From assembly GCA_977016875.1 (NCBI GenBank), contig CDRNST010000118.1:2356001-2420000 (forward strand): a stretch of DNA of 64,000 bases, written 5' to 3'. The notes under the pieces are model-generated. The model did not search any database, was not told the DNA's origin, and saw only the letters and a program-made list of their open reading frames with translations. Positions within the stretch are counted from its first letter, which is position 1, and each line of letters begins with the position of its first letter. Positions 1 to 64,000 of this stretch are shown here, piece by piece. This DNA comes from Pavona decussata (lineage: Eukaryota). The position numbers and the translations under genes were made by a program.

Positions 1-1104
1 TATTAAAATTTTGAAGATTAGCCACGGGCTTATATGCCAAAGGGCTGTCTTGGTGAGAGATTTGGAGAGCTTATAACTGGGAAGACGAGAGAGCTTTATT
101 TGCGCAATTTTACGGTAGTGGATTTAACGATGGTTTACAAACATTTTTACTTCGTATAACGTACCTATGAGAGCACTGCAAGTTTACATTGGTGTCTGTC
201 ATTCCAATTTTTATTGATTTCTATAATAAGTTTAAAATAAAAATTGCATCATTGTTATACAATAAATTACCGTAAGATTGTAAGGGAGATCTGGTAAACT
301 AGTGCGAATGCTTATAGCTTCGCGCTACAAAGAAATGCGAATTCATCTCAAAACTGTTACTTGTATGCAGTTAGAAACTAGTTGACTAAAATATAGATAC
401 AAAAGTTAGTTAGCTCTGATATATTATATGTTTTTACTATTTTGTTGACCTTTACGTTATTATTATTAGTAGTCACAACTTTAATTAGTTTTTGTTCTCC
501 CGTGAAGATTTCAATAGCCATCTTCCAGTGAGCCGTTTTCAAACGTATCAGTTGTCACTTTGCCAAAAACGTAACAAAATATTTTCGTCCACACAAGCAT
601 TGACGTGTCTTTTTCACCAGTTCACACAAAGCGTTTTTGTTTGAAAAAAAAAAAAAAGAAAAAAACGAAGTAAAAGTTCTTTACTACCGTGAAGTGATCT
701 TAATTATCATAGAATTTGGCGAACCTTTGCTTTGAATTTCTCGAAGAATTAGAAGTGGTTTGAAAAGCTATAGATGAAACACTGAAAGAACGTTTCATCT
801 GACTTCCAAACATCTCTAAGTTGGTTTAAAAACCTCGACTGCACCTCGTTCATTCAAGCTACTCCTCGGTGTTTGAGAATCGGATGAAACACTCTTCCTT
901 GCGCTGTTATTGTTGTTGTTGTTTTCTTTTCTTTTTCTTTTCTTTTTTTTTTTTTTTTTGCGTGTTATTGAATTCTTACATTGTTTTAAAATATTAGGAA
1001 TTGACATACATCTTACATAAAATAACACATTCACTGGCAAACAAACACACTACACTGCATACGCGCTTGGTAAATAAAAACATAATGATTGTTTAAAAAA
1101 ACCC

Positions 1105-1391
1105 GCCGTTACACGTTGAAACTTTGAGCTGAAACTTGTGTGCAACGGCGCTGCGAAACAAGTTTCAGCAGGCGATGCACCGTGTAACATGGTCGGTTTT
1201 GTGAAACTTTTTCGAACTTCCGTTGCGAGACAAGTTTCACGAAAAGTAGAACCGCTTTCTACTTCTGCAACGGCTTGCAACGGTTGCAGTGGTGAAAAAA
1301 GAAAAGTTTCACCGTGTAACAACACTTCGTGAAACTGGTCTCGTTCGCCGTTGCACACAAGTTTCAGCCAAAATTTTCAACGTGTAACTGC
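1105..1391. mobile_element. MITE (non-autonomous DNA transposon) with ~45-bp terminal inverted repeats
   Basis: gccgttacacgttgaaactttgagctgaaacttgtgtgcaacggcg ... cgccgttgcacacaagtttcagccaaaattttcaacgtgtaactgc. It is absent at the paralogous site near 44800 (aaaaaatga|ttcatttaatgg). Confidence 0.85.
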
Positions 1392-1779
1392 CCTACTTCA
1401 TTTAATGGACACTGAATTTATTGTGCGATTTAGCAATTCTACTTTCGAGTTGATAGATTGGAGCGATCTTTGACAAGAGGACCTGAAAAGACGGTTTTTA
1501 AATAGTGTTATTTCTACAACAGTAGACAATATTATATTGTTTTAAAATAATTATTAAATGATTCATCAATAGAAAATCCTCATTCCTAGTCCATAAACCA
1601 AACATTTTATCAACATCAGAAAGTGATTGTATCCTAATATTGTTGCTGTTGCACCAAATAATCAAGTCTGTCCAAAGTAGTTTAATAATAAGGCATGAAA
1701 TGAGCAAACGTTCGAGGGATTTGTCCTTAAGTGCTACAAAAGGAGAAACTTGACGAGCTGATTTTACCCATTTTCTTGA

Positions 1780-2275
1780 GGAGGCTGTTCGTTACTAGGT
1801 ACCTATTTAATATTTTATATTAAAACTCTCTTGATCTTGTGTCTAAAACTACTTTAAGTGGCAACTTGTAAATTTCATTCCACTCCAGGTGATCATCTTT
1901 AAAGATCTCTGTATACAGGTATTTCAATGGTTGCGATTTTTGAAGTAAATTCCTGACAGATCCTTCAAGAGGAAGCTTTGCTTGACCTATGAGATTCACT
2001 AGAATTTGCTTTTTGAGACCAAAATCTTCTTTTCTGATAAAGTTTACTTTTCTTCCGAATATGTTTATGTCATTGCAGTCGGTGGAATAGCATCCACTAC
2101 TGCCATAAGCTCAAAAACGTCAACCGGAGAAAACTTAGACCAAATCAAACTACCCGTTGTAATAAATCGATTTTGTCTCAGTCACTAAATCCCCTCTTTA
2201 GGCTAATAATGTGTTAAAGAGGGACTCACCACTAACACAAATAAGCTTATTGTTCCATATGACTGTTTCTGCTAT
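1780..2275 (-). mobile_element. Degraded L1/Tx1-like non-LTR retrotransposon ORF2 fragment (copy A)
   Basis: Paralog of 45190-45670. The minus strand reads VIWNNKLICVSGES... and LEWNEIYKLPLKVVLDTRSREF*YKILNRYL, with stops. Confidence 0.55.
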
Positions 2276-2522
2276 CTGATGATAAATCATTTTTACACTT
2301 TGTAAGTTTTGTTCCTTAATATATTATTAAAAGAGTATTATATTAATAATTTTTTTAACCTTAGGCCGCTATCTTGATCACAATCATCTTATGTTAAATG
2401 AGACTGACAAGTTTCAATTCATCATAAACTGTGAATTCCTGGACGAAAAAAAATCGTTTTCTGTGAAATGTGATCTGCGCTCTTCACCCTCTCCACTTCA
2501 CCGTCTTTAACATGTTATTGAA

Positions 2523-2861
2523 TCATTTGGTTTTCACGAAAAAAAATCTCAGTAAAATAGCAAATACCACAACTAACAAAACTAGAACCTTCCAGTACAT
2601 AGCACTGGTTTCACTACCCCTGCCCTCTTTCTGAGGCAAGCTACGGGTCTTGGTCCCGTAAATCACATTGCCAGGGGCATCTTCAATGGCTTTCTTGCCT
2701 CCTGCCCAAGTACCAGGTCCCAAGAGGCGATATTGTACGGGTGTACAAAGACCAAAACAGCACCTTAAGGCCAAAGCAGGATCTCTAAATAAGAGCCACC
2801 ACAAGTCTGGCTTGCAACCAACCTCATTGGCTATTTCATCACAGTAGGGAACGTAGTCAAC
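2523..2861 (-). pseudogene. Orphan duplicate of the FMO terminal exon (VDYVPYCDEIA... to C-terminal membrane anchor)
   Basis: Near-identical to FMO exon 3 (45939-46265) with an intact tttatcacag acceptor. The duplication breakpoint at ~3585 excludes exon 2. FGPCTP has become FGLCTP. Confidence 0.85.
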
Positions 2862-3369
2862 CTGTGATAAAAACGAGAAAAAAAGGGAATACAGTGTATC
2901 CCCAAATACTGCCTGCAAGCAAGCTTGCTAGGGTGTGGGGTCAGGGAGTGGGGGAGATAAAGAGAGCTTATAAGGAAGTCTCAAAGTTTAGAACATTTGA
3001 GCTCAAAAAGTTTACCCAAAAAATGTCAGTTGGTGGAGATTAATTCATTGATGGCATCCTAATGTTTTGCATTGGCTGGAAGTGACGAAAAACAAAATGG
3101 TGGAAGGGTTCTCTCCCTCCTTCCCTCCCTCCCTCCCTCCCTCCCCTCCTCCCACCCTAAGAGAGCTTGCAGGCTAATTTCCATAAGGGAGGCAGTTCTG
3201 CATGCCATTCTTGTGACAAGGTTGATGCAACATCTTTCTTATTACATGATCAAGCTAAAACTTTTAGCTCCTTTCTATCTTTATCACAACACAGTATGCT
3301 GTGGACAATACTGGACATTGCTGATCCTTCATATAGCAGCTAAGAAGGTTGTGTTTCTCGTATGGATAT

Positions 3370-3470
3370 CCCAGTAGCTGAGAGGTTAGAGCATCAAAAC
3401 AGTGTTCATAAGGTCTTGGACTTGTCACACTCAGGCACTAAGATGCTTCCTTGTCCCAATCCAGTCGTGT
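3370..3470 (+). mobile_element. Degraded tRNA-derived SINE head (copies at ~23860 and ~46678)
   Basis: A-box-like gtagctgag(a/t)ggttagagc followed by a decayed B-box region; cannot fold as a full tRNA. Confidence 0.4.
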
Positions 3471-5609
3471 GAAAAGGTTGTAATAACCGGACCAACCATT
3501 GTTTTAAAAATTCATTTGACCATATAACTGCAGAGGTTTAAAGGGCTTGCCTCAAAAAAGTGAGGTCTAGAAAGAGAACACAACTTCCTTTTAAAAAGGT
3601 CACAGATCTAACTAAGTTCTTTTAAGCCCCCCCCCCCCCCCCCCCGTCCCCGCGGGGGGCTTATTTGTTTTTTGGCCTATTTTGTGTTTTTCTTTTAGAG
3701 GTGGGGTGGTGAGGTTTGTGGCATTCTATCCAGCCAATTGTAATTTTTACTTAGTCCCCATTTGGAATGAAAAAAAAAAAAAAAAGGAAGGAGACGAAAA
3801 GAAAAGTAAGCTCACACCAAATAAATGGAGTTTCTATTTTCACCACTGCAAATCATTTCAGTGAACATCAGACTACTAGCATCTGACTCCTTCATTAAAT
3901 AGGTGTCTCCCCTTTTGAAGCCATTTTCTTTTTTGGATGCCTTCTCCCTAGAAATTCAGCTTAATCACCCCACTCACTGGTGTCTGCCACGGCATGGTAA
4001 ATTGAAACTTCTGGAGGACTGAGCTTTTGGAGTATACTTGAAACACCTTAAGATCTTCCTTATTACAACAAAAGTTTGAGTTTAGAACCAGTTGCCCAGT
4101 GTCAACATTTTGCTAGGCATAAAACTGGCCTGGGGCATAAAAATAAGGCCATTAGATAGCTGCTACAACAGGGTCTGATTAGGAATTTATTGAAAATCAC
4201 TGCCGGGTTCCATTCCCGGACCGGCATCATATGCCGGTTGAGTTTTTTGTTGGATCGTGTCCTTGCTGCGAGGTACTCCTACCCATCAAGATGGCATCAA
4301 AAACCGTGATAAGGTCTATTTGTAATCGTTTGACCGAGAGTGGAGTTTGCACGCTTAACGAATTTCAATCTTACTCAGCATTTAGGCTTCTTTAAGTTTT
4401 ATATGACAAGGTTGTTGCAGTTTGCTCTAAGTGCTAACATTTGCTGATCAAGACAAAGCTTCTTATCCTATTAAATTTATTAAACATACACAAGACGGGA
4501 GATGATTACTCCCATCTCAGACATTTTAATTATTAATTTAAAACTAAAAAAAAGAAATATGTTCCAGTTGCTTCTCCTTTGGCTTGATCAGCCCGTCCTA
4601 ATTTATTTGAAAACACACGATAACAGAGAAAAGTTTAATAGTGTTTTTCACGGTTTTGTCGAATTTAGTTACAACGCTTTCTTATCTAGACAACATGACA
4701 AGGCAGCAGATGATAAATATTATTCAAAGATCTGAGAAGACAACTGCAAATCTTCATAACTGAAGGAAAAGATACAATTTCGAGTTAACCCAATAACATT
4801 TCATTTTTTCAAGCCTAACAAATGTGATCGTTGGAGGGGTCGAAGTTGGAAAAAATGAACTTTTCCTGTTCGCTTTCTTTTGTGCATCCGGTTTGCGATA
4901 TAACATAAGATTCTCTAAATTAATCCATTGGGGGGGAGGAGTTGACTGTTTTAAACCGTCAACTTACTGTTTCAAGATGTTTTTATTGTTAAACTAGATC
5001 AAAAAATCTTCCAATATAAATAGTCTATTGAACGCTTCCAAGCTCAGGGTTTATATTCCAAATCTTGCGGTAAATCGATGAAAAGAACTTTCCTTTCCGT
5101 CTCTCTTAACTCATTAGCTACCTAAATTACAGATGGCGTTCTCTTTGAACAATTACTTTCATTTGCAAATTGTTTGTGAATTTTAAATGAACTCAACTCA
5201 AAAGGGTTTAGTTAGAACCAAACTAAAGGAAACCCCACATCTTTCAAGTGTGTTTATTGTGTTTATCAAAAGTTATTTCAATCTTTTGTCACCCAAATAT
5301 GGACTTTTAGAATAAAACCTTTCCCGTATTTGAGAGTTGTGAGCTTATTTTTCCAAGCGATAAAACGGCAATTACTGGCGAAGAAACAAATGTTTTCGCT
5401 TCTCGTGTGGCTGAGGATTTTTCGATCACCCTTGTCTCTGAACTGACTTACTTACCGCCGGTAAGATGACTGTTTACAATTTAGGCTGGCACTTAGGCTA
5501 ACAGCACTTCACCATTTGAATAAAACTATGGCAGATCAGAAAAAAAACGGGAGATATTAACCTGGGTATGAAACAGCCGCTTTAAACTGAACAAAACATT
5601 TCGTAACTC

Positions 5610-6557
5610 TTAACTTGATGAACAAAATAGTTTTCTGATTATCTCCTTCGCTGCTTGTCTGACTTCTGAGATCTTCCAGCAGTAAAGAAATGGGTTTAAT
5701 GACGAGTTGAAATAAACTAAAGTTAATGTAAATGAGTATGCAAGAAAAGTAGTTGAAGACAGTTCACCTCGTGCTGCTCCCTGAATTACAAACGGACCCA
5801 TTAAAGTAGCTGGTAAATAACAAAGAACTAATGTTAACTGCAACCACAACGCAGTGGACACTGTCTTTCTGTATCGCGCAATGTTTTGTGGAATTGTGTA
5901 GTTTGGTTGTCCTTGAATATTGTCTTGTGCTTGAGTTGGATGATGACGCAGCCTGAGAAAAATCCTTGTGTAACAGTAAATCGAGGTAACTAGACAGAGT
6001 AGTGCAATTGTGTAGATATACCATAATGATATTAATTCATTCCAAAGGTACGCTATGGAACCCAGAAAAGAAAAAACCCAAAAAGCAATCACAGCTACAT
6101 ATGTTCGCTTTAAAGTTACAACTTGTCTGTATCTGAGCCCTAACAACAGGGCGAGAAGTCTGTCCACACCTATGGCAGACAATGTCAACAAAGACACTAA
6201 ACCAAAAAAACACCCCGTTATAAATGCTACAGCAAATGTAAAACGACAAATATTCCATCGTTCGTTCACCATAGACATCCAGAAGATAACACGAATGGGT
6301 TCCACGATGATACCAACACAGAGATCCGTTATCGCCAGGCTGCGAAACAACAGTTTGGAGGGCGGATGAAGCGACCTTTCCTTGTGAAGGGCGACGAGAA
6401 TCAGAGTATTTCCCAGAAATGCAGTAATGGAAAGAAAAATGTTTAACACTGAAAGGATTATCAGCTGGTTGTGTACACCTCCAGTTAATTCTGCCGAGCA
6501 GTGCAGTTCTTCGTATGATTTGTGTATTGCGTCTCCAGTAAAGTTTTTCATCGCCAT
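5610..6557 (-). CDS. Intronless class A (rhodopsin-like) 7TM GPCR, array member 1 (315 aa from MAMKN)
   Basis: TM1 GN (FLGNTL), TM2 LAxxD (SLAITDL), TM3 DRL in place of DRY, TM6 CYLP, TM7 NPFLY. Start chosen by alignment to paralogs; the ORF track extends to 6614. Confidence 0.93.
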   Translation of the reverse strand: MAMKNFTGDAIHKSYEELHCSAELTGGVHNQLIILSVLNIFLSITAFLGNTLILVALHKERSLHPPSKLLFRSLAITDLCVGIIVEPIRVIFWMSMVNERWNICRFTFAVAFITGCFFGLVSLLTLSAIGVDRLLALLLGLRYRQVVTLKRTYVAVIAFWVFSFLGSIAYLWNELISLWYIYTIALLCLVTSIYCYTRIFLRLRHHPTQAQDNIQGQPNYTIPQNIARYRKTVSTALWLQLTLVLCYLPATLMGPFVIQGAARGELSSTTFLAYSFTLTLVYFNSSLNPFLYCWKISEVRQAAKEIIRKLFCSSS

Positions 6558-6599
6558 GTTACTGCGGTGTGTGCTTGATTCTAAGCAATTCAGTTTTAT

Positions 6600-6745
6600 T
6601 GTTCCTTTATACATTAAACATTGACGACAAAATGTCTTTGCTAAACCAAACTCATTTTAAATTAACTAAGCACGTCTATTGAAACATTGGCGACAAAATG
6701 TCTTTGCTATACCAGACTCATTTCAAATTAACTCAGAACATTTAT
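6600..6745 (-). promoter_or_regulatory. Conserved GPCR upstream module: TATA-like box plus tandem ~65-bp motif
   Basis: Minus-strand TATAAAG ~50 nt above the ATG, then two copies of cattgrcgrcaaaatgtcttygctawrccaaactcatttcaaattaact. The same module precedes every array member. Confidence 0.45.
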
Positions 6746-8848
6746 TGTGCCTCTTTGATTGTCAGATCACTATCGTGCAGATGTTCACTTTAGGTAAGTC
6801 AAAATTAAAAATTTCCTACTACATTCTCCTTAATCATCTGGAAGCTGAAATGCCGTAAAATTTTAAGTATGAGCTCTTGACTTCAGTTTGTTCATTGGTC
6901 TTTTTAGTGACATATTTTCGGAGATCGCTTGTTTTAGGAGGCCGCTCATTGTAACTAGAGAGAATTATGCGTGCACTTGAGAACAAACAAAACTTAAAAC
7001 CCCTTGCAATAATCATGATATTTACAGCTTAAAACACTAACATTAGCAGTCTAAAAGCTTATATTCATGAGGGATAATAATAGGTGGAATATATTTTTCC
7101 CAAATTTTAGGAGATTCTATTTTGGTGGGCTTATTTTCTCAGGGGCATATGTTTGAAATCAGTTTTACTGTGATATCGGGATATGTCGTATACGTATTGT
7201 ATTTGAAGACGAAGACAACACCTTTTAATTCCAGAAAAACTTTCATCGCTTATGTAAATTAATCTTTAAGGATGGCTTTCATAGATCTTAGTATGTTTCT
7301 CGTTTAATTTCCTTGTCGTTACTTGATATGGCGAGAAACAATTAATTGGTTAACTTAATCCTGAAAAGTTGATTTCAAACTAATGGATTTTATAGGCTCT
7401 TTTTGTTGTGATCATTTCACAATATTTTAATTGATCAGCAGATATTACCAAGTATAGCAAATTGAAACAACTTTTTCAAGTAAAACTGAAGAAGCCCAAA
7501 TAAAAGTCAGATAGGAACTAATAAAACTCCACTTTCGGCTCAAACAAATTGTCACGCGGCAGTTTGCAGGAGAATTAAAAGTAAAAGATTCCTGTTATGT
7601 TAAACCCTCGCCTTCAAGAACAGTAGTATTAAAACGTATTTCACACTAGTCTCTGAACATGAATACCTTCTATTTTCTGTTTGCTATTCTCACTGTCTAA
7701 ATAAGCACGAAACTAGCCTGCGCTCTACGCGGTAATTTAAAGTCAATGCCACCCGTGTTTCGTTGGACTTTATCTCGCTATTTAAACAAACCATTCCTGC
7801 TCTTTAGTCCTTCTCACCAAATTACGCCGTTCTTGGATATAAGAATGTTTTTTTTTTTTTCTTTTTATCCACCCACCTCCCCTTCGGCGACGCGTCTTAC
7901 TTTTCCTTTCTCTGTCCTACGATCCTCTATCTTTGCAAAATCTCACCTCCCATATCTTAATTAAGCAAAGGCAATGAGTCATGTAATGACAGCCCGTGAA
8001 AATGGTTTACTAATTTTTGCGATCGTTTACTGTAGGATGAAGTAGTTAATCTCACTTTGCATGATTTTGGAAATATACTCACTTGATTAAGTTGTTTTTG
8101 GTTGAGACATTTTGGCTCCGTTTTTTGAAACACCTTTATGAATTAGCTTTAGAGGAAATAGGTTCGCGAAATGGCTTGTCGCATGACATTTGGAATGGCA
8201 TAATAATGCGAAATGCGGAATGACTTATACAAATAAATTGACTGAAGAGCGCATCCTGTTTTCCCGCCAATTTTATAAGAGCAGCAGCTTTTTTGATGTT
8301 GCGTACTTTATACGATGCTAATTATCATTTCAATCTGCAGGATATTTTTGTCAGGTAGTAAAAATCTTTGTTATGCATTTACAATTGGAAAAGACGTATA
8401 TTCACCTAAAGAAAAGATGCAACCCACTTAGATTTTCTATGACTTTCTATGACATCCACTTTTCCATTTTAAAATTTTCTATGTTTAAAACATGTTAAAA
8501 GCAATCAAGTAATGTGTGCCAGCATAAATTCAGGATCACCTAGCGGTTGAATGAGAAGTTTGACTCAATCTGTTAAGGAAATCTGGAGTTTTCTTCGGCA
8601 AAATGTCGGCTCAGAATTTCCATATACTGGAAAATTAATTTCGTTCGTTCTAAAGCCGGAGGCAAATCTGTCATCATAGTACGCAGAAAATTTACCTAGT
8701 AATTTCGTAAAGCTAATAACAGCTCGTAAATATTAATTCTGGAAATAATATTGTTCTATTGCATAAAAGAACTTTCTGCAAGTTAAATTTTAAATTTCAG
8801 CAACTGAGCAGATCAGACTATGATAGCTTACGCAAATAAATAAATAAA

Positions 8849-9169
8849 ACAGGACGAAATGCCGAGAATCCAAAAACTGAAACGTTGAGGAAACGCGTGA
8901 CAACGTCGCGGAAACACAAAGGCTAACGTAAATCTAACGTAAATCCGTTGACAGAAACGTAACGCAAACAGACAACGACGGAAATCTAACAAAATAAATG
9001 TAACGGAAACATGATACAACGTTTTCGTTCAAGAAACATGACGGAAACGTGACACATACCGAATGGATGAGTTCTGTACGTTTCCGCAACACGGAAACGT
9101 GACGTAAATGAGCATTTTCATGTTACCGTCAGGTTTAAGAAATAACGGAAAATTGAATTTCCGTCCTGT
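8849..9169. mobile_element. Putative MITE with short TIRs and internal acggaaac/aacgt sub-repeats
   Basis: acaggacgaaa ... tttccgtcctgt. Copy at 29472-29794 and a partial copy at ~12185-12377. No clear TSD. Confidence 0.5.
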
Positions 9170-10809
9170 CTCAGGGACTTATGTTTGTAATTTCATGGTG
9201 ATACCATGATATAAATATTGTATACTTATTGGGAGAGTGGTCAAAATATTTGAATTCTGGGAAAACATTGACCTGTTTACAAGCAAATTCATGATCTTCA
9301 AAGATGGTTTTGGTAGATCTTCATGTTTCTGCTTATATTGCTAGTCATAACTTGTCACAGCGACAAACGCTTAATTGGTCAACTTTTGATGCTAAAAACT
9401 TGTTCTCAAGCTCAAAATCTGAAATCATGAAAAGTCTTTCAAAACAACAGTTTGATCATTATGACCAAGTCTTCGTATCTGACGAGAAAGATGAATTTCC
9501 ATGCAGCTGATCCAATAACCTTTCATTTTTAAGAAAATTAAAGCTTTGTTGTTCGCCTCTCGTTTGCGATATAATATAAAATTCAGAATATTATCATCAT
9601 CAGCCGCCGAAAAGTAGCAGACCGTCAAATCCTACCGATACCTACCGCTGATTTTAAGCTCTAAGCTGTTCGCTTAGAGTCTCAAGGTGTATTTATAGTT
9701 AAACTAGGCCAATTGTGAAGCGCAAAAATTGCTCCCATAGTATTAAAATTTTAAAAGTGCTTTGAACACTTACGGATGAAGTTCTCTTTAAATAGTTATG
9801 TTTGTTTATTTTACGAATTATTTTTGAATTTTAAATGCACTCCGATCGATAGTGTTTAGTTAGAAGCAAGCAAAAGAAAACCGCACATCTTTCAAGTGTG
9901 TTTATCAAAAGTTACTTCAATCTTTTGTTATCCAAATATAGACTTTAACAATAAAACGTTTACCGTTTTCAAAGTTTGTGGGCTTATTTCTCCACCCAAT
10001 GAAATGGCAATTGCCATGTGTTACAAAGAAACAAATGCTTTCGTGCATGTTGCTTAGCACTTTTAGATCATTTTCAACTAACTTTCTTACGGTACCGTCT
10101 TAACTTTAGATGACTAGGTGTGTAACTGGATGACTTCACTTTAACAAACTTGGTGACTGTTTAAAATTTAGGCTGGCACGTTAAGGTTTCCAATACAGAG
10201 GATCTACAAATAATGGTAGATCGCGGGTTGCATTTTTTAGAAAAAAAAGAATCCCTTTTTTATACTACAAAAACGAATGGATAAACGGACGAACGGCGAA
10301 AACTCTTTAAAAACCACTCTCAGAAGGCCTTTTCCTGGGGAAGCACTCGTTGGCTTCGGGAAGGACCGGAATCTATAATACCGCAAGCAAATATCTCTGA
10401 GACAGTAAATCTACAAAGACCTTGACTCCAACGTAGAGTTTAATGCCAATACAATAACCAAAGAAAATCTTACAAAGCACTTGTATTTAAACCTAAGCTA
10501 GCACTAGCTGCCTGGGGAAGCGATACGAATTAGATCCGATAGCTTGAATACTTATTATAGTTATGATCAGTTGTAGAAACAGTTTACGCCTACATGAATA
10601 CAACAGGTTGTGCTTGCGGTTTATTGAACATGAAACTAAAGAACCTAATACTTTCTACGTTGGCTTTTATATTTTTATCAGCGAAAGCAAAATACACTTA
10701 TGTCTATAAATCTTCTCCAAGTATTACAAATAGTATGAGCAACAGCGCAGATACCGCTTTAAGCTGAGCTTAGCTACCGATTTTCAAGATACAAAACGCT
10801 TCCAAACTC

Positions 10810-11757
10810 TTAACTTGACGAACAAAATAGTTTTCTGATTGTGTCTTTCGCTGCTTGTCTGACTTCTGTGATCTTCCAGCAGTAAAGAATTGGGTTTAAT
10901 GACGAGTTGAAATAAACTAAAGTATAAGAAAATTGGAATGCAAGAAATGTAGCTAAAGACATTTCATTTCGACTTCTTCCCAGAATTACCAATGGACCCA
11001 CTAAAGTAACTGGTAAATAACAAACAACTAATGTTAACTGCAACCACAGTGCAGTGGACACTGTCTTTCTGTATCGCGCAAAGTTTTGTGGAATTGTTTG
11101 GTTTGGTTGTCCTTGAACATTGTCTTGAACTTGTGTTTGATGATGACGCAGCCTGAGGAAAATCCTTGTGTAAGAGTAAATCGAGGTAACTAGACACAGT
11201 AGTACAATTGTGTAGCTATAGTATGATGATATTAAGTCATTCCAAAGGATCACTATGGAACCCACAAAGGAGAAAACCCAGAAAGCAATCACAGTTACAA
11301 ATGTTCTCTTTAAAGTTACAACTTGTCTGTATCTGAGCCGTAACAACAGGGCGAGAAGTCTGTCCACACTTATGGCAGACAATGTCAACAAAGACACTAA
11401 ACAAAAATAATACCCCGATATAGTTACTACAGCAAATGTAAAGCGACAAATATTCCATCGTTCATTCACCATAGAGATCCAGAAGGTAACACGAATGGGT
11501 TCCACAATGATACCAACACAGAGATCCGTTATTGCCAGGCTGCGAAACAACAGTTTGGAGGGCGGATGAAGCGACCTGTCCTTGTGAAGGGCGACGAGGA
11601 TCAGAGTATTTCCCAGAAATGCAGTAATGGAAAGAAAAATGTTTAACACTGAAAGGATTATCAGCTGGTTGTGTACACCTCTGGTTAATTCTGCCGAGCA
11701 GTACAGTTCTTCGTATGATTTGTGGATAGCGTCTTCAGTAAAGTTTTTCATCATCAT
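10810..11757 (-). CDS. Intronless class A 7TM GPCR, array member 2 (315 aa)
   Basis: Intact ORF with GN, LAITD, DRL, CYLP and NPILY motifs. Confidence 0.93.
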   Translation of the reverse strand: MMMKNFTEDAIHKSYEELYCSAELTRGVHNQLIILSVLNIFLSITAFLGNTLILVALHKDRSLHPPSKLLFRSLAITDLCVGIIVEPIRVTFWISMVNERWNICRFTFAVVTISGYYFCLVSLLTLSAISVDRLLALLLRLRYRQVVTLKRTFVTVIAFWVFSFVGSIVILWNDLISSYYSYTIVLLCLVTSIYSYTRIFLRLRHHQTQVQDNVQGQPNQTIPQNFARYRKTVSTALWLQLTLVVCYLPVTLVGPLVILGRSRNEMSLATFLAFQFSYTLVYFNSSLNPILYCWKITEVRQAAKDTIRKLFCSSS

Positions 11758-14700
11758 GTTACTGCAGTGTGAGCTAGTTTCTGAGCAATTCAGTGTTATT
11801 CGGCTCCTTTATATATTAAGCATTGACCACAAAATGTCTTCGCTATGCCAAACTCATTTCAAATTAACTTTGCAGGTTTATTAAAACACTCACGGCAAAA
11901 TGTCTTCGCTATACCAAACTCAATTCAAATTAACTCAGCACATTTATTATGCCTCGATCTTTGATTGTCAGATGACTACAATGCAGATGTTCACGTTAAG
12001 CAAGTCAAAATTAAAAATTTCCTACCACATTCTCCTTAATAACTTGAAGCTGCAATGCCGTAAAACTTTTAAATATGAGCCTTTAGCTTATAACTTTGTC
12101 CATTGATCTTTTTAGTGACTTATTTTCAGAGAGCGCTTCTTTTACGAGGCCGCTCATTGTTATTAGAGAGAATTATTCGTGAGCGGAAATCTATCAAAAT
12201 AAATGTAACCGAAACATGTTACAACGTTTCCGTTCAGGAAACATGACGGAAACGTGACACATACCGAATGAATGAGTTCTGAACGTTTCCGCAACACGGA
12301 AACGTGACGTAAATGAGCATTTTCACTGATGTTTCCGTCAGGTTTAAGAAATACGAAAACTTGGATTTTCCTCCTGTGTCAGGGTCTTATCTTTGTAATT
12401 TTATGGTAATACCAAGATATAAAGGGGAGGCAAAAGATTTGAATTCTAGGAAAACATTGACCTGTTTACAAGCAAATTAATCTGCAAAGATGGTTTGGTA
12501 GATCTTCATATATTTCTGTTGATATTGCCAGTCATAACTTGTCACAGCGACAAACGCTTTATTGGTCAACTTTAAATGCTAAAAAAAATTATTTCAAGCC
12601 AACAAAAAGTCTTTCCAAACAACAGTTTGTTCATCATGACCAAGTCTTCATAACTGAGAGGGGAGATCCAATTTCCAGTTTATCTAAAAGCCTTTCATTT
12701 TCAAGACTACAGAAACGTGTTAGTTGGAAGGAAACATAGAAAAATTGAACCTCTGTTGTTCGTTACTGGTTTGCGATATAACATAAAATTCAGAGTATAA
12801 CCACCCCACCCCTCCTTGCCAAAAAAATATCACACAGTAAAATTCTTCCGATAATAAACCAATGGACTGTCAAGGTTCTAGGTTTTAAGCTACCACGCAG
12901 CTGTTCAGTTTAAGGAAATCCATGTTAAAAATTTTCTGCCACGTTCTCATTAATAACTTTGAAGCTGGCATGCCGTAAACGTCTAAGTAGGAACCCTACG
13001 CTTAAATTCGTTCAATAGTCTTTTTTGCGGCTCATTTCCGAATAGGGTTTGTTTCAGGCAACGGATGTTGCAAGCAATTATGCGTGGGCTCGAGAATAAA
13101 CACAACTTAAACCGTTTAAAATAAAAATGATGTTCGCAGCTTAAAACAGCTTCCATCAGCAGTCTATAAGCTAATATCGACGAGGGACAATTATCGAAGA
13201 AATATATGGCCCAGAAATTTGAGGAGATTCTCTTCTGGTGGGCTTATTTTCTCAGAGACTTATGTTTGTAATTTTACGGTAACAGTACCAATATAGAAAT
13301 GTCGTATACGTATTGGGAGGGGAAGACGAAAGATTTAAATTCTTTGAAAACATCCTGTTTACAAGCAAATTAAACTTGGATAGACCTTCATATGTTTCTG
13401 TTTATATTGCTAGTCATAACTTGTCACAGCGACAAACGGTTTTATTGGTTAACTGACTTTAATGCTAAGACGTTGTTTTCAAGCTCAAAATCTAAAATCA
13501 TGAAGAGTCTTTCAAAACAACAGTTTGTTCATTATGATCAAGTCTTTATAACTGACGAGAAAGATGAATTTCCATGCAGTTGATCCAATAACCGTTTCAT
13601 TTTCAAGCCTGCAGAAACGTGGTCGTTGGAGGGAAACTTAGGAATTAAACCTTTGTTGTTCGCTTCCTGTCAGTTGCGATATGATATAAAATTCAGAATA
13701 TAACCACCCCCCTCCCTCCTTTGCCGCTGACAAAATACGAGACCCCAAAATCCTACCGATTATAACACCCATGGACTGTTAAGGTTGGCTATACTATTTA
13801 AATCTGTAAGCTTTTCGCTCAGAGTCTCAAGGTGATTTCGTTGTTAAACTAGGCCGATTGTGAAGCGCAAAATTGCTCCCACAGTATTAAAATTATAAAA
13901 GTGCTTTGAACGCTTACGGATAAAGTTCTCTTTAAATAGTTAGGATTGTTCATTTTGTGAATTATTTTTGAATTTTAAATGAACTCCGATCGATAGTGTT
14001 TAGTTAGAAGCAAGCAAAAGAAACTGCACATCTTTCAAGTGTGTTCATCAAAAGTTACGAGTACTTGCGAGTTTGTGGACTTATTTCTCCAACCAATAAA
14101 ACGGCAATTATTACAAAGAAACAAATCCTTTCGTGGCCTGTGGCTTAGCAGTTTTCGATCATTTTCAACTGACTTTCTTATGGTTTTAACTTTACGGTGA
14201 CTAGGTATGTAAACATGACTTCTCTTAAACAAACTTGGTAACTGTTTATAATTTAGGCTGGCACGTAGGTTTACAACACAGAGGATCTAAAGATAATGGA
14301 AGATCGCGGGTTCCATTTTATAGAAGAAGAAAAAAAGAATCTCTCTTTTATACTACGAAAACAACGGCAGGCTAAAATATATTTTTCAGAATGATAGTTT
14401 TATTACCACGCGGATAATGCTGTGAAAACAGGTCTTTGCCTGACGAACGGATCACGGACGAACGGGGAAAACTCTTCAAAAACCACTTTCAGAAGGCCTT
14501 TTCATGGGGAAGGACCGGAATCTCCTACGCAAGCGAATATCTCTGAGACAGTAAATCCGCAAAGAACTTGACTCCAACGTTGAGTTTAATACCAATACAT
14601 AACCAAAGAAAATCTTACAAAGCACTTGTATTTACAAGCTAAGCTAGCGCTGCCTAGGAAAGCGATATGAATGAGATCCGATAGCTTGAATACTTATTAT

Positions 14701-14960
14701 AGTTATGATCAGTTGTAGAAACAGTTTACGCCTACATGAATACAACAGGTTGTGCTTGCGGTTTATTGAACATGAAACTAAAGAACCTAATACTTCCTAC
14801 GTTGGCCTTTATTTTTTTTATCAGCGAAAGCAAAATAAACTAATGTCTATAAATCCTCTCCAAGTGTTAAAATTGGTATGAGCAATACATTTTCATCGAA
14901 GATACCGCTTTAAGCTGAGCTGAGCTACCGATTTTCAAGGTACAAAACACTTGCAAACTC

Positions 14961-15908
14961 TTAACTCGAAGAACAAAATAGTTTTCTGATTGTGTCCTTC
15001 ACTGCTTGTCTGACTTCTGTGATCTTCCAGCAGTAAAGAATTGGGTTTAATGACGAGTTGGAATAAACTAAAGTTAAAGTAAACTCAAATACAAGAAATA
15101 AAGCTGAAGACAGTTCACCTCGAAATCTTACCTGGATTAGCAACGGCGCGACTAAAATAATTGGTAAATAACAAAAAACTAATGTTAACTGCAACCACAG
15201 TGCAGTGGACACTGTCTTTCTGTATCGTGCAATGTTTTGTGGAATTGTTTGGTTTGGTTGTCCTTGAACATTGTCTTGAACTTGTGTTTGATGATGACGC
15301 AGCCTGAGGAAAATCCTTGTGTAACAGTAAATCGAGGTAACTAAACACAGAGGTACAGTTATGTAGCTATACCATGTTGATATTAATTCATTCCAAAGGT
15401 ACACTATGGAACCCACAAAGGAGAAAACCCAGAAAGTAATCACAGCTACATATGTTCGCTTTAAAGTTACAACTTGTCTGTATCTGAGCCCTAACAACAG
15501 AGCGAGAAGTCTGTCCACACTTATGGCAGACAATGTCAACAAAGACACTAAACAAAAATAATACCCCGATATAGTTACTACAGCAAACGTAAAGCGACAA
15601 ATATTCCATCGCTCGTTTACCATAGAGATCCAGAGGGTAACACGAATGGGTTCCACAATGATACCAACACAGAGATCCGTTATTGCCAGGCTGCGAAACA
15701 ACAGTTTGGAGGGCGGATGAAGCGACCTGTCCTTGTGAAGGGCGACGAGGATCAGAGTATTTCCCAGAAATGCAGTAATGGAAAGAAAAATGTTTAACAC
15801 TGAAACGATTATCAGCTGGTTGTGTACACCTCCAGATAATTCTGTCGAGCAGTACAGTTCTTCGTATAACTTATGGTTTCCGTCTCCAGTAAAGTTTTTC
15901 ATCGCCAT
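14961..15908 (-). CDS. Intronless class A 7TM GPCR, array member 3 (315 aa)
   Basis: Intact ORF with the same motifs. The 3' flank (~14220-14960) is shared with member 2 (~10130-10810). Confidence 0.93.
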   Translation of the reverse strand: MAMKNFTGDGNHKLYEELYCSTELSGGVHNQLIIVSVLNIFLSITAFLGNTLILVALHKDRSLHPPSKLLFRSLAITDLCVGIIVEPIRVTLWISMVNERWNICRFTFAVVTISGYYFCLVSLLTLSAISVDRLLALLLGLRYRQVVTLKRTYVAVITFWVFSFVGSIVYLWNELISTWYSYITVPLCLVTSIYCYTRIFLRLRHHQTQVQDNVQGQPNQTIPQNIARYRKTVSTALWLQLTLVFCYLPIILVAPLLIQVRFRGELSSALFLVFEFTLTLVYSNSSLNPILYCWKITEVRQAVKDTIRKLFCSSS

Positions 15909-17144
15909 GTTACTGCAGTGTGAGCTTGATTCTAAGCAATTCAGTCTTATTGCTCCTTTATATATTACGTATTGACGGTAAAATGTCTTTGCTAAACCAA
16001 ACTCATTTCAGATTAAGTCAGCGCGTTAATCAAAACATTGACGGCAAAATGTCTTCGCTATACCAAACTCATTTCAAATTAACTCGGCACATTTACTATG
16101 CCTCTTTGATTGTCAGATCACTACCATGCAGCTGTTCACTTTAAGTAAGTCGAAATTAAAAATTTCTACCATTTTCTCCTTAATAACTTGGAAGCTAAAA
16201 TGCCGTAAAATTTTAAATGTGAGCTCTTGACTTATGTTTTTTCATGTCTTTTTAGTGAGTTATCTTCAGAGAGCGCTTGGTTTAGGAGGCCGCTCATTGT
16301 TATTAGAGAGAATTATGCGTGAGCTTGAGAACAACCACAACTTAAAACCCCTTGAAATAATCACGATATTTACCACTTAAAACAGCTAACATTAAAAGTC
16401 TATAAGCTAATATTCACGACGGATAATTATCGCAGGAATATATTCCTGACACATTTTAAGAGATTCTCTTTTGGTGGGCTTATTTTTTCAGGGACTTATG
16501 TTTGGAATTTTATGGTGATACCAAACTCATTTCAAATTAACTCAGCACAATTACTCTGCCTGTTTGATTGTCACATCACTACCATGCAGATGTTCACTTT
16601 AAGTAAGTCGAAATTAAAAATTTCCTACCACATGCTCCTTAATAACTTGGAAGCTAAAACGCCGTAAAATTTTAAATGTGAGCTCTTGACTTATGTTTTT
16701 TCATGTCTTTTTAGTGAGTTATTTTCGGAGATCACTTGTTTTAGAAGGCTCCTCATTGTTATCAGAGAGAATTATGCGGGCGTTTGAGAACAACACAACT
16801 TAAAACCCTTTGAAATAATCATGAAATTTACCGCTTAAAAAAGCTGACATTAAAAGTCTATAAGCTAATATTCATAAGGGATAATTATCAGAGGAATATA
16901 TTCCTGAGAAAGTTTAGGAGATTCTCTTTTGGTGGGCATATTTTCTCAGGGACTTATGTTTGTATTTTAAGGTAATACCAAGATATAAATGTTGTATACT
17001 TATTGGGAGGCGGAGGCAAAAGATTTGGATTCTAGGAAAACATTGACCTCTTTACAAGCAAATTAATGATCAAAGATGGTTTTGGTAGATCTTCATATAT
17101 TTCTGTTTATATTGGTAGCCATAACTTGTCACCGCGAATAAAAA

Positions 17145-17368
17145 GCCAGGCTGCGAGACAACAGTTTGGAGGGCGGATGAAGCGACCTGTCCTTGTGAAG
17201 GGCGACGAGGATCAGAGTATTTCCCAGAAATGCAGTAATGGAAAGAAAAATGTTTAACACTGAAAAGATTATCAGCTGGTTGTGTATACCTCCAGTTAAT
17301 TCTGCCGTGCAGTACAGTTCCTCGTATGATTTATGGATTCTGTTTCTGGTAAAGTTTTTCCTCGCCAT
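17145..17368 (-). pseudogene. 5' fragment of a GPCR (N-terminus, TM1, start of TM2)
   Basis: MARKNFT...[12 protein letters not shown], then homology stops abruptly at 17145 against an intergenic repeat module. Confidence 0.88.
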
Positions 17369-18558
17369 TTTACTGCACTGTTAGCTAGTCTCTGGGCCAT
17401 TCAGTTTTATTCGGCTCCTTTATGTATTAAACATTGATGACAAAATGTCATCGCTATGCCAAACTCATTTCAAATTAAGTCTGCACGTTTATTAGAACAT
17501 TGGCGACAAAATGTCTTCGCTATGCCAAACGCGCGCATATCAAATTATCTCAGTACGTTTACTATGCCTCTTTAAATTTCATATCACTATCACGTAGCTG
17601 TTCTGTTTAAGTAAGTCGAAATTAAAAATTTCCTACCACATTCTCCTTAATAACTTGGAGGCTCAAATGTTGTAAAAATGTTGTTATGAGCCCTTAGCTT
17701 AAATTCCTTCATTGGTCTTTTTTGTCACTTAAGCAGTTGCGTACTAACTGTGAGGATCTTTTCTTCTATTCAATCTTTCACCCGCAGTTCAAATACATGT
17801 TTCATAAATTCATATTTAGGTATTAAAACGTATTTAGTTTCTATAACGTAAACGTTCCGTGTATCCATCCATTAGTGAGGACACGAAAGATCAAAAGAAC
17901 AGCTTTTTAATTACAAGTAGTTCTTGTAATTCGTGTTAATTTAAAGGTGGTTTACGGCGCTCACCCGTAACAATTTTGAATCGCTTTACCTTTTGGAAAT
18001 TAACAATTAAGAACGGTTTAACGCTTGTTTCTGCACGTGAATACCTTCTATTTTCTGTTTCCTAATTTTTGCGATCGTTTACTAGACAATGAAGTAGTTA
18101 ATCTTACTTTGCGTGACTTGTTAACTTAATTGTTTTTGGTTGAGACATTTTGGCTCCGTTTTTTATGTATTTTTCAAACACCTTAATGAGACAATGAATT
18201 AGCTTTAAGGGAAAATGACCTCGTGGAATGGCTTGTCGCGTGACGTTCGGAATGGCATAATGATGCGAGATGTGGAATGATTTATACAAATAAATTAACC
18301 GAAGTGCGCATCCTGTTTTTCCGCCAATTTTATAAGAGCAGCATCTTTTTTGATGTTGCGGACTGTATATGATGTTATATTATAATTTCAATATGCAGGC
18401 TGTTTTTGTCAGGTAGCAGGAAAAATCTTTGTTGTGCATGTACAATTGCAAAAGACGTATATTCACCTAAGGAGAAAATGCAACCCGCTTGGATTTTCTA
18501 TGACTTTAGGAGAACCTAGCGGTTTATTTCGATAGATATCTGTTGAGAAGGCGCTCAG

Positions 18559-18729
18559 GGGCCGGTTCCTGGAAGGAGGAATAAACTATACCAGGTATAA
18601 CAGTTATTCCAGAGATAAATCTGCTATTCTAGGAATACAGAATTTATTCCGGGGATAAAGGTATTCCTGGAATAAGGCACATTTATCCCTGGAATAGAGT
18701 TAATTATTACACCTTTCAGGAACCGGCCC
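18559..18729. mobile_element. PIF/Harbinger-type MITE, 171 bp, 3-bp TSD CAG
   Basis: CAG-GGGCCGGTTCCTGGAAGG ... CCTTTCAGGAACCGGCCC-CAG. The empty paralogous site at ~38495 reads cgttCAGttcaataag with a single CAG. Confidence 0.9.
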
Positions 18730-18904
18730 CAGTTCAATAAGAAATTCGGCTCAAGTTGTTAAGGAAATCTACTTCGGCAAAATATCAGCTCAGAATTTCT
18801 AAATACTACTTCTAATTTCTTTCATTCTTTGAGAGGCAAATAGTACTGAATGCTGATAAGTTGTAACAGAAGGCATTTTTTCTTAATTTTCACTGAGCGC
18901 AGAA

Positions 18905-19830
18905 TTACTTACTCCTGATTAGTAGAGCGGCGAAAATACTCGCTCTTGATTGGCTAAGTGCATGCGCCATTTCTGCATTTACTTGGTTTCTTCATTTTGT
19001 GTCTGATCAACAACGAATTCTGGAAATCAAGTGCTGCAGCTGTAAAAGAAATTCCTTAAGGTGAATGTTCGTGTCTTACAAGAAACAGCAAAACAGTATT
19101 TTATTTTGTGTCAAAAGCTCAAAACTTGGAGCGGATTTGTTTAGATGAACAACTGAAATCAGTCATGGCGACCAAGTGCTTTCACTTCGCTACTTCAGTC
19201 TTCTTCCAACGAACGATAACCGAGCGTAACAGTGTCTTTCGATGGGAGGAAGCAGCAGGTCAAATCAAAGTTGGTACAACAACTATGATCGAATTCGGTG
19301 GAAGAAATTACCCTGGAAGTTTTTTCTTTGGATCCACCGTTTGCTATTTTTATCGATCTGTGTTCGTGTTATTTTCAAGCGGCAAAAAGCTTCACAGCGC
19401 AGGTGAATCAATTAATTGATGACTAATATTTGGTTTAATCGCTGTTAGTTTGCTCCTGAATTAAACTTGTATTTTCTGTCGATTACGTGTGTATTAGAAT
19501 CAACATTCTTGTCAGTTTTTTTCTGTTTTGTACGCTACGAAAGAATTAAACAATGTGTTTGTTTGCTTTGCGTACGGATTAGAGTGTTCTTACTCCGGGC
19601 CTGACTATTTTATGACTCGAAAGGTTTAAGAAAATTTTGCCCTCTGCGGTATAAACTGTAATTCCAATGACAACTCGTAGAATTATAATTAAGGATTAAC
19701 TTTCACTTGTATTTTCAAAGTTTTCGCAAATTTGGGAAAACTGTGAAAATGCCGTGAAAATTTAACTTAATTCTACCCGGCCTCTACTTGAAAAAGTGTT
19801 TATGATGCGCCATTTACTGATGAGTAATCT
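18905..19830. repeat. Interspersed repeat with a long subterminal palindrome (host of the RTE insertion in the other copy)
   Basis: Imperfect ~85-bp inverted repeat at 19688-19772 (aattaaggattaactttcac...gcaaa|tttgg...gtgaaaatttaacttaatt). Split copy at ~38670-39180 and 42675-43090. Boundaries approximate. Confidence 0.45.
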
Positions 19831-20079
19831 GTTTGCAGGCAAAGTTCATGAACTTGTGTTATTTTTAGCATGCGCCGGCGAGAATGAATTTTTGGCGTCA
19901 CACCAAATACAAAAAAAAGTATTATCTCCGCTTTCACAAGGTGCACCTAGACGATTAATACGGAAAAATACTGTCTTAACGGCTGGTATTCGCTTTAGTA
20001 ATTTTCTCGTGCTCTGTCCTTTTGTTTCTCCCGCTGCTGTGCCATTCAAATCGGTTGTCCGATCCTGTGGTGCTGCATA

Positions 20080-20205
20080 TGGACGGACGGACGGACGGAC
20101 ACTGACGTCATAGCCAAAACAAAATTTCTTGCATCGATAGGTTACCATATTTTCTTACCTATGGTGCTACGCGTGCGCGTCATCGGCGCGCGGAGCTCCG
20201 CTACT
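20080..20205 (+). repeat. (GGAC)n microsatellite plus GC-rich terminal hairpin; possible Helitron/Helentron-derived (DINE/HINE-like) end
   Basis: ggacggacggacggacggac ... gcgcgtcatcggcgcgc ggagctccgcta. Second copy at ~43332-43447. The family assignment is inference. Confidence 0.35.
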
Positions 20206-21584
20206 CAGGGGTTCTTATATGCAGATTTTTACTTTTCTACTCTCTTTGAAATCAGAACGTTGTTTCGAATTTTGGTCAAAGATCGTACAGTGAAGTGTTT
20301 TCTGTTAGAATATTATCGCAACACCCCTGTAAACGCCTCAAAAATCCGTATTCAACGTGTGTGTTGAAACATTTACCGGCGTAGCCTAAGAATTCAAGGA
20401 CTTTGAATCCAGACTGCGAAAATCTTGCTCCATTCGTTTTCCTTCGACAAATTCAAAATTGTTCTCCTTCACAAACCAAAAATATCGTATTAAAATTTTG
20501 AAGATTAGCCACGGGCTTATATGCCAAAGGGGTGTCTTGGTGAGAGATTTGGAGAGCTTATAACTGGGAAGACGAGAGAGCTTTATTTGCGCAATTTTAC
20601 GGTAGTGGATTTAACGATGGTTTACAAACAGTTTTAACGCGTATAAAAACATGCCCATGAGAGCACTGCAAGTTTACATCGGTGTCTGCCGTTCCAGGTT
20701 TTATTGATTTCTATAAGTTTTAAAAAAGTTGTATCATTGTTTTACAATAAATTACCGTAAGCTTGTGAGGGAGATCTGGTAAACTAATGCGAATGCTTAT
20801 AGCTTCGCGCTACAAAGAAATGCGAATTCATCTCAAAACTGTTACTTGTATGCAGTTAGAAACTACTTGACTAAAATATAGATACAAAAGTTATTTAGCT
20901 CTGATATATTATATGTTTTTACTTTTTTGTTGACCTTTACGTTATTATTATTAGTAGTCACAACTTTAATTAGTTTTTGTTCTCCCGTGAAGATTTCAAT
21001 AGCCATCTTCCAGTGAGCCGTTTTCAAACGTATCAGTTGTCACTTTGCCAAAAACGTAACAAAATATTTTCGTCCACACAAGCATTGACGTGTCTTTTTC
21101 ACCAGTTCACACAAAGCGTTTTTGTTTGAAAAAAAAAAAGAAAAAAACGAAGTAAAAGTTCTTTACTACCGTGAAGTGATCTTAATTATCATAAAATTTG
21201 GCGGACCTTTGCTTTGAATTTCTCGAAGAATTAGAAGTGGTTTGAAAAGCTATATATCAAACACTGAAAAAACGTTTCATCCGACTTCCAAACATCTCTA
21301 AGTTGGTTTAAAAACCTCGACTGCACCTCGTTCATTCAAACCACTCCTCGGTGTTTGAGAATCGGATGAAACACTCTTCCTCGTGTTGTTATTGTTGTTG
21401 TTGTTTTCTTTTCTTTTTTCTTTTCTTTTTTTTTTTTTTGCGTGTTATTGAATTCTTACATTGTTTTAAAATATTAGGGAATTGACATACATCTTACATA
21501 AAACAACACATTCACTGGCAAACAAACACACTACACTGCATACGCGCTTGGTAAATAAAAACATAATGATTGTTAAAAATAAAA

Positions 21585-21875
21585 GCCGCCGTTACACGTT
21601 AAAACTTTAAGCTGAAACTTGTGTGCAACGGCGCTGCGAAACAAGTTTCAGCAGGCGTTGCACCGTGTAACATGGTCGGTTTTGTGAAACTCTTTTCGAA
21701 CTTCCGTTGCGAGACAAGTTTCACGAAAAGTAGAACCGCTTTCTACTTCTGGAACGGCTTGCAACGGTTGCAGTGGTGAAAAAAGAAAAGTTTCACCGTG
21801 TAACACCACTTCGTGAAACTGGTCTCGTTCGCCGTTGCACACAAGTTTCAGCTAAAATTTTCAACGTGTAACTGC
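21585..21875. mobile_element. MITE, duplicate of 1105-1391
   Basis: Same TIRs and the same insertion site within the duplicated segment. Confidence 0.85.
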
Positions 21876-23003
21876 CCTACTTCATTTAATGGACACTGAA
21901 TTTATGAATTGTGCGATTTAGCAATTCTACTTTCGCGTTGATAGATTGGAGCGATCTTTGACAAGAGGACCTGAAAAGACGGTTTTTAAAAAGTGTTATT
22001 TCTACAACAGTAGACAATATTATATTGTTTTAAAATAATTATTAAATGATTCATCAATAGAAAATCCTCATTCCTTGTCCATAAACCAAACATTTTATCA
22101 ACATCAGAAAGTGATTGTATCCTAAAATTGTTGCTGTTGCACCAAATAATCAAGTCTGTCCAAAGTAGTTTAATAATAGGGCATGAAATGAGTAAACGTT
22201 CGAGGGATTTGTCCTTAAGTGCTAATAAAGGAGAAACTTGACGAGCTGATTTTACCCATTTTCTTGAGGAGGCTGTTCGTTACTAGGTACCTATTTAATA
22301 TTTTATATTAAAACTCTCTTGATCTTGTGTCTAAAACTACTTTAAGTGGCAACTTGTAAATTTCATTCCACTCCAGGTGATCATCTTTAAAGATCTCTGT
22401 ATACAGGTATTTCAATGGTTGCGATTTTTGAAGTAAATTCCTGACAGATCCTTCAAGAGGAAGCTTTGCTTGACCCATGAGATTCACTAGAATTTGCTTT
22501 TTGAGACCAAAATCTTCTTTTCTGATAAAGTTTACTTTTCTTCCGAATATGTTTATGTCATTGCAGTCGGTGGAATAGCATCCACTACTGCCATAAGCTC
22601 AAAAACGTCAACCGGAGAAAACTTAGACCCAATCAAACTACCCGTTGTAATAAATCGATTTTGTCTCAGTCACTAAATCCCCTCTTTAGGCTAATAATGT
22701 GTTAAAGAGGGACTCACCACTAACACAAATAGGCTTATTGTTCCATATGACTGTTTCTGCTATCTGATGATAAATCATTTTTACACTTTGTAAGTTTTGT
22801 TCCTTAATATATTATTAAAAGAGTATTATATTAATAATATTTTTAACCTTAGGCCGCTATCTTGATCACAATCATCTTATGTTAAATGAGACTGACAAGT
22901 TTCAATTCATCATAAACTGTGAATTCCTGGACGAAAAAAAAATCGTTTTCTGTGAAATATGATCTGCGCTCTTCACCCTCTCCACTTCACCGTCTTTAAC
23001 ATG

Positions 23004-23351
23004 TTATTGAATCATTTGGTTTTCACGAAAAAAACATCTCAGTAAAATAGCAAATACCACAACTAACAAAACTAGAACCTTCCAGTACATAGCACTGGTT
23101 TCACTACCCCTGCCCTCTTTCTGAGGCAAGCTACGGGTCTTGGTCCCGTAAATCACATTGCCAGGGGCATCTTCAATGGCTTTCTTGGCTCCTGCCCAAG
23201 TACCAGGTCCCATGAGGCGATATTGTACCGGTGTACAAAGACCAAAACAGCACCTTAAGGCCAAAGCAGGATCTCTAAATAAGAGCCACCACAAGTCTGG
23301 CTTGCAACCAACCTCATCGGCTATTTCATCACAGTAGGGAACGTAGTCAAC
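23004..23351 (-). pseudogene. Second orphan duplicate of the FMO terminal exon
   Basis: Intact acceptor and open frame VDYVPYCDEIAD...AILLRCFFRENQMIQ. Exon 2 is absent (breakpoint ~24075). Confidence 0.85.
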
Positions 23352-26233
23352 CTGTGATAAAAACGAGAAAAAAAGGGAATACAGTGTATCCCCAAATACT
23401 GCCTGCAAGCAAGCTTGCTAGGGTGTGGGGTCAGGGAGTGGGGGATATAAAGAGAGCTTATAAGGAAGTCTCAAAGTTTAGAACATTTGAGCTCAAAAAG
23501 TTTACCCAAAAAATGTAAGTTGGTGGAGATTAATTCATTGATGGCATCCTAATGTTTTGCATTGGCTGGAAGTGACGAAAAACAAAATGGTGGAAGGGTT
23601 CTCTCCCTCCTTCCCTCCCTCCCTCCCTCCCTCCCCTCCTCCCACCCTAAGAGAGCTTGCAGGCTAATTCCCATAAGGGAGGCAGTTCTGCATGCCATTC
23701 TTGTGACAAGGTTGATGCAACATCTTTCTTATGACATGATCAAGCTAAAACTTTTAGCTCCTTTCTATCTTTATCACAACACAGTATGCTGTAGACAATA
23801 CTGGACATTGCTGATCCTTCATATAGCAGCTAAGAAGGTTGTGTTTCTCGTATGGATATCCCAGTAGCTGAGAGGTTAGAGCATCAAAACAGTGCTCATA
23901 AGGTCTTGGACTTGTCACACTCAGGCACTAAGATGCTTCCTTGTCCCAATCCAGTCGTGTGAAAAGGTTGTAATAACCGGACCAACCATTGTTTTAAAAA
24001 TTCATTTGACCATATAACTGCAGAGGTTTAAAGGGCTTGCCTCAAAAAAGTTAGGTCTAGAAAGAGGACACAACTTCCTTTTAAAAAGGTCACAGATCTA
24101 ACTAAGTTCTTTTAAGCCCCCCCCCCCCCCCACCCGGGGGGCTTATTTGTTTTTTGGCCTATTTTTTTTTTTTTTAGAGGTGGGGTGGTGAGGTTTGTGG
24201 CATTCTATCCAGCCAATTGTAATTTTTACTTAGTCCCCATTTGGAATGAAAAAAAAAAAAAAACGGAAGGAGACGAAAAGAAAAGTAAGCTCACACCAAA
24301 TAAATGGAGTTTCTATTTTCACCACTGCAAATCATTTCAGTGAACATCAGACTACTAGCATCTGACTCCTTCATTAAATAGGTGTCTCCCCTTTTGAAGC
24401 CATTTTCTTTTTTGGATGCCTTCTCCCTAGAAATTCAGCTTAATCACCCCACTCACTGGTGTCTGCCACGGCATGGTAAATTGAAACTTCTGGAGGACTG
24501 AGCTTTTGGAGTATACTTGAAACACCTTAAGATCTTCCTTATTACAACAAAAGTTTGAGTTTAGAACCAGTTGCCCAGTGTCAACATTTTGCTAGGCATA
24601 AAACTGGCCTGGGGCATAAAAATAAGGCCATTAGATAGCTGCTACAACAGGGTCTGATTAGGAATTTATTGAAAATCACTGCCGGGTTCGGCATCATATG
24701 CCGGTTGAGTTTTTTGTTGGATCGTGTCCTTGCTGCGAGGTACTCCTACCCATCAAGATGGCATCAAAAACCGTGATAAGGTCTATTTGTAATCGTTTGA
24801 CCGAGAGTGGAGTTTGCACGCTTAACGAATTTCAATCTTACTCAGCATTTAGGCTTCTTTAAGTTTTATATGACAAGGTTGTTGCAGTTTGCTCTAAGTG
24901 CTAACATTTGCTGATCAAGACAAAGCTTCTTATCCTATTAAATTTATTAAACATACACAAGACGGGAGATGATTACTCGCATCTCAGACATTTTAATTAT
25001 TAATTTAAAACTAAAAAAAAGAAATATGTTCCAGTTGCTTCTCCTTTGGCTTGTTCAGCCCGTCCTAATTTATTTGAAAACACACGATAACAGAGAAAAG
25101 TTTAATAGTGTTTTTGACGGTTTTGTCGAATTTAGTTAACAAAACGCTTTCTTATCTAGACAACATGACAAGGCAGCAGATGATAAATATTATTCAAAGA
25201 TCTGAGAAGACAACAGCAAATCTTCATAACTGAAGGAAAAGATACAATTTCGAGTTAACCCAATAACATTTCATTTTTTCAAGCCTAACAAATGTGATCG
25301 TTGGAGGGGTCGAAGTTGGAAAAAATGAACTTTTCCTGTTCGCTTTCTTTTGTGCATCCGGTTTGCGATATAACACAAGATTCTCTAAATTAATCCATTG
25401 GGGGGGAGGAGTTGACTGTTTTAAACCGTCAACTTACTGTTTCAAGATGTTTTTATTGTTAAACTAGATCAAAAAATCTTCCAATATAAATAGTTTTTTG
25501 AACGCTTCCAAGCTCAGGGTTTATATTCCAAATCTTGCGGTAAATCGATGAAAAGAACTTTCCTTTCCGTCTCTCTTAACTCATTAGTTACCTAAATTAT
25601 AGATGGCGTTCTCTTTTAACAATTACTTTCATTTGCAAATTGTTTGTGAATTTTAAATGAACTCAACTCAAAAGGGTTTAGTTAGAACCAAACTAAAGGA
25701 AACCCCACATCTTTCAAGTGTGTTTATTGTGTTTATCAAAAGTTATTTCAATCTTTTGTCACCCGAATATGGACTTTAAGAATAAAACCTTTCCCGTATT
25801 TGAGAGTTGTGAGCTTATTTTTCCAAGCGATAAAACGGCGATTACTGGCGAAGAAACAAATGTTTTCGCTTCTCGTGTGGCTAAGGATTTTTCGATCATC
25901 CTTGTCTCTGAACTGACTTACTTACCGCCGGTAAGATGACTGTTTACAATTTAGGCCGGCACTTAGGCTAACAGCACTTCAGCATTTGAATAAAACTATG
26001 GCCGATCAGAAAAAAAAATGGGAGATATAGAAGCGGTTTGCATTCCTTAGACTAATCAACTTCTTTTGCACTCGTATATGCACTACAAGGATTTATACTA
26101 CAAAGACAACTGTATAATAAAATATGTTTTACGAAATAACTTTTTATTGTCAATGATAATGTACAACTGTTAACCTGGGAATGAAACAGCCGCCTAGATA
26201 CCGCTTTAAACTGAACAAAACATTTAGTAACTC

Positions 26234-27184
26234 TTAACTTGATGGACAAAATAGTTTTCTGATTGTGTCCTTCGCTGCTTGTCTGACTTCTGTGATCTTC
26301 CAGCAGTAAAGAAATGGGTTTAATGACGAGTTGAAATAAACTAAAGTTAAAGTAAATGAGTATGCAAGAAAAGTAGTTGAAGACAGTTGACCTCGTGCTG
26401 CTCCCTGAATTACCAACGGCCCCACTAAAGTAGCTGGTAAATAACAAAGAACTAATGTTAACTGCAACCACAGTGCAGTGAACACTGTCTTTCTGTATCG
26501 CGCAATGTTTTGTGGAATTGTTTGGTTTGGTTGTCCTTGAACATTGTCTTGAACTTGACTTTGATGATGACGCAGCCTAAGAAAAATCCTTGTGTAACAG
26601 TAAATCGAGGTAACTAGACACAGTAGTGCAATTGTGTAGATATACCATAATGATATTAATTCATTCCAAAGGTACGCTATGGAACCCAGAAAGGAAAAAA
26701 CCCAAAAGGCAATCACAGCTACATATGTTCGCTTTAAAGTTACAACTTGTCTGTATCTGAGCCCTAACAACAGGGCGAGAAGTCTGTCCACACCTATGGC
26801 CGACAATGTCAACAAAGACACTATACCAAAAATACACCCCGTTATAAATACTACAGGAAATGTAAAGCGACAAATATTCCATCGTTCGTTCACCATAGAC
26901 ATCCAGAAGGTAACACGAATCGGTTCCACAATGATACCAACACAGAGATCCGTTATCGCTAGGCTGCAAAACAACAGTTTGGAGGGCGGATGAAGCGACC
27001 TGTCCTTGTGAAGGGCGACAAGGATCAGAGTATTTCCCAGAAATGCAGTAATGGAAAGAAAAATGTTTAACACTGAAAGGATTATTAGCTGGTTGTGTAC
27101 ACCTCTGGTTAATTCTGCCGAGCAGTGCAGTTCTTCGTATGATTTGCGGATTGCGTCTCCAGTAAAGTTTTTCATCGCCGCCAT
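26234..27184 (-). CDS. Intronless class A 7TM GPCR, array member 4 (316 aa from MAAMKN; positional duplicate of member 1)
   Basis: Intact ORF with the same motifs; flanks match member 1. Confidence 0.93.
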   Translation of the reverse strand: MAAMKNFTGDAIRKSYEELHCSAELTRGVHNQLIILSVLNIFLSITAFLGNTLILVALHKDRSLHPPSKLLFCSLAITDLCVGIIVEPIRVTFWMSMVNERWNICRFTFPVVFITGCIFGIVSLLTLSAIGVDRLLALLLGLRYRQVVTLKRTYVAVIAFWVFSFLGSIAYLWNELISLWYIYTIALLCLVTSIYCYTRIFLRLRHHQSQVQDNVQGQPNQTIPQNIARYRKTVFTALWLQLTLVLCYLPATLVGPLVIQGAARGQLSSTTFLAYSFTLTLVYFNSSLNPFLYCWKITEVRQAAKDTIRKLFCPSS

Positions 27185-29471
27185 GTTACTGCAGTGTGAG
27201 CTGGTTTCTGAGCAATTCAGTTTTATTGCTCCTTTATACATTAAACATTGACGACAAAATGTCTTTGCTAAACCAAACTCATTTCAAATTAACTCAGCAC
27301 GTTTATTGAAACATTGGCGACAAAATGTCTTCGCTATACCAGACTCATTTCCAATTAACTCAGCACATTTATTATGCCTCTTTGATTGTCAGATCACTAC
27401 CATGCAGATGTTCACTTTAAGTAAGTCGAAATTGAAAATTGCCTACTACATTGTCCTTAATAATTTGGAAGCTGAAATGCCGTAAAAGTTTAAGTATGAG
27501 CTCTTGACTTCAGTTCGTTCATTGGTCTTTTTAGTGACTTATTTTCGGAGATCGCTTGTTTTAGGAGGCCGCTCATTGTAACTAGAGAGAATTATGCGAG
27601 CGGTTCAGAACAAAAAAACTTAAAACCCCATGAAATAATCATGATATTTACAGCTTAAAACACTAACATTAGCAGTCTAAAAGCTTATATTCATGAGGGA
27701 TAATAATAGGTGGAATATATTTCTCCCAAATTTTAGGAGATTCTATTTTGGTAGGCTTATTTTCTCAGGGGCATATGTTTGAAATCAGTTTTACTGTGAT
27801 ATCGGGATATGTCGCATCCGTATTGTATTTGAAGACGAAGACAACACCTTTTAATTCCAGAAAAACTTTCATCGCTTATGTAAATTAATCTTTAAGGATG
27901 GCTTTCATAGATCTTAGTATGTTTCTCGTTTAATTTCCTTGTCGTTACTTGATATGGCGAGAAACAATTAATTGGTTAACTTAATCCTGAAAAGTTGATT
28001 TCAAACTAATGGATTTTATAGGCTCTTTTTGTTGTGATCATTTCACAATATTTTAATTGATCAGCAGATATTACCAAGTATAGCAAATTAAAACAACTTT
28101 TTCAAATAAAACTGAAGAAGCCCAAATAAAAGTCAGATAGGAACTAATGAAACTCCACTTTCGGCTCAAACAAATTGTCACGCGGCAGTTTGCAGGAGAA
28201 TTAAAAGTAAAAGATTCCTGTTATGTTAAACCCTCGCCTTCAAGAACAGTAGTATTAAAACGTATTTCACACTAGTCTCTGAACATGAATACCTTCTATT
28301 TTCTGTTTGCTATTCTCACTGTCTAAATAAGCACGAAACTAGCCTGCGCTCTACGCGGTAATTTAAAGTCAATGCCACCCGTGTTTCGTGGGACTTTATC
28401 TCGCTATTTAAACAAACCATTCCTGCTCTTTAGTCCTTCTCACCAAATTACGCCGTTCTTGGATATTAGAATGTTTTTTTTTTCTTTTTATCCACCCACC
28501 TCCCCTTCGGCGACGCGTCTTACTTTTCCTTTCTCTGTCCTACGATCCTCTATCTTTGCAAAATCTCACCTCCCATATCTTAATTAAGCAAAGGCAATGA
28601 GTCATGTAATGACAGCCCGTGAAAATGGTTTACTAATTTTTGCGATCGTTTACTGTAGGATGAAGTAGTTAATCTCACTTTGCATGATTTTGGAAATATA
28701 CTCACTTGATTAAGTTGTTTTTGGTTGAGACATTTTGGCTCCGTTTTTTGAAACACCTTTATGAATTAGCTTTAGAGGAAATAGGTTCGCGAAATGGCTT
28801 GTCGCATGACATTTGGAATGGCATAATAATGCGAAATGCGGAATGACTTATACAAATAAATTGACTGAAGAGCGCATCCTGTTTTCCCGCCAATTTTATA
28901 AGAGCAGCAGCTTTTTTGATGTTGCGTACTTTATACGATGCTAATTATCATTTCAATCTGCAGGATATTTTTGTCAGGTAGTAAAAATCTTTGTTATGCA
29001 TTTACAATTGGAAAAGACGTATATTCACCTAAAGAAAAGATGCAACCCACTTAGATTTTCTATGACTTTCTATGACATCCACTTTTCCATTTTAAAATTT
29101 TCTATGTTTAAAACATGTTAAAAGCAATCAAGTAATGTGTGCCAGCATAAATTCAGGATCACCTAGCGGTTGAATGAGAAGTTTGACTCAATTTGTTCAG
29201 GAAATCTGGAGTTTTCTTCGGCAAAATATCAGCTCAGAATTTCCATATACTGGAAAATTAATTTCGTTCGTTCTAAAGCCGGAGGCAAATCTGTCATCAT
29301 AGTACGCAGAAAATTTACCTAGTAATTTCGTAAAGCTAATAACAGCTCGTAAATATTAATTCTGGAAATAATATTGTTCTATTGCATAAAAGAACTTTCT
29401 GCAAGTTAAATTTTAAATTTCAGCAACTGAACAGATCAGACTATGATAGCTTACGCAAATAAATAAATAAA

Positions 29472-29794
29472 ACAGGACGAAATGCCATGAATCCGCAAAC
29501 TGAAACGTTGAGGAAACGCGTGACAACGTCGCGGAAACACAAAGGGTAGCGTAAATCTAAAGTAAATCCGTTGACAGAAACGTAACGCAAACAGACAACG
29601 ACGGAAATCTAACAAAATAAATGTAACGGAAACATGATACAACGTTTCCGTTCAGGAAACATGACGGAAACGTGACACATACCTAATGAATGAGTTGTGT
29701 ACGTTTCTGCAACACGGAAACGTGACGTAAATCAGCATTTTCATGTTACCGTCATGGAGTTTAAGAAATACGGAAACTTGAATTTTCGTCCTGT
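29472..29794. mobile_element. Putative MITE, duplicate of 8849-9169
   Basis: acaggacgaaa ... ttttcgtcctgt. Confidence 0.5.
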
Positions 29795-30915
29795 GTCAGG
29801 GACTGATGTTTGTAATTTTATGGTGATACCAAGATATAAAGGGGAGGCAAAAAATTTGAATTATAGGAAAACATAGACCTGTTTACAAGCAAATTAATCT
29901 TCAAAGATGGTTTTGGTAGATCTTCATACATTTCTGTTTATATTGCTAGTCATAACTTGTCATGGCGACAAACATTCTATTTGTCAACTTTTAATGCTAA
30001 AAAAACTGACTTCAAGCTAATAAAAAGTCTTTCAAAACAACACTTTGCTCATCATGACCAAGTCTTCGTAACTGAGGGGGGAGATCCAATTTCCAGTTTA
30101 TCCAAAAACCTTTTATTTTCAAGCATACAGAAACTTGTTTGTAGAAGGGAAACATAGAAAAATTGAACCTCTGTTGTTTGTTACTGCATTGCGATATAAA
30201 CATAAAATTCAGAGTATAACCACCCCACCCTTCCTCGCCAAAAAATATCAAACTGTAAAATCCTTCCGATAATAAACCCATGCATGTACTGTCAATTTCT
30301 AGGTTTTAAGCTGTTGACTTAGTGTTCCAATATATCACTACCACGAAGCTGTTCAGTTTCAGGAAGTCCACGTTAAAATTTTCCTGACACGTTCTCATTA
30401 ATAACTTTGAAGCTCTGAACCTTTCCCGTTTTGCGAGTTTGTGGGCGTATTTCTCCAACCAATAAAACGGCAATTATTACAAAGAAACAAATGCTTTCGT
30501 GGCCTGTGGCTTAGCAGTTTTCGATCATTTTCAACTGACTTTCTTACGGTTTTAACTTTACGGTGACTCGGTGTGTAAAGATGACTTCTCTTAAACAAAC
30601 TTTGAGACTGTTTACAATTTAGGCTGGCACGTAGGTTTACAACACTTCAGCATTTGAACAAAACGGTGAATAGAAAATAATGCAACACAGTCGAGGCGGG
30701 TTGCATTTATTACATGAATCAAGGTCTTTTGCACCTGTATATGTGCAACAAGGATTTATATTTAAAAAAATACAACTACAGAGTAAAAGTATGTTTAGCT
30801 GAATAACATTTTATTGTAAATTATCCTGTACAAAGTGTTAACCTGGGAATGAACAGCCACTTAGATACCGCTTTAAACTAAACTACCGATACCTGCACAA
30901 AACATTTTGTAACTC

Positions 30916-31860
30916 TTAACTTGATGAACAAAATAGTTTTCTGATTGTGTCCTTCGCTGCTTGTCTGACATCTGTGATCTTCCAGCAGTAAAGAATTGGG
31001 TTTAATGACGAGTTGAAATAAATTAATGTTGAAGTAAAATGCAACGCTAGAAATTTAGCTGGAGACAGTTCACCTCGTGCTGGTCCTTGTATTACCAACG
31101 GCGCCACTAAAGTAAATGGTAAATAACAAACAACTAATGTTAACTGCACCCACAGTGCAGCAGACACTGTCTTTCTGTATCGTGCAATGTTCTGTGGAAT
31201 TGTTTGGTTTGGTTGCCCTTGAACATTGTCTTGAACTTGAGTTTGATGATGACGCAGCCTGAGAAAAATCCTTGTGTAACAGTAAATCGAGGTAACTAGA
31301 CACAGTAGTACAATTGTGTAGATATAGTATAATGATACGAATTCACTCCAAAGAGACACTATGGAACCCACAAAGGAGAAAACCCAAAAAGAGATCACAA
31401 GTACATATGCTCGCTTTAAAGTTACAACTTGTCTGTATCTGAGCCCTAACAACAGGGCGAGAAGTCTGTCCACACTTATGGCAGACAATGTCAACAAAGA
31501 CACTAAACAAAAAATATACCACGCTATAACTACTGCGGTAAATGTAAAGCGACAAATACTCCATCGTCCATTCACCATAGACAACCAGAGACCAACTTGA
31601 AAAGGCTCAACAATGATACCAACACAGAGATCCGTTATCGCCAGGCTGCGAAACAACAGTTTGGAGGGCGGATGAAGCGACCTCTCTTTGTGAAGGCTGA
31701 CAAGGATCAGAGTATTTCCCAGAAATGCAGTAATGGAAAGAAAAATGTTTAACACCGAAAGGATAATCAGCTGGTTGTGTATACCTCCAGTTAATTCTGC
31801 CGTGCAGTAAATATTGTATAATTTATGATTTCCGTCTCCAGTAAAGTTTTTCATCGCCAT
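30916..31860 (-). CDS. Intronless class A 7TM GPCR, array member 5 (314 aa)
   Basis: Intact ORF with GN, LAITD, DRL, CYLP and NPILY motifs. Confidence 0.93.
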   Translation of the reverse strand: MAMKNFTGDGNHKLYNIYCTAELTGGIHNQLIILSVLNIFLSITAFLGNTLILVSLHKERSLHPPSKLLFRSLAITDLCVGIIVEPFQVGLWLSMVNGRWSICRFTFTAVVIAWYIFCLVSLLTLSAISVDRLLALLLGLRYRQVVTLKRAYVLVISFWVFSFVGSIVSLWSEFVSLYYIYTIVLLCLVTSIYCYTRIFLRLRHHQTQVQDNVQGQPNQTIPQNIARYRKTVSAALWVQLTLVVCYLPFTLVAPLVIQGPARGELSPAKFLALHFTSTLIYFNSSLNPILYCWKITDVRQAAKDTIRKLFCSSS

Positions 31861-32199
31861 GTTACTGCAGTGTGAGCTAGTTTCTGAGCGATTCAGTTTT
31901 ATTCAGCTCCTTTATATATAAAGTATTGACGGCAAAATGTCTTTGCTATACCAAACACATTTCAAATTAACTTTGCACATTTATTATGCCTCTTTGATCG
32001 TCAGATCACTATTATGCAGATGTTCACTTTAAGTAAGTCGAAATTTAAAATTTCCTACCACATTCTCCGTAATAACTTATAGAAGTTGAAATGCCGTAAA
32101 ATTTTAAAGATGAGCCTTTGGCTTATAACTTTGTCCATTGGTCTTTTTAGTGACTTGTTTTCGGAAAGCGCTTGTTTTAGGAGGCCGCTCATTGTTATT

Positions 32200-35100
32200 A
32201 GAGAGAATTGTGCAGCGTGAGCTTGAGAAGAAACAAAACTTAAATCCCCTTGAAATAATCATGATATTTACGGCTTAAAACAGCTAACATTAAAAGTCTA
32301 TAAGCTAATATTCATGAGGGATAATTATCGGAGAAATATATTCCGGACAAATTTGAGGAGATTCTCTTTTTGTGGGCTTATTTTCTCAGCGACGTATGTT
32401 TGTAATTTTACGGTGATACCAAGATAGAAATGTTGTATACTTATTAGGAGAGGGAGGCAAAAGATTTGAATTCTCGAAAAACATTGTCCTGTTTACAACC
32501 AATTAATATTCAAAGATGGTTCTTGGTAGATCTTCATATTTTCAAGCTTGCAAAAACGTGTTAGTTGGAGGGAAACATAGAAAAATAAACCTCTGTTGCT
32601 CGTTACTGGTTTGCGATATAACATAAAATTCAGAGTATAACCACCCCACCCCTCCTCGCCGAAAAATATCACACCGTAAAATCCTCCCGATAATAAACCC
32701 GTGAACTGTCGAGGTTGGATATTTTAAGCTGTTAACTTAGTGTTTCTGTGTATCACAACCACACAGCTGTTCAGTTAGAGGAAGTCGATGTTAAAAACTT
32801 TCTGCCACGTTCTCATTAATAACTTTGAAGCTGGCATGCCGTTAACTTCAATTGTTTTGATAGCTCTTCATATGTGTCTGTTTATATAATAGCCATACCT
32901 TGTCACGGCGACTAACGGTTTATTGATCAACTTTTAATGCTCAAAAATAAATTGATCTCAAGCTGATACAAAGTCTTTCAAAACAACACTTTGTTCATCA
33001 TGACCAAGTCTTCATACCTGAGGGGAAAGATCCAATTTCCAGTTTATCCAATAACCTTTCATTTACAAGCCTACAGAAACGTGTTCGTTGGAGGGAAACA
33101 GAGAAAAAAATGAACATCTGTTTCCGTTCCTGGTTTGCGATACAACATAAAATTCAGAATATAACAACCCCACCCCTCCTCGCTAAAAAATGTCACACTG
33201 TAAAATCCTTCCGATAATAAACCCGTGGACTGCTAAGGTTCAAGGTTTTAAGCTGTTAGCTTAGTGTTTCCATATGTCACTACCACGCAGCTGTTCAGTT
33301 TAAGGAAATCCATGTTACAAAATTCCCTGCCACGTTCTCATTAATAACCTTGAACCTGGCATGCCGTAAACTTCTAAGTAGGAGCCCTACGGCTTAAATT
33401 CGTTCAATACTCTTTTTGCGGCTCACTTTCGGGGAGGGTTTGTTTCAGGAAACGGATATTGGAGGCAATTATCCGTGGGCTTGAGAATAAACACAACTTC
33501 AAACCGCTTGGAATAATCATGATGCAGCAGTCTGTAAGCTGATATTCACGAGCGATAATTATCGAAGAAATATATGGCCCAAAAATTTGAGGAGATTCTC
33601 TTTTAGTGGGCTTATTTTCTCAGGTACTTATGTTTGGAATTGTACGGTGATATCAAGAAATGAATGTTGTATACTTATGGGGAGGGGAGGAGAAAAGATT
33701 TGAATTGTCGAACAACAATCACCTGTTTATAAGCAAATTATTCTTTAAAGATGGTTTTGATACCTCTTCATATGTTTCTGTTTATATTGGTAGCCGGTTT
33801 ATCGGTCAACTTTTAATGCTCAAAAAATAAATTGTTTTCAAGCAAATAAAAAGGCTTTCAAAACAACACTTTGTCCATCATGACCAAGTCTTCATAACTG
33901 AGGGGGAAGATCCGATTTCCAGTTTATCCAATAACCTTTCATTTTCAAGCCTACAGAAACGTATTTTTTGGAGGGAAAAATAAAAAAAATGAACCTTTGT
34001 TGTTCGTTCCTGGTTTGCGATATAACATAAAATTCAGAATATAACCACCCCACCCCTCCTCGCTAAAAAATATCACACTTTACAATCCTTCCGATAATAA
34101 ACCCGTGGCCTGTCAAAGTCGTAGGTTCTAAGCTGCTAACTTAGTGTTTCCATATATCACTACCACGCAGCTGTTCAGTTTAAGGAAGTCCAAGTTAAAA
34201 ACTTCCTGCCACATTCTCATTAACAAACGTTGAAGCTGGTATGCCGTAAGTATGATCCCTACACTTAAATTCGTTCAATAGTCTTTTAGCGGCTCATTTT
34301 TTGGGGAGGGTTTGTTTCAGGCAAGGGATATTGGAGGCAACTATGCGTGGGCTTGAGAATAAACACAACTTAAAACCGCTTGAAATGATCTTGATGTTTA
34401 CAGCTTAAAACAGCTTCCATCAGCAGTCTATAAGCTAATATTTATGAGGGATAATTATCGAAGAAATATATGGCCCAAAAATTCATTTCAAGCCTGCAGA
34501 AACGTGTTCGTTGGCGAAAAACAGAAAAAATGAAAGTCTGTTGTTCGTTACTGGTTTTCGATATAACATTAAATTCAGAGTAAAACCACCCCACCCTTCT
34601 TGGCTAAAAAATATCACACCGTAAAATCCTTCCCATAATAAACCCATGTGCTGTCAAGGTTCTAGGTTTTAAGCTGTTAGCTTAGTGTTTCCATATATCA
34701 CTACCACGGAGCTGTTCAGTTTAAGGAAGTCCATGTTAAAAATTCCCTGCCACGTTCTCATTAATAACTTTGAAGCTGGCATGCCGTAAACTTCTAAGTA
34801 GGAGCCCTACAGTTAAATCGTTCAATAGGTTTTTTAGCGGTGTATTTTCGAGGAGGGTTTTTTTCAGGAAACGGATATTGGAGGCAATTATGCGTGGCCT
34901 TGAGAATAAACACAATGTGACACCGCTTGAAATAATCATGATGTTTACAGCTTAAAACAGTTTCCATCAGCAGTCTATAAGCTAATATTAACGAGGGATA
35001 ATTATCGAAGAAACGTATGGCCCAGAAATTTGAGGAGATTCTCTTTTGGTGGGCTGATTTTCTCATGGACTTTTTGCTTTGAATTGTACGATGATATCAA

Positions 35101-35975
35101 AAAATGAATGTTGTATTCTTATGGGGAGGGGAAGAGAAAAGATTTGAATTCTACTAACTGAACATTTACCTGTTTACAAGCAAATTAAACTTGGATAGAT
35201 CTTCATATATTTCTGTTTACATTGCTAGTCATAACCTGTCACAGCGACAAACGGTTATTGGTCAACTTTTAATGCTAAAAAAATTGATTTCAAGCTAATA
35301 AAAGGTCTTTCGAAACAACAGTTTGTTCATCGTGACCAAGTCTTCATAATTGAGGGAGAAGTTCCAATTTCAAGCTGTTTACTTAGTGTTTTCATATATC
35401 ACTACCACGCAGTTGTTCAGTTTAAGGAAGTCCATCGGTTAAAAAGTTCCTGCCACGTTCTCATTAATAACTTCGAAGTTGGCATTGCGTAACATTCTAA
35501 GTATGATCCCTACGCTTAAATTCGTTCAATAGTCTTTTAGCGGCTCATTTTTGGGGAGGGTTTGTTTCAGGAAACGGATATTGGAGGCAATTATGCGTGG
35601 GCTTGAGAATAAACACAACTTAAAACCGCTTGAAATGATCATGATGTTTACAGCTTAAAAAAGCTTCCATCAGCAGTCTATAAGCTAATATTCATGAGGG
35701 AGAATTATCGAAGAAATATGTGGCCCAAAAATTTGAGGAGGTTCTTGATCTCCTTTAGTGGGCTTATTTTCTCAGGGACTTATGTTTGGAATTGTACGGT
35801 GATATCATGATATGAATGTTGTAAACTTATGGGGAGGAGAAGCGAAAAGATTTGAATTCTCGAACAACAATCACCTGTTTATAAGCAAAGACGGTTTTGA
35901 TAGATCTTCATATGTTTCTGTTTATATTGCTAATCATAGCATGTCACAGCGACAAACGGTTATTGGTCAACTTTT
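32200..35975. repeat. Degenerate tandem array of ~0.4-0.9 kb intergenic modules
   Basis: Motif aacataaaattcagartataaccaccccacccctcctcgc at ~32620, 33144, 34024 and 34564. Motif aaacacaacttaaaaccgcttgaaat...cagcagtctataagctaata at ~33490, 34361, 34908 and 35611. The same modules occur at 12.4-13.9 kb and 30.0-30.4 kb. Confidence 0.85.
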
Positions 35976-36554
35976 CCACAAATATATGGTCAGTAGTACA
36001 AGTCAAAAAATCAATTTCGTTCATATTTTGCTCATAGGTAGTCCCTAGTGAGAAACAAACTGAGCTGTAGTTAGTTTTTCAAAATACCGCTTCCTTTCGA
36101 GTAAATATGCGAAAAACAATTTTGTCTCAGTTGAGCTCAAAGTCCGCTTTCGGCGGGATGGAATTTTCCTTAACTTTCGACGGCTCGCGTATTAATCCGC
36201 AGACTGTTACTAACCTTCAAATGACATTTATTGCTTTATTAGGTCTTCCTCTTCTGTTTCACGGGAAAACATTTAAAACCTAAGTTACTTTTACGTCCGA
36301 AATAGGTTTAGAAGAACATGCTATAAATGCAAATTTTCAGCAACAACATTTAAGCACTAAAACATTGTCCATTTTGCCCATGGGCGATAACTTAGATTTC
36401 CCTATAATTACTTTCTAAGGCTTTACTATATACCTATTTATCATAACATAAAAACAAAGCTCTGGGTAAATGACCCGCTAGGCTTCAGATTATCATAATT
36501 TTCTTGAGATTTGGCAATCGAAGCGCAAAAAAGATGGCGAAACAAACAAACAGC

Positions 36555-37290
36555 TGAATATTAACTGCAGCCATAATGCAACGGACACTGTCTTTCTGTA
36601 TCGCGCAATATTCTGTGGAATTGTTTGGTTTGGTTGTCCTTGAACATTGTCTTGAACTTGACTTTGATGATGACGCAGCCTGAGAAAAATCCTTGTGTAA
36701 CAGTAAATCGAGGTAACTAGACACAGTGGTATAATTGTGGAGTTATAGTATGTTGATATTATTTCATTCCAAAGACACGTGTACGGCTATGGCACTCACA
36801 AGGGAGAAAACCCAAAAAACAACCACAGCTACATATGTTCGCTTTAAAGTTACAACTTGTCTGAATCTGAGTCTCAAAACAGGGCGAGAAGTCTGTCCAC
36901 ACTTATGGCAGACAATGTCAACAGAGACACTAAACAAAAAAAATACCCCGTTATAACTACTTGAGCAAATGTAAAGCGGCAAATATTCCATTTTTCGTTC
37001 ACCATAGACATCCAGAGGGTAACGTTTAAAGGGTCCACAATGATGCCAACACAGAGATCCGTTGTTGCCAGGCTGCAAAACAACAGTTTGGAGGGCGGAT
37101 GAAGCGACCTGTCCTTGTGAAGGGCGATAAGAATCAGAGTATTTCCCAGAAATGCAGTAATGGAAAGAAAATTGTTTAACACTGAAAGGATTATCAGCTG
37201 GTTATGTATACCTCCAGTTAATTCGGCCGTGCAGTACAGTTCTTAGTATGATATATGGATTCTGTCTCAGGTAAAATTTTTCCTCGTCAT
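36555..37290 (-). pseudogene. GPCR pseudogene
   Basis: ATG at 37290, TGA at codon 8, TAA at 37243-37245 (GAA/GAG in paralogs), a 1-nt deletion near 36878 after DRLLAL, and truncation in TM6 at ~36555. Confidence 0.92.
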
Positions 37291-39667
37291 TTTACTGCAC
37301 TGCTAGCTAGTGTCCAGGCAATTCAGTTTTATACGGCTCCTTTATGTATTAAACATTGGTGACAAAATTTCTTCGCTATGCCAAACTCATTTCAAATTAA
37401 CTCAGTACGTTTATTAAAACATTGGCACAAAATGTCTTCGCTATGCCAAACTCATATCAAATTAACTCAGCACATTTATTAAGCCGCTTTGAATTTCATA
37501 TCACTATCACGTAGCTGTTCTGTTCAGGTAACTCGAAATTAAAAATTTCCTTCCAAATTCTCCTTAATAACTTGGAAGCTCAAATGCTGTAAAGTTTTAA
37601 TTATGAGCCCTTAGCTTAAATTCCTTCATTGGTCTGTTTTGTCACTTAAGCAGTTGCGTACTAACTGCGGGGATCTTTCTTCTATTTAATGTTTCACCCG
37701 CTGTTCTGCCCGCAGTTCAAATACATGTTTCATAAATTCATATTTAGGTATTGAAACGTATTTTTTTTTCTATAACGTAACCGTTCCGTGTATCCATTAG
37801 TGAGAAAGCGAAAGATCAAAAGAACAGCTTTTTAATTACAAGTAGTTCTTGTAATTCATGTTAAATTAAAGGTGGTTTACTGTGCTCACCGGTAACCATT
37901 TGAATCGCTTTACCTTTTGGAAATTAACAATTAAGAACGGTAAAACGCTAGTTTCTCCACTTGAATACCTTCTGTTTTCTGTTTCCTAATTTTTGCGATC
38001 GTTTACTGGACAATGAAGTAGTTAATCTTACTTTGCGTGACTTTGGAAATGTACTCTCTTCATTAACTTGTTTTTGGTTAAGACATTTTGGCTCCGTTTT
38101 TTATGTATTTTTCGAACACCTTAATGAGACAATGAATTAACTTTAAGGTAAAATAACCTCGTGGAATGGCTTTTCGCATGACGTTCGGAATGGCATAATG
38201 ATGCGAGATGCGGAATGATGTATACAAATAAATTAACTGAAGAGCGCATTCTGTTTTCGCGCCAATTTTATAAGAGCAGCATCTTGTTTGATGTTGCGGA
38301 CTGTATATGATGTTATATTACAATTTCAATATGCAGGCTGTTTTTGTCAGGTAGCAATAAAAATCTTTGTTGTGCATGTACAATTGCAAAAGACGTATAT
38401 TCACCTAAAAAAAAAGATGCAACCCGCTTGGATTTTCTATGACTTTAGGAGAACCTAGCGGTTTATTTTGTTAGATATCTGTTGGGAAGTCGTTCAGTTC
38501 AATAAGAAATTCGGCTCAAGATGTTAAGGAAATCTACTTCGGCAAAATATCAGCTAAGAATTTCTAAATACTAGTTCTAATTTCTTTCATTCTTTGAGAG
38601 GCAAATAGTACTGAATGCTGGTAAGTTGTAAGAGAAGGCATTTTTTCTTAATTTTCACTGAGCGCAAAATTATTTACTCCTGATTAGTAGGGCGGCGAAA
38701 ATACTCGCTCTTGATTGGCGAAGTGCATGCCCCATTTCGGCATGTAGTTCGTTTCTTCATTTTGTGTCTGAATTTCAACGAATTCTGGAAATCAAGTGCT
38801 GCCGCTATAAAAGAAATTCCTTAAGGTGAATGTTCGTGTTTTACAAGAAACAGCAAAACAATATTTGTGTCAAAAGCTAAAAACTTGGAGCGGATTTGTT
38901 AAGATGAACAACTGAAATCAGTCATGGCGACCAAGTGCTTTCACTTCGCTACTTCAGTCTTCTTCCAACGAACGATAACCGAGAGTAACAGTGCCTTTTG
39001 ATGGGAGGAAGCAGCAGGTCAAATCAAAGTTGGTACAACAACTATGATGAAATTCGTTGGAAGAAATTACCCTGGAAGTTTCTTCTTTGGATCCACCGTT
39101 TGCTATTTTTATCGATCTCTGTTCGTGTTATTTTCAAGCGGCAAAAAGCTTCACAGCGCAGGTTAATCAATTAATTGACGTTGGTTTTGGGCTATACGGC
39201 GTACTGGGGCGCGTCCCCCGGTTGGTGGATGGGGGAGCCCTCCCTTTGGGGGGTTGCACCTGAATAATACGGAATAGGGTGCCGTGGACCAACATAGCCT
39301 AGGAGAAGCAAAACTCTGATTCCAAAACCGGGCAGGTGGAGCTCGTTAGCCTTGGCAGGCAGTTCATCTAGGAGACGGAAAACTCTGATTACAAACCCGG
39401 ACAGATGGAGTTCGTTAGCCTTGGCAGGCAATCGTCTAGGAGAGGAAAACTCTGATCTCAAACCCGGGTAGATGGAAGTCGTGAGCCATGGTCGGCTATC
39501 ATCTACGAGAAGGAAACTCCAAGTGAAATCACCCCTCCCTCCAGGCCGGGGTTAGACACAGGGCTAACAACCCTGTTCTGTAAAAAAGTCTTGTTACGGA
39601 AACAGCAACGAAGGAAAAGAACACTTCTAGGTGTGACAGGCTTCCAGAGTCATCGCAAGATACTCGT

Positions 39668-40582
39668 GTGATTGGCAGTGGTGAAAACCGAAGGGAAGCC
39701 ACTGACAGGAGGATGGAAGTCTTAAGCGCCAAAACCAGAACCAGGATTGGTTTCTGGAATGTAAGAACCATGTATGAGACCGGGAAGCTAGCGCAAGTTA
39801 CAGCAGAGATGAGGCGCTACAATCTACACATTCTTGGAGTCAGCGAGAGCCGATGGACAAGATCCGGTAGATACAGAACCAACACGGGAGAGACAGTGCT
39901 CTACAGTGGTAGAGATGACGATCAACACCACGAAGGAGTCGCAATCATCCTTAAAAAGGGAGTGGAAAAGTGCCTGATGGAGTGGAAGCCTATTAACAGC
40001 AGGCTGATGAAGATCAGATTGAGAGGCAAGCACATCAATACCACCATCATCCAGTGCTACGCACCAACCAACGACAGTGAGGAAGAGAGCAAGGAGGCTT
40101 TCTATGAACAGTTGCAGGCTGAACTGGAGAACACACCAGGACATGAAATGAAGATAGTGATGGGCGACTTGAATGCCAAAGTTGGAAGTAATAACACCAA
40201 CTACGAGAGAGCCATGGGTAAGGAAGGATGTGGAAGCATGAACAACAATGGAGAGAGACTGCTGGAATGCTGCGGGACATACGACCTTGTCATTGGCTGG
40301 ACTCTCTTTCCACACCCAGACATCCACAAACTTACTTGGTGTTCCCCCAACGGCAGAGACAAGAATCAGATCGACCACCTGATGATTAACGGGACGTGGA
40401 GGAGATCGCTGCAAGACGTTAGAGTGAGGAGAGGAGCAGATGTTGGCAGTGATCACCACCTTGTCACTGCAACTCTGAAAGTGAAACTGAGAAAGAATGG
40501 ACCTGAGAACCAAGACAACAACAGTTTGATGTGGAGAAGCTGCGCGACCCCAAAGCAAAGAATGCCTTCATCCTTAAGCTGA
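39668..40582 (+). pseudogene. RTE apurinic-like endonuclease domain (5' part of the single ORF)
   Basis: IGFWNVRT, LGVSESRW, CYAPT, MGDLNAKVG, NQIDH, SDHHL. The frame shifts near 40510; the alternative frame reads PRQQQFDVEKLRDPKAKNAFILKLKNKFQA. Confidence 0.9.
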
Positions 40583-40598
40583 AGAACAAGTTCCAAGC

Positions 40599-42668
40599 TT
40601 GGCAGATGCTGAAAACTACACCCAGACAGAGTCAGCCGGAATCGACACCGCTTGGAAGCAAGTAAGATCAGCCTACACACAAACCAGTGAAGCTTGCTTA
40701 GGAAGAGGACGAAAGAGGAGGAAAGAGTGGATAACAACGGATACATGGAAAGCCATTGAGAACAGGAGAACCCTTAAGAAGAGAGTGTTGGAGACCAAGT
40801 CAGAAAGGCTGGAAGAGAGGTACAAACAACAGTACAGGGAAGCTGATCAAACAGTGAAAAGAATGGCTAGGGCCAACAAGCGGGCCTACATGGAAGGCCT
40901 TGCAAGGGAAGTAGAAGAGGCCGCGGCCAGAGGAGAACAAGGACGAGTGTACAAAATCACTAAGCTCGTCAGCGGCAAGTACCGGGGATCTACAGACACA
41001 CCCATCGCAGATAAACAGGGACGGATTCTAACAACAGAAGCGGAACAAGAGGCGAGATGGGCAGAACATTTCAGCGAAGTTCTAAACAGACCACCACCAA
41101 TCGCTCCAGCGGATGTACAGGACCCGGCTAAAGACCTGGATGTAAACACAATGCCACCTGAGAAACAAGAAATTGTGGCAGCCATCAGATCCCTCAAAAA
41201 CGGAAAGGCCCCTGGTCAAGACAGCCTCAATGCAGAACTCTTCAAGGCAGACCCAGAGCTTGCAGCGCAAGTTCTTCAGCCACTCTTTACAGCCATCTGG
41301 GACGAGAAACAACTTCCAGAGGATTGGACGGAAGGCGTCATAGTAAAGATCCCGAAAAAGGGAGCCTTGAGCAATTGTAACAACTGGAGAGGAATCACCC
41401 TCCTGTCTGTTCCAAGCAAGATCCTCGCAAAAATCATCATCAAGCGAATTGAAGAGGCAGTGGACCAGCAACTCCGAAAGGAGCAGGCCGGTTTTCGACC
41501 AGGAAGAGGGTGCACAGACCAAATATTTACTCTGCGAAACATCATCGAACAGTGCACAGAATGGCAGAGACAGTTGTACATCAACTTCGTAGACTTTGAA
41601 GAGGCCTTTGATAGCATCCATCGAGAGAGTCTATGGCGCATTCTCAGGGCATATGGAATACCGCAGGAGATTGTTCTTGTCATCAAGAGTTTCTACAACA
41701 ACTTCACATGCAGGGTAGGAAGCAGCGAGACCAGCTTCAGCGTGAAGACCGGTGTTAGACAAGACTGTTGTATGTCTGCGATGCTCTTCAACTTGACAAT
41801 CGACTGGGTGATGAGGCAGACAACATCAGACCAAGCGCGAGGCATCAGATGGACCCTCTTGACACAACTTGAAGATTTGGACTTTGCTGACGATCTAGCA
41901 CTCATGTCGCATACCCACCAGCACATGCAGGAGAAGACATCCCGTCTAAATACCTTTGCACAGCAAGTAGGCTTGAAGATCAGCCAGAAGAAGACGGAGG
42001 TAATGATGCTGAACGTATCAAACCCATCACCTGTCACAGTAAATGGAGAAGATCTATCAACGACCGAAGAATTTACATACCTTGGGAGCACTGTCAGACA
42101 TGACGGTGGGGCAGGCAGCGACATCAAGAACCGCCTCAGTAAGGCCAGAAATGCGTTTAGAATGATGAGCAACGTTTGGAAGTCATCCCAGTACAGCACC
42201 AAGACCAAACTAAGATTGTACCAGAGCTGTGTAATCTCCACTCTACTGTACGGCTCGGAATGTTGGAGGATGACAGAGAGCGACCTCAACAAGCTGTCCA
42301 CCTTCCACACGAAAAACCTCAGAAGAATCCTACGTATATTCTGGCCTGAAACCATCTCCAACCAAGAACTTCTTGCTCGCTACAACCAGGACAGCATGGG
42401 AACCATCATTATGCGAAGACGATGGAAATGGATCGGACATGTCATGCGACGGGAGGAAGACAACATCACTCGCACAGCCCTTCACTGGACACCAGAGGGG
42501 AGACGCAGGCGAGGACGACCCAAGATCACCTGGCGTCGGACTGTGGAAGCAGAACTGAAGACCTTACATCATACCTGGGGAACCATTCAGAGGCTAGCTA
42601 GGGACAGACAGGAGTGGCTTAATTTTGTTGCTGCCCTACATGCCAAGCCGGCATATGGGCATGAGTGA
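40599..42668 (+). pseudogene. RTE reverse transcriptase domain (3' part of the single ORF, after a second frameshift at ~40598)
   Basis: KAPGQD, NWRGITLL, QAGFR, FVDFEEAFD, GVRQDC (usually QG), DFADDL, YLGS, RWKWIGHV, RRRGRP. Confidence 0.92.
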
Positions 42669-45189
42669 GTGAGTAACATTTGGTTTAATCGCCGTTAGTT
42701 TATTCCTGGATTAAACCTGTATTTTCTGTCGATTACATGTGTATTAGAATCAACATTCTTGTCAGTTTTGTCTGTTTTGTACACTACGAAAGAATTAAAC
42801 AATTTGTTTGTTTGCTTTGCGTACGGGTTGGAGTGTTCTTACTCCGGGACTGACTGTTTTATGACTAAAGGACCTCGAAAGGTTTAAGAAAATTTTGCCC
42901 TCTGCGGTATAAACTGTAATTCCAATGACAACTCGTAGAATAATAATAAAGGATTAACTGCCACTTGTATTTTCAAAATTTTCGCAAATTTGGGAAAACT
43001 GTGAAAATGCCGTGAAAATTTAACCTAATTCTACCCATCCTCTACTCAAAAACGTGTTTATGATGCGACATTTACTGATGAGTAATCTGTTTGCAGGCAA
43101 AGTTCATGAAATTGTGTTATTTTTAGCATGCACCGGCGAGAGTGAATTTTTGGCGTCACACCAAATACAAAAAAAGTATTATCTCCGCTTCCACAAGGTG
43201 CACCGAGACGATTAATACGGTAAAATACTGCCTTAACGGCTGGTATTCGCTTTAGTAATTTTCTCGTGCTCTGTCCTTTTGTTTCTCCGGCTGCCGTGCC
43301 ATTCGAATCGGTAGTCCTGTGGTACTACATACGGACGGACGGACGGACAGACATAGCCAAAACAAAATTTCTCGCATCGATAGCTTACCATATTTTCTTA
43401 CTGATGGTGCTACGCGTGCGCGCCTTCGGCGCGTGGAGCTCCGCTACTCGGGGGTTCTTATATGCGGATTTTTACTGTATTCAACACGCTTTGAAATCAG
43501 AACGTTCTTTTCGAATTTTGGTTAAAGATCGTACAGTGAAGTGTTTCCTGTTAGAATATTATCGGAACACCCCTGTAAACACCTCATTTACCGGCGTAGC
43601 CTAAGAATTCAAGGAATTTGAATCCAGACTGCGAGAACCTTGCTCCATTCGTTCTCCTTCGATAAATTCAAAATTGTTCTCCTTTATAGACCAAAAATAT
43701 CGTATTAAAATTTTGAAGATTAGCCACGGGCTTATATGCCAAAGGGCTGTCTTGGTGAGAGATTTGGAGAGCTTATAACTGGGAAGACGAGAGAGCTTTA
43801 TCTGCGCAATTTTACGGTAGTGGATTTAACGCTGGTTTACAAACATTTTTACTTCGTATAACATACCTCTGAGAGCACTGCAAGTTTACATTGGTGTCTG
43901 CCATTCCAATTTTTATTGATTTCTATAATAAGTTTAAAATAAAAATTGCATCATTGTTATACAATAAATTACCGTAAGATTGTAAGGGAGATCTGGTAAA
44001 CTAGTGCGAATGCTTATAGCTTCGCGCTACAAAGAAATGCGAATTCATCTCAAAACTGTTACTTGTATGCAGTTAGAAACTACTTGACTAAAATATAGAT
44101 ACAAAAGTTAGTTAGCTCTGATATATTATATGTTTTTACTATTTTGTTTACCTTTACGTTATTATTATTAGTAGTCACAACTTTAATTAGTTTTTCTATT
44201 TCTCCCGTGAAGATTTCAATAGCCATCTTCCAGTGAGCCGTTTTCAAACGGATCAGTTGTCACTTTGCCAAAAACGTAACAAAATATTTTCGTCCACACA
44301 AGCATTTACGTGTCTTTTTCACCAGTTCACGCAAAAGCGTTTTTGTTTGAAAATAAAATAAAGGAAGTAAAAGTTTGAAAGAAATGTGATGGTATATTTA
44401 AAAGTATAAATTCTTCACTACCGTGAAGTGATCTTAATTATCATAAAATTTGGCGAACTTTTGTTTTGAGTTTCAAGAAGAATTAGAAGTGGTTTGAAAA
44501 GCTATATATCAAACACTGAAAGAATGTTTCATCCGATTTCCAAACACCTCGAAGTTGGTTTAAAAATCTCGACTGCACCTCGTTCATTCAAACCACTCCT
44601 CGGTGTTTGGGAATCAAATGAAACACTCTTCCTTGTGTTGTTGTTTTCTTTTCTTTTTCCTTTTTTTTTTTTTTGCGTGTTATTGAATTCTTACATTGTT
44701 TTAAAATATTAGGAAATTGACGTACATCATACATGAAATAAAACATTCACTGGCACACAAACACACTACACTGCATACGCGCTTGGTAAATAAAAAATGA
44801 TTCATTTAATGGACACTGAATTTATTGTGTGATTTAGCAATTCTACTTTTGAGTTGATAGATTGGAGCGATCTTTGACAAGGGGACCTGAAAAGACGGTT
44901 TTTAAAAAGTGTTTATCTATAACCGTAGACAATATTATATTGTTTTAAAATAAATATTAAATGATTCATCAATCGAAAATCCTCATTACTTGTCCATAAA
45001 CCAAACATTTTATCAACATCAGAAAGTGATTGTATCCTAATATTTTTGCTGCTGCACCAAATAATCAAGTCTGTCCAAAATAGTTTAATTATAGGGCATG
45101 AAATGAGTAGACGTTCTAGGGATTTGTCCCTAAGTGCGACAAAAGGAGCAACTTGAGGAGCTGATTTTACCCATGTTCTTGAGGAGGCT

Positions 45190-45670
45190 GTTCGTTACTA
45201 GGTACCTATTTAATATTTTATATTAAAACTCTCTTGATCTTGTGTCTAAAACTACTTCAAGGGGCAACTTGTAAATTTCATTCCACTCCAGGTGGTCATT
45301 TTTAAAGGTCTCTGTATACAGGTATTTTAATGGTTGCGATTTTTCAAGTAAATTCCTTACAGATCCTTCCAGAGGAAGCTTTGCTTGATCCATGAGATTC
45401 ACTAGAATTTGCTTTTTGAGATCCAAATCTTCTTTTCTGATTAAGTTTACTATTCTTCCGAATACGTATATGTCATTGCAGAGGAATAGCATCCAGTACT
45501 GTCAAAAGCTCAAAAACGTCAGCGGGAGAAAACTTAGACCCAATCAAACTGCCCGTTGTAATAAATCTATTTTGTCTCAGTCACAAAATCCCCTCTTTAG
45601 GCCAATGAAGTGTTAAAGAAGGACTCACCACTAACACAAATAGCTTATTGTTCCATATGACTGTTTCTGC
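45190..45670 (-). mobile_element. Degraded L1/Tx1-like ORF2 C-terminal fragment downstream of FMO
   Basis: ORF 45223-45492 ends LEWNEIYKLPLEVVLDTRSREF, then *YKILNRYL. Upstream reads VIWNNK. This resembles the conserved IWNN and W..IY.LP....DTKLREFQYKILN motifs of Tx1-type ORF2. A third copy lies at ~22270-22765. Confidence 0.6.
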
Positions 45671-45938
45671 TATTTAGTCTGATGATGAATCATTTTTTTT
45701 ACTTTGTGAGTTTTGTTCCTTAATATAATATTAAAACGGTATTATATCAATGATTTTTTTAACCTCAGGCCGCGATCTTGATCACAATCATTTTATGTTA
45801 AATGAGACTGACAAGTTTCAATTTATCATAAACTGCGAATTCCTGGACGAAAAAAGAACTTTCGTTTTCTGTGAAATGTGATCTGCGCTCTTCACCCTTT
45901 CCACTTCATCGTCTTCAACACATTGAATCATTCGGTTT

Positions 45939-48900
45939 TCACGAAAAAAATCTTAGTAAAATAGCAAATACCACAACTAAAAAAACTAGAACCTTCCAGT
46001 ACATAGCACTGGTTTCACTACCCCTGCCCTCTTTCTGAGGCAAGCTACGGGTCTTGGTCGCGTAAATCACATTGCCAGGGGCATCTTCAATGGCTTTCTT
46101 GGCTCCTGTCCAAGTACCAGGTCCCATGAGGCGATATTGTGCCGGCGTACAAGGACCAAAAAAGCACCTCAGAGCCAAAGCAGGATCTCTGAATAAGAGC
46201 CACCACAAGTCTGGCTTGCAACCAACCTCATTGGCTATTTCATCACAGTAAGGAACGTAGTCAACCTGTGATAAAAACGAGAGAAAAAAGGAAATACAGA
46301 GTATTCCCAAATACTGCCTGCAAGCAAGCTCTCTTAGGGTGTGGGGTCAGGGAGTGAGGGAGATAAAGAGAGGTTATAAGGAAATCTCAAAGTTTGCAAA
46401 GTGCTCAAACAAGTTTATACAAAAATGTCAGTTGGTGGAGATTAGTTCATTGATGGCAATTCCTAATGTTTTGCATGGCTGGAAGTGACGAAAAACAAAA
46501 TGGTGGAAGGTTTTTTTTTCTCCCTTCCTCCCTTCCTCCCTCCCTCCCTTCCTCCTTCCCTCCCTCCCTCCCTCCCTCCTTCCCTCCCTCACCTCCTCCC
46601 ACCCTAAGAGAGCTTGCAGGCTAATTCCCATGAGAGAGGCAAATCGCATTGAAGGATGTGTTTCTCGTATGAATATCCCAGTAGCTGAGTGGTTAGAGCA
46701 TCAAATCAGTGTGCATAAGGTCTTGGACTGGTCACACTCAGGCACTAAGATGCTTCCTTGTCCCATAGTCATGACATGTGAAAAGGTTGTAATAACCGGA
46801 CCAACTGTGCTTAAATACAGTTTACCATATAACTGCAGGAGTTTAAAGGGCTTACCCCAAAAAAGTGAGGTCTAGGAAGAGACAACAACTACATTGAATA
46901 CAACATCTTACCTGTATAGTGTGCCGTTTAGTTGCATAGTATCTCTGTGCCATTGTTTCTCTTTTCTTGTTAATGTCATCCATCATCACACTCTTTGGGG
47001 GGAGGGACTTCTTTCCACAAAAGACTTGTGTTGCCCATCGTGCTTGCAACTCTGTTATTGGAAAAATAGCTCCAAGGGGTTGAATGCACCCAAGAACAGC
47101 AAGGGTTGGTTTGGCAAGATTTGGAGGAAAAACATATTTGTACAATTCAACTTTGTTGTCATGTACAGGAAGAATAGACTGATCTACAAACTTAAAACCT
47201 ATCTTGTATCCTGTACAGAAAATCACTGCATCCAAATCATTCACTTCAGAGCCGTCATCAAAGACAACTCCTGTTTTTGTAAAGTGGCTGACATTTGGCT
47301 TAACAACTATGCCACCAGTAATGATGCGATGAGGAAGATCATCATTAACCATTGGATGTTGGCCAAAAATAGAATGTTGGGGACGCAGGGAAAATAATTC
47401 ATGATCAAATCTCTGATTTACTACTTTGTGGTAAATGTATCCAACAAGTTTCCTTGGTAACATAAATAGGTATCGCCTATTTCCCTGCTGATCAGCTGGC
47501 TCTCCTCCTTTCCCTAGCCGAGACAGAACCCATGCACCTCTGCGAGTACTGAGGTAAACTTTTGGGACATGACGACTGAGCTCAACAGCAACATCACCTC
47601 CAGAGTTTCCTATACCTGTTCACGAAAAAGAAATATCCAATCAACAACTTGTCAATATAAGTAAAAAAAAAAACTTAATGGGGACTTAAGTCTGTAACTG
47701 CTTCAAGGGTTCAAAATAAACAGGTTGTATTTTGTAACCAGTAAAGTTGTGTTGTGCACCTCACAGCTAATCTCCTTTCAGCTGTATTGACTAAACTGCA
47801 GAATGTAATCAGATAATTTTAAACAAATACACTGTAAGCATACATGTGCACTAAAATTGTGTCTGTGTTGAGGTGGCTGAACACAGTTTTCTAGTATGCA
47901 GGTGTTAGTAGAGTTAGTACACTAGTAAATGTTACCGGTATTTGCAAACCACGCACTTCTGGGTGCCAGAAATTAGCATGGTGCAAGATTTATAAAGAAT
48001 GAATGTTGTTGAGCTAAATACCATTGTCATGGCAATATAGTGAGCTATTAACCTTGGGCCCACAGTAATTGGTGCTAGCTGTTGTGGTCACCCTGCCTTA
48101 ACCCAGTACTCATTTATCTTCTGTTTCAAGTGTTATGTTCTGTTTATAGTTTTAAGTTTGAAGGCGAAGTCTAATGAAATAAAAAATAGAAAATAACCAT
48201 CCACAAATAATACCGTGATTAACTGCAAACTTTGTTCAGACACTATTAAGGATGGTGTGTACTTATACCGTAGTATTTTTTCATGGTTTATGACTATGGG
48301 GAAAAAGCAGATCTCAGCAAGGACTACTGGAATTCCAAAAAGAAAATTTGGGTAAACATGCATTTTTTTTAGAAATAATATATTCATAGGCAACAATAAT
48401 TCTAAAAAGCACCAAAATACAAAGCAATGATTCAAATAACCCTATAACGAATAGCCAAGATCTCCTTTTCCTGCAGAGTCATAAACCATGCAAAAATATC
48501 TATGTTTTAGAGGGCACCACCATTAAGAAACCCAACTTTCTCAGACCATTGCGAGAGGCGCAGAGCGTATGCGCAGTAGCAAAAGAAAGCACTGTCCTTA
48601 AGCTATGATATTGAGAACTAACCAAATTTAAGGGGGGCTACCTTAACTGAAGACCAAGAGTTATTGGTAAGGGACTAGGGCATTTGGTATACTATATTTT
48701 GCAGTGTTTTGTGCTGCTACATTTAGATGTAAAAGGGTGAACATATGACGTTTAATAAATGTCTCTGCAAGCAGGTAACTAGTGCTATATGTCACCAACC
48801 ACATATCCAAAAGAAAAATCTCTCAAACTCAGAGAAAATTAAGTGGAGTTCTGATATTTTTCACAAGTCGGACATATTTCAGTCTTCTTTAATGAAAATT

Positions 48901-50303
48901 CTAAACATCCTGTTTCTAACCATAACAACTGAATTTAATTTGCTTTGCAAAGTTAACAAATCTTACTGAAAGCAACTTTCTCCTTCTTCAATTGCCACCA
49001 TCATTTTTGGACATCAGTTTTTACCCTATAATCTAGAGTGTATTAAAGTAAATGGTACCTTGATAATGACCCCCATACACAAATGAAATACAAATACCAC
49101 CAGTCTTTATAATGAAAGCTCGAGTCAGTCCCTTTGTGTCTAGTATCTCCACAAAGGAGGTGTGCTGATCAGTTCTCCAAACCCTGATCACCCTATTTCA
49201 GACCAAAATATGTAATTTTCTGGATAACATTTTTCAGACCTGGCCTAGTCTTCTGGAACGTTATGACTGTGCTGGAACCATCATGGATTTTATTGTGTGT
49301 ACATTTAATATTGTGTCAAATGGACAAGCCTTGTATGTCTTCTCAGAATGCTGTCAGTTGGGGATATTTTGATGTTGATAACATGACCTGGGAGTTGGAT
49401 CTGTAAGTTTGTAGATAGCAAGGACATATATGTTGTTGTAGTATACTGGCCTAGCCTTTGTGGTCATATTGTTCCCCTCTCCACCGACTGCCTCTCTTTG
49501 CTAAAGTCTATAAATGGGTGCCGGCAATAATGTCCCGGGACACTATACATAGGCTTACATGAGTTAGTGACCGTTTTAGGAGAGTATTTGGGGGATAGTC
49601 ATGACTCTATATACTCTTGGGGGTGGGGTGTGCTTAAGGCCTAATCAGATCAGGGTAAAGCCGGCTTGATTGTACTCATTACAAATAATACTAACAACTT
49701 TTCGATAAAGAAAATTAATTTATACGCACCCAAGACCAGGACGTTTTTGTTTTCAAATGGTTTGAAGTCCTTGTAAGAATGACTGTGGATCTTGATTCTT
49801 TCAAACTCGTCCTGACCGGGAAAGCTGGGGGTGGGCCATGACGGCTCTGAATGATGACCAACACACAACATCACAGCATCATACACTTCTGTCTTCACTG
49901 CGTCAGGATCCGCGCTATTCAGTTCTTGAAAGAGAATTTCCCATTTTCCGGTTTCATCAAAATCAGACGTTTTCCTGAGGTCGACAACTTTGGTACGGAA
50001 TCGTATGAACTTGTACAAATCGAACGCTTCCGCGTACAGGTGGAAATACTGCATGATTTTTTCATGATGCATGTACGGTGGGTACTCCTTAGGAATTGGG
50101 AAATCCGAGAAGCACATCATTTCCTTGCTTGTGTTGATCACAGTCGATCTGTAAACAGAACTGTGGCGTTCTTCCTCGGTGAAATGCCATAAGCCTCCGA
50201 TCGAGTCTTCTTGTTCGAAGCACACAGGCTCCAAACCATCTTCGTTGCAGCATTTTATACAGGTAAGCCCACTTGATCCAGCTCCTATAATTGCTACTTT
50301 CAT
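45939..50303 (-). CDS. FMO: Flavin-containing monooxygenase (class B, FMO5-like), 3 exons: 50303-49730, 47615-46912, 46265-45939; 534 aa
   Basis: FAD motif GAGSSG, NTSKEM, fingerprint F-E-R-xxx-HSHSYK, NADPH motif GIGNSG formed across the phase-1 junction (TTG G|gtgcgt...aacag|GT ATA), FCTGY, ELQARW, HTIQ|VDY at phase 0, and a C-terminal hydrophobic anchor. Exon lengths 574+704+327 = 1605 nt, in frame. Confidence 0.93.
49244..49447 (+). pseudogene. Duplicated fragment of the SHPK exon 1 3' end plus its splice donor, inside FMO intron 1
   Basis: Near-identical to 50936-51130 apart from a 7-nt insertion (catttaa) and a few substitutions or small indels. Confidence 0.9.
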
Positions 50304-50455
50304 TTTGAGAAAGAAAGGCAGCTAATCAGCTAACATGGACCGTTTTTCCCCTGGCTCTTGCGTGAGGTGCAATTCCGTGCCAGGGACCAATAGCGCCGTC
50401 ATGTAAAATTTACTGAAAATTTAGTCACGCAATCTTAATAGTAACGTAACACAAG
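50304..50455. promoter_or_regulatory. Probable bidirectional promoter between FMO and SHPK
   Basis: Only 152 bp separate the divergent start codons. Confidence 0.7.
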
Positions 50456-53400
50456 ATGGAGGACGGGTTCAATTATTCTGAAACTTTTGTCCTCGGAATC
50501 GACATTGGCACGACTTCGATCAAAGTATCTTTGTTGGCTGAAAGTACTAGAGATGTTGTTGAGAGTTTTAGATGTGAAACAGAGGCAAATATTTGTGGTG
50601 ACGAAACGCACTTTGCAGAGCAAGATGTGACAAAAATCCTGTCCATTTTAAACCATGCCCTTAACCGATTGTCATCGAAATTTCTAGGCAGAGTGAGTAG
50701 AATTGGGGTTTGTGGACAGATGCATGGCTGTGTTATGTGGAAAGGACAATCTTTCCAGGCTTTGAACACAACTGATGATATTCTGGCTTTCAAAAACAAT
50801 GCTTCTAGTTTAATAACATGGGAAGACAGGAGATGTCATGAGGAGTTTCTTTCCACACTCCCCCGTACACAGCAAACGGTTGCTATTTCCACCGGTTTTG
50901 GGTGTGCTAGTCTGTTTTGGCTTCAAAGAAACCATCCTAGTCTTCTGGAACGTTATGACTGTGCTGGAACCATCATGGATTTTGTTGTGTGTATATTGTG
51001 TCAAATGGACAAGCCTTGTATGTCTTCTCAGAATGCTGTCAGTTGGGGATATTTTGATGTTGATAGCATGACCTGGGAGTTGGATCTGTAAGTTTGTAGA
51101 TAGCAGGGACACATGTTGTTGTGGTACACTCTTCTTTTTATATAAGAAAGTCTAATAGGCCTTATCACGGTTTTCGACACCATTTTGACAAGTAGGCAAA
51201 CAGGCTTGAAATAACTGTGTTTGTGGGAAAATCCGATGTCAAATAATTTTCATAAAATATTGTTTCTGAAAAATTCTTGAATTGGAAACTTTTGGCATTA
51301 GAAAAAGGATTTTGAGAGAAAAAAAAGGAGGGATGTAGCTGTGCCAGAAAGCCTCCAGTTGTGTTTTGAACTTTCCATACATTTGCTTGTATAGCGAACC
51401 AGCCATAACCTGCTACTAAAAATAGTTCGCAGGGAAAAAAACAGGGAATTGTATGAAGATTATAACAATAATATTACTATTAAGCGAAAAATGCTGTTAG
51501 TATTAATTAGTTGAAATGGGCGATTGCCAAAAAGCAAAATAGTAATTTTGTGAAATGGATTGTAATTATACCTTAAAACAATTGGCAGTCACCCATTTCA
51601 ACTGAACAAAATAGTAATTTTACCAAAATTGCTTTTTTGCAAGATTTGAACGGGAAACATGTTTTCACCATAAGGACAACCAGAACATTAACTCATTGGG
51701 CTAAACCGGAATTTAAGCCATTCAATACTGAATAAACAGGCTCACTTCTTTAACTTCCTTTTTACGTCTTTTCTAATTACAGCCTTAAAAGTGCAAATTT
51801 TCCCACCCATCTCCTGCCAGAAGTGGTTGAGCCTGGTACTGTGGCTGGTAAACTTCAGAAGTCTTTCTTTGGCATTCCAGTTGGAACTCCTGTGGGAGTG
51901 GCCTTGGGGGATTTTCAGTGCTCTGTGCTTTCCAGCACATCCCAATTAAGTGATGCAGGTATAATTCAAACATTCATATTTGAAAGGTCTACAGCTGTGC
52001 ATATAACTAGCCTTAAAACTCTTTTTTTCTCTTTGTTTTCTTTTTACAACATAATTTTATATTCTATATTTAATTTGCCCCACGCTTAAGTTCCAATGTC
52101 TTTCCTAAAGGACAAATTCTCGACTTCAGTCAATCACCTTTCATGCCTTGCAAACATTGATATAATACAAAAGAAATGTGTTTGAAATATTTCCCCACTC
52201 CCTGGGCACTGTACATTTATTTATCAAATTCCTGGGGTATGCCCTTCAAGGACTAATAGCTGACTATATTAGAGGACTCAATCATAACCATTCAAAGCCA
52301 CTTATGTAGCCCTTTACCCATGATATATTGGGAGACTGGTTCTTAGCAAAGTGGATCTCAAGAAACTCACCAAACAAGTAGATATCAATGTGAATGCTAC
52401 CATCATGCCACTCAAGTTATTGACAGTAGTGTAATAAAATTAAATATAGTAATGTTGTGTGGTGTTGTCTAAGGCTACAACTCTGGGGGAGGTATGCCAT
52501 GAGCATATCCAATTGACTCATATTAGATATCTTGAAACTCATTCTGGGAGTATGGTACGCTACTTGTAACAGTCCACTTATGTCCAGAAATGCACCTAAC
52601 CCTGATTTTGGGTACTTTATATAAGACAGACCTTTTTGTCATTTTCATATGACTTCATGTTCGACAGAATTATTTGTGTTTTAGTAAGAATTTAGGGTAG
52701 GGGACGCATTGTGATGTCTATCATACAGTTCATGCATCTCATTAGCATGCATTTCTGGACATATCTCTGACAGTCTAAGCTGGGTCGGGCATAAGCTCCT
52801 TGAAAGAGTAAACCCAAGATTCATTTACCATACTAGAAAAATATCTGCAATAGCATTTCTGATAATGGTATTCTTAATGTCATGATTAAATTAAAACACC
52901 AAAACAGAAGATCATTTTTGATTAAAACAAAAAACGATGGTTAAAAAAAATATGAAGTTTAGTACCCTGGGATAATATGCAATCACAACGCAAATTGACT
53001 TTTTTTCCACTTTTTTTTTTTTATTACTGTTTTAGTCTTTAATATTGGCACTGGCTGTCAGCTGGCTGTGGTCATTCCTGGGGATGCCTGTAATACAAGT
53101 ACTACTCAAGCTCATTGCAGTCTAGCTGGAGACATCACAAATGAGGCTGCAGTAAAGGTGCTTCCTTTCTTTCGAGGAAGGAAGGTCATCACAGCAGCAT
53201 CACTTTCAGGTAATAATTTATTACATGCCATGAAAATTTGTTCCACAAATTATAACAGGATAAAGTATAGTTGTTTACTGGAGTCAGTTAGTATGAGGTG
53301 TCAGAGTTTAGCCATGAGCAACTAGGTCAGTAATTATTTATTGTAAAATGTTTGTTGACATTTGTACCCTTAGCAGCAGCTAGCACCATCCTTGAAGGCC

Positions 53401-54649
53401 CAGGGATAGCTGGTTGGGACATGGTGAAGATTTCACAGACAGAATCAGTAGCTAGCGAACTTTCACCTGTGAAATCTTCATCCCATCCCAGTTGTCTGCC
53501 CCAGGGTCTCTGCGAATGCAAAATTAGCATGTATGCACAAATTGAATGGCGTCAAATTATGATGATGTGGCAGTGTTGAATTAACCCCTAACGCACTTGT
53601 CAGGTCCATCTCAAGGATAATGCAGGCACTAAGGTAGGGATCCATGAGATTGCTGCATTGGCTATTTTGCTGAAGTCTATGAAGGGGCATATAGCGTTAG
53701 GACAGTCAATGTGCATTTGAACCAAGTTTGGGGTTAGCTTGTATGTAGAGACAGTGATTACTACTTCAGTTGGAACTATACAACACACTTTATTGACATC
53801 AGCTGCTTTATTTATAAGTTACAAGGTATACAATTATTCATGTAAAAAACTAAAAGGAAAAACATTACAGGAAAGGGTGTTTATATATGTTTCCGACCTT
53901 TGTAAGTTTGTTCTAACCTAGGTCAATTTTATCTAAAACGGTAAAGCTATCCTGACCAATTGCAGGGTCTGTCTGTGCACTACAGGTAATACTGAAGGTA
54001 AACAAGATAACATTTGGAATGGCATTAATGGGAGCTGTGAACAGGACATTTTCAGAGATAATGCTCTCTTTGTCAGAATGGGGATAGAATCAGTTCCCAG
54101 GGGTAATCTTACCCAGCAACAATCCCTCCCCCTTCCCCTTGATGGACACTACCAGGTGAATGACAAGGTTTCTTTCTTTCAACAGGTGGGAACATTTTTG
54201 CTACTTTTGTCAACATGCTGATGTCATGGATGAAGGATCTTGGAATAAACAACAGCCTTCCATCTACAGATAAACTTTATCAACAAATTCTTGATTGTGC
54301 TGACAAGAAGGGTTCAACTTCACTGAAAGTGATTCCAACATTATGGGGTGAACGACATACTCCAGATAAAAGGGGGCAAGTAAGCAATCTTACATCAGAC
54401 AATATTTCTCTGGGTGATGTATCACTTGCACTTTGTCAAGGACTTGTGGAAAACTTACAGGGGATGATGTCAAAGGAATTCCTACAGTCCCATGGTATTC
54501 AAAGGATTGTGGGTACTGGAAGTGCACTGATGAAAAATCAGGTTCTTCAGAAACAAGTTGAACAGGTTTTTGGATTACCGCTAGTGTTGATTGACAGTTC
54601 AGAAGCTTCAGTCGGAGCCGCATTGGCTGTCATTTCAGAGTGCAATTGA
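50456..54649 (+). CDS. SHPK: Sedoheptulokinase (FGGY carbohydrate kinase family), 4 exons: 50456-51087, 51783-51958, 53036-53209, 54186-54649; 481 aa
   Basis: LGIDIGTTSIK, GVCGQMHG, LITWEDRRC, STGFGCASLFWL, SSQNAVSWGYFD, FPTHLLPEV, GVALGDFQCSV, VFNIGTGCQL, AASLSGGNIFATFV, LWGERH, GTGSAL. All junctions are GT-AG and phase-compatible (632+176+174+464 = 1446 nt). Confidence 0.93.
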
Positions 54650-54953
54650 CATACGAGAAATGTAAATTAAAGTTCATTTGGAATATATAACTGATTCTAG
54701 CAGCTTTCCTTGTAGATATCCTTGAGGTCTCATTGAACATTTGTGCTGAAAATTGTGCGTTCGCCTTTAGGCTTATAATGGTACAGTTTAAAATGTGACT
54801 AAATCAGTAGCTATTTATAATAAAAAGGGTTTACGATATTAATAATGAGGGACCGAAAATTTGAATATACGGCGTAAATGTATCAAGGTGCCTTAGAACA
54901 CAAATCAGTATAGTGACCGTTATGTTTTGACGTATGTGTAAAACAACTAATGT

Positions 54954-55287
54954 NNNNNNNNNNNNNNNNNNNNNNNNNNNNNNNNNNNNNNNNNNNNNNN
55001 NNNNNNNNNNNNNNNNNNNNNNNNNNNNNNNNNNNNNNNNNNNNNNNNNNNNNNNNNNNNNNNNNNNNNNNNNNNNNNNNNNNNNNNNNNNNNNNNNNNN
55101 NNNNNNNNNNNNNNNNNNNNNNNNNNNNNNNNNNNNNNNNNNNNNNNNNNNNNNNNNNNNNNNNNNNNNNNNNNNNNNNNNNNNNNNNNNNNNNNNNNNN
55201 NNNNNNNNNNNNNNNNNNNNNNNNNNNNNNNNNNNNNNNNNNNNNNNNNNNNNNNNNNNNNNNNNNNNNNNNNNNNNNNNNNNNNNN
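54954..55287. other. Assembly gap (334 N)
   Basis: Run of N. Confidence 1.
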
Positions 55288-56295
55288 TCTATATTTTATT
55301 TTACTATTAAAATAGTAAAATTACGCGCCGCGGTGTACGTGAATACAGTTCACGAGAAATGAGAAACGTTATTTGGCCCCATAGGTTTTATGGTGGCGGA
55401 TCGAAAATGGTTTCAATTTCGAGGTGGTTTACCTGCTGCGACCGATACTTGGTCGCAATTCCCTGACATGGAGATAAGATATAGGCAGGTGGCCTTCAGT
55501 AGTGAAATGCTCGACCACTGGAGACCAGGGACGCTTTTCATTTGGCAAAAATTTTCGGTTTAACGGATTGAAATGTAAATGGCACGTGCGGATAAAACTG
55601 AAATGAACCGAAACAAATGGACAACCTTTGGAGGTACTCCATTTTTTCCTTTCCATTTGCACAAAATTTCAATTTTCATTTTGTTGTCTTCCTGCGCCAT
55701 CACATAAGATTTTTTTTATCTAACAATGAGATTGCAAGTTTGGAACGACTGGACTGTTTCCGAAATTTGTAAACGGCGAAAGTTTTGGAAGGAAAAGCGT
55801 ACCAGGAAAGTTCTTTGGTTACAAGATAATATTTTCATGACGGTTTAAATTTTCAGAAATTTGGGTTTGGCAGCTGGAGAGCACGGTCTTCCAACAACAA
55901 TTAAATTTGATTTCGTCAATTTATGCTGGCAAAAATCGATGGTAAAGTGTTCCACTAATGTGATTCAAATTCGGGCATGAACTGGCAATTTATGCCGGCT
56001 AGAAACAATAGAAGACATAATATGACACAATTTCAAAAATCAAGTAAGAGATATAAGATTTCATACAGTCAATTAATATTATGTCCATGTACGGTGATAG
56101 TTCCTCAATAATTCAATTTCAAAAGTTGTACCTAAAAACCAACATGTACTAAGTATATACATTGTTCGTCAAAACGGTAAGCGTTTATTTAAACTGAATT
56201 CTAATAAAAAGAGGAGGCCATGTTGTATCCGATTGACAAACACTAGCTGAATAAGCTGATACGCACCCGTTAAAACGTGAGTGTCGCTTTGAAAT

Positions 56296-59200
56296 TTAAG
56301 AAGGTAATTTGGACGGGCATTTGTCCTGCAGGTGCCCCCACTGATGACATTCGCGACAAAAGCTCTCTTTATCTGAGTGAGCAAACCAGCAACTTCTCCC
56401 ACGCGTACAACGATTCTGGTAAATACATGCTTCGCCTTTACGAGGATTTTTAAAAAACTTCTTTTCGTCATCAGTATGGCCATATGTGCACTTCAATCTG
56501 TGCTTACAGTGAGACCGGTATTTACATTGTTCAGAGTACTGTTGGTTTCTTCTCTGATTCTGTCTCAGTTTGACTTCCTGAAACCCTTTCGAGTCATCTT
56601 CTTCATTCTCTGTGACCCATTCATTTAGGTCTAATTCTTGCTGATCTCGTGTTTCAGCTTCACCTTTATCAGACTGAAGAGAACCGCTCAAGCCGCTTAA
56701 CTCTTCATCAAAATCTTCCAGTGCTTCAAATCTATTTGTGAGGCAAATTTCTTCCTTTAGTGCACGATATTCTTTGCAGTAAGCTGGATAGTTGACAACC
56801 TTTCCTGGGTATTCCTGTTCAAGGCGTTGGAAGATCTTCTCAAAATGATCTGTAAAGTCTTTGTCATCTTTCGACTTTACTTTACTTGCAAAAAGTAGGA
56901 AGATGTCTCTAAAATCTGATGGACTGCCTAGCTTTTCCGGCCCAATGAAACAGAACTGAAAGGGCCAGCCTAACGTTTCACTGAGATTCTTCTGCCAAGC
57001 TTCGTTGGGAGTAAACTCAAAATCCTTTATGACAGCAGATCGTGAGTTCATCCTCGATGTGATTTGCTTCTCATCAAATTTGAAATTTGTGAATGAGATA
57101 TCCTGTAGGTGGGAATCCAAGGGGAAAATTGTGAGTAATTCTGGATTCTCCTCTGCGAGATCTTTAAGCGCCTTAGAGATGCCACTCTCCCACATCCAGA
57201 TTTCGAAAGACCATTTTTTGGCCAGGCCTTCTTTTATTGCTGGTATGACATCAGCATCTCCACTAACAATGATTATTTTTCCATCGGCGACACCCCCATC
57301 GGAAACAAGAGCGGTTATGTCGGTAACCATTTTGTGGTCAACCTGTTTTTCTTTGTTGGTGAATCTGCTTCGTTTACTTGTGATAACTTTCCAACCACGC
57401 TCTCTTATTTTCTTCCAAACAGTGTCTATCGGTGGAGGTTCTGATCCGTATAGGACACCCCAGGCAAGTTCTCTTCCATTCGCAACAACGTCAGCTACTC
57501 TTCCGATGTCCAAGCGCAACCTTGGATCCTCTACGCATTTCAAATTTAACTGTTTGGCGGCAAGCTTTTTTGCCTCGATCCACATATTTGAATCATCAAC
57601 ATAAATGAAAACGTGCTCGTCACTGGATAAAAAGGGTTCGACTGGCTCGACAAACTGAGGGCACCATGGACACTTCATCATATTTATTGGCACGTTTGTT
57701 TTGTATAACTCCACGATGAGTTTCAAAATACAATCACCACATATCATGTGCTGATCCGTGTAGTTTTTACACATCCAGTACTTGTGATAACTTGTCAGTT
57801 CTTTGCAACAATTTTCATAATTGCAATTCCCTCTCGCAAGAAAACCTGTGAAGCAAAGGCATCTTCATTGAATTATTTCTTACCAGGAGTGGGCTAATTA
57901 AAGGATCCGAGTGCCTGTTCTTTTTTCTTTTTTTCCTTTTTTATTGTGATGTCGAATTTGTGATAGAATTACGCATCAAACGTGAGAAAAAGTTCAACAT
58001 TGCAACTAAGAAAATAGTGTTTATATCCTTGTCCTGAACTATTTTCGCTTTTCTTATTATGTAGCATTTAATAAATTTAAGCAATTTTGCTTATTTCCAT
58101 CGCACCTCGTTGATTGTAATCATGTGCAAACCCCAGTGAAATAATTGTATTGATAACCCCACTACAAATTATGATGAATTCTTGTCGATATTTCTTGGAC
58201 CTTGGAAGCATGTGTTATTGCTTTCTCAGTGCAGAAAACATTCGTGATTTAATGCGATTTTCGACGTCATCTTGATTCGGCAACCACTGCTAAAATTACA
58301 GGTTTTGGCTCACCTTAAATCTCTGTGACACCGCTCAAAATTCAGTCGACGAACTTGCAAAATTTAAAATTATGTTTAGAAGATATCCCAGTTATACAAT
58401 TTATTTGCCAAAAAAATTACACCATTCTAGGCGTTATCGTGTAAGTATGTTCAGCCAAGCGCAGAGCACCCAGCCGCGCCGCTCAACGATTTTAAAAGTT
58501 TAGACTAATTTTCAGAGTTTTTGCGAGGATCACCAATGGTGGTTTTATCTTTCATCACCTTATCCATCCTTGTATAGTGGGTTCAATAACCGTCGTTTTA
58601 CTAAAACTAGGATTCAAGAAATGTCTGTCGATCTCTTGGCTACAATTTACCCCGTAAAAACTTTTTCGTGGACAATTAGGTGTTTTACTGTGATGATCGA
58701 TAGTCGACTGGAACGGCGGCAGGGTTGAATGCAGGTTTCCGAAGGCTGAATGCACACATCTGGGAATGTGAACGCCGATGGATTGGATTGACAAATTTTA
58801 TACTTTTCTTCGATGACTTCAATGGTGGAGTCATTTAGCCGTACAATTTGGCCATAATGTCAAACGTTTGATCACCTGAGAGGATGATTTTGACAATAAT
58901 GAATTTTATGATATTACTGTATGCTTTTAAGAGTTTTGCTGCATTTTGACCAGCCTGCAGGCTTGTAACATATACAAACATGATAATATGCAGCAAACAA
59001 TGCATACGGTGATGCCTGACCAAACCACCTCATGAAAACATTACCTATCAAGGCAAACACGTGTACGTTCGGAAGAATTTGGGCATGGGAGTTTATGTGA
59101 ACTTGAGAACACAGAAATGGGTGTACTTTCAAATTATCCCAAACTTTTTAAATGCTCGTATCAGTATTAAGTAGCCATTTTCTATTTCCCAAGAAAAAAA

Positions 59201-60521
59201 CACTCTGAATTTCTTATCAGAAAAAAATCAGTTGAAGAGTCGTTCGTTGTGGTCGTTGAACACGTTGTTATTTGATGTTGCTGATTCTGGACACGTATCA
59301 ATATTAAGTGTTGTCGGATTTTGGTAAACTCAGGATTATCAACACTGTTCTGACTGTTCAAGGATCGGAGAAGATGCAAAAATTAAACCATAGAGTAAGA
59401 TTCATAGATTGCGAAAAATTGCAAAATAAAATGGTCAAAACCTATCAGTTAACGCTCAGCTGTTACCCAAAATACTAGAATCTACAAAACCAAGAGACTA
59501 TGTCTCTTGACAAAACCCATTTTATAATAACTTGAGAAGTAGACCATAACAATTCATTAAACGTGTTACACCAACTCAAAACTAATAACATACCGATAAT
59601 ACATTTATTCCTTAACTGCGAGCTAAAACTTCTATAAATCAGTGTATCATTTCAAGATTTTCAATACATCATCCAAGAGTTTAATTTAATTTAGCTCAAT
59701 TACAGACAGATTTTTGGTAGTTTACGGCAACAGACTCATAAAATTAACATGACAAAAAATGAAAAAAAAAATTCTTTTTATGCGAGTAGACGCGGAATAA
59801 TGCTGCGACACATTATCGTTCGCATTAATATCCTACATCCTAACCAAGTTTTTCCTTCAGTTCGCGTTAACCTAAGATACTTCAATAAACTAAAAAGTTC
59901 AATTTTTAACAAGGTGACAAAATAGGAAATAAATAGTGGCAAAAAGATAAGCAAATAAAACAAAACTAGCCATGTTGGAACGGAATGACGAACACTGTTT
60001 GCAGGTAGAATAGAACAAGAATTTGTCCAAGCCTAATGTGGCAGCAAATCTTTCTTCCTGTTTCGGAAACAAACAAAACATCTTTCTACACGACCAGGGA
60101 ACATCATAGGAAACATTTTTTTCCGCAAAGACAGTAAAGTACGTAGATTGTTTCAGAAGTGAAAGCACTGTTTCCACAAAAAGACGGAAGTACTTTGTAG
60201 TTCCTTTGTCGAGCGACATCATCGTGAAGGTCCCAGTACGAGGAATTGTTTTCAAGAAATGAACTGAATTGCTGCTATACCTTCATATTAGACCATAGTT
60301 TAGACTCCGAGCGACTTTTAAATTTTCTTTAGTAGTTGTTGAAGGCTCGCTGGAGAGGCTTAGAATGATCGAAAATGGTGCATAATGCGAAGATGGCGCG
60401 ATACTCGATTCTTCCCTGTTATATTTGTCTGGACATAAAAGTGTTCAGCAATAAGAGCTAATAACGAAATCTTACCAAGGTTTCCTTGATTTGAGTAGTT
60501 AGCAGGGCTACGACTGGCCAT
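56296..60521 (-). CDS. RING-like + NYN (LabA/DUF88 PIN-fold) nuclease + 2x CCCH + CCHC zinc-knuckle protein; exons 60521-60476 and 57845-56296; 531 aa predicted
   Basis: NYN motifs IYVDDSN, YGSEPP, KEKQVD, IIIVSGDADVIP and WSFEIW. C-terminal CKYRSHCKHRLKCTYGH, CIYQNRCTRGRSCWFAH and CRECHQWGHLQDKC. The frame stays open upstream of the ORF-track Met to an acceptor (gcttcacag|57845). A phase-matched first exon with aagaccATGG and G|GTAAGA lies at 60521-60476. The large exon is secure; exon 1 is less so. Confidence 0.82.
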
Positions 60522-61507
60522 GGTCTTCGTGTAGTTCAAGTCTCCGTGCTCATCTAAGTTATCTATCAAACGATGTTGGTCATGTGACCTTCGTGGTTGT
60601 TAAACGGCGAATACCCGACGACGAACGAAGTGAATCGAAGGTCCGACATGACCGGAAGTTGGTTTATTTTCCTCGCAATCTTTTTTTTAAACTAAATGTT
60701 TAAATCAGGACTTTTTAGTCCATGAAAGTTTGAATGGGATTTTTGGTCACTTGGGTTATTTTTCTGCGAACATAACATGTACACACCCTATCCTGAAAAT
60801 AGTTTTAAAAATCCTTTTTAATGGACACCTTTTTAAAATTATGCAGTGGAACCTCTCGTAACCAACCACCCAAAATGCCAAGATTTAGTGGTCGCTTACG
60901 AGAGTCGAACCAGAAGGGGTCTCTTCCAACCGAAGTTGGGGCGCACTTCTTTAAATCTGTAGAGGACTTCTTAAATAAAACTTCCCTAAGGGGGGTGGGG
61001 TAGACTGGACTAAAAAGAAAATCCAGGCTCAGCTAGCGCTCAGAAACATGACGACCATAGTTCTGACCACCCGACAAAGTGTTCTACGCTAAAGCGTGGG
61101 CCCGGTTGTTTGAAAGCCCATTAACGCTAATCCCCGACTTAAAGATTAACCAAGGTTCTTATCTCGCTCGTTAAAAAATGTTTAAAAAACGAATTTTGGG
61201 CTAATGGTGAAGAAAAGTCGTAAGTCATAACTTACAGACAACAATCTTTGAAAGAATCTTTATTGATTAGTGATTAAAACTGAGTCAAATTAAAGTTCAC
61301 TTTAATCCGGGATTAAGTTTATCGGGCTTTGAACAACCGGGCCCTGGAAAGAGGGAGAGAGGAGTTGCCAAGGCTATGTAGAAAGCGTTTCCGCGGGTTT
61401 TTCTGCGCGAGAAGCGCGTTTACCCTTTTTCCACGGCATCAAACGTTTGTGTCCCATAATTCCATGCGCCTCAAGCATCACGCAACATTTTCATCGTGGA
61501 TGGAAGG
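60522..61507. promoter_or_regulatory. Divergent promoter region between the NYN gene and GLOD4
   Basis: Head-to-head starts ~1 kb apart. Near-palindromic E-box-like ggtcatgtgacc at ~60578 and ETS-like accggaagt at 60651. Confidence 0.45.
61099..61343. mobile_element. Harbinger-type MITE in the GLOD4 upstream region
   Basis: ggcccggttgtttgaaagccc ... gggctttgaacaaccgggcc, flanked by GTG/CTG (degenerate CWG TSD). Confidence 0.8.
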
Positions 61508-64000
61508 ATGTCGGAAGAGATGTCTCACCGACGTGCTCTTCATTTTGTGTTTAAGGTTGGAAATAGAAACGGAACTGTGAAATTCTATCGCGAAATTCTT
61601 GGAATGAAGGTAAGAGATTAGAATGCATGTATTGATTCTTCTGAATAATGTATTCTTTAGGTAACATGGACCTGTGGTCACGCCTAGCCTTATTCAATAT
61701 TTCAGTCTTTAAACTCAAATGGAACCATTCATACTCAAGAAAAAAGAACCAGAAATAACATCCGAATGAAATTGAAAAAATAAAATATTAAATAATAGTG
61801 ATCGGCTCAAAAGGGTTTTTTTAGCCGCGTTGGTGTACGTGTAAGAAGACGCAATTAACACTGGAATTGAAAATGCATTTTGTGATTGCATGAACCGGAA
61901 ATAAAAGCTGCAGGACACCTTTATTTTTATCTCGAATTTTTGCATGGTTACCTATCTTGATTTTTTGCATGCATGCAACATATTCAGTAGAAACGTTTGG
62001 AACAAAGTTATCCAGTAGAATTTTCTGTAGGTGAAAAATGCCTTTTGTCATAATATAACTCATACACCGGAGACCTAAATTAAAAAACTGCCTTCTGAAT
62101 GAAGTTCAGTTCACTGTTCTTATTACTATTAAGGCTGATTTAGACGGTACAACTTTTGCTTACGACTGTCGCTTGCGATTTCTAGAGCATGCGCTGCTTG
62201 AGTCATGCAAAAAATCGCACACAACTCTCGTCATTCAACATTGCCTATACCTTCGATTGTCATAAGTTTTTAAAACATGTTTTAAAATCCTACGACATTT
62301 TTTATGATGTACACAACAGTCGTAGGCGAGTTGTAGGTTTGATTTACACGAAACAATTTGTGCCTTAGGCCTGTTGTAAGCTTGTTAATAATAATAATAA
62401 CATTTAGTGTTGCATGCGACAAGGTCATACCTTGTAAATCGCCCTTATATAGTCCTTAATAATCTTTTTAGACCAGTACTCCTATATATGTCAACTCTCA
62501 GTCAAAACCTCTTGTAAAATTGTGGAGTGATATTAACTATTGTAAATAGTTAATTTATTAACAACCTTTCAATATCATGCACACTATTCTGGCATGCGCA
62601 TGGGAGGAAGGGATGGCATTGTGGAGTATGCATTCTTGTCATGCCTTCAGCTGGGTTGTTATGGAGACTGTTACACAAATCCACTTTGGCTTCAAGTCTG
62701 TTAAGGTAGATCACATTTGATGAAGCATTTTGCTGCCTGGTGACTGTTTTCAATTTATTACTGTTTTGTATTTTAGGTTTTACGCCATGAAGAATTTGAG
62801 GAGGGCTGCAAAGCATCATGTAATGGGTATATAAAAACATTTACCTTGAATTTAATACCTCAGTGCCTTAAGTTATAACATTGCATGATTTCCTAATTTG
62901 TCAGTGAAGCATTCTGATGATGTTGTTTGTTGACCTACGTTAAATTCTTTTTCTCATTAATTTGTTTGGGTTCTTTGAAAAAAACTTCTCACAAATCATA
63001 GCTATAAATAGACCTACATAATGTACCTGAGTTGTGTGTGTTGACAAACATGGAATTGAAGCAAATTCTAGGATAGTTGCTTTCAGCTATCCTAACAACA
63101 ATGTCCTTTAGATTTTTAAGATAACCAAACATGGTCACCGGTAGGAAACATTACTAACATACTTTGGTCTCTCTGAATACTACCTCAGATAGCACAAGAG
63201 GTGTAAAAATTGTTTTGTGAAATAAACTCATAACATATTAACAAATTATCTCTTTCGGCCTGTAGTGAGCCCATTATTTAAGTGACTGTCATCAGTAACT
63301 TGTCCTTACAATGTCACTACTTGATCAAAGACAAGTCAAATAGCCCACTTTGAAAATGAGTGATGGCCTGGGTCGAGAGTAACTGCCCAAGCGATTGTGG
63401 GATTGTTTGGGGGGGGGGGGGGGGAGATGCTGAATGCGAAGATAATAGCCAACGTCTCCCAAAACCTTCCCACAATTGCTTGGGCAGCTATTCTTGACCC
63501 AGGCTATCACTCTTTTTCAAGGTGGGCTATTCTCCTTGCTTATGAAGTACCATTATAATAAATATACAGGAAGCAGTACTGTGGAGAATATTTCTGTTGA
63601 TATGAGGGCTTAACTTATTAGTGTGTTTTTTATATTCTTAATATTGAACGGCAGGGGTCGTAAAGGGCTTAATTATATTTCAAACTTTAGCTTGATTGTT
63701 AGGTTTTATCAAAGATATAAATTTCTCAAATGAACTGTCATTAAAGCCTGATATCCCAGTATGAGGGCAATACAAAGAAAAGAAATGTTTAATTTTAGAT
63801 TTTCTTTGGATTGCCGTCTTGTGTGGAATGTGGCCCGGGAAAGTTCATTTCAAGGAACTTACATCCATTCTGCAGCAAAATTTGGTCATTTTTACGATGA
63901 ATACTTTCTTTATTGTCAGACCTTATGATGGGAAATGGAGTAAAACCATGGCTGGGTTCGGATCTGAGGATGATCACTTTGTGGTTGAACTGACGTACAA
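61508..64000 (+). CDS. GLOD4: Glyoxalase domain-containing protein 4, 5' part; exons 61508 (or 61520)-61609, 62777-62826, 63920->64000
   Basis: The spliced translation [30 protein letters not shown]|[17 protein letters not shown]|[26 protein letters not shown] matches the GLOD4 N-terminus. GT-AG junctions are in phase. The ORF track misses it because the exons are short. Confidence 0.93.
62131..62446. mobile_element. Degenerate MITE in GLOD4 intron 1
   Basis: aaggctgatttagacggtac ... ataccttgtaaatcgccctt imperfect TIRs in a TAA/TTA context. Confidence 0.55.

Follow-up and report, generated by a model that had tools for sequence, protein, structure and literature searches.

Does a locus at 56296-60521 of a 64,000-nucleotide stretch of Pavona decussata DNA (the window) encode a single protein equipped for RNA recognition, cleavage and ubiquitination, as a preliminary description of the sequence proposed? 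We find that the gene is real, transcribed and single-copy, and that it has two exons. On balance, we favor the prediction that it encodes a modular RNA endonuclease of 531 amino acids, guided by zinc fingers and dependent on metal.

Gene structure and transcript

The two-exon gene lies on the minus strand (Table 1). An open reading frame of 492 amino acids had been seen at 56296-57774 (minus strand), and its frame remains open upstream as far as the splice acceptor, cacag|G, at 57846/57845. Exon 1 has 46 nt, its last base being 60476 with GT next, so that this base and the "gt" of 57845-57844 form a Gly codon, and the protein length sums to 15 + 1 + 515 = 531 amino acids. The transcript-like contig of run X3 reaches an end at 57846 and then carries a 9-nt overhang identical to the last nucleotides of exon 1 (60477-60485), thus continuing across the proposed 60476/57845 junction. 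The intron has zero depth in runs X1 and X3 and full coverage in the DNA-like run X14, and the acceptor is kept in three related species (loci L008, L009 and L010). Together, the open frame, the contig and the conserved acceptor bear out the 531-residue spliced protein of the preliminary description. Across the stop codon and beyond it, the X1 and X3 contigs are unbroken over 55900-56362 and continue further.

Searches were made with exon 2 (56299-57843, minus strand) or exon 1 (60477-60521, minus strand) separately. The exon-1 peptide proved too short for BLASTP to align it with the Montipora N-terminus. By eye, the residues NLG ahead of the RING are common to the Pavona protein and the Montipora N-terminus.

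Table 1. Features of the Pavona gene by position in the window. Residue numbers of domains count within exon 2 (exon-2 residues).
Feature	Position	Strand	Details	Basis
Exon 1, coding part	60476..60521	-	ATG at 60521; 15 codons + 1 base; GT donor 60475-60474	sequence
Intron, GT...AG	57846..60475	-	2630 nt	coverage pattern and acceptor conservation
Exon 2, coding part including stop codon	56296..57845	-	515 whole codons, 57843-56299	
C3HC4 RING domain	57661..57825	-	residues 7-61; ligands C7 C12 C25 H32 C35 C38 C58 C61	
Fast-evolving second RING half	57619..57737	-	central helix, loop 2, tail after Cys8	variant contig and dN/dS
NYN / LK-nuclease domain	57094..57618	-	residues 76-250; proposed catalytic D83, D112, D169, D196 + N86, S194	
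Conserved α/β domain	56734..57093	-	residues 251-370; β-α-β-β-α-β; invariant W283, P294; pLDDT ~75-96	
Acidic disordered linker	56551..56733	-	residues 371-431; pLDDT <50	predicted structure
CCCH finger 1	56476..56526	-	C440-x5-C446-x5-C452-x3-H456; ligands invariant	
CCCH finger 2	56377..56427	-	C473-x5-C479-x5-C485-x3-H489; ligands invariant	
CCHC zinc knuckle	56317..56358	-	C496-x2-C499-x4-H504-x4-C509; ligands invariant or nearly so	
3' UTR, extending below 55900	55900..56295	-		contigs of runs X1 and X3

Domain architecture and conservation

From the N- to the C-terminus, the protein is comprised of a C3HC4 RING, a MARF1/LabA-type NYN domain, an α/β domain, an acidic disordered linker that differs in length among aligned homologues, two CCCH fingers and a CCHC knuckle. 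All of the motifs quoted in the preliminary description are present (VDDSN, EKQVD, SGDAD, two C-x5-C-x5-C-x3-H and one C-x2-C-x4-H-x4-C). They are more than chance occurrences: among 19-63 homologues, down to 32% identity, little or no variation occurs in the eight RING ligands, in any ligand of the CCCH fingers and the CCHC knuckle, or in the acidic positions of the NYN domain. On the Pavona protein itself Pfam recognised the NYN domain alone, as did a PDB search with the single sequence, and the RING and fingers required family profiles; motifs, conservation and profiles together support the combination of RING, NYN, two CCCH and CCHC in one protein. Pfam searches of exon 2 found no LOTUS/OST-HTH, RRM, transposase, integrase or RT domains, and the sub-threshold rows DUF4796_C (E = 0.09) and GEP5 (E = 0.06) were disregarded.

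The NYN domain scored 35.4 bits against Pfam PF01936 (cut-off 24.2, E = 1.8e-8), a family matched by 19 of 19 homologues (best E = 2.7e-12), and its predicted structure has a PIN-like α/β fold superposable on solved members, so that profile and structure both agree with the nuclease assignment made earlier. The proposed catalytic residues, invariant or at least 90% conserved among homologues, are placed with D83-x-x-N86 at the end of β1, D112 after β2, D169 opening the helix 168-181, and S194-G-D196 after β4; the acidic residues to which the preliminary description had drawn attention are likewise retained. The catalytic site of MARF1 consists of D178, D215, D246 and D272 plus an Asn and a Ser. 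Equivalents of all six are present in the Pavona NYN domain when mapped by position rather than by residue-level superposition. Against PDB sequences the NYN family profile did not retrieve MARF1, with 2qip at merely E = 0.3, and the fold assignment thus rests on Pfam and structure; a designed repeat protein in the same search was a spurious match. Protein-atlas searches gave generic bacterial or fungal NYN clusters only. The prediction that the Pavona protein recognises and cleaves RNA is well grounded.

We propose that the C3HC4 RING at the N-terminus forms a true zinc domain of the cross-brace kind. All eight ligands are invariant in 19 aligned sequences and the pattern was found in 37 of 63, the remainder being mostly N-terminally truncated gene calls. 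Distant members carry the canonical C-x2-C-x10-C-x2-H-x2-C-x2-C-x15-C-x2-C, from which the Pavona copy (C-x4-C(C)-x11-C-x6-H-x2-C-x2-C-x19-C-x2-C) deviates by its C-x4-C and C-x6-H. Matches of the family profile to PDB sequences were nearly all RINGs (TRIM32, E = 2.5e-5; PCGF5, E = 1.6e-4; then TRIM56, RING2/BMI-1, BRCA1, Hakai and RNF125). The invariant ligands and profile matches confirm the RING-like pattern that the annotated reading frame had cut off. None of the single sequences, from Pavona or its homologues, reached a Pfam RING model, and Foldseek with a 73-residue RING model returned nothing significant, the best rows being the SIRT2 zinc module and ZZ domains (E >0.3).

Active RING E3 ligases are marked by Ile or Val before Cys2, Trp or Leu in the helix, Pro after Cys7 and a basic linchpin after Cys8. 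The family alignment shows no conservation of these E2 contacts: ahead of Cys2 stands mostly K, D, N or S rather than Ile/Val, the helix carries L, Q or R at this position, Pro follows Cys7 in only some members, and there is no conserved basic residue after Cys8. With K, D or N usually standing in for the E2-contact Ile ahead of Cys2, E3 ligase activity is, judged from sequence, possible but doubtful.

At the C-terminus, the finger profile matched the tandem CCCH domains of Unkempt (E = 7.4e-5), TIS11d (E = 9e-4) and TTP (E = 2e-3), and finger 2 also matched Nab2 (E = 0.0044). The spacing here differs from the C-x8-C-x5-C-x3-H of TTP by the shorter first interval. The CCHC profile matched the knuckles of TUT7, Air2 and retroviral nucleocapsids. 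Ligand invariance and profile similarity therefore uphold the two fingers and the knuckle as previously described.

Searches of PDB sequences, Pfam and the protein atlas with the middle α/β domain drew no match. Nor did it match an RRM: hhalign against an RRM_1 profile, built from an alignment of 20 RRM exons from the same genome, gave a probability of 0.1%. Foldseek rows for aspartate kinase and PGDH, at rmsd values of 17-21 Å, give no support to an ACT domain.

Copy number, relatives and evolutionary rates

The 602-Mb genome contains one full copy and two distant paralogues, of which one (L003) has three stop codons. The locus shares colinear synteny with its orthologues in three other species; being single-copy and syntenic, it is not a transposon. 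The family has more than 250 relatives, is conserved from corals as far as amphioxus and forms tandem arrays in other lineages. Named relatives, in Montipora, Oculina and Branchiostoma, are labelled only "uncharacterized" or "hypothetical", and our literature search found no description of the RING-NYN-CCCH-CCHC architecture, in keeping with the earlier statement that it is not a named animal gene. The family is thus conserved in marine invertebrates and uncharacterised.

Evolutionary rates are unequal along the protein, with dN/dS of 0.6-1.1 for the second RING half and the fingers and 0.07-0.41 for the NYN domain. Between orthologues, the second RING half has values of 0.70-1.11, not significantly >1, and an expressed variant contig carries 16 amino-acid changes in this half with the ligands retained. 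The fast evolution of the RING half and fingers is compatible with a role in conflict, without being proof of one. Taken with the tandem arrays elsewhere, the fast RING helix and finger surfaces suggest conflict-type pressure on partner or target specificity.

Known systems and possible functions

Post-transcriptional immunity in vertebrates has at its core CCCH-guided NYN/PIN nucleases (Regnase, ZAP/KHNYN) together with RING-CCCH proteins (Roquin, TRIM25); MARF1 protects oocytes from retrotransposons. The NYN domain of MARF1 (Limkain b1) is of the same PF01936 "LK-nuclease" type as that of the Pavona protein and is accompanied by RRMs and LOTUS domains. The Pavona protein instead has CCCH and CCHC fingers as its predicted RNA binders, adds an N-terminal RING and is approximately one-third of the size of MARF1; it is not a MARF1 orthologue. 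Regnase-1/ZC3H12A-D and N4BP1/KHNYN are RNases that join a PIN-like NYN domain to CCCH or KH domains; they act in the decay of immune mRNA and viral RNA, and share the logic of a PIN-like metal-dependent endonuclease combined with ssRNA-binding CCCH. In the Regnase/ZC3H12 family an RNase_Zc3h12a-type PIN is directly followed by one CCCH finger, an arrangement absent from the Pavona protein. The preliminary comparison to a fused Roquin/Regnase therefore holds as analogy but not as nuclease homology, because the NYN domain belongs to the MARF1/LabA type (PF01936).

Roquin-1/2, Makorin and Unkempt resemble the Pavona protein in placing RING and CCCH in one chain, and among them Unkempt was the best match to the finger profile and Roquin a weak one. 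However, they have no nuclease domain, the Pavona protein has no ROQ domain, and their RINGs are established or likely E3 ligases, whereas the E2-contact residues vary in the Pavona family. The vertebrate antiviral complex of ZAP, KHNYN and TRIM25 provides CCCH recognition, an NYN nuclease and a RING protein (PMC11685948, PMC11670115), three functions predicted here on one chain; yet these are three proteins of different families, found in tetrapods only, and the likeness is an analogy of domain class only. Anantharaman, Zhang and Aravind (2010) mention, from computation, architectures of LK-nuclease with Zn-knuckle (PMC2848206), and the Pavona family may be among them, although the relevant passages of that paper do not describe the RING, tandem CCCH or middle domain and contain no functional study.

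In the endonuclease reading that we favor, the steps of RNA binding and cutting are inferred, as are what the RING does and any function in defence. The C-terminal tandem CCCH fingers and CCHC knuckle would bind single-stranded RNA and, by way of the flexible acidic linker, would hand it to the MARF1-type NYN (LK-nuclease) domain, which, with equivalents of the full four-aspartate metal site, would cut it in a Mg2+/Mn2+-dependent manner. The RING would most likely be a partner-binding or oligomerisation module. Possible, if rather unlikely, is a factor for mRNA decay, with a housekeeping or germline role, that works in the manner of MARF1 or plant DNE1, for instance in clearing oocyte transcripts or in decay linked to decapping. 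Its RING would serve as a scaffold without catalytic activity, much as the RING of Slx1 binds Slx4, and the high dN/dS would reflect relaxed surface constraint. However, LOTUS/OST-HTH and a recognisable RRM are lacking, the protein is far smaller than MARF1 and not its orthologue, and a core decay factor would not usually show tandem expansions in other lineages or a hypervariable allele that is expressed.

Along the lines of the preliminary description, the protein could instead be a full "sense-cut-tag" factor that restricts viruses or retroelements. Its RING would be an active E3 that ubiquitinates itself, proteins bound to RNA or cofactors, and the protein would be a one-chain counterpart of ZAP + KHNYN + TRIM25 or of Roquin + Regnase. 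The conserved domains represent all three activities, the RING helix and fingers evolve fast with a highly divergent expressed allele, relatives occur as tandem arrays in other lineages, and the division of labour between ZAP, KHNYN and TRIM25 is documented (PMC11685948, PMC11670115). We nevertheless consider this factor unlikely, as the hydrophobic E2-binding residue before Cys2 is charged or polar in most members, no basic linchpin after Cys8 is conserved, the gene is single-copy in the Pavona coral and dN/dS is not significantly >1. A non-functional locus (an ORF derived from a transposon or retrovirus, a pseudogene, or a frame read through an intron) is very improbable. The Gag-like match of the CCHC profile to retroviral nucleocapsids and the stop codons of L003 point that way, but the frame is intact, the NYN domain is under purifying selection, the transcript-like contig is spliced and the family reaches amphioxus. 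Copy number, dN/dS and synteny led us to reject the transposon and pseudogene readings, and the transposon ORF raised in the preliminary description as a possible refutation is contradicted by the one full copy, the colinear locus and the absence of transposable-element domains in Pfam.

Possible but likewise unlikely is that the family represents an ancient, invertebrate-wide one-chain RNA restriction factor, in which the fingers would sense foreign or retroelement RNA, the NYN domain would cut it and the rapidly diversifying RING would link this event to a fast-evolving partner or to ubiquitin signalling. If so, it would be a one-chain functional forerunner or analogue of vertebrate ZAP-KHNYN-TRIM25 and Roquin-Regnase, kept in corals and amphioxus and amplified as tandem arrays in other marine animals. 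Conserved between cnidarians and a chordate, the family unites all three domain types in a small protein, mostly encoded by a single exon, that should express easily. It thus makes it possible to ask directly whether RNA recognition, RNA cleavage and RING function were already coupled before the vertebrate multi-protein complexes arose. The Pavona gene is also a candidate in studies of stress or antiviral responses in corals, and the family holds further interest in its middle α/β domain and in the hypervariability of its RING helix.

Gene structure and transcript evidence

The 492-aa ORF of the preliminary description is present at 56296-57774 on the minus strand, and its frame remains open upstream of the ATG, through GFLARGNCNYENCCKELTSYHKYWM, to a polypyrimidine tract and splice acceptor. 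The exon 1 ATG lies in an A-3/G+4 context and the junction creates a Gly codon from the last G of exon 1 and the gt at 57845-57844, giving 15 + 1 + 515 codons, the total of 531 proposed earlier. All searches used exon 2 (window:56299-57843:-, 515 aa) or exon 1 separately, and residue numbers refer to exon 2 (add 16 for the full protein).

Features of the two-exon gene and its immediate upstream region
Feature	Position	Strand	Details	Basis
Glyoxalase-domain exon	61496-61618	plus	head-to-head, ~1 kb upstream of exon 1	Pfam, weak match (E 0.007)
Short upstream ORF	60553-60536	minus	ATG AGC ACG GAG ACT TGA, within the presumed leader, directly 5' of the main ATG	
Exon 1	60521-60476	minus	ATG 60521, last base 60476, then gtaag; 46 nt; 2.6 kb upstream	sequence
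Splice acceptor	AG ends at 57846	minus	cacag/G	sequence
RING insertion	57748-57756 (residues 30-32 region)	minus	2-4 residues between Cys3 and His4, in window copy and close orthologues	
Middle domain	residues 251-370		well-predicted β-α-β-β-α-β; absent from preliminary description	structure model
Acidic disordered linker	residues 371-431		acidic linker	structure model
CCCH finger 1	C440-x5-C-x5-C-x3-H456		ligands invariant	
CCCH finger 2	C473-x5-C-x5-C-x3-H489		ligands invariant	
CCHC knuckle	C496-x2-C-x4-H-x4-C509		ligands invariant	

By word search, 'organism A' sequencing runs held ~27% of the words of a 4.5-kb stretch, roughly the exonic share. When contigs, which carry no expression-level information, were mapped to the locus, those of the RNA-like runs X1 and X3 covered only 55900-57846, with zero intron depth; the DNA-like run X14 covered all 30 bins. 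The match of one 946-nt X3 contig stops at 57846, beyond which the contig has 9 further letters, AAGGTTTCC. This 9-mer coincides precisely with the end of exon 1 (60477-60485) and has just one other occurrence in the 64 kb. Thus, the 60476/57845 junction, for which the preliminary description had sought spanning reads, has direct support from a single contig, the 'RNA' label of the runs being a tool's guess. In 3/3 orthologous loci of other assemblies (L008, L009, L010), the RING-coding extension stays in frame and the acceptor (...CACAG/GTTTTCTTGCAAGAGGGAA) is conserved, which lends independent support to the predicted splice model.

Nuclease, RING and zinc-finger domains

The Pfam NYN model PF01936 matches residues 88-230 above threshold (E 1.8e-8) and matches 19/19 homologues tested; the AlphaFold model, on a 63-sequence alignment, has a mean pLDDT of 79.9. 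Mg2+/Mn2+-dependent ssRNA cleavage by MARF1 requires D178, D215, D246 and D272, with N181 and S270 also conserved, and the catalytic positions sit at the ends of β1, β2 and β4 and the start of α3 (PMC6217404). The equivalents here, D83-x-x-N86, D112, D169 and S194-G-D196, are each invariant or at least 90% conserved. The PF01936 match and conserved D83, D112, D169 and D196 bear out the NYN domain with retained acidic residues. The domain is a MARF1/'LK-nuclease' type and looks catalytically competent, since the MARF1-equivalent positions are conserved.

At the N-terminus, C7, C12, C25, H32, C35, C38, C58 and C61 are invariant in a 19-sequence alignment. The C3HC4 pattern is found in 37/63 relatives, most others being gene calls that begin at an internal Met. 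In distant members the spacing follows the textbook (C-x2-C-x10-C-x2-H-x2-C-x2-C-x15-C-x2-C); the window RING departs from it, having C-x4-C and, through a 3-residue insertion, C-x6-H. The inserted residues are YTD, and C-x6-H falls outside the canonical x1-3 spacing. In L010 a Tyr replaces Cys7, yet a Cys two residues on restores a C-x2-C pair. Searched singly, the window protein and the 19 homologues match no Pfam RING model. A profile of 35 N-termini searched against PDB sequences matches almost only RINGs, with TRIM32 the best listed (E 2.5e-5), alongside PCGF5, TRIM56, RING2/BMI-1, BRCA1, Hakai and RNF125. The isolated domain is modelled confidently (pLDDT 88), with a helix starting at Cys5/Cys6. 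We accept the cluster as a RING domain; the invariant ligands and profile matches uphold the C3HC4 pattern read from the sequence.

The finger profile matches the tandem CCCH of Unkempt, TIS11d and TTP (E 7e-5 to 2e-3), Nab2, Roquin and ZC3H12A, and also the CCHC knuckles of TUT7, Air2 and retroviral nucleocapsids. With their invariant ligands, the two CCCH fingers and CCHC knuckle hold as described. The middle domain has invariant W283 and P294 in a (G)WPFQ motif, and gave no match in Pfam, PDB sequences or the protein atlas, nor to an RRM profile.

Divergence and distribution of the family

We calculated pairwise Nei-Gojobori dN/dS for the window gene and three orthologues, among which the zinc ligands are unchanged throughout. 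Values were 0.07-0.41 for the NYN domain and 0.15-0.44 for the first half of the RING, 0.70-1.11 for the RING helix, loop 2 and tail, 0.61-0.85 for the finger region, and 0.34-0.62 for the whole gene. A transcript-like X3 contig (record 24, another sample) has 23 changes in altered codons and 9 in unaltered ones. It carries ~24 substitutions in the 119 nt at 57619-57737, the RING helix and loop region; its 16 amino-acid replacements in residues 36-68 spare the ligands, and it is nearly identical to the window across the NYN region. X14 holds only the reference form at 57619-57737. The variant may represent either a very divergent allele or a tract of gene conversion. Thus, a strongly constrained nuclease core is flanked by fast-changing interaction surfaces, a pattern short of proof of positive selection.

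With the window protein as query, word-based protein searches returned 167 relatives; with a distant family member (P0119) the number was 176. Nearly all are nameless proteins from ENA or Logan assemblies. The only names were 'uncharacterized protein' (Montipora capricornis), 'hypothetical protein' (Oculina patagonica), 'Hypp6051' (Branchiostoma lanceolatum) and 'uncharacterized LabA/DUF88 family protein'. Members adjoin or share a contig in several assemblies, side by side in marine ones (L004 1577-4737, L005 1-4731) and with up to four on one 75.6-kb contig, which suggests lineage-specific tandem expansion.

Candidate function and genomic setting

The protein would share with MARF1 and Regnase a way of working in which a PIN-like nuclease carries attached RNA binders. 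It belongs to neither gene family, since it lacks the LOTUS and RRM domains of MARF1, its PIN subfamily differs from that of Regnase, and it has no ROQ domain. The closest literature mention, in the part of the source consulted, is one sentence on occasional fusion of LK-nucleases to Zn-knuckles (PMC2848206). The consulted part of a PIN-superfamily survey gives MARF1 as NYN + RRM + OST-HTH and holds no mention of RING + LK-nuclease + CCCH + CCHC (PMC5499597). We found no description of RING + LK-nuclease + tandem CCCH + CCHC in the searched literature, of incomplete coverage, and the combination is provisionally undescribed, in line with the earlier remark that the architecture was not recognised as a named animal gene.

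There is direct support for the gene structure, the identity of the domains, the conservation of active-site and ligand residues, the transcript, the synteny and the rate pattern, and we infer all activities. Most likely, and with reasonable probability, the protein is an RNA endonuclease that depends on metal and is guided by its zinc fingers: these would bind ssRNA, the flexible linker would bring it to the active site of the NYN domain, and the RING would serve to bind partners or to oligomerise, perhaps also to transfer ubiquitin. The full antiviral factor first proposed, which would recognise, cut and ubiquitinate, overlaps this reading and is unlikely. RINGs contact E2 enzymes through a hydrophobic residue before Cys2, a helix Trp/Leu, a Pro after Cys7 and a basic linchpin after Cys8. 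In this family the residue before Cys2 is mostly K, D, N or S, the helix position is L, Q or R, the Pro is partly kept, and no basic linchpin was found in the alignment. E3 activity is possible but doubtful, because these positions are poorly conserved. A tentative alternative is a housekeeping or germline factor for RNA decay, akin to MARF1 or DNE1, in which the RING would act as a scaffold.

That the gene is a transposon, pseudogene or artefact is very improbable. The 602-Mb assembly holds one full copy and two distant paralogues on another contig, and L009 and L010 align colinearly with the locus over 51647-59585 (73-94% nucleotide identity); copy number and synteny rule out the transposon ORF that the preliminary description had named as a possible refutation. 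One paralogue (L002, G000:C197:334253-334942, +) is a 227-aa ORF with 32% identity, a partial RING-like Cys/His cluster and an NYN match (Pfam E 1.8e-9), with no fingers within the same ORF. The other (L003, G000:C197:221935-222450, -) is interrupted by three TAA stops, as a pseudogene would be.

The gene may share a bidirectional promoter with its glyoxalase-domain neighbour, which presumably resembles GLOD4. The downstream flank (51647-55903 against L010 5650-9407) is 88-94% identical and contains a gene that, in the orthologous loci, matches FGGY_C weakly. Exon 2 and ~1 kb of intron are only 85% identical to L010, diverging faster than their surroundings.
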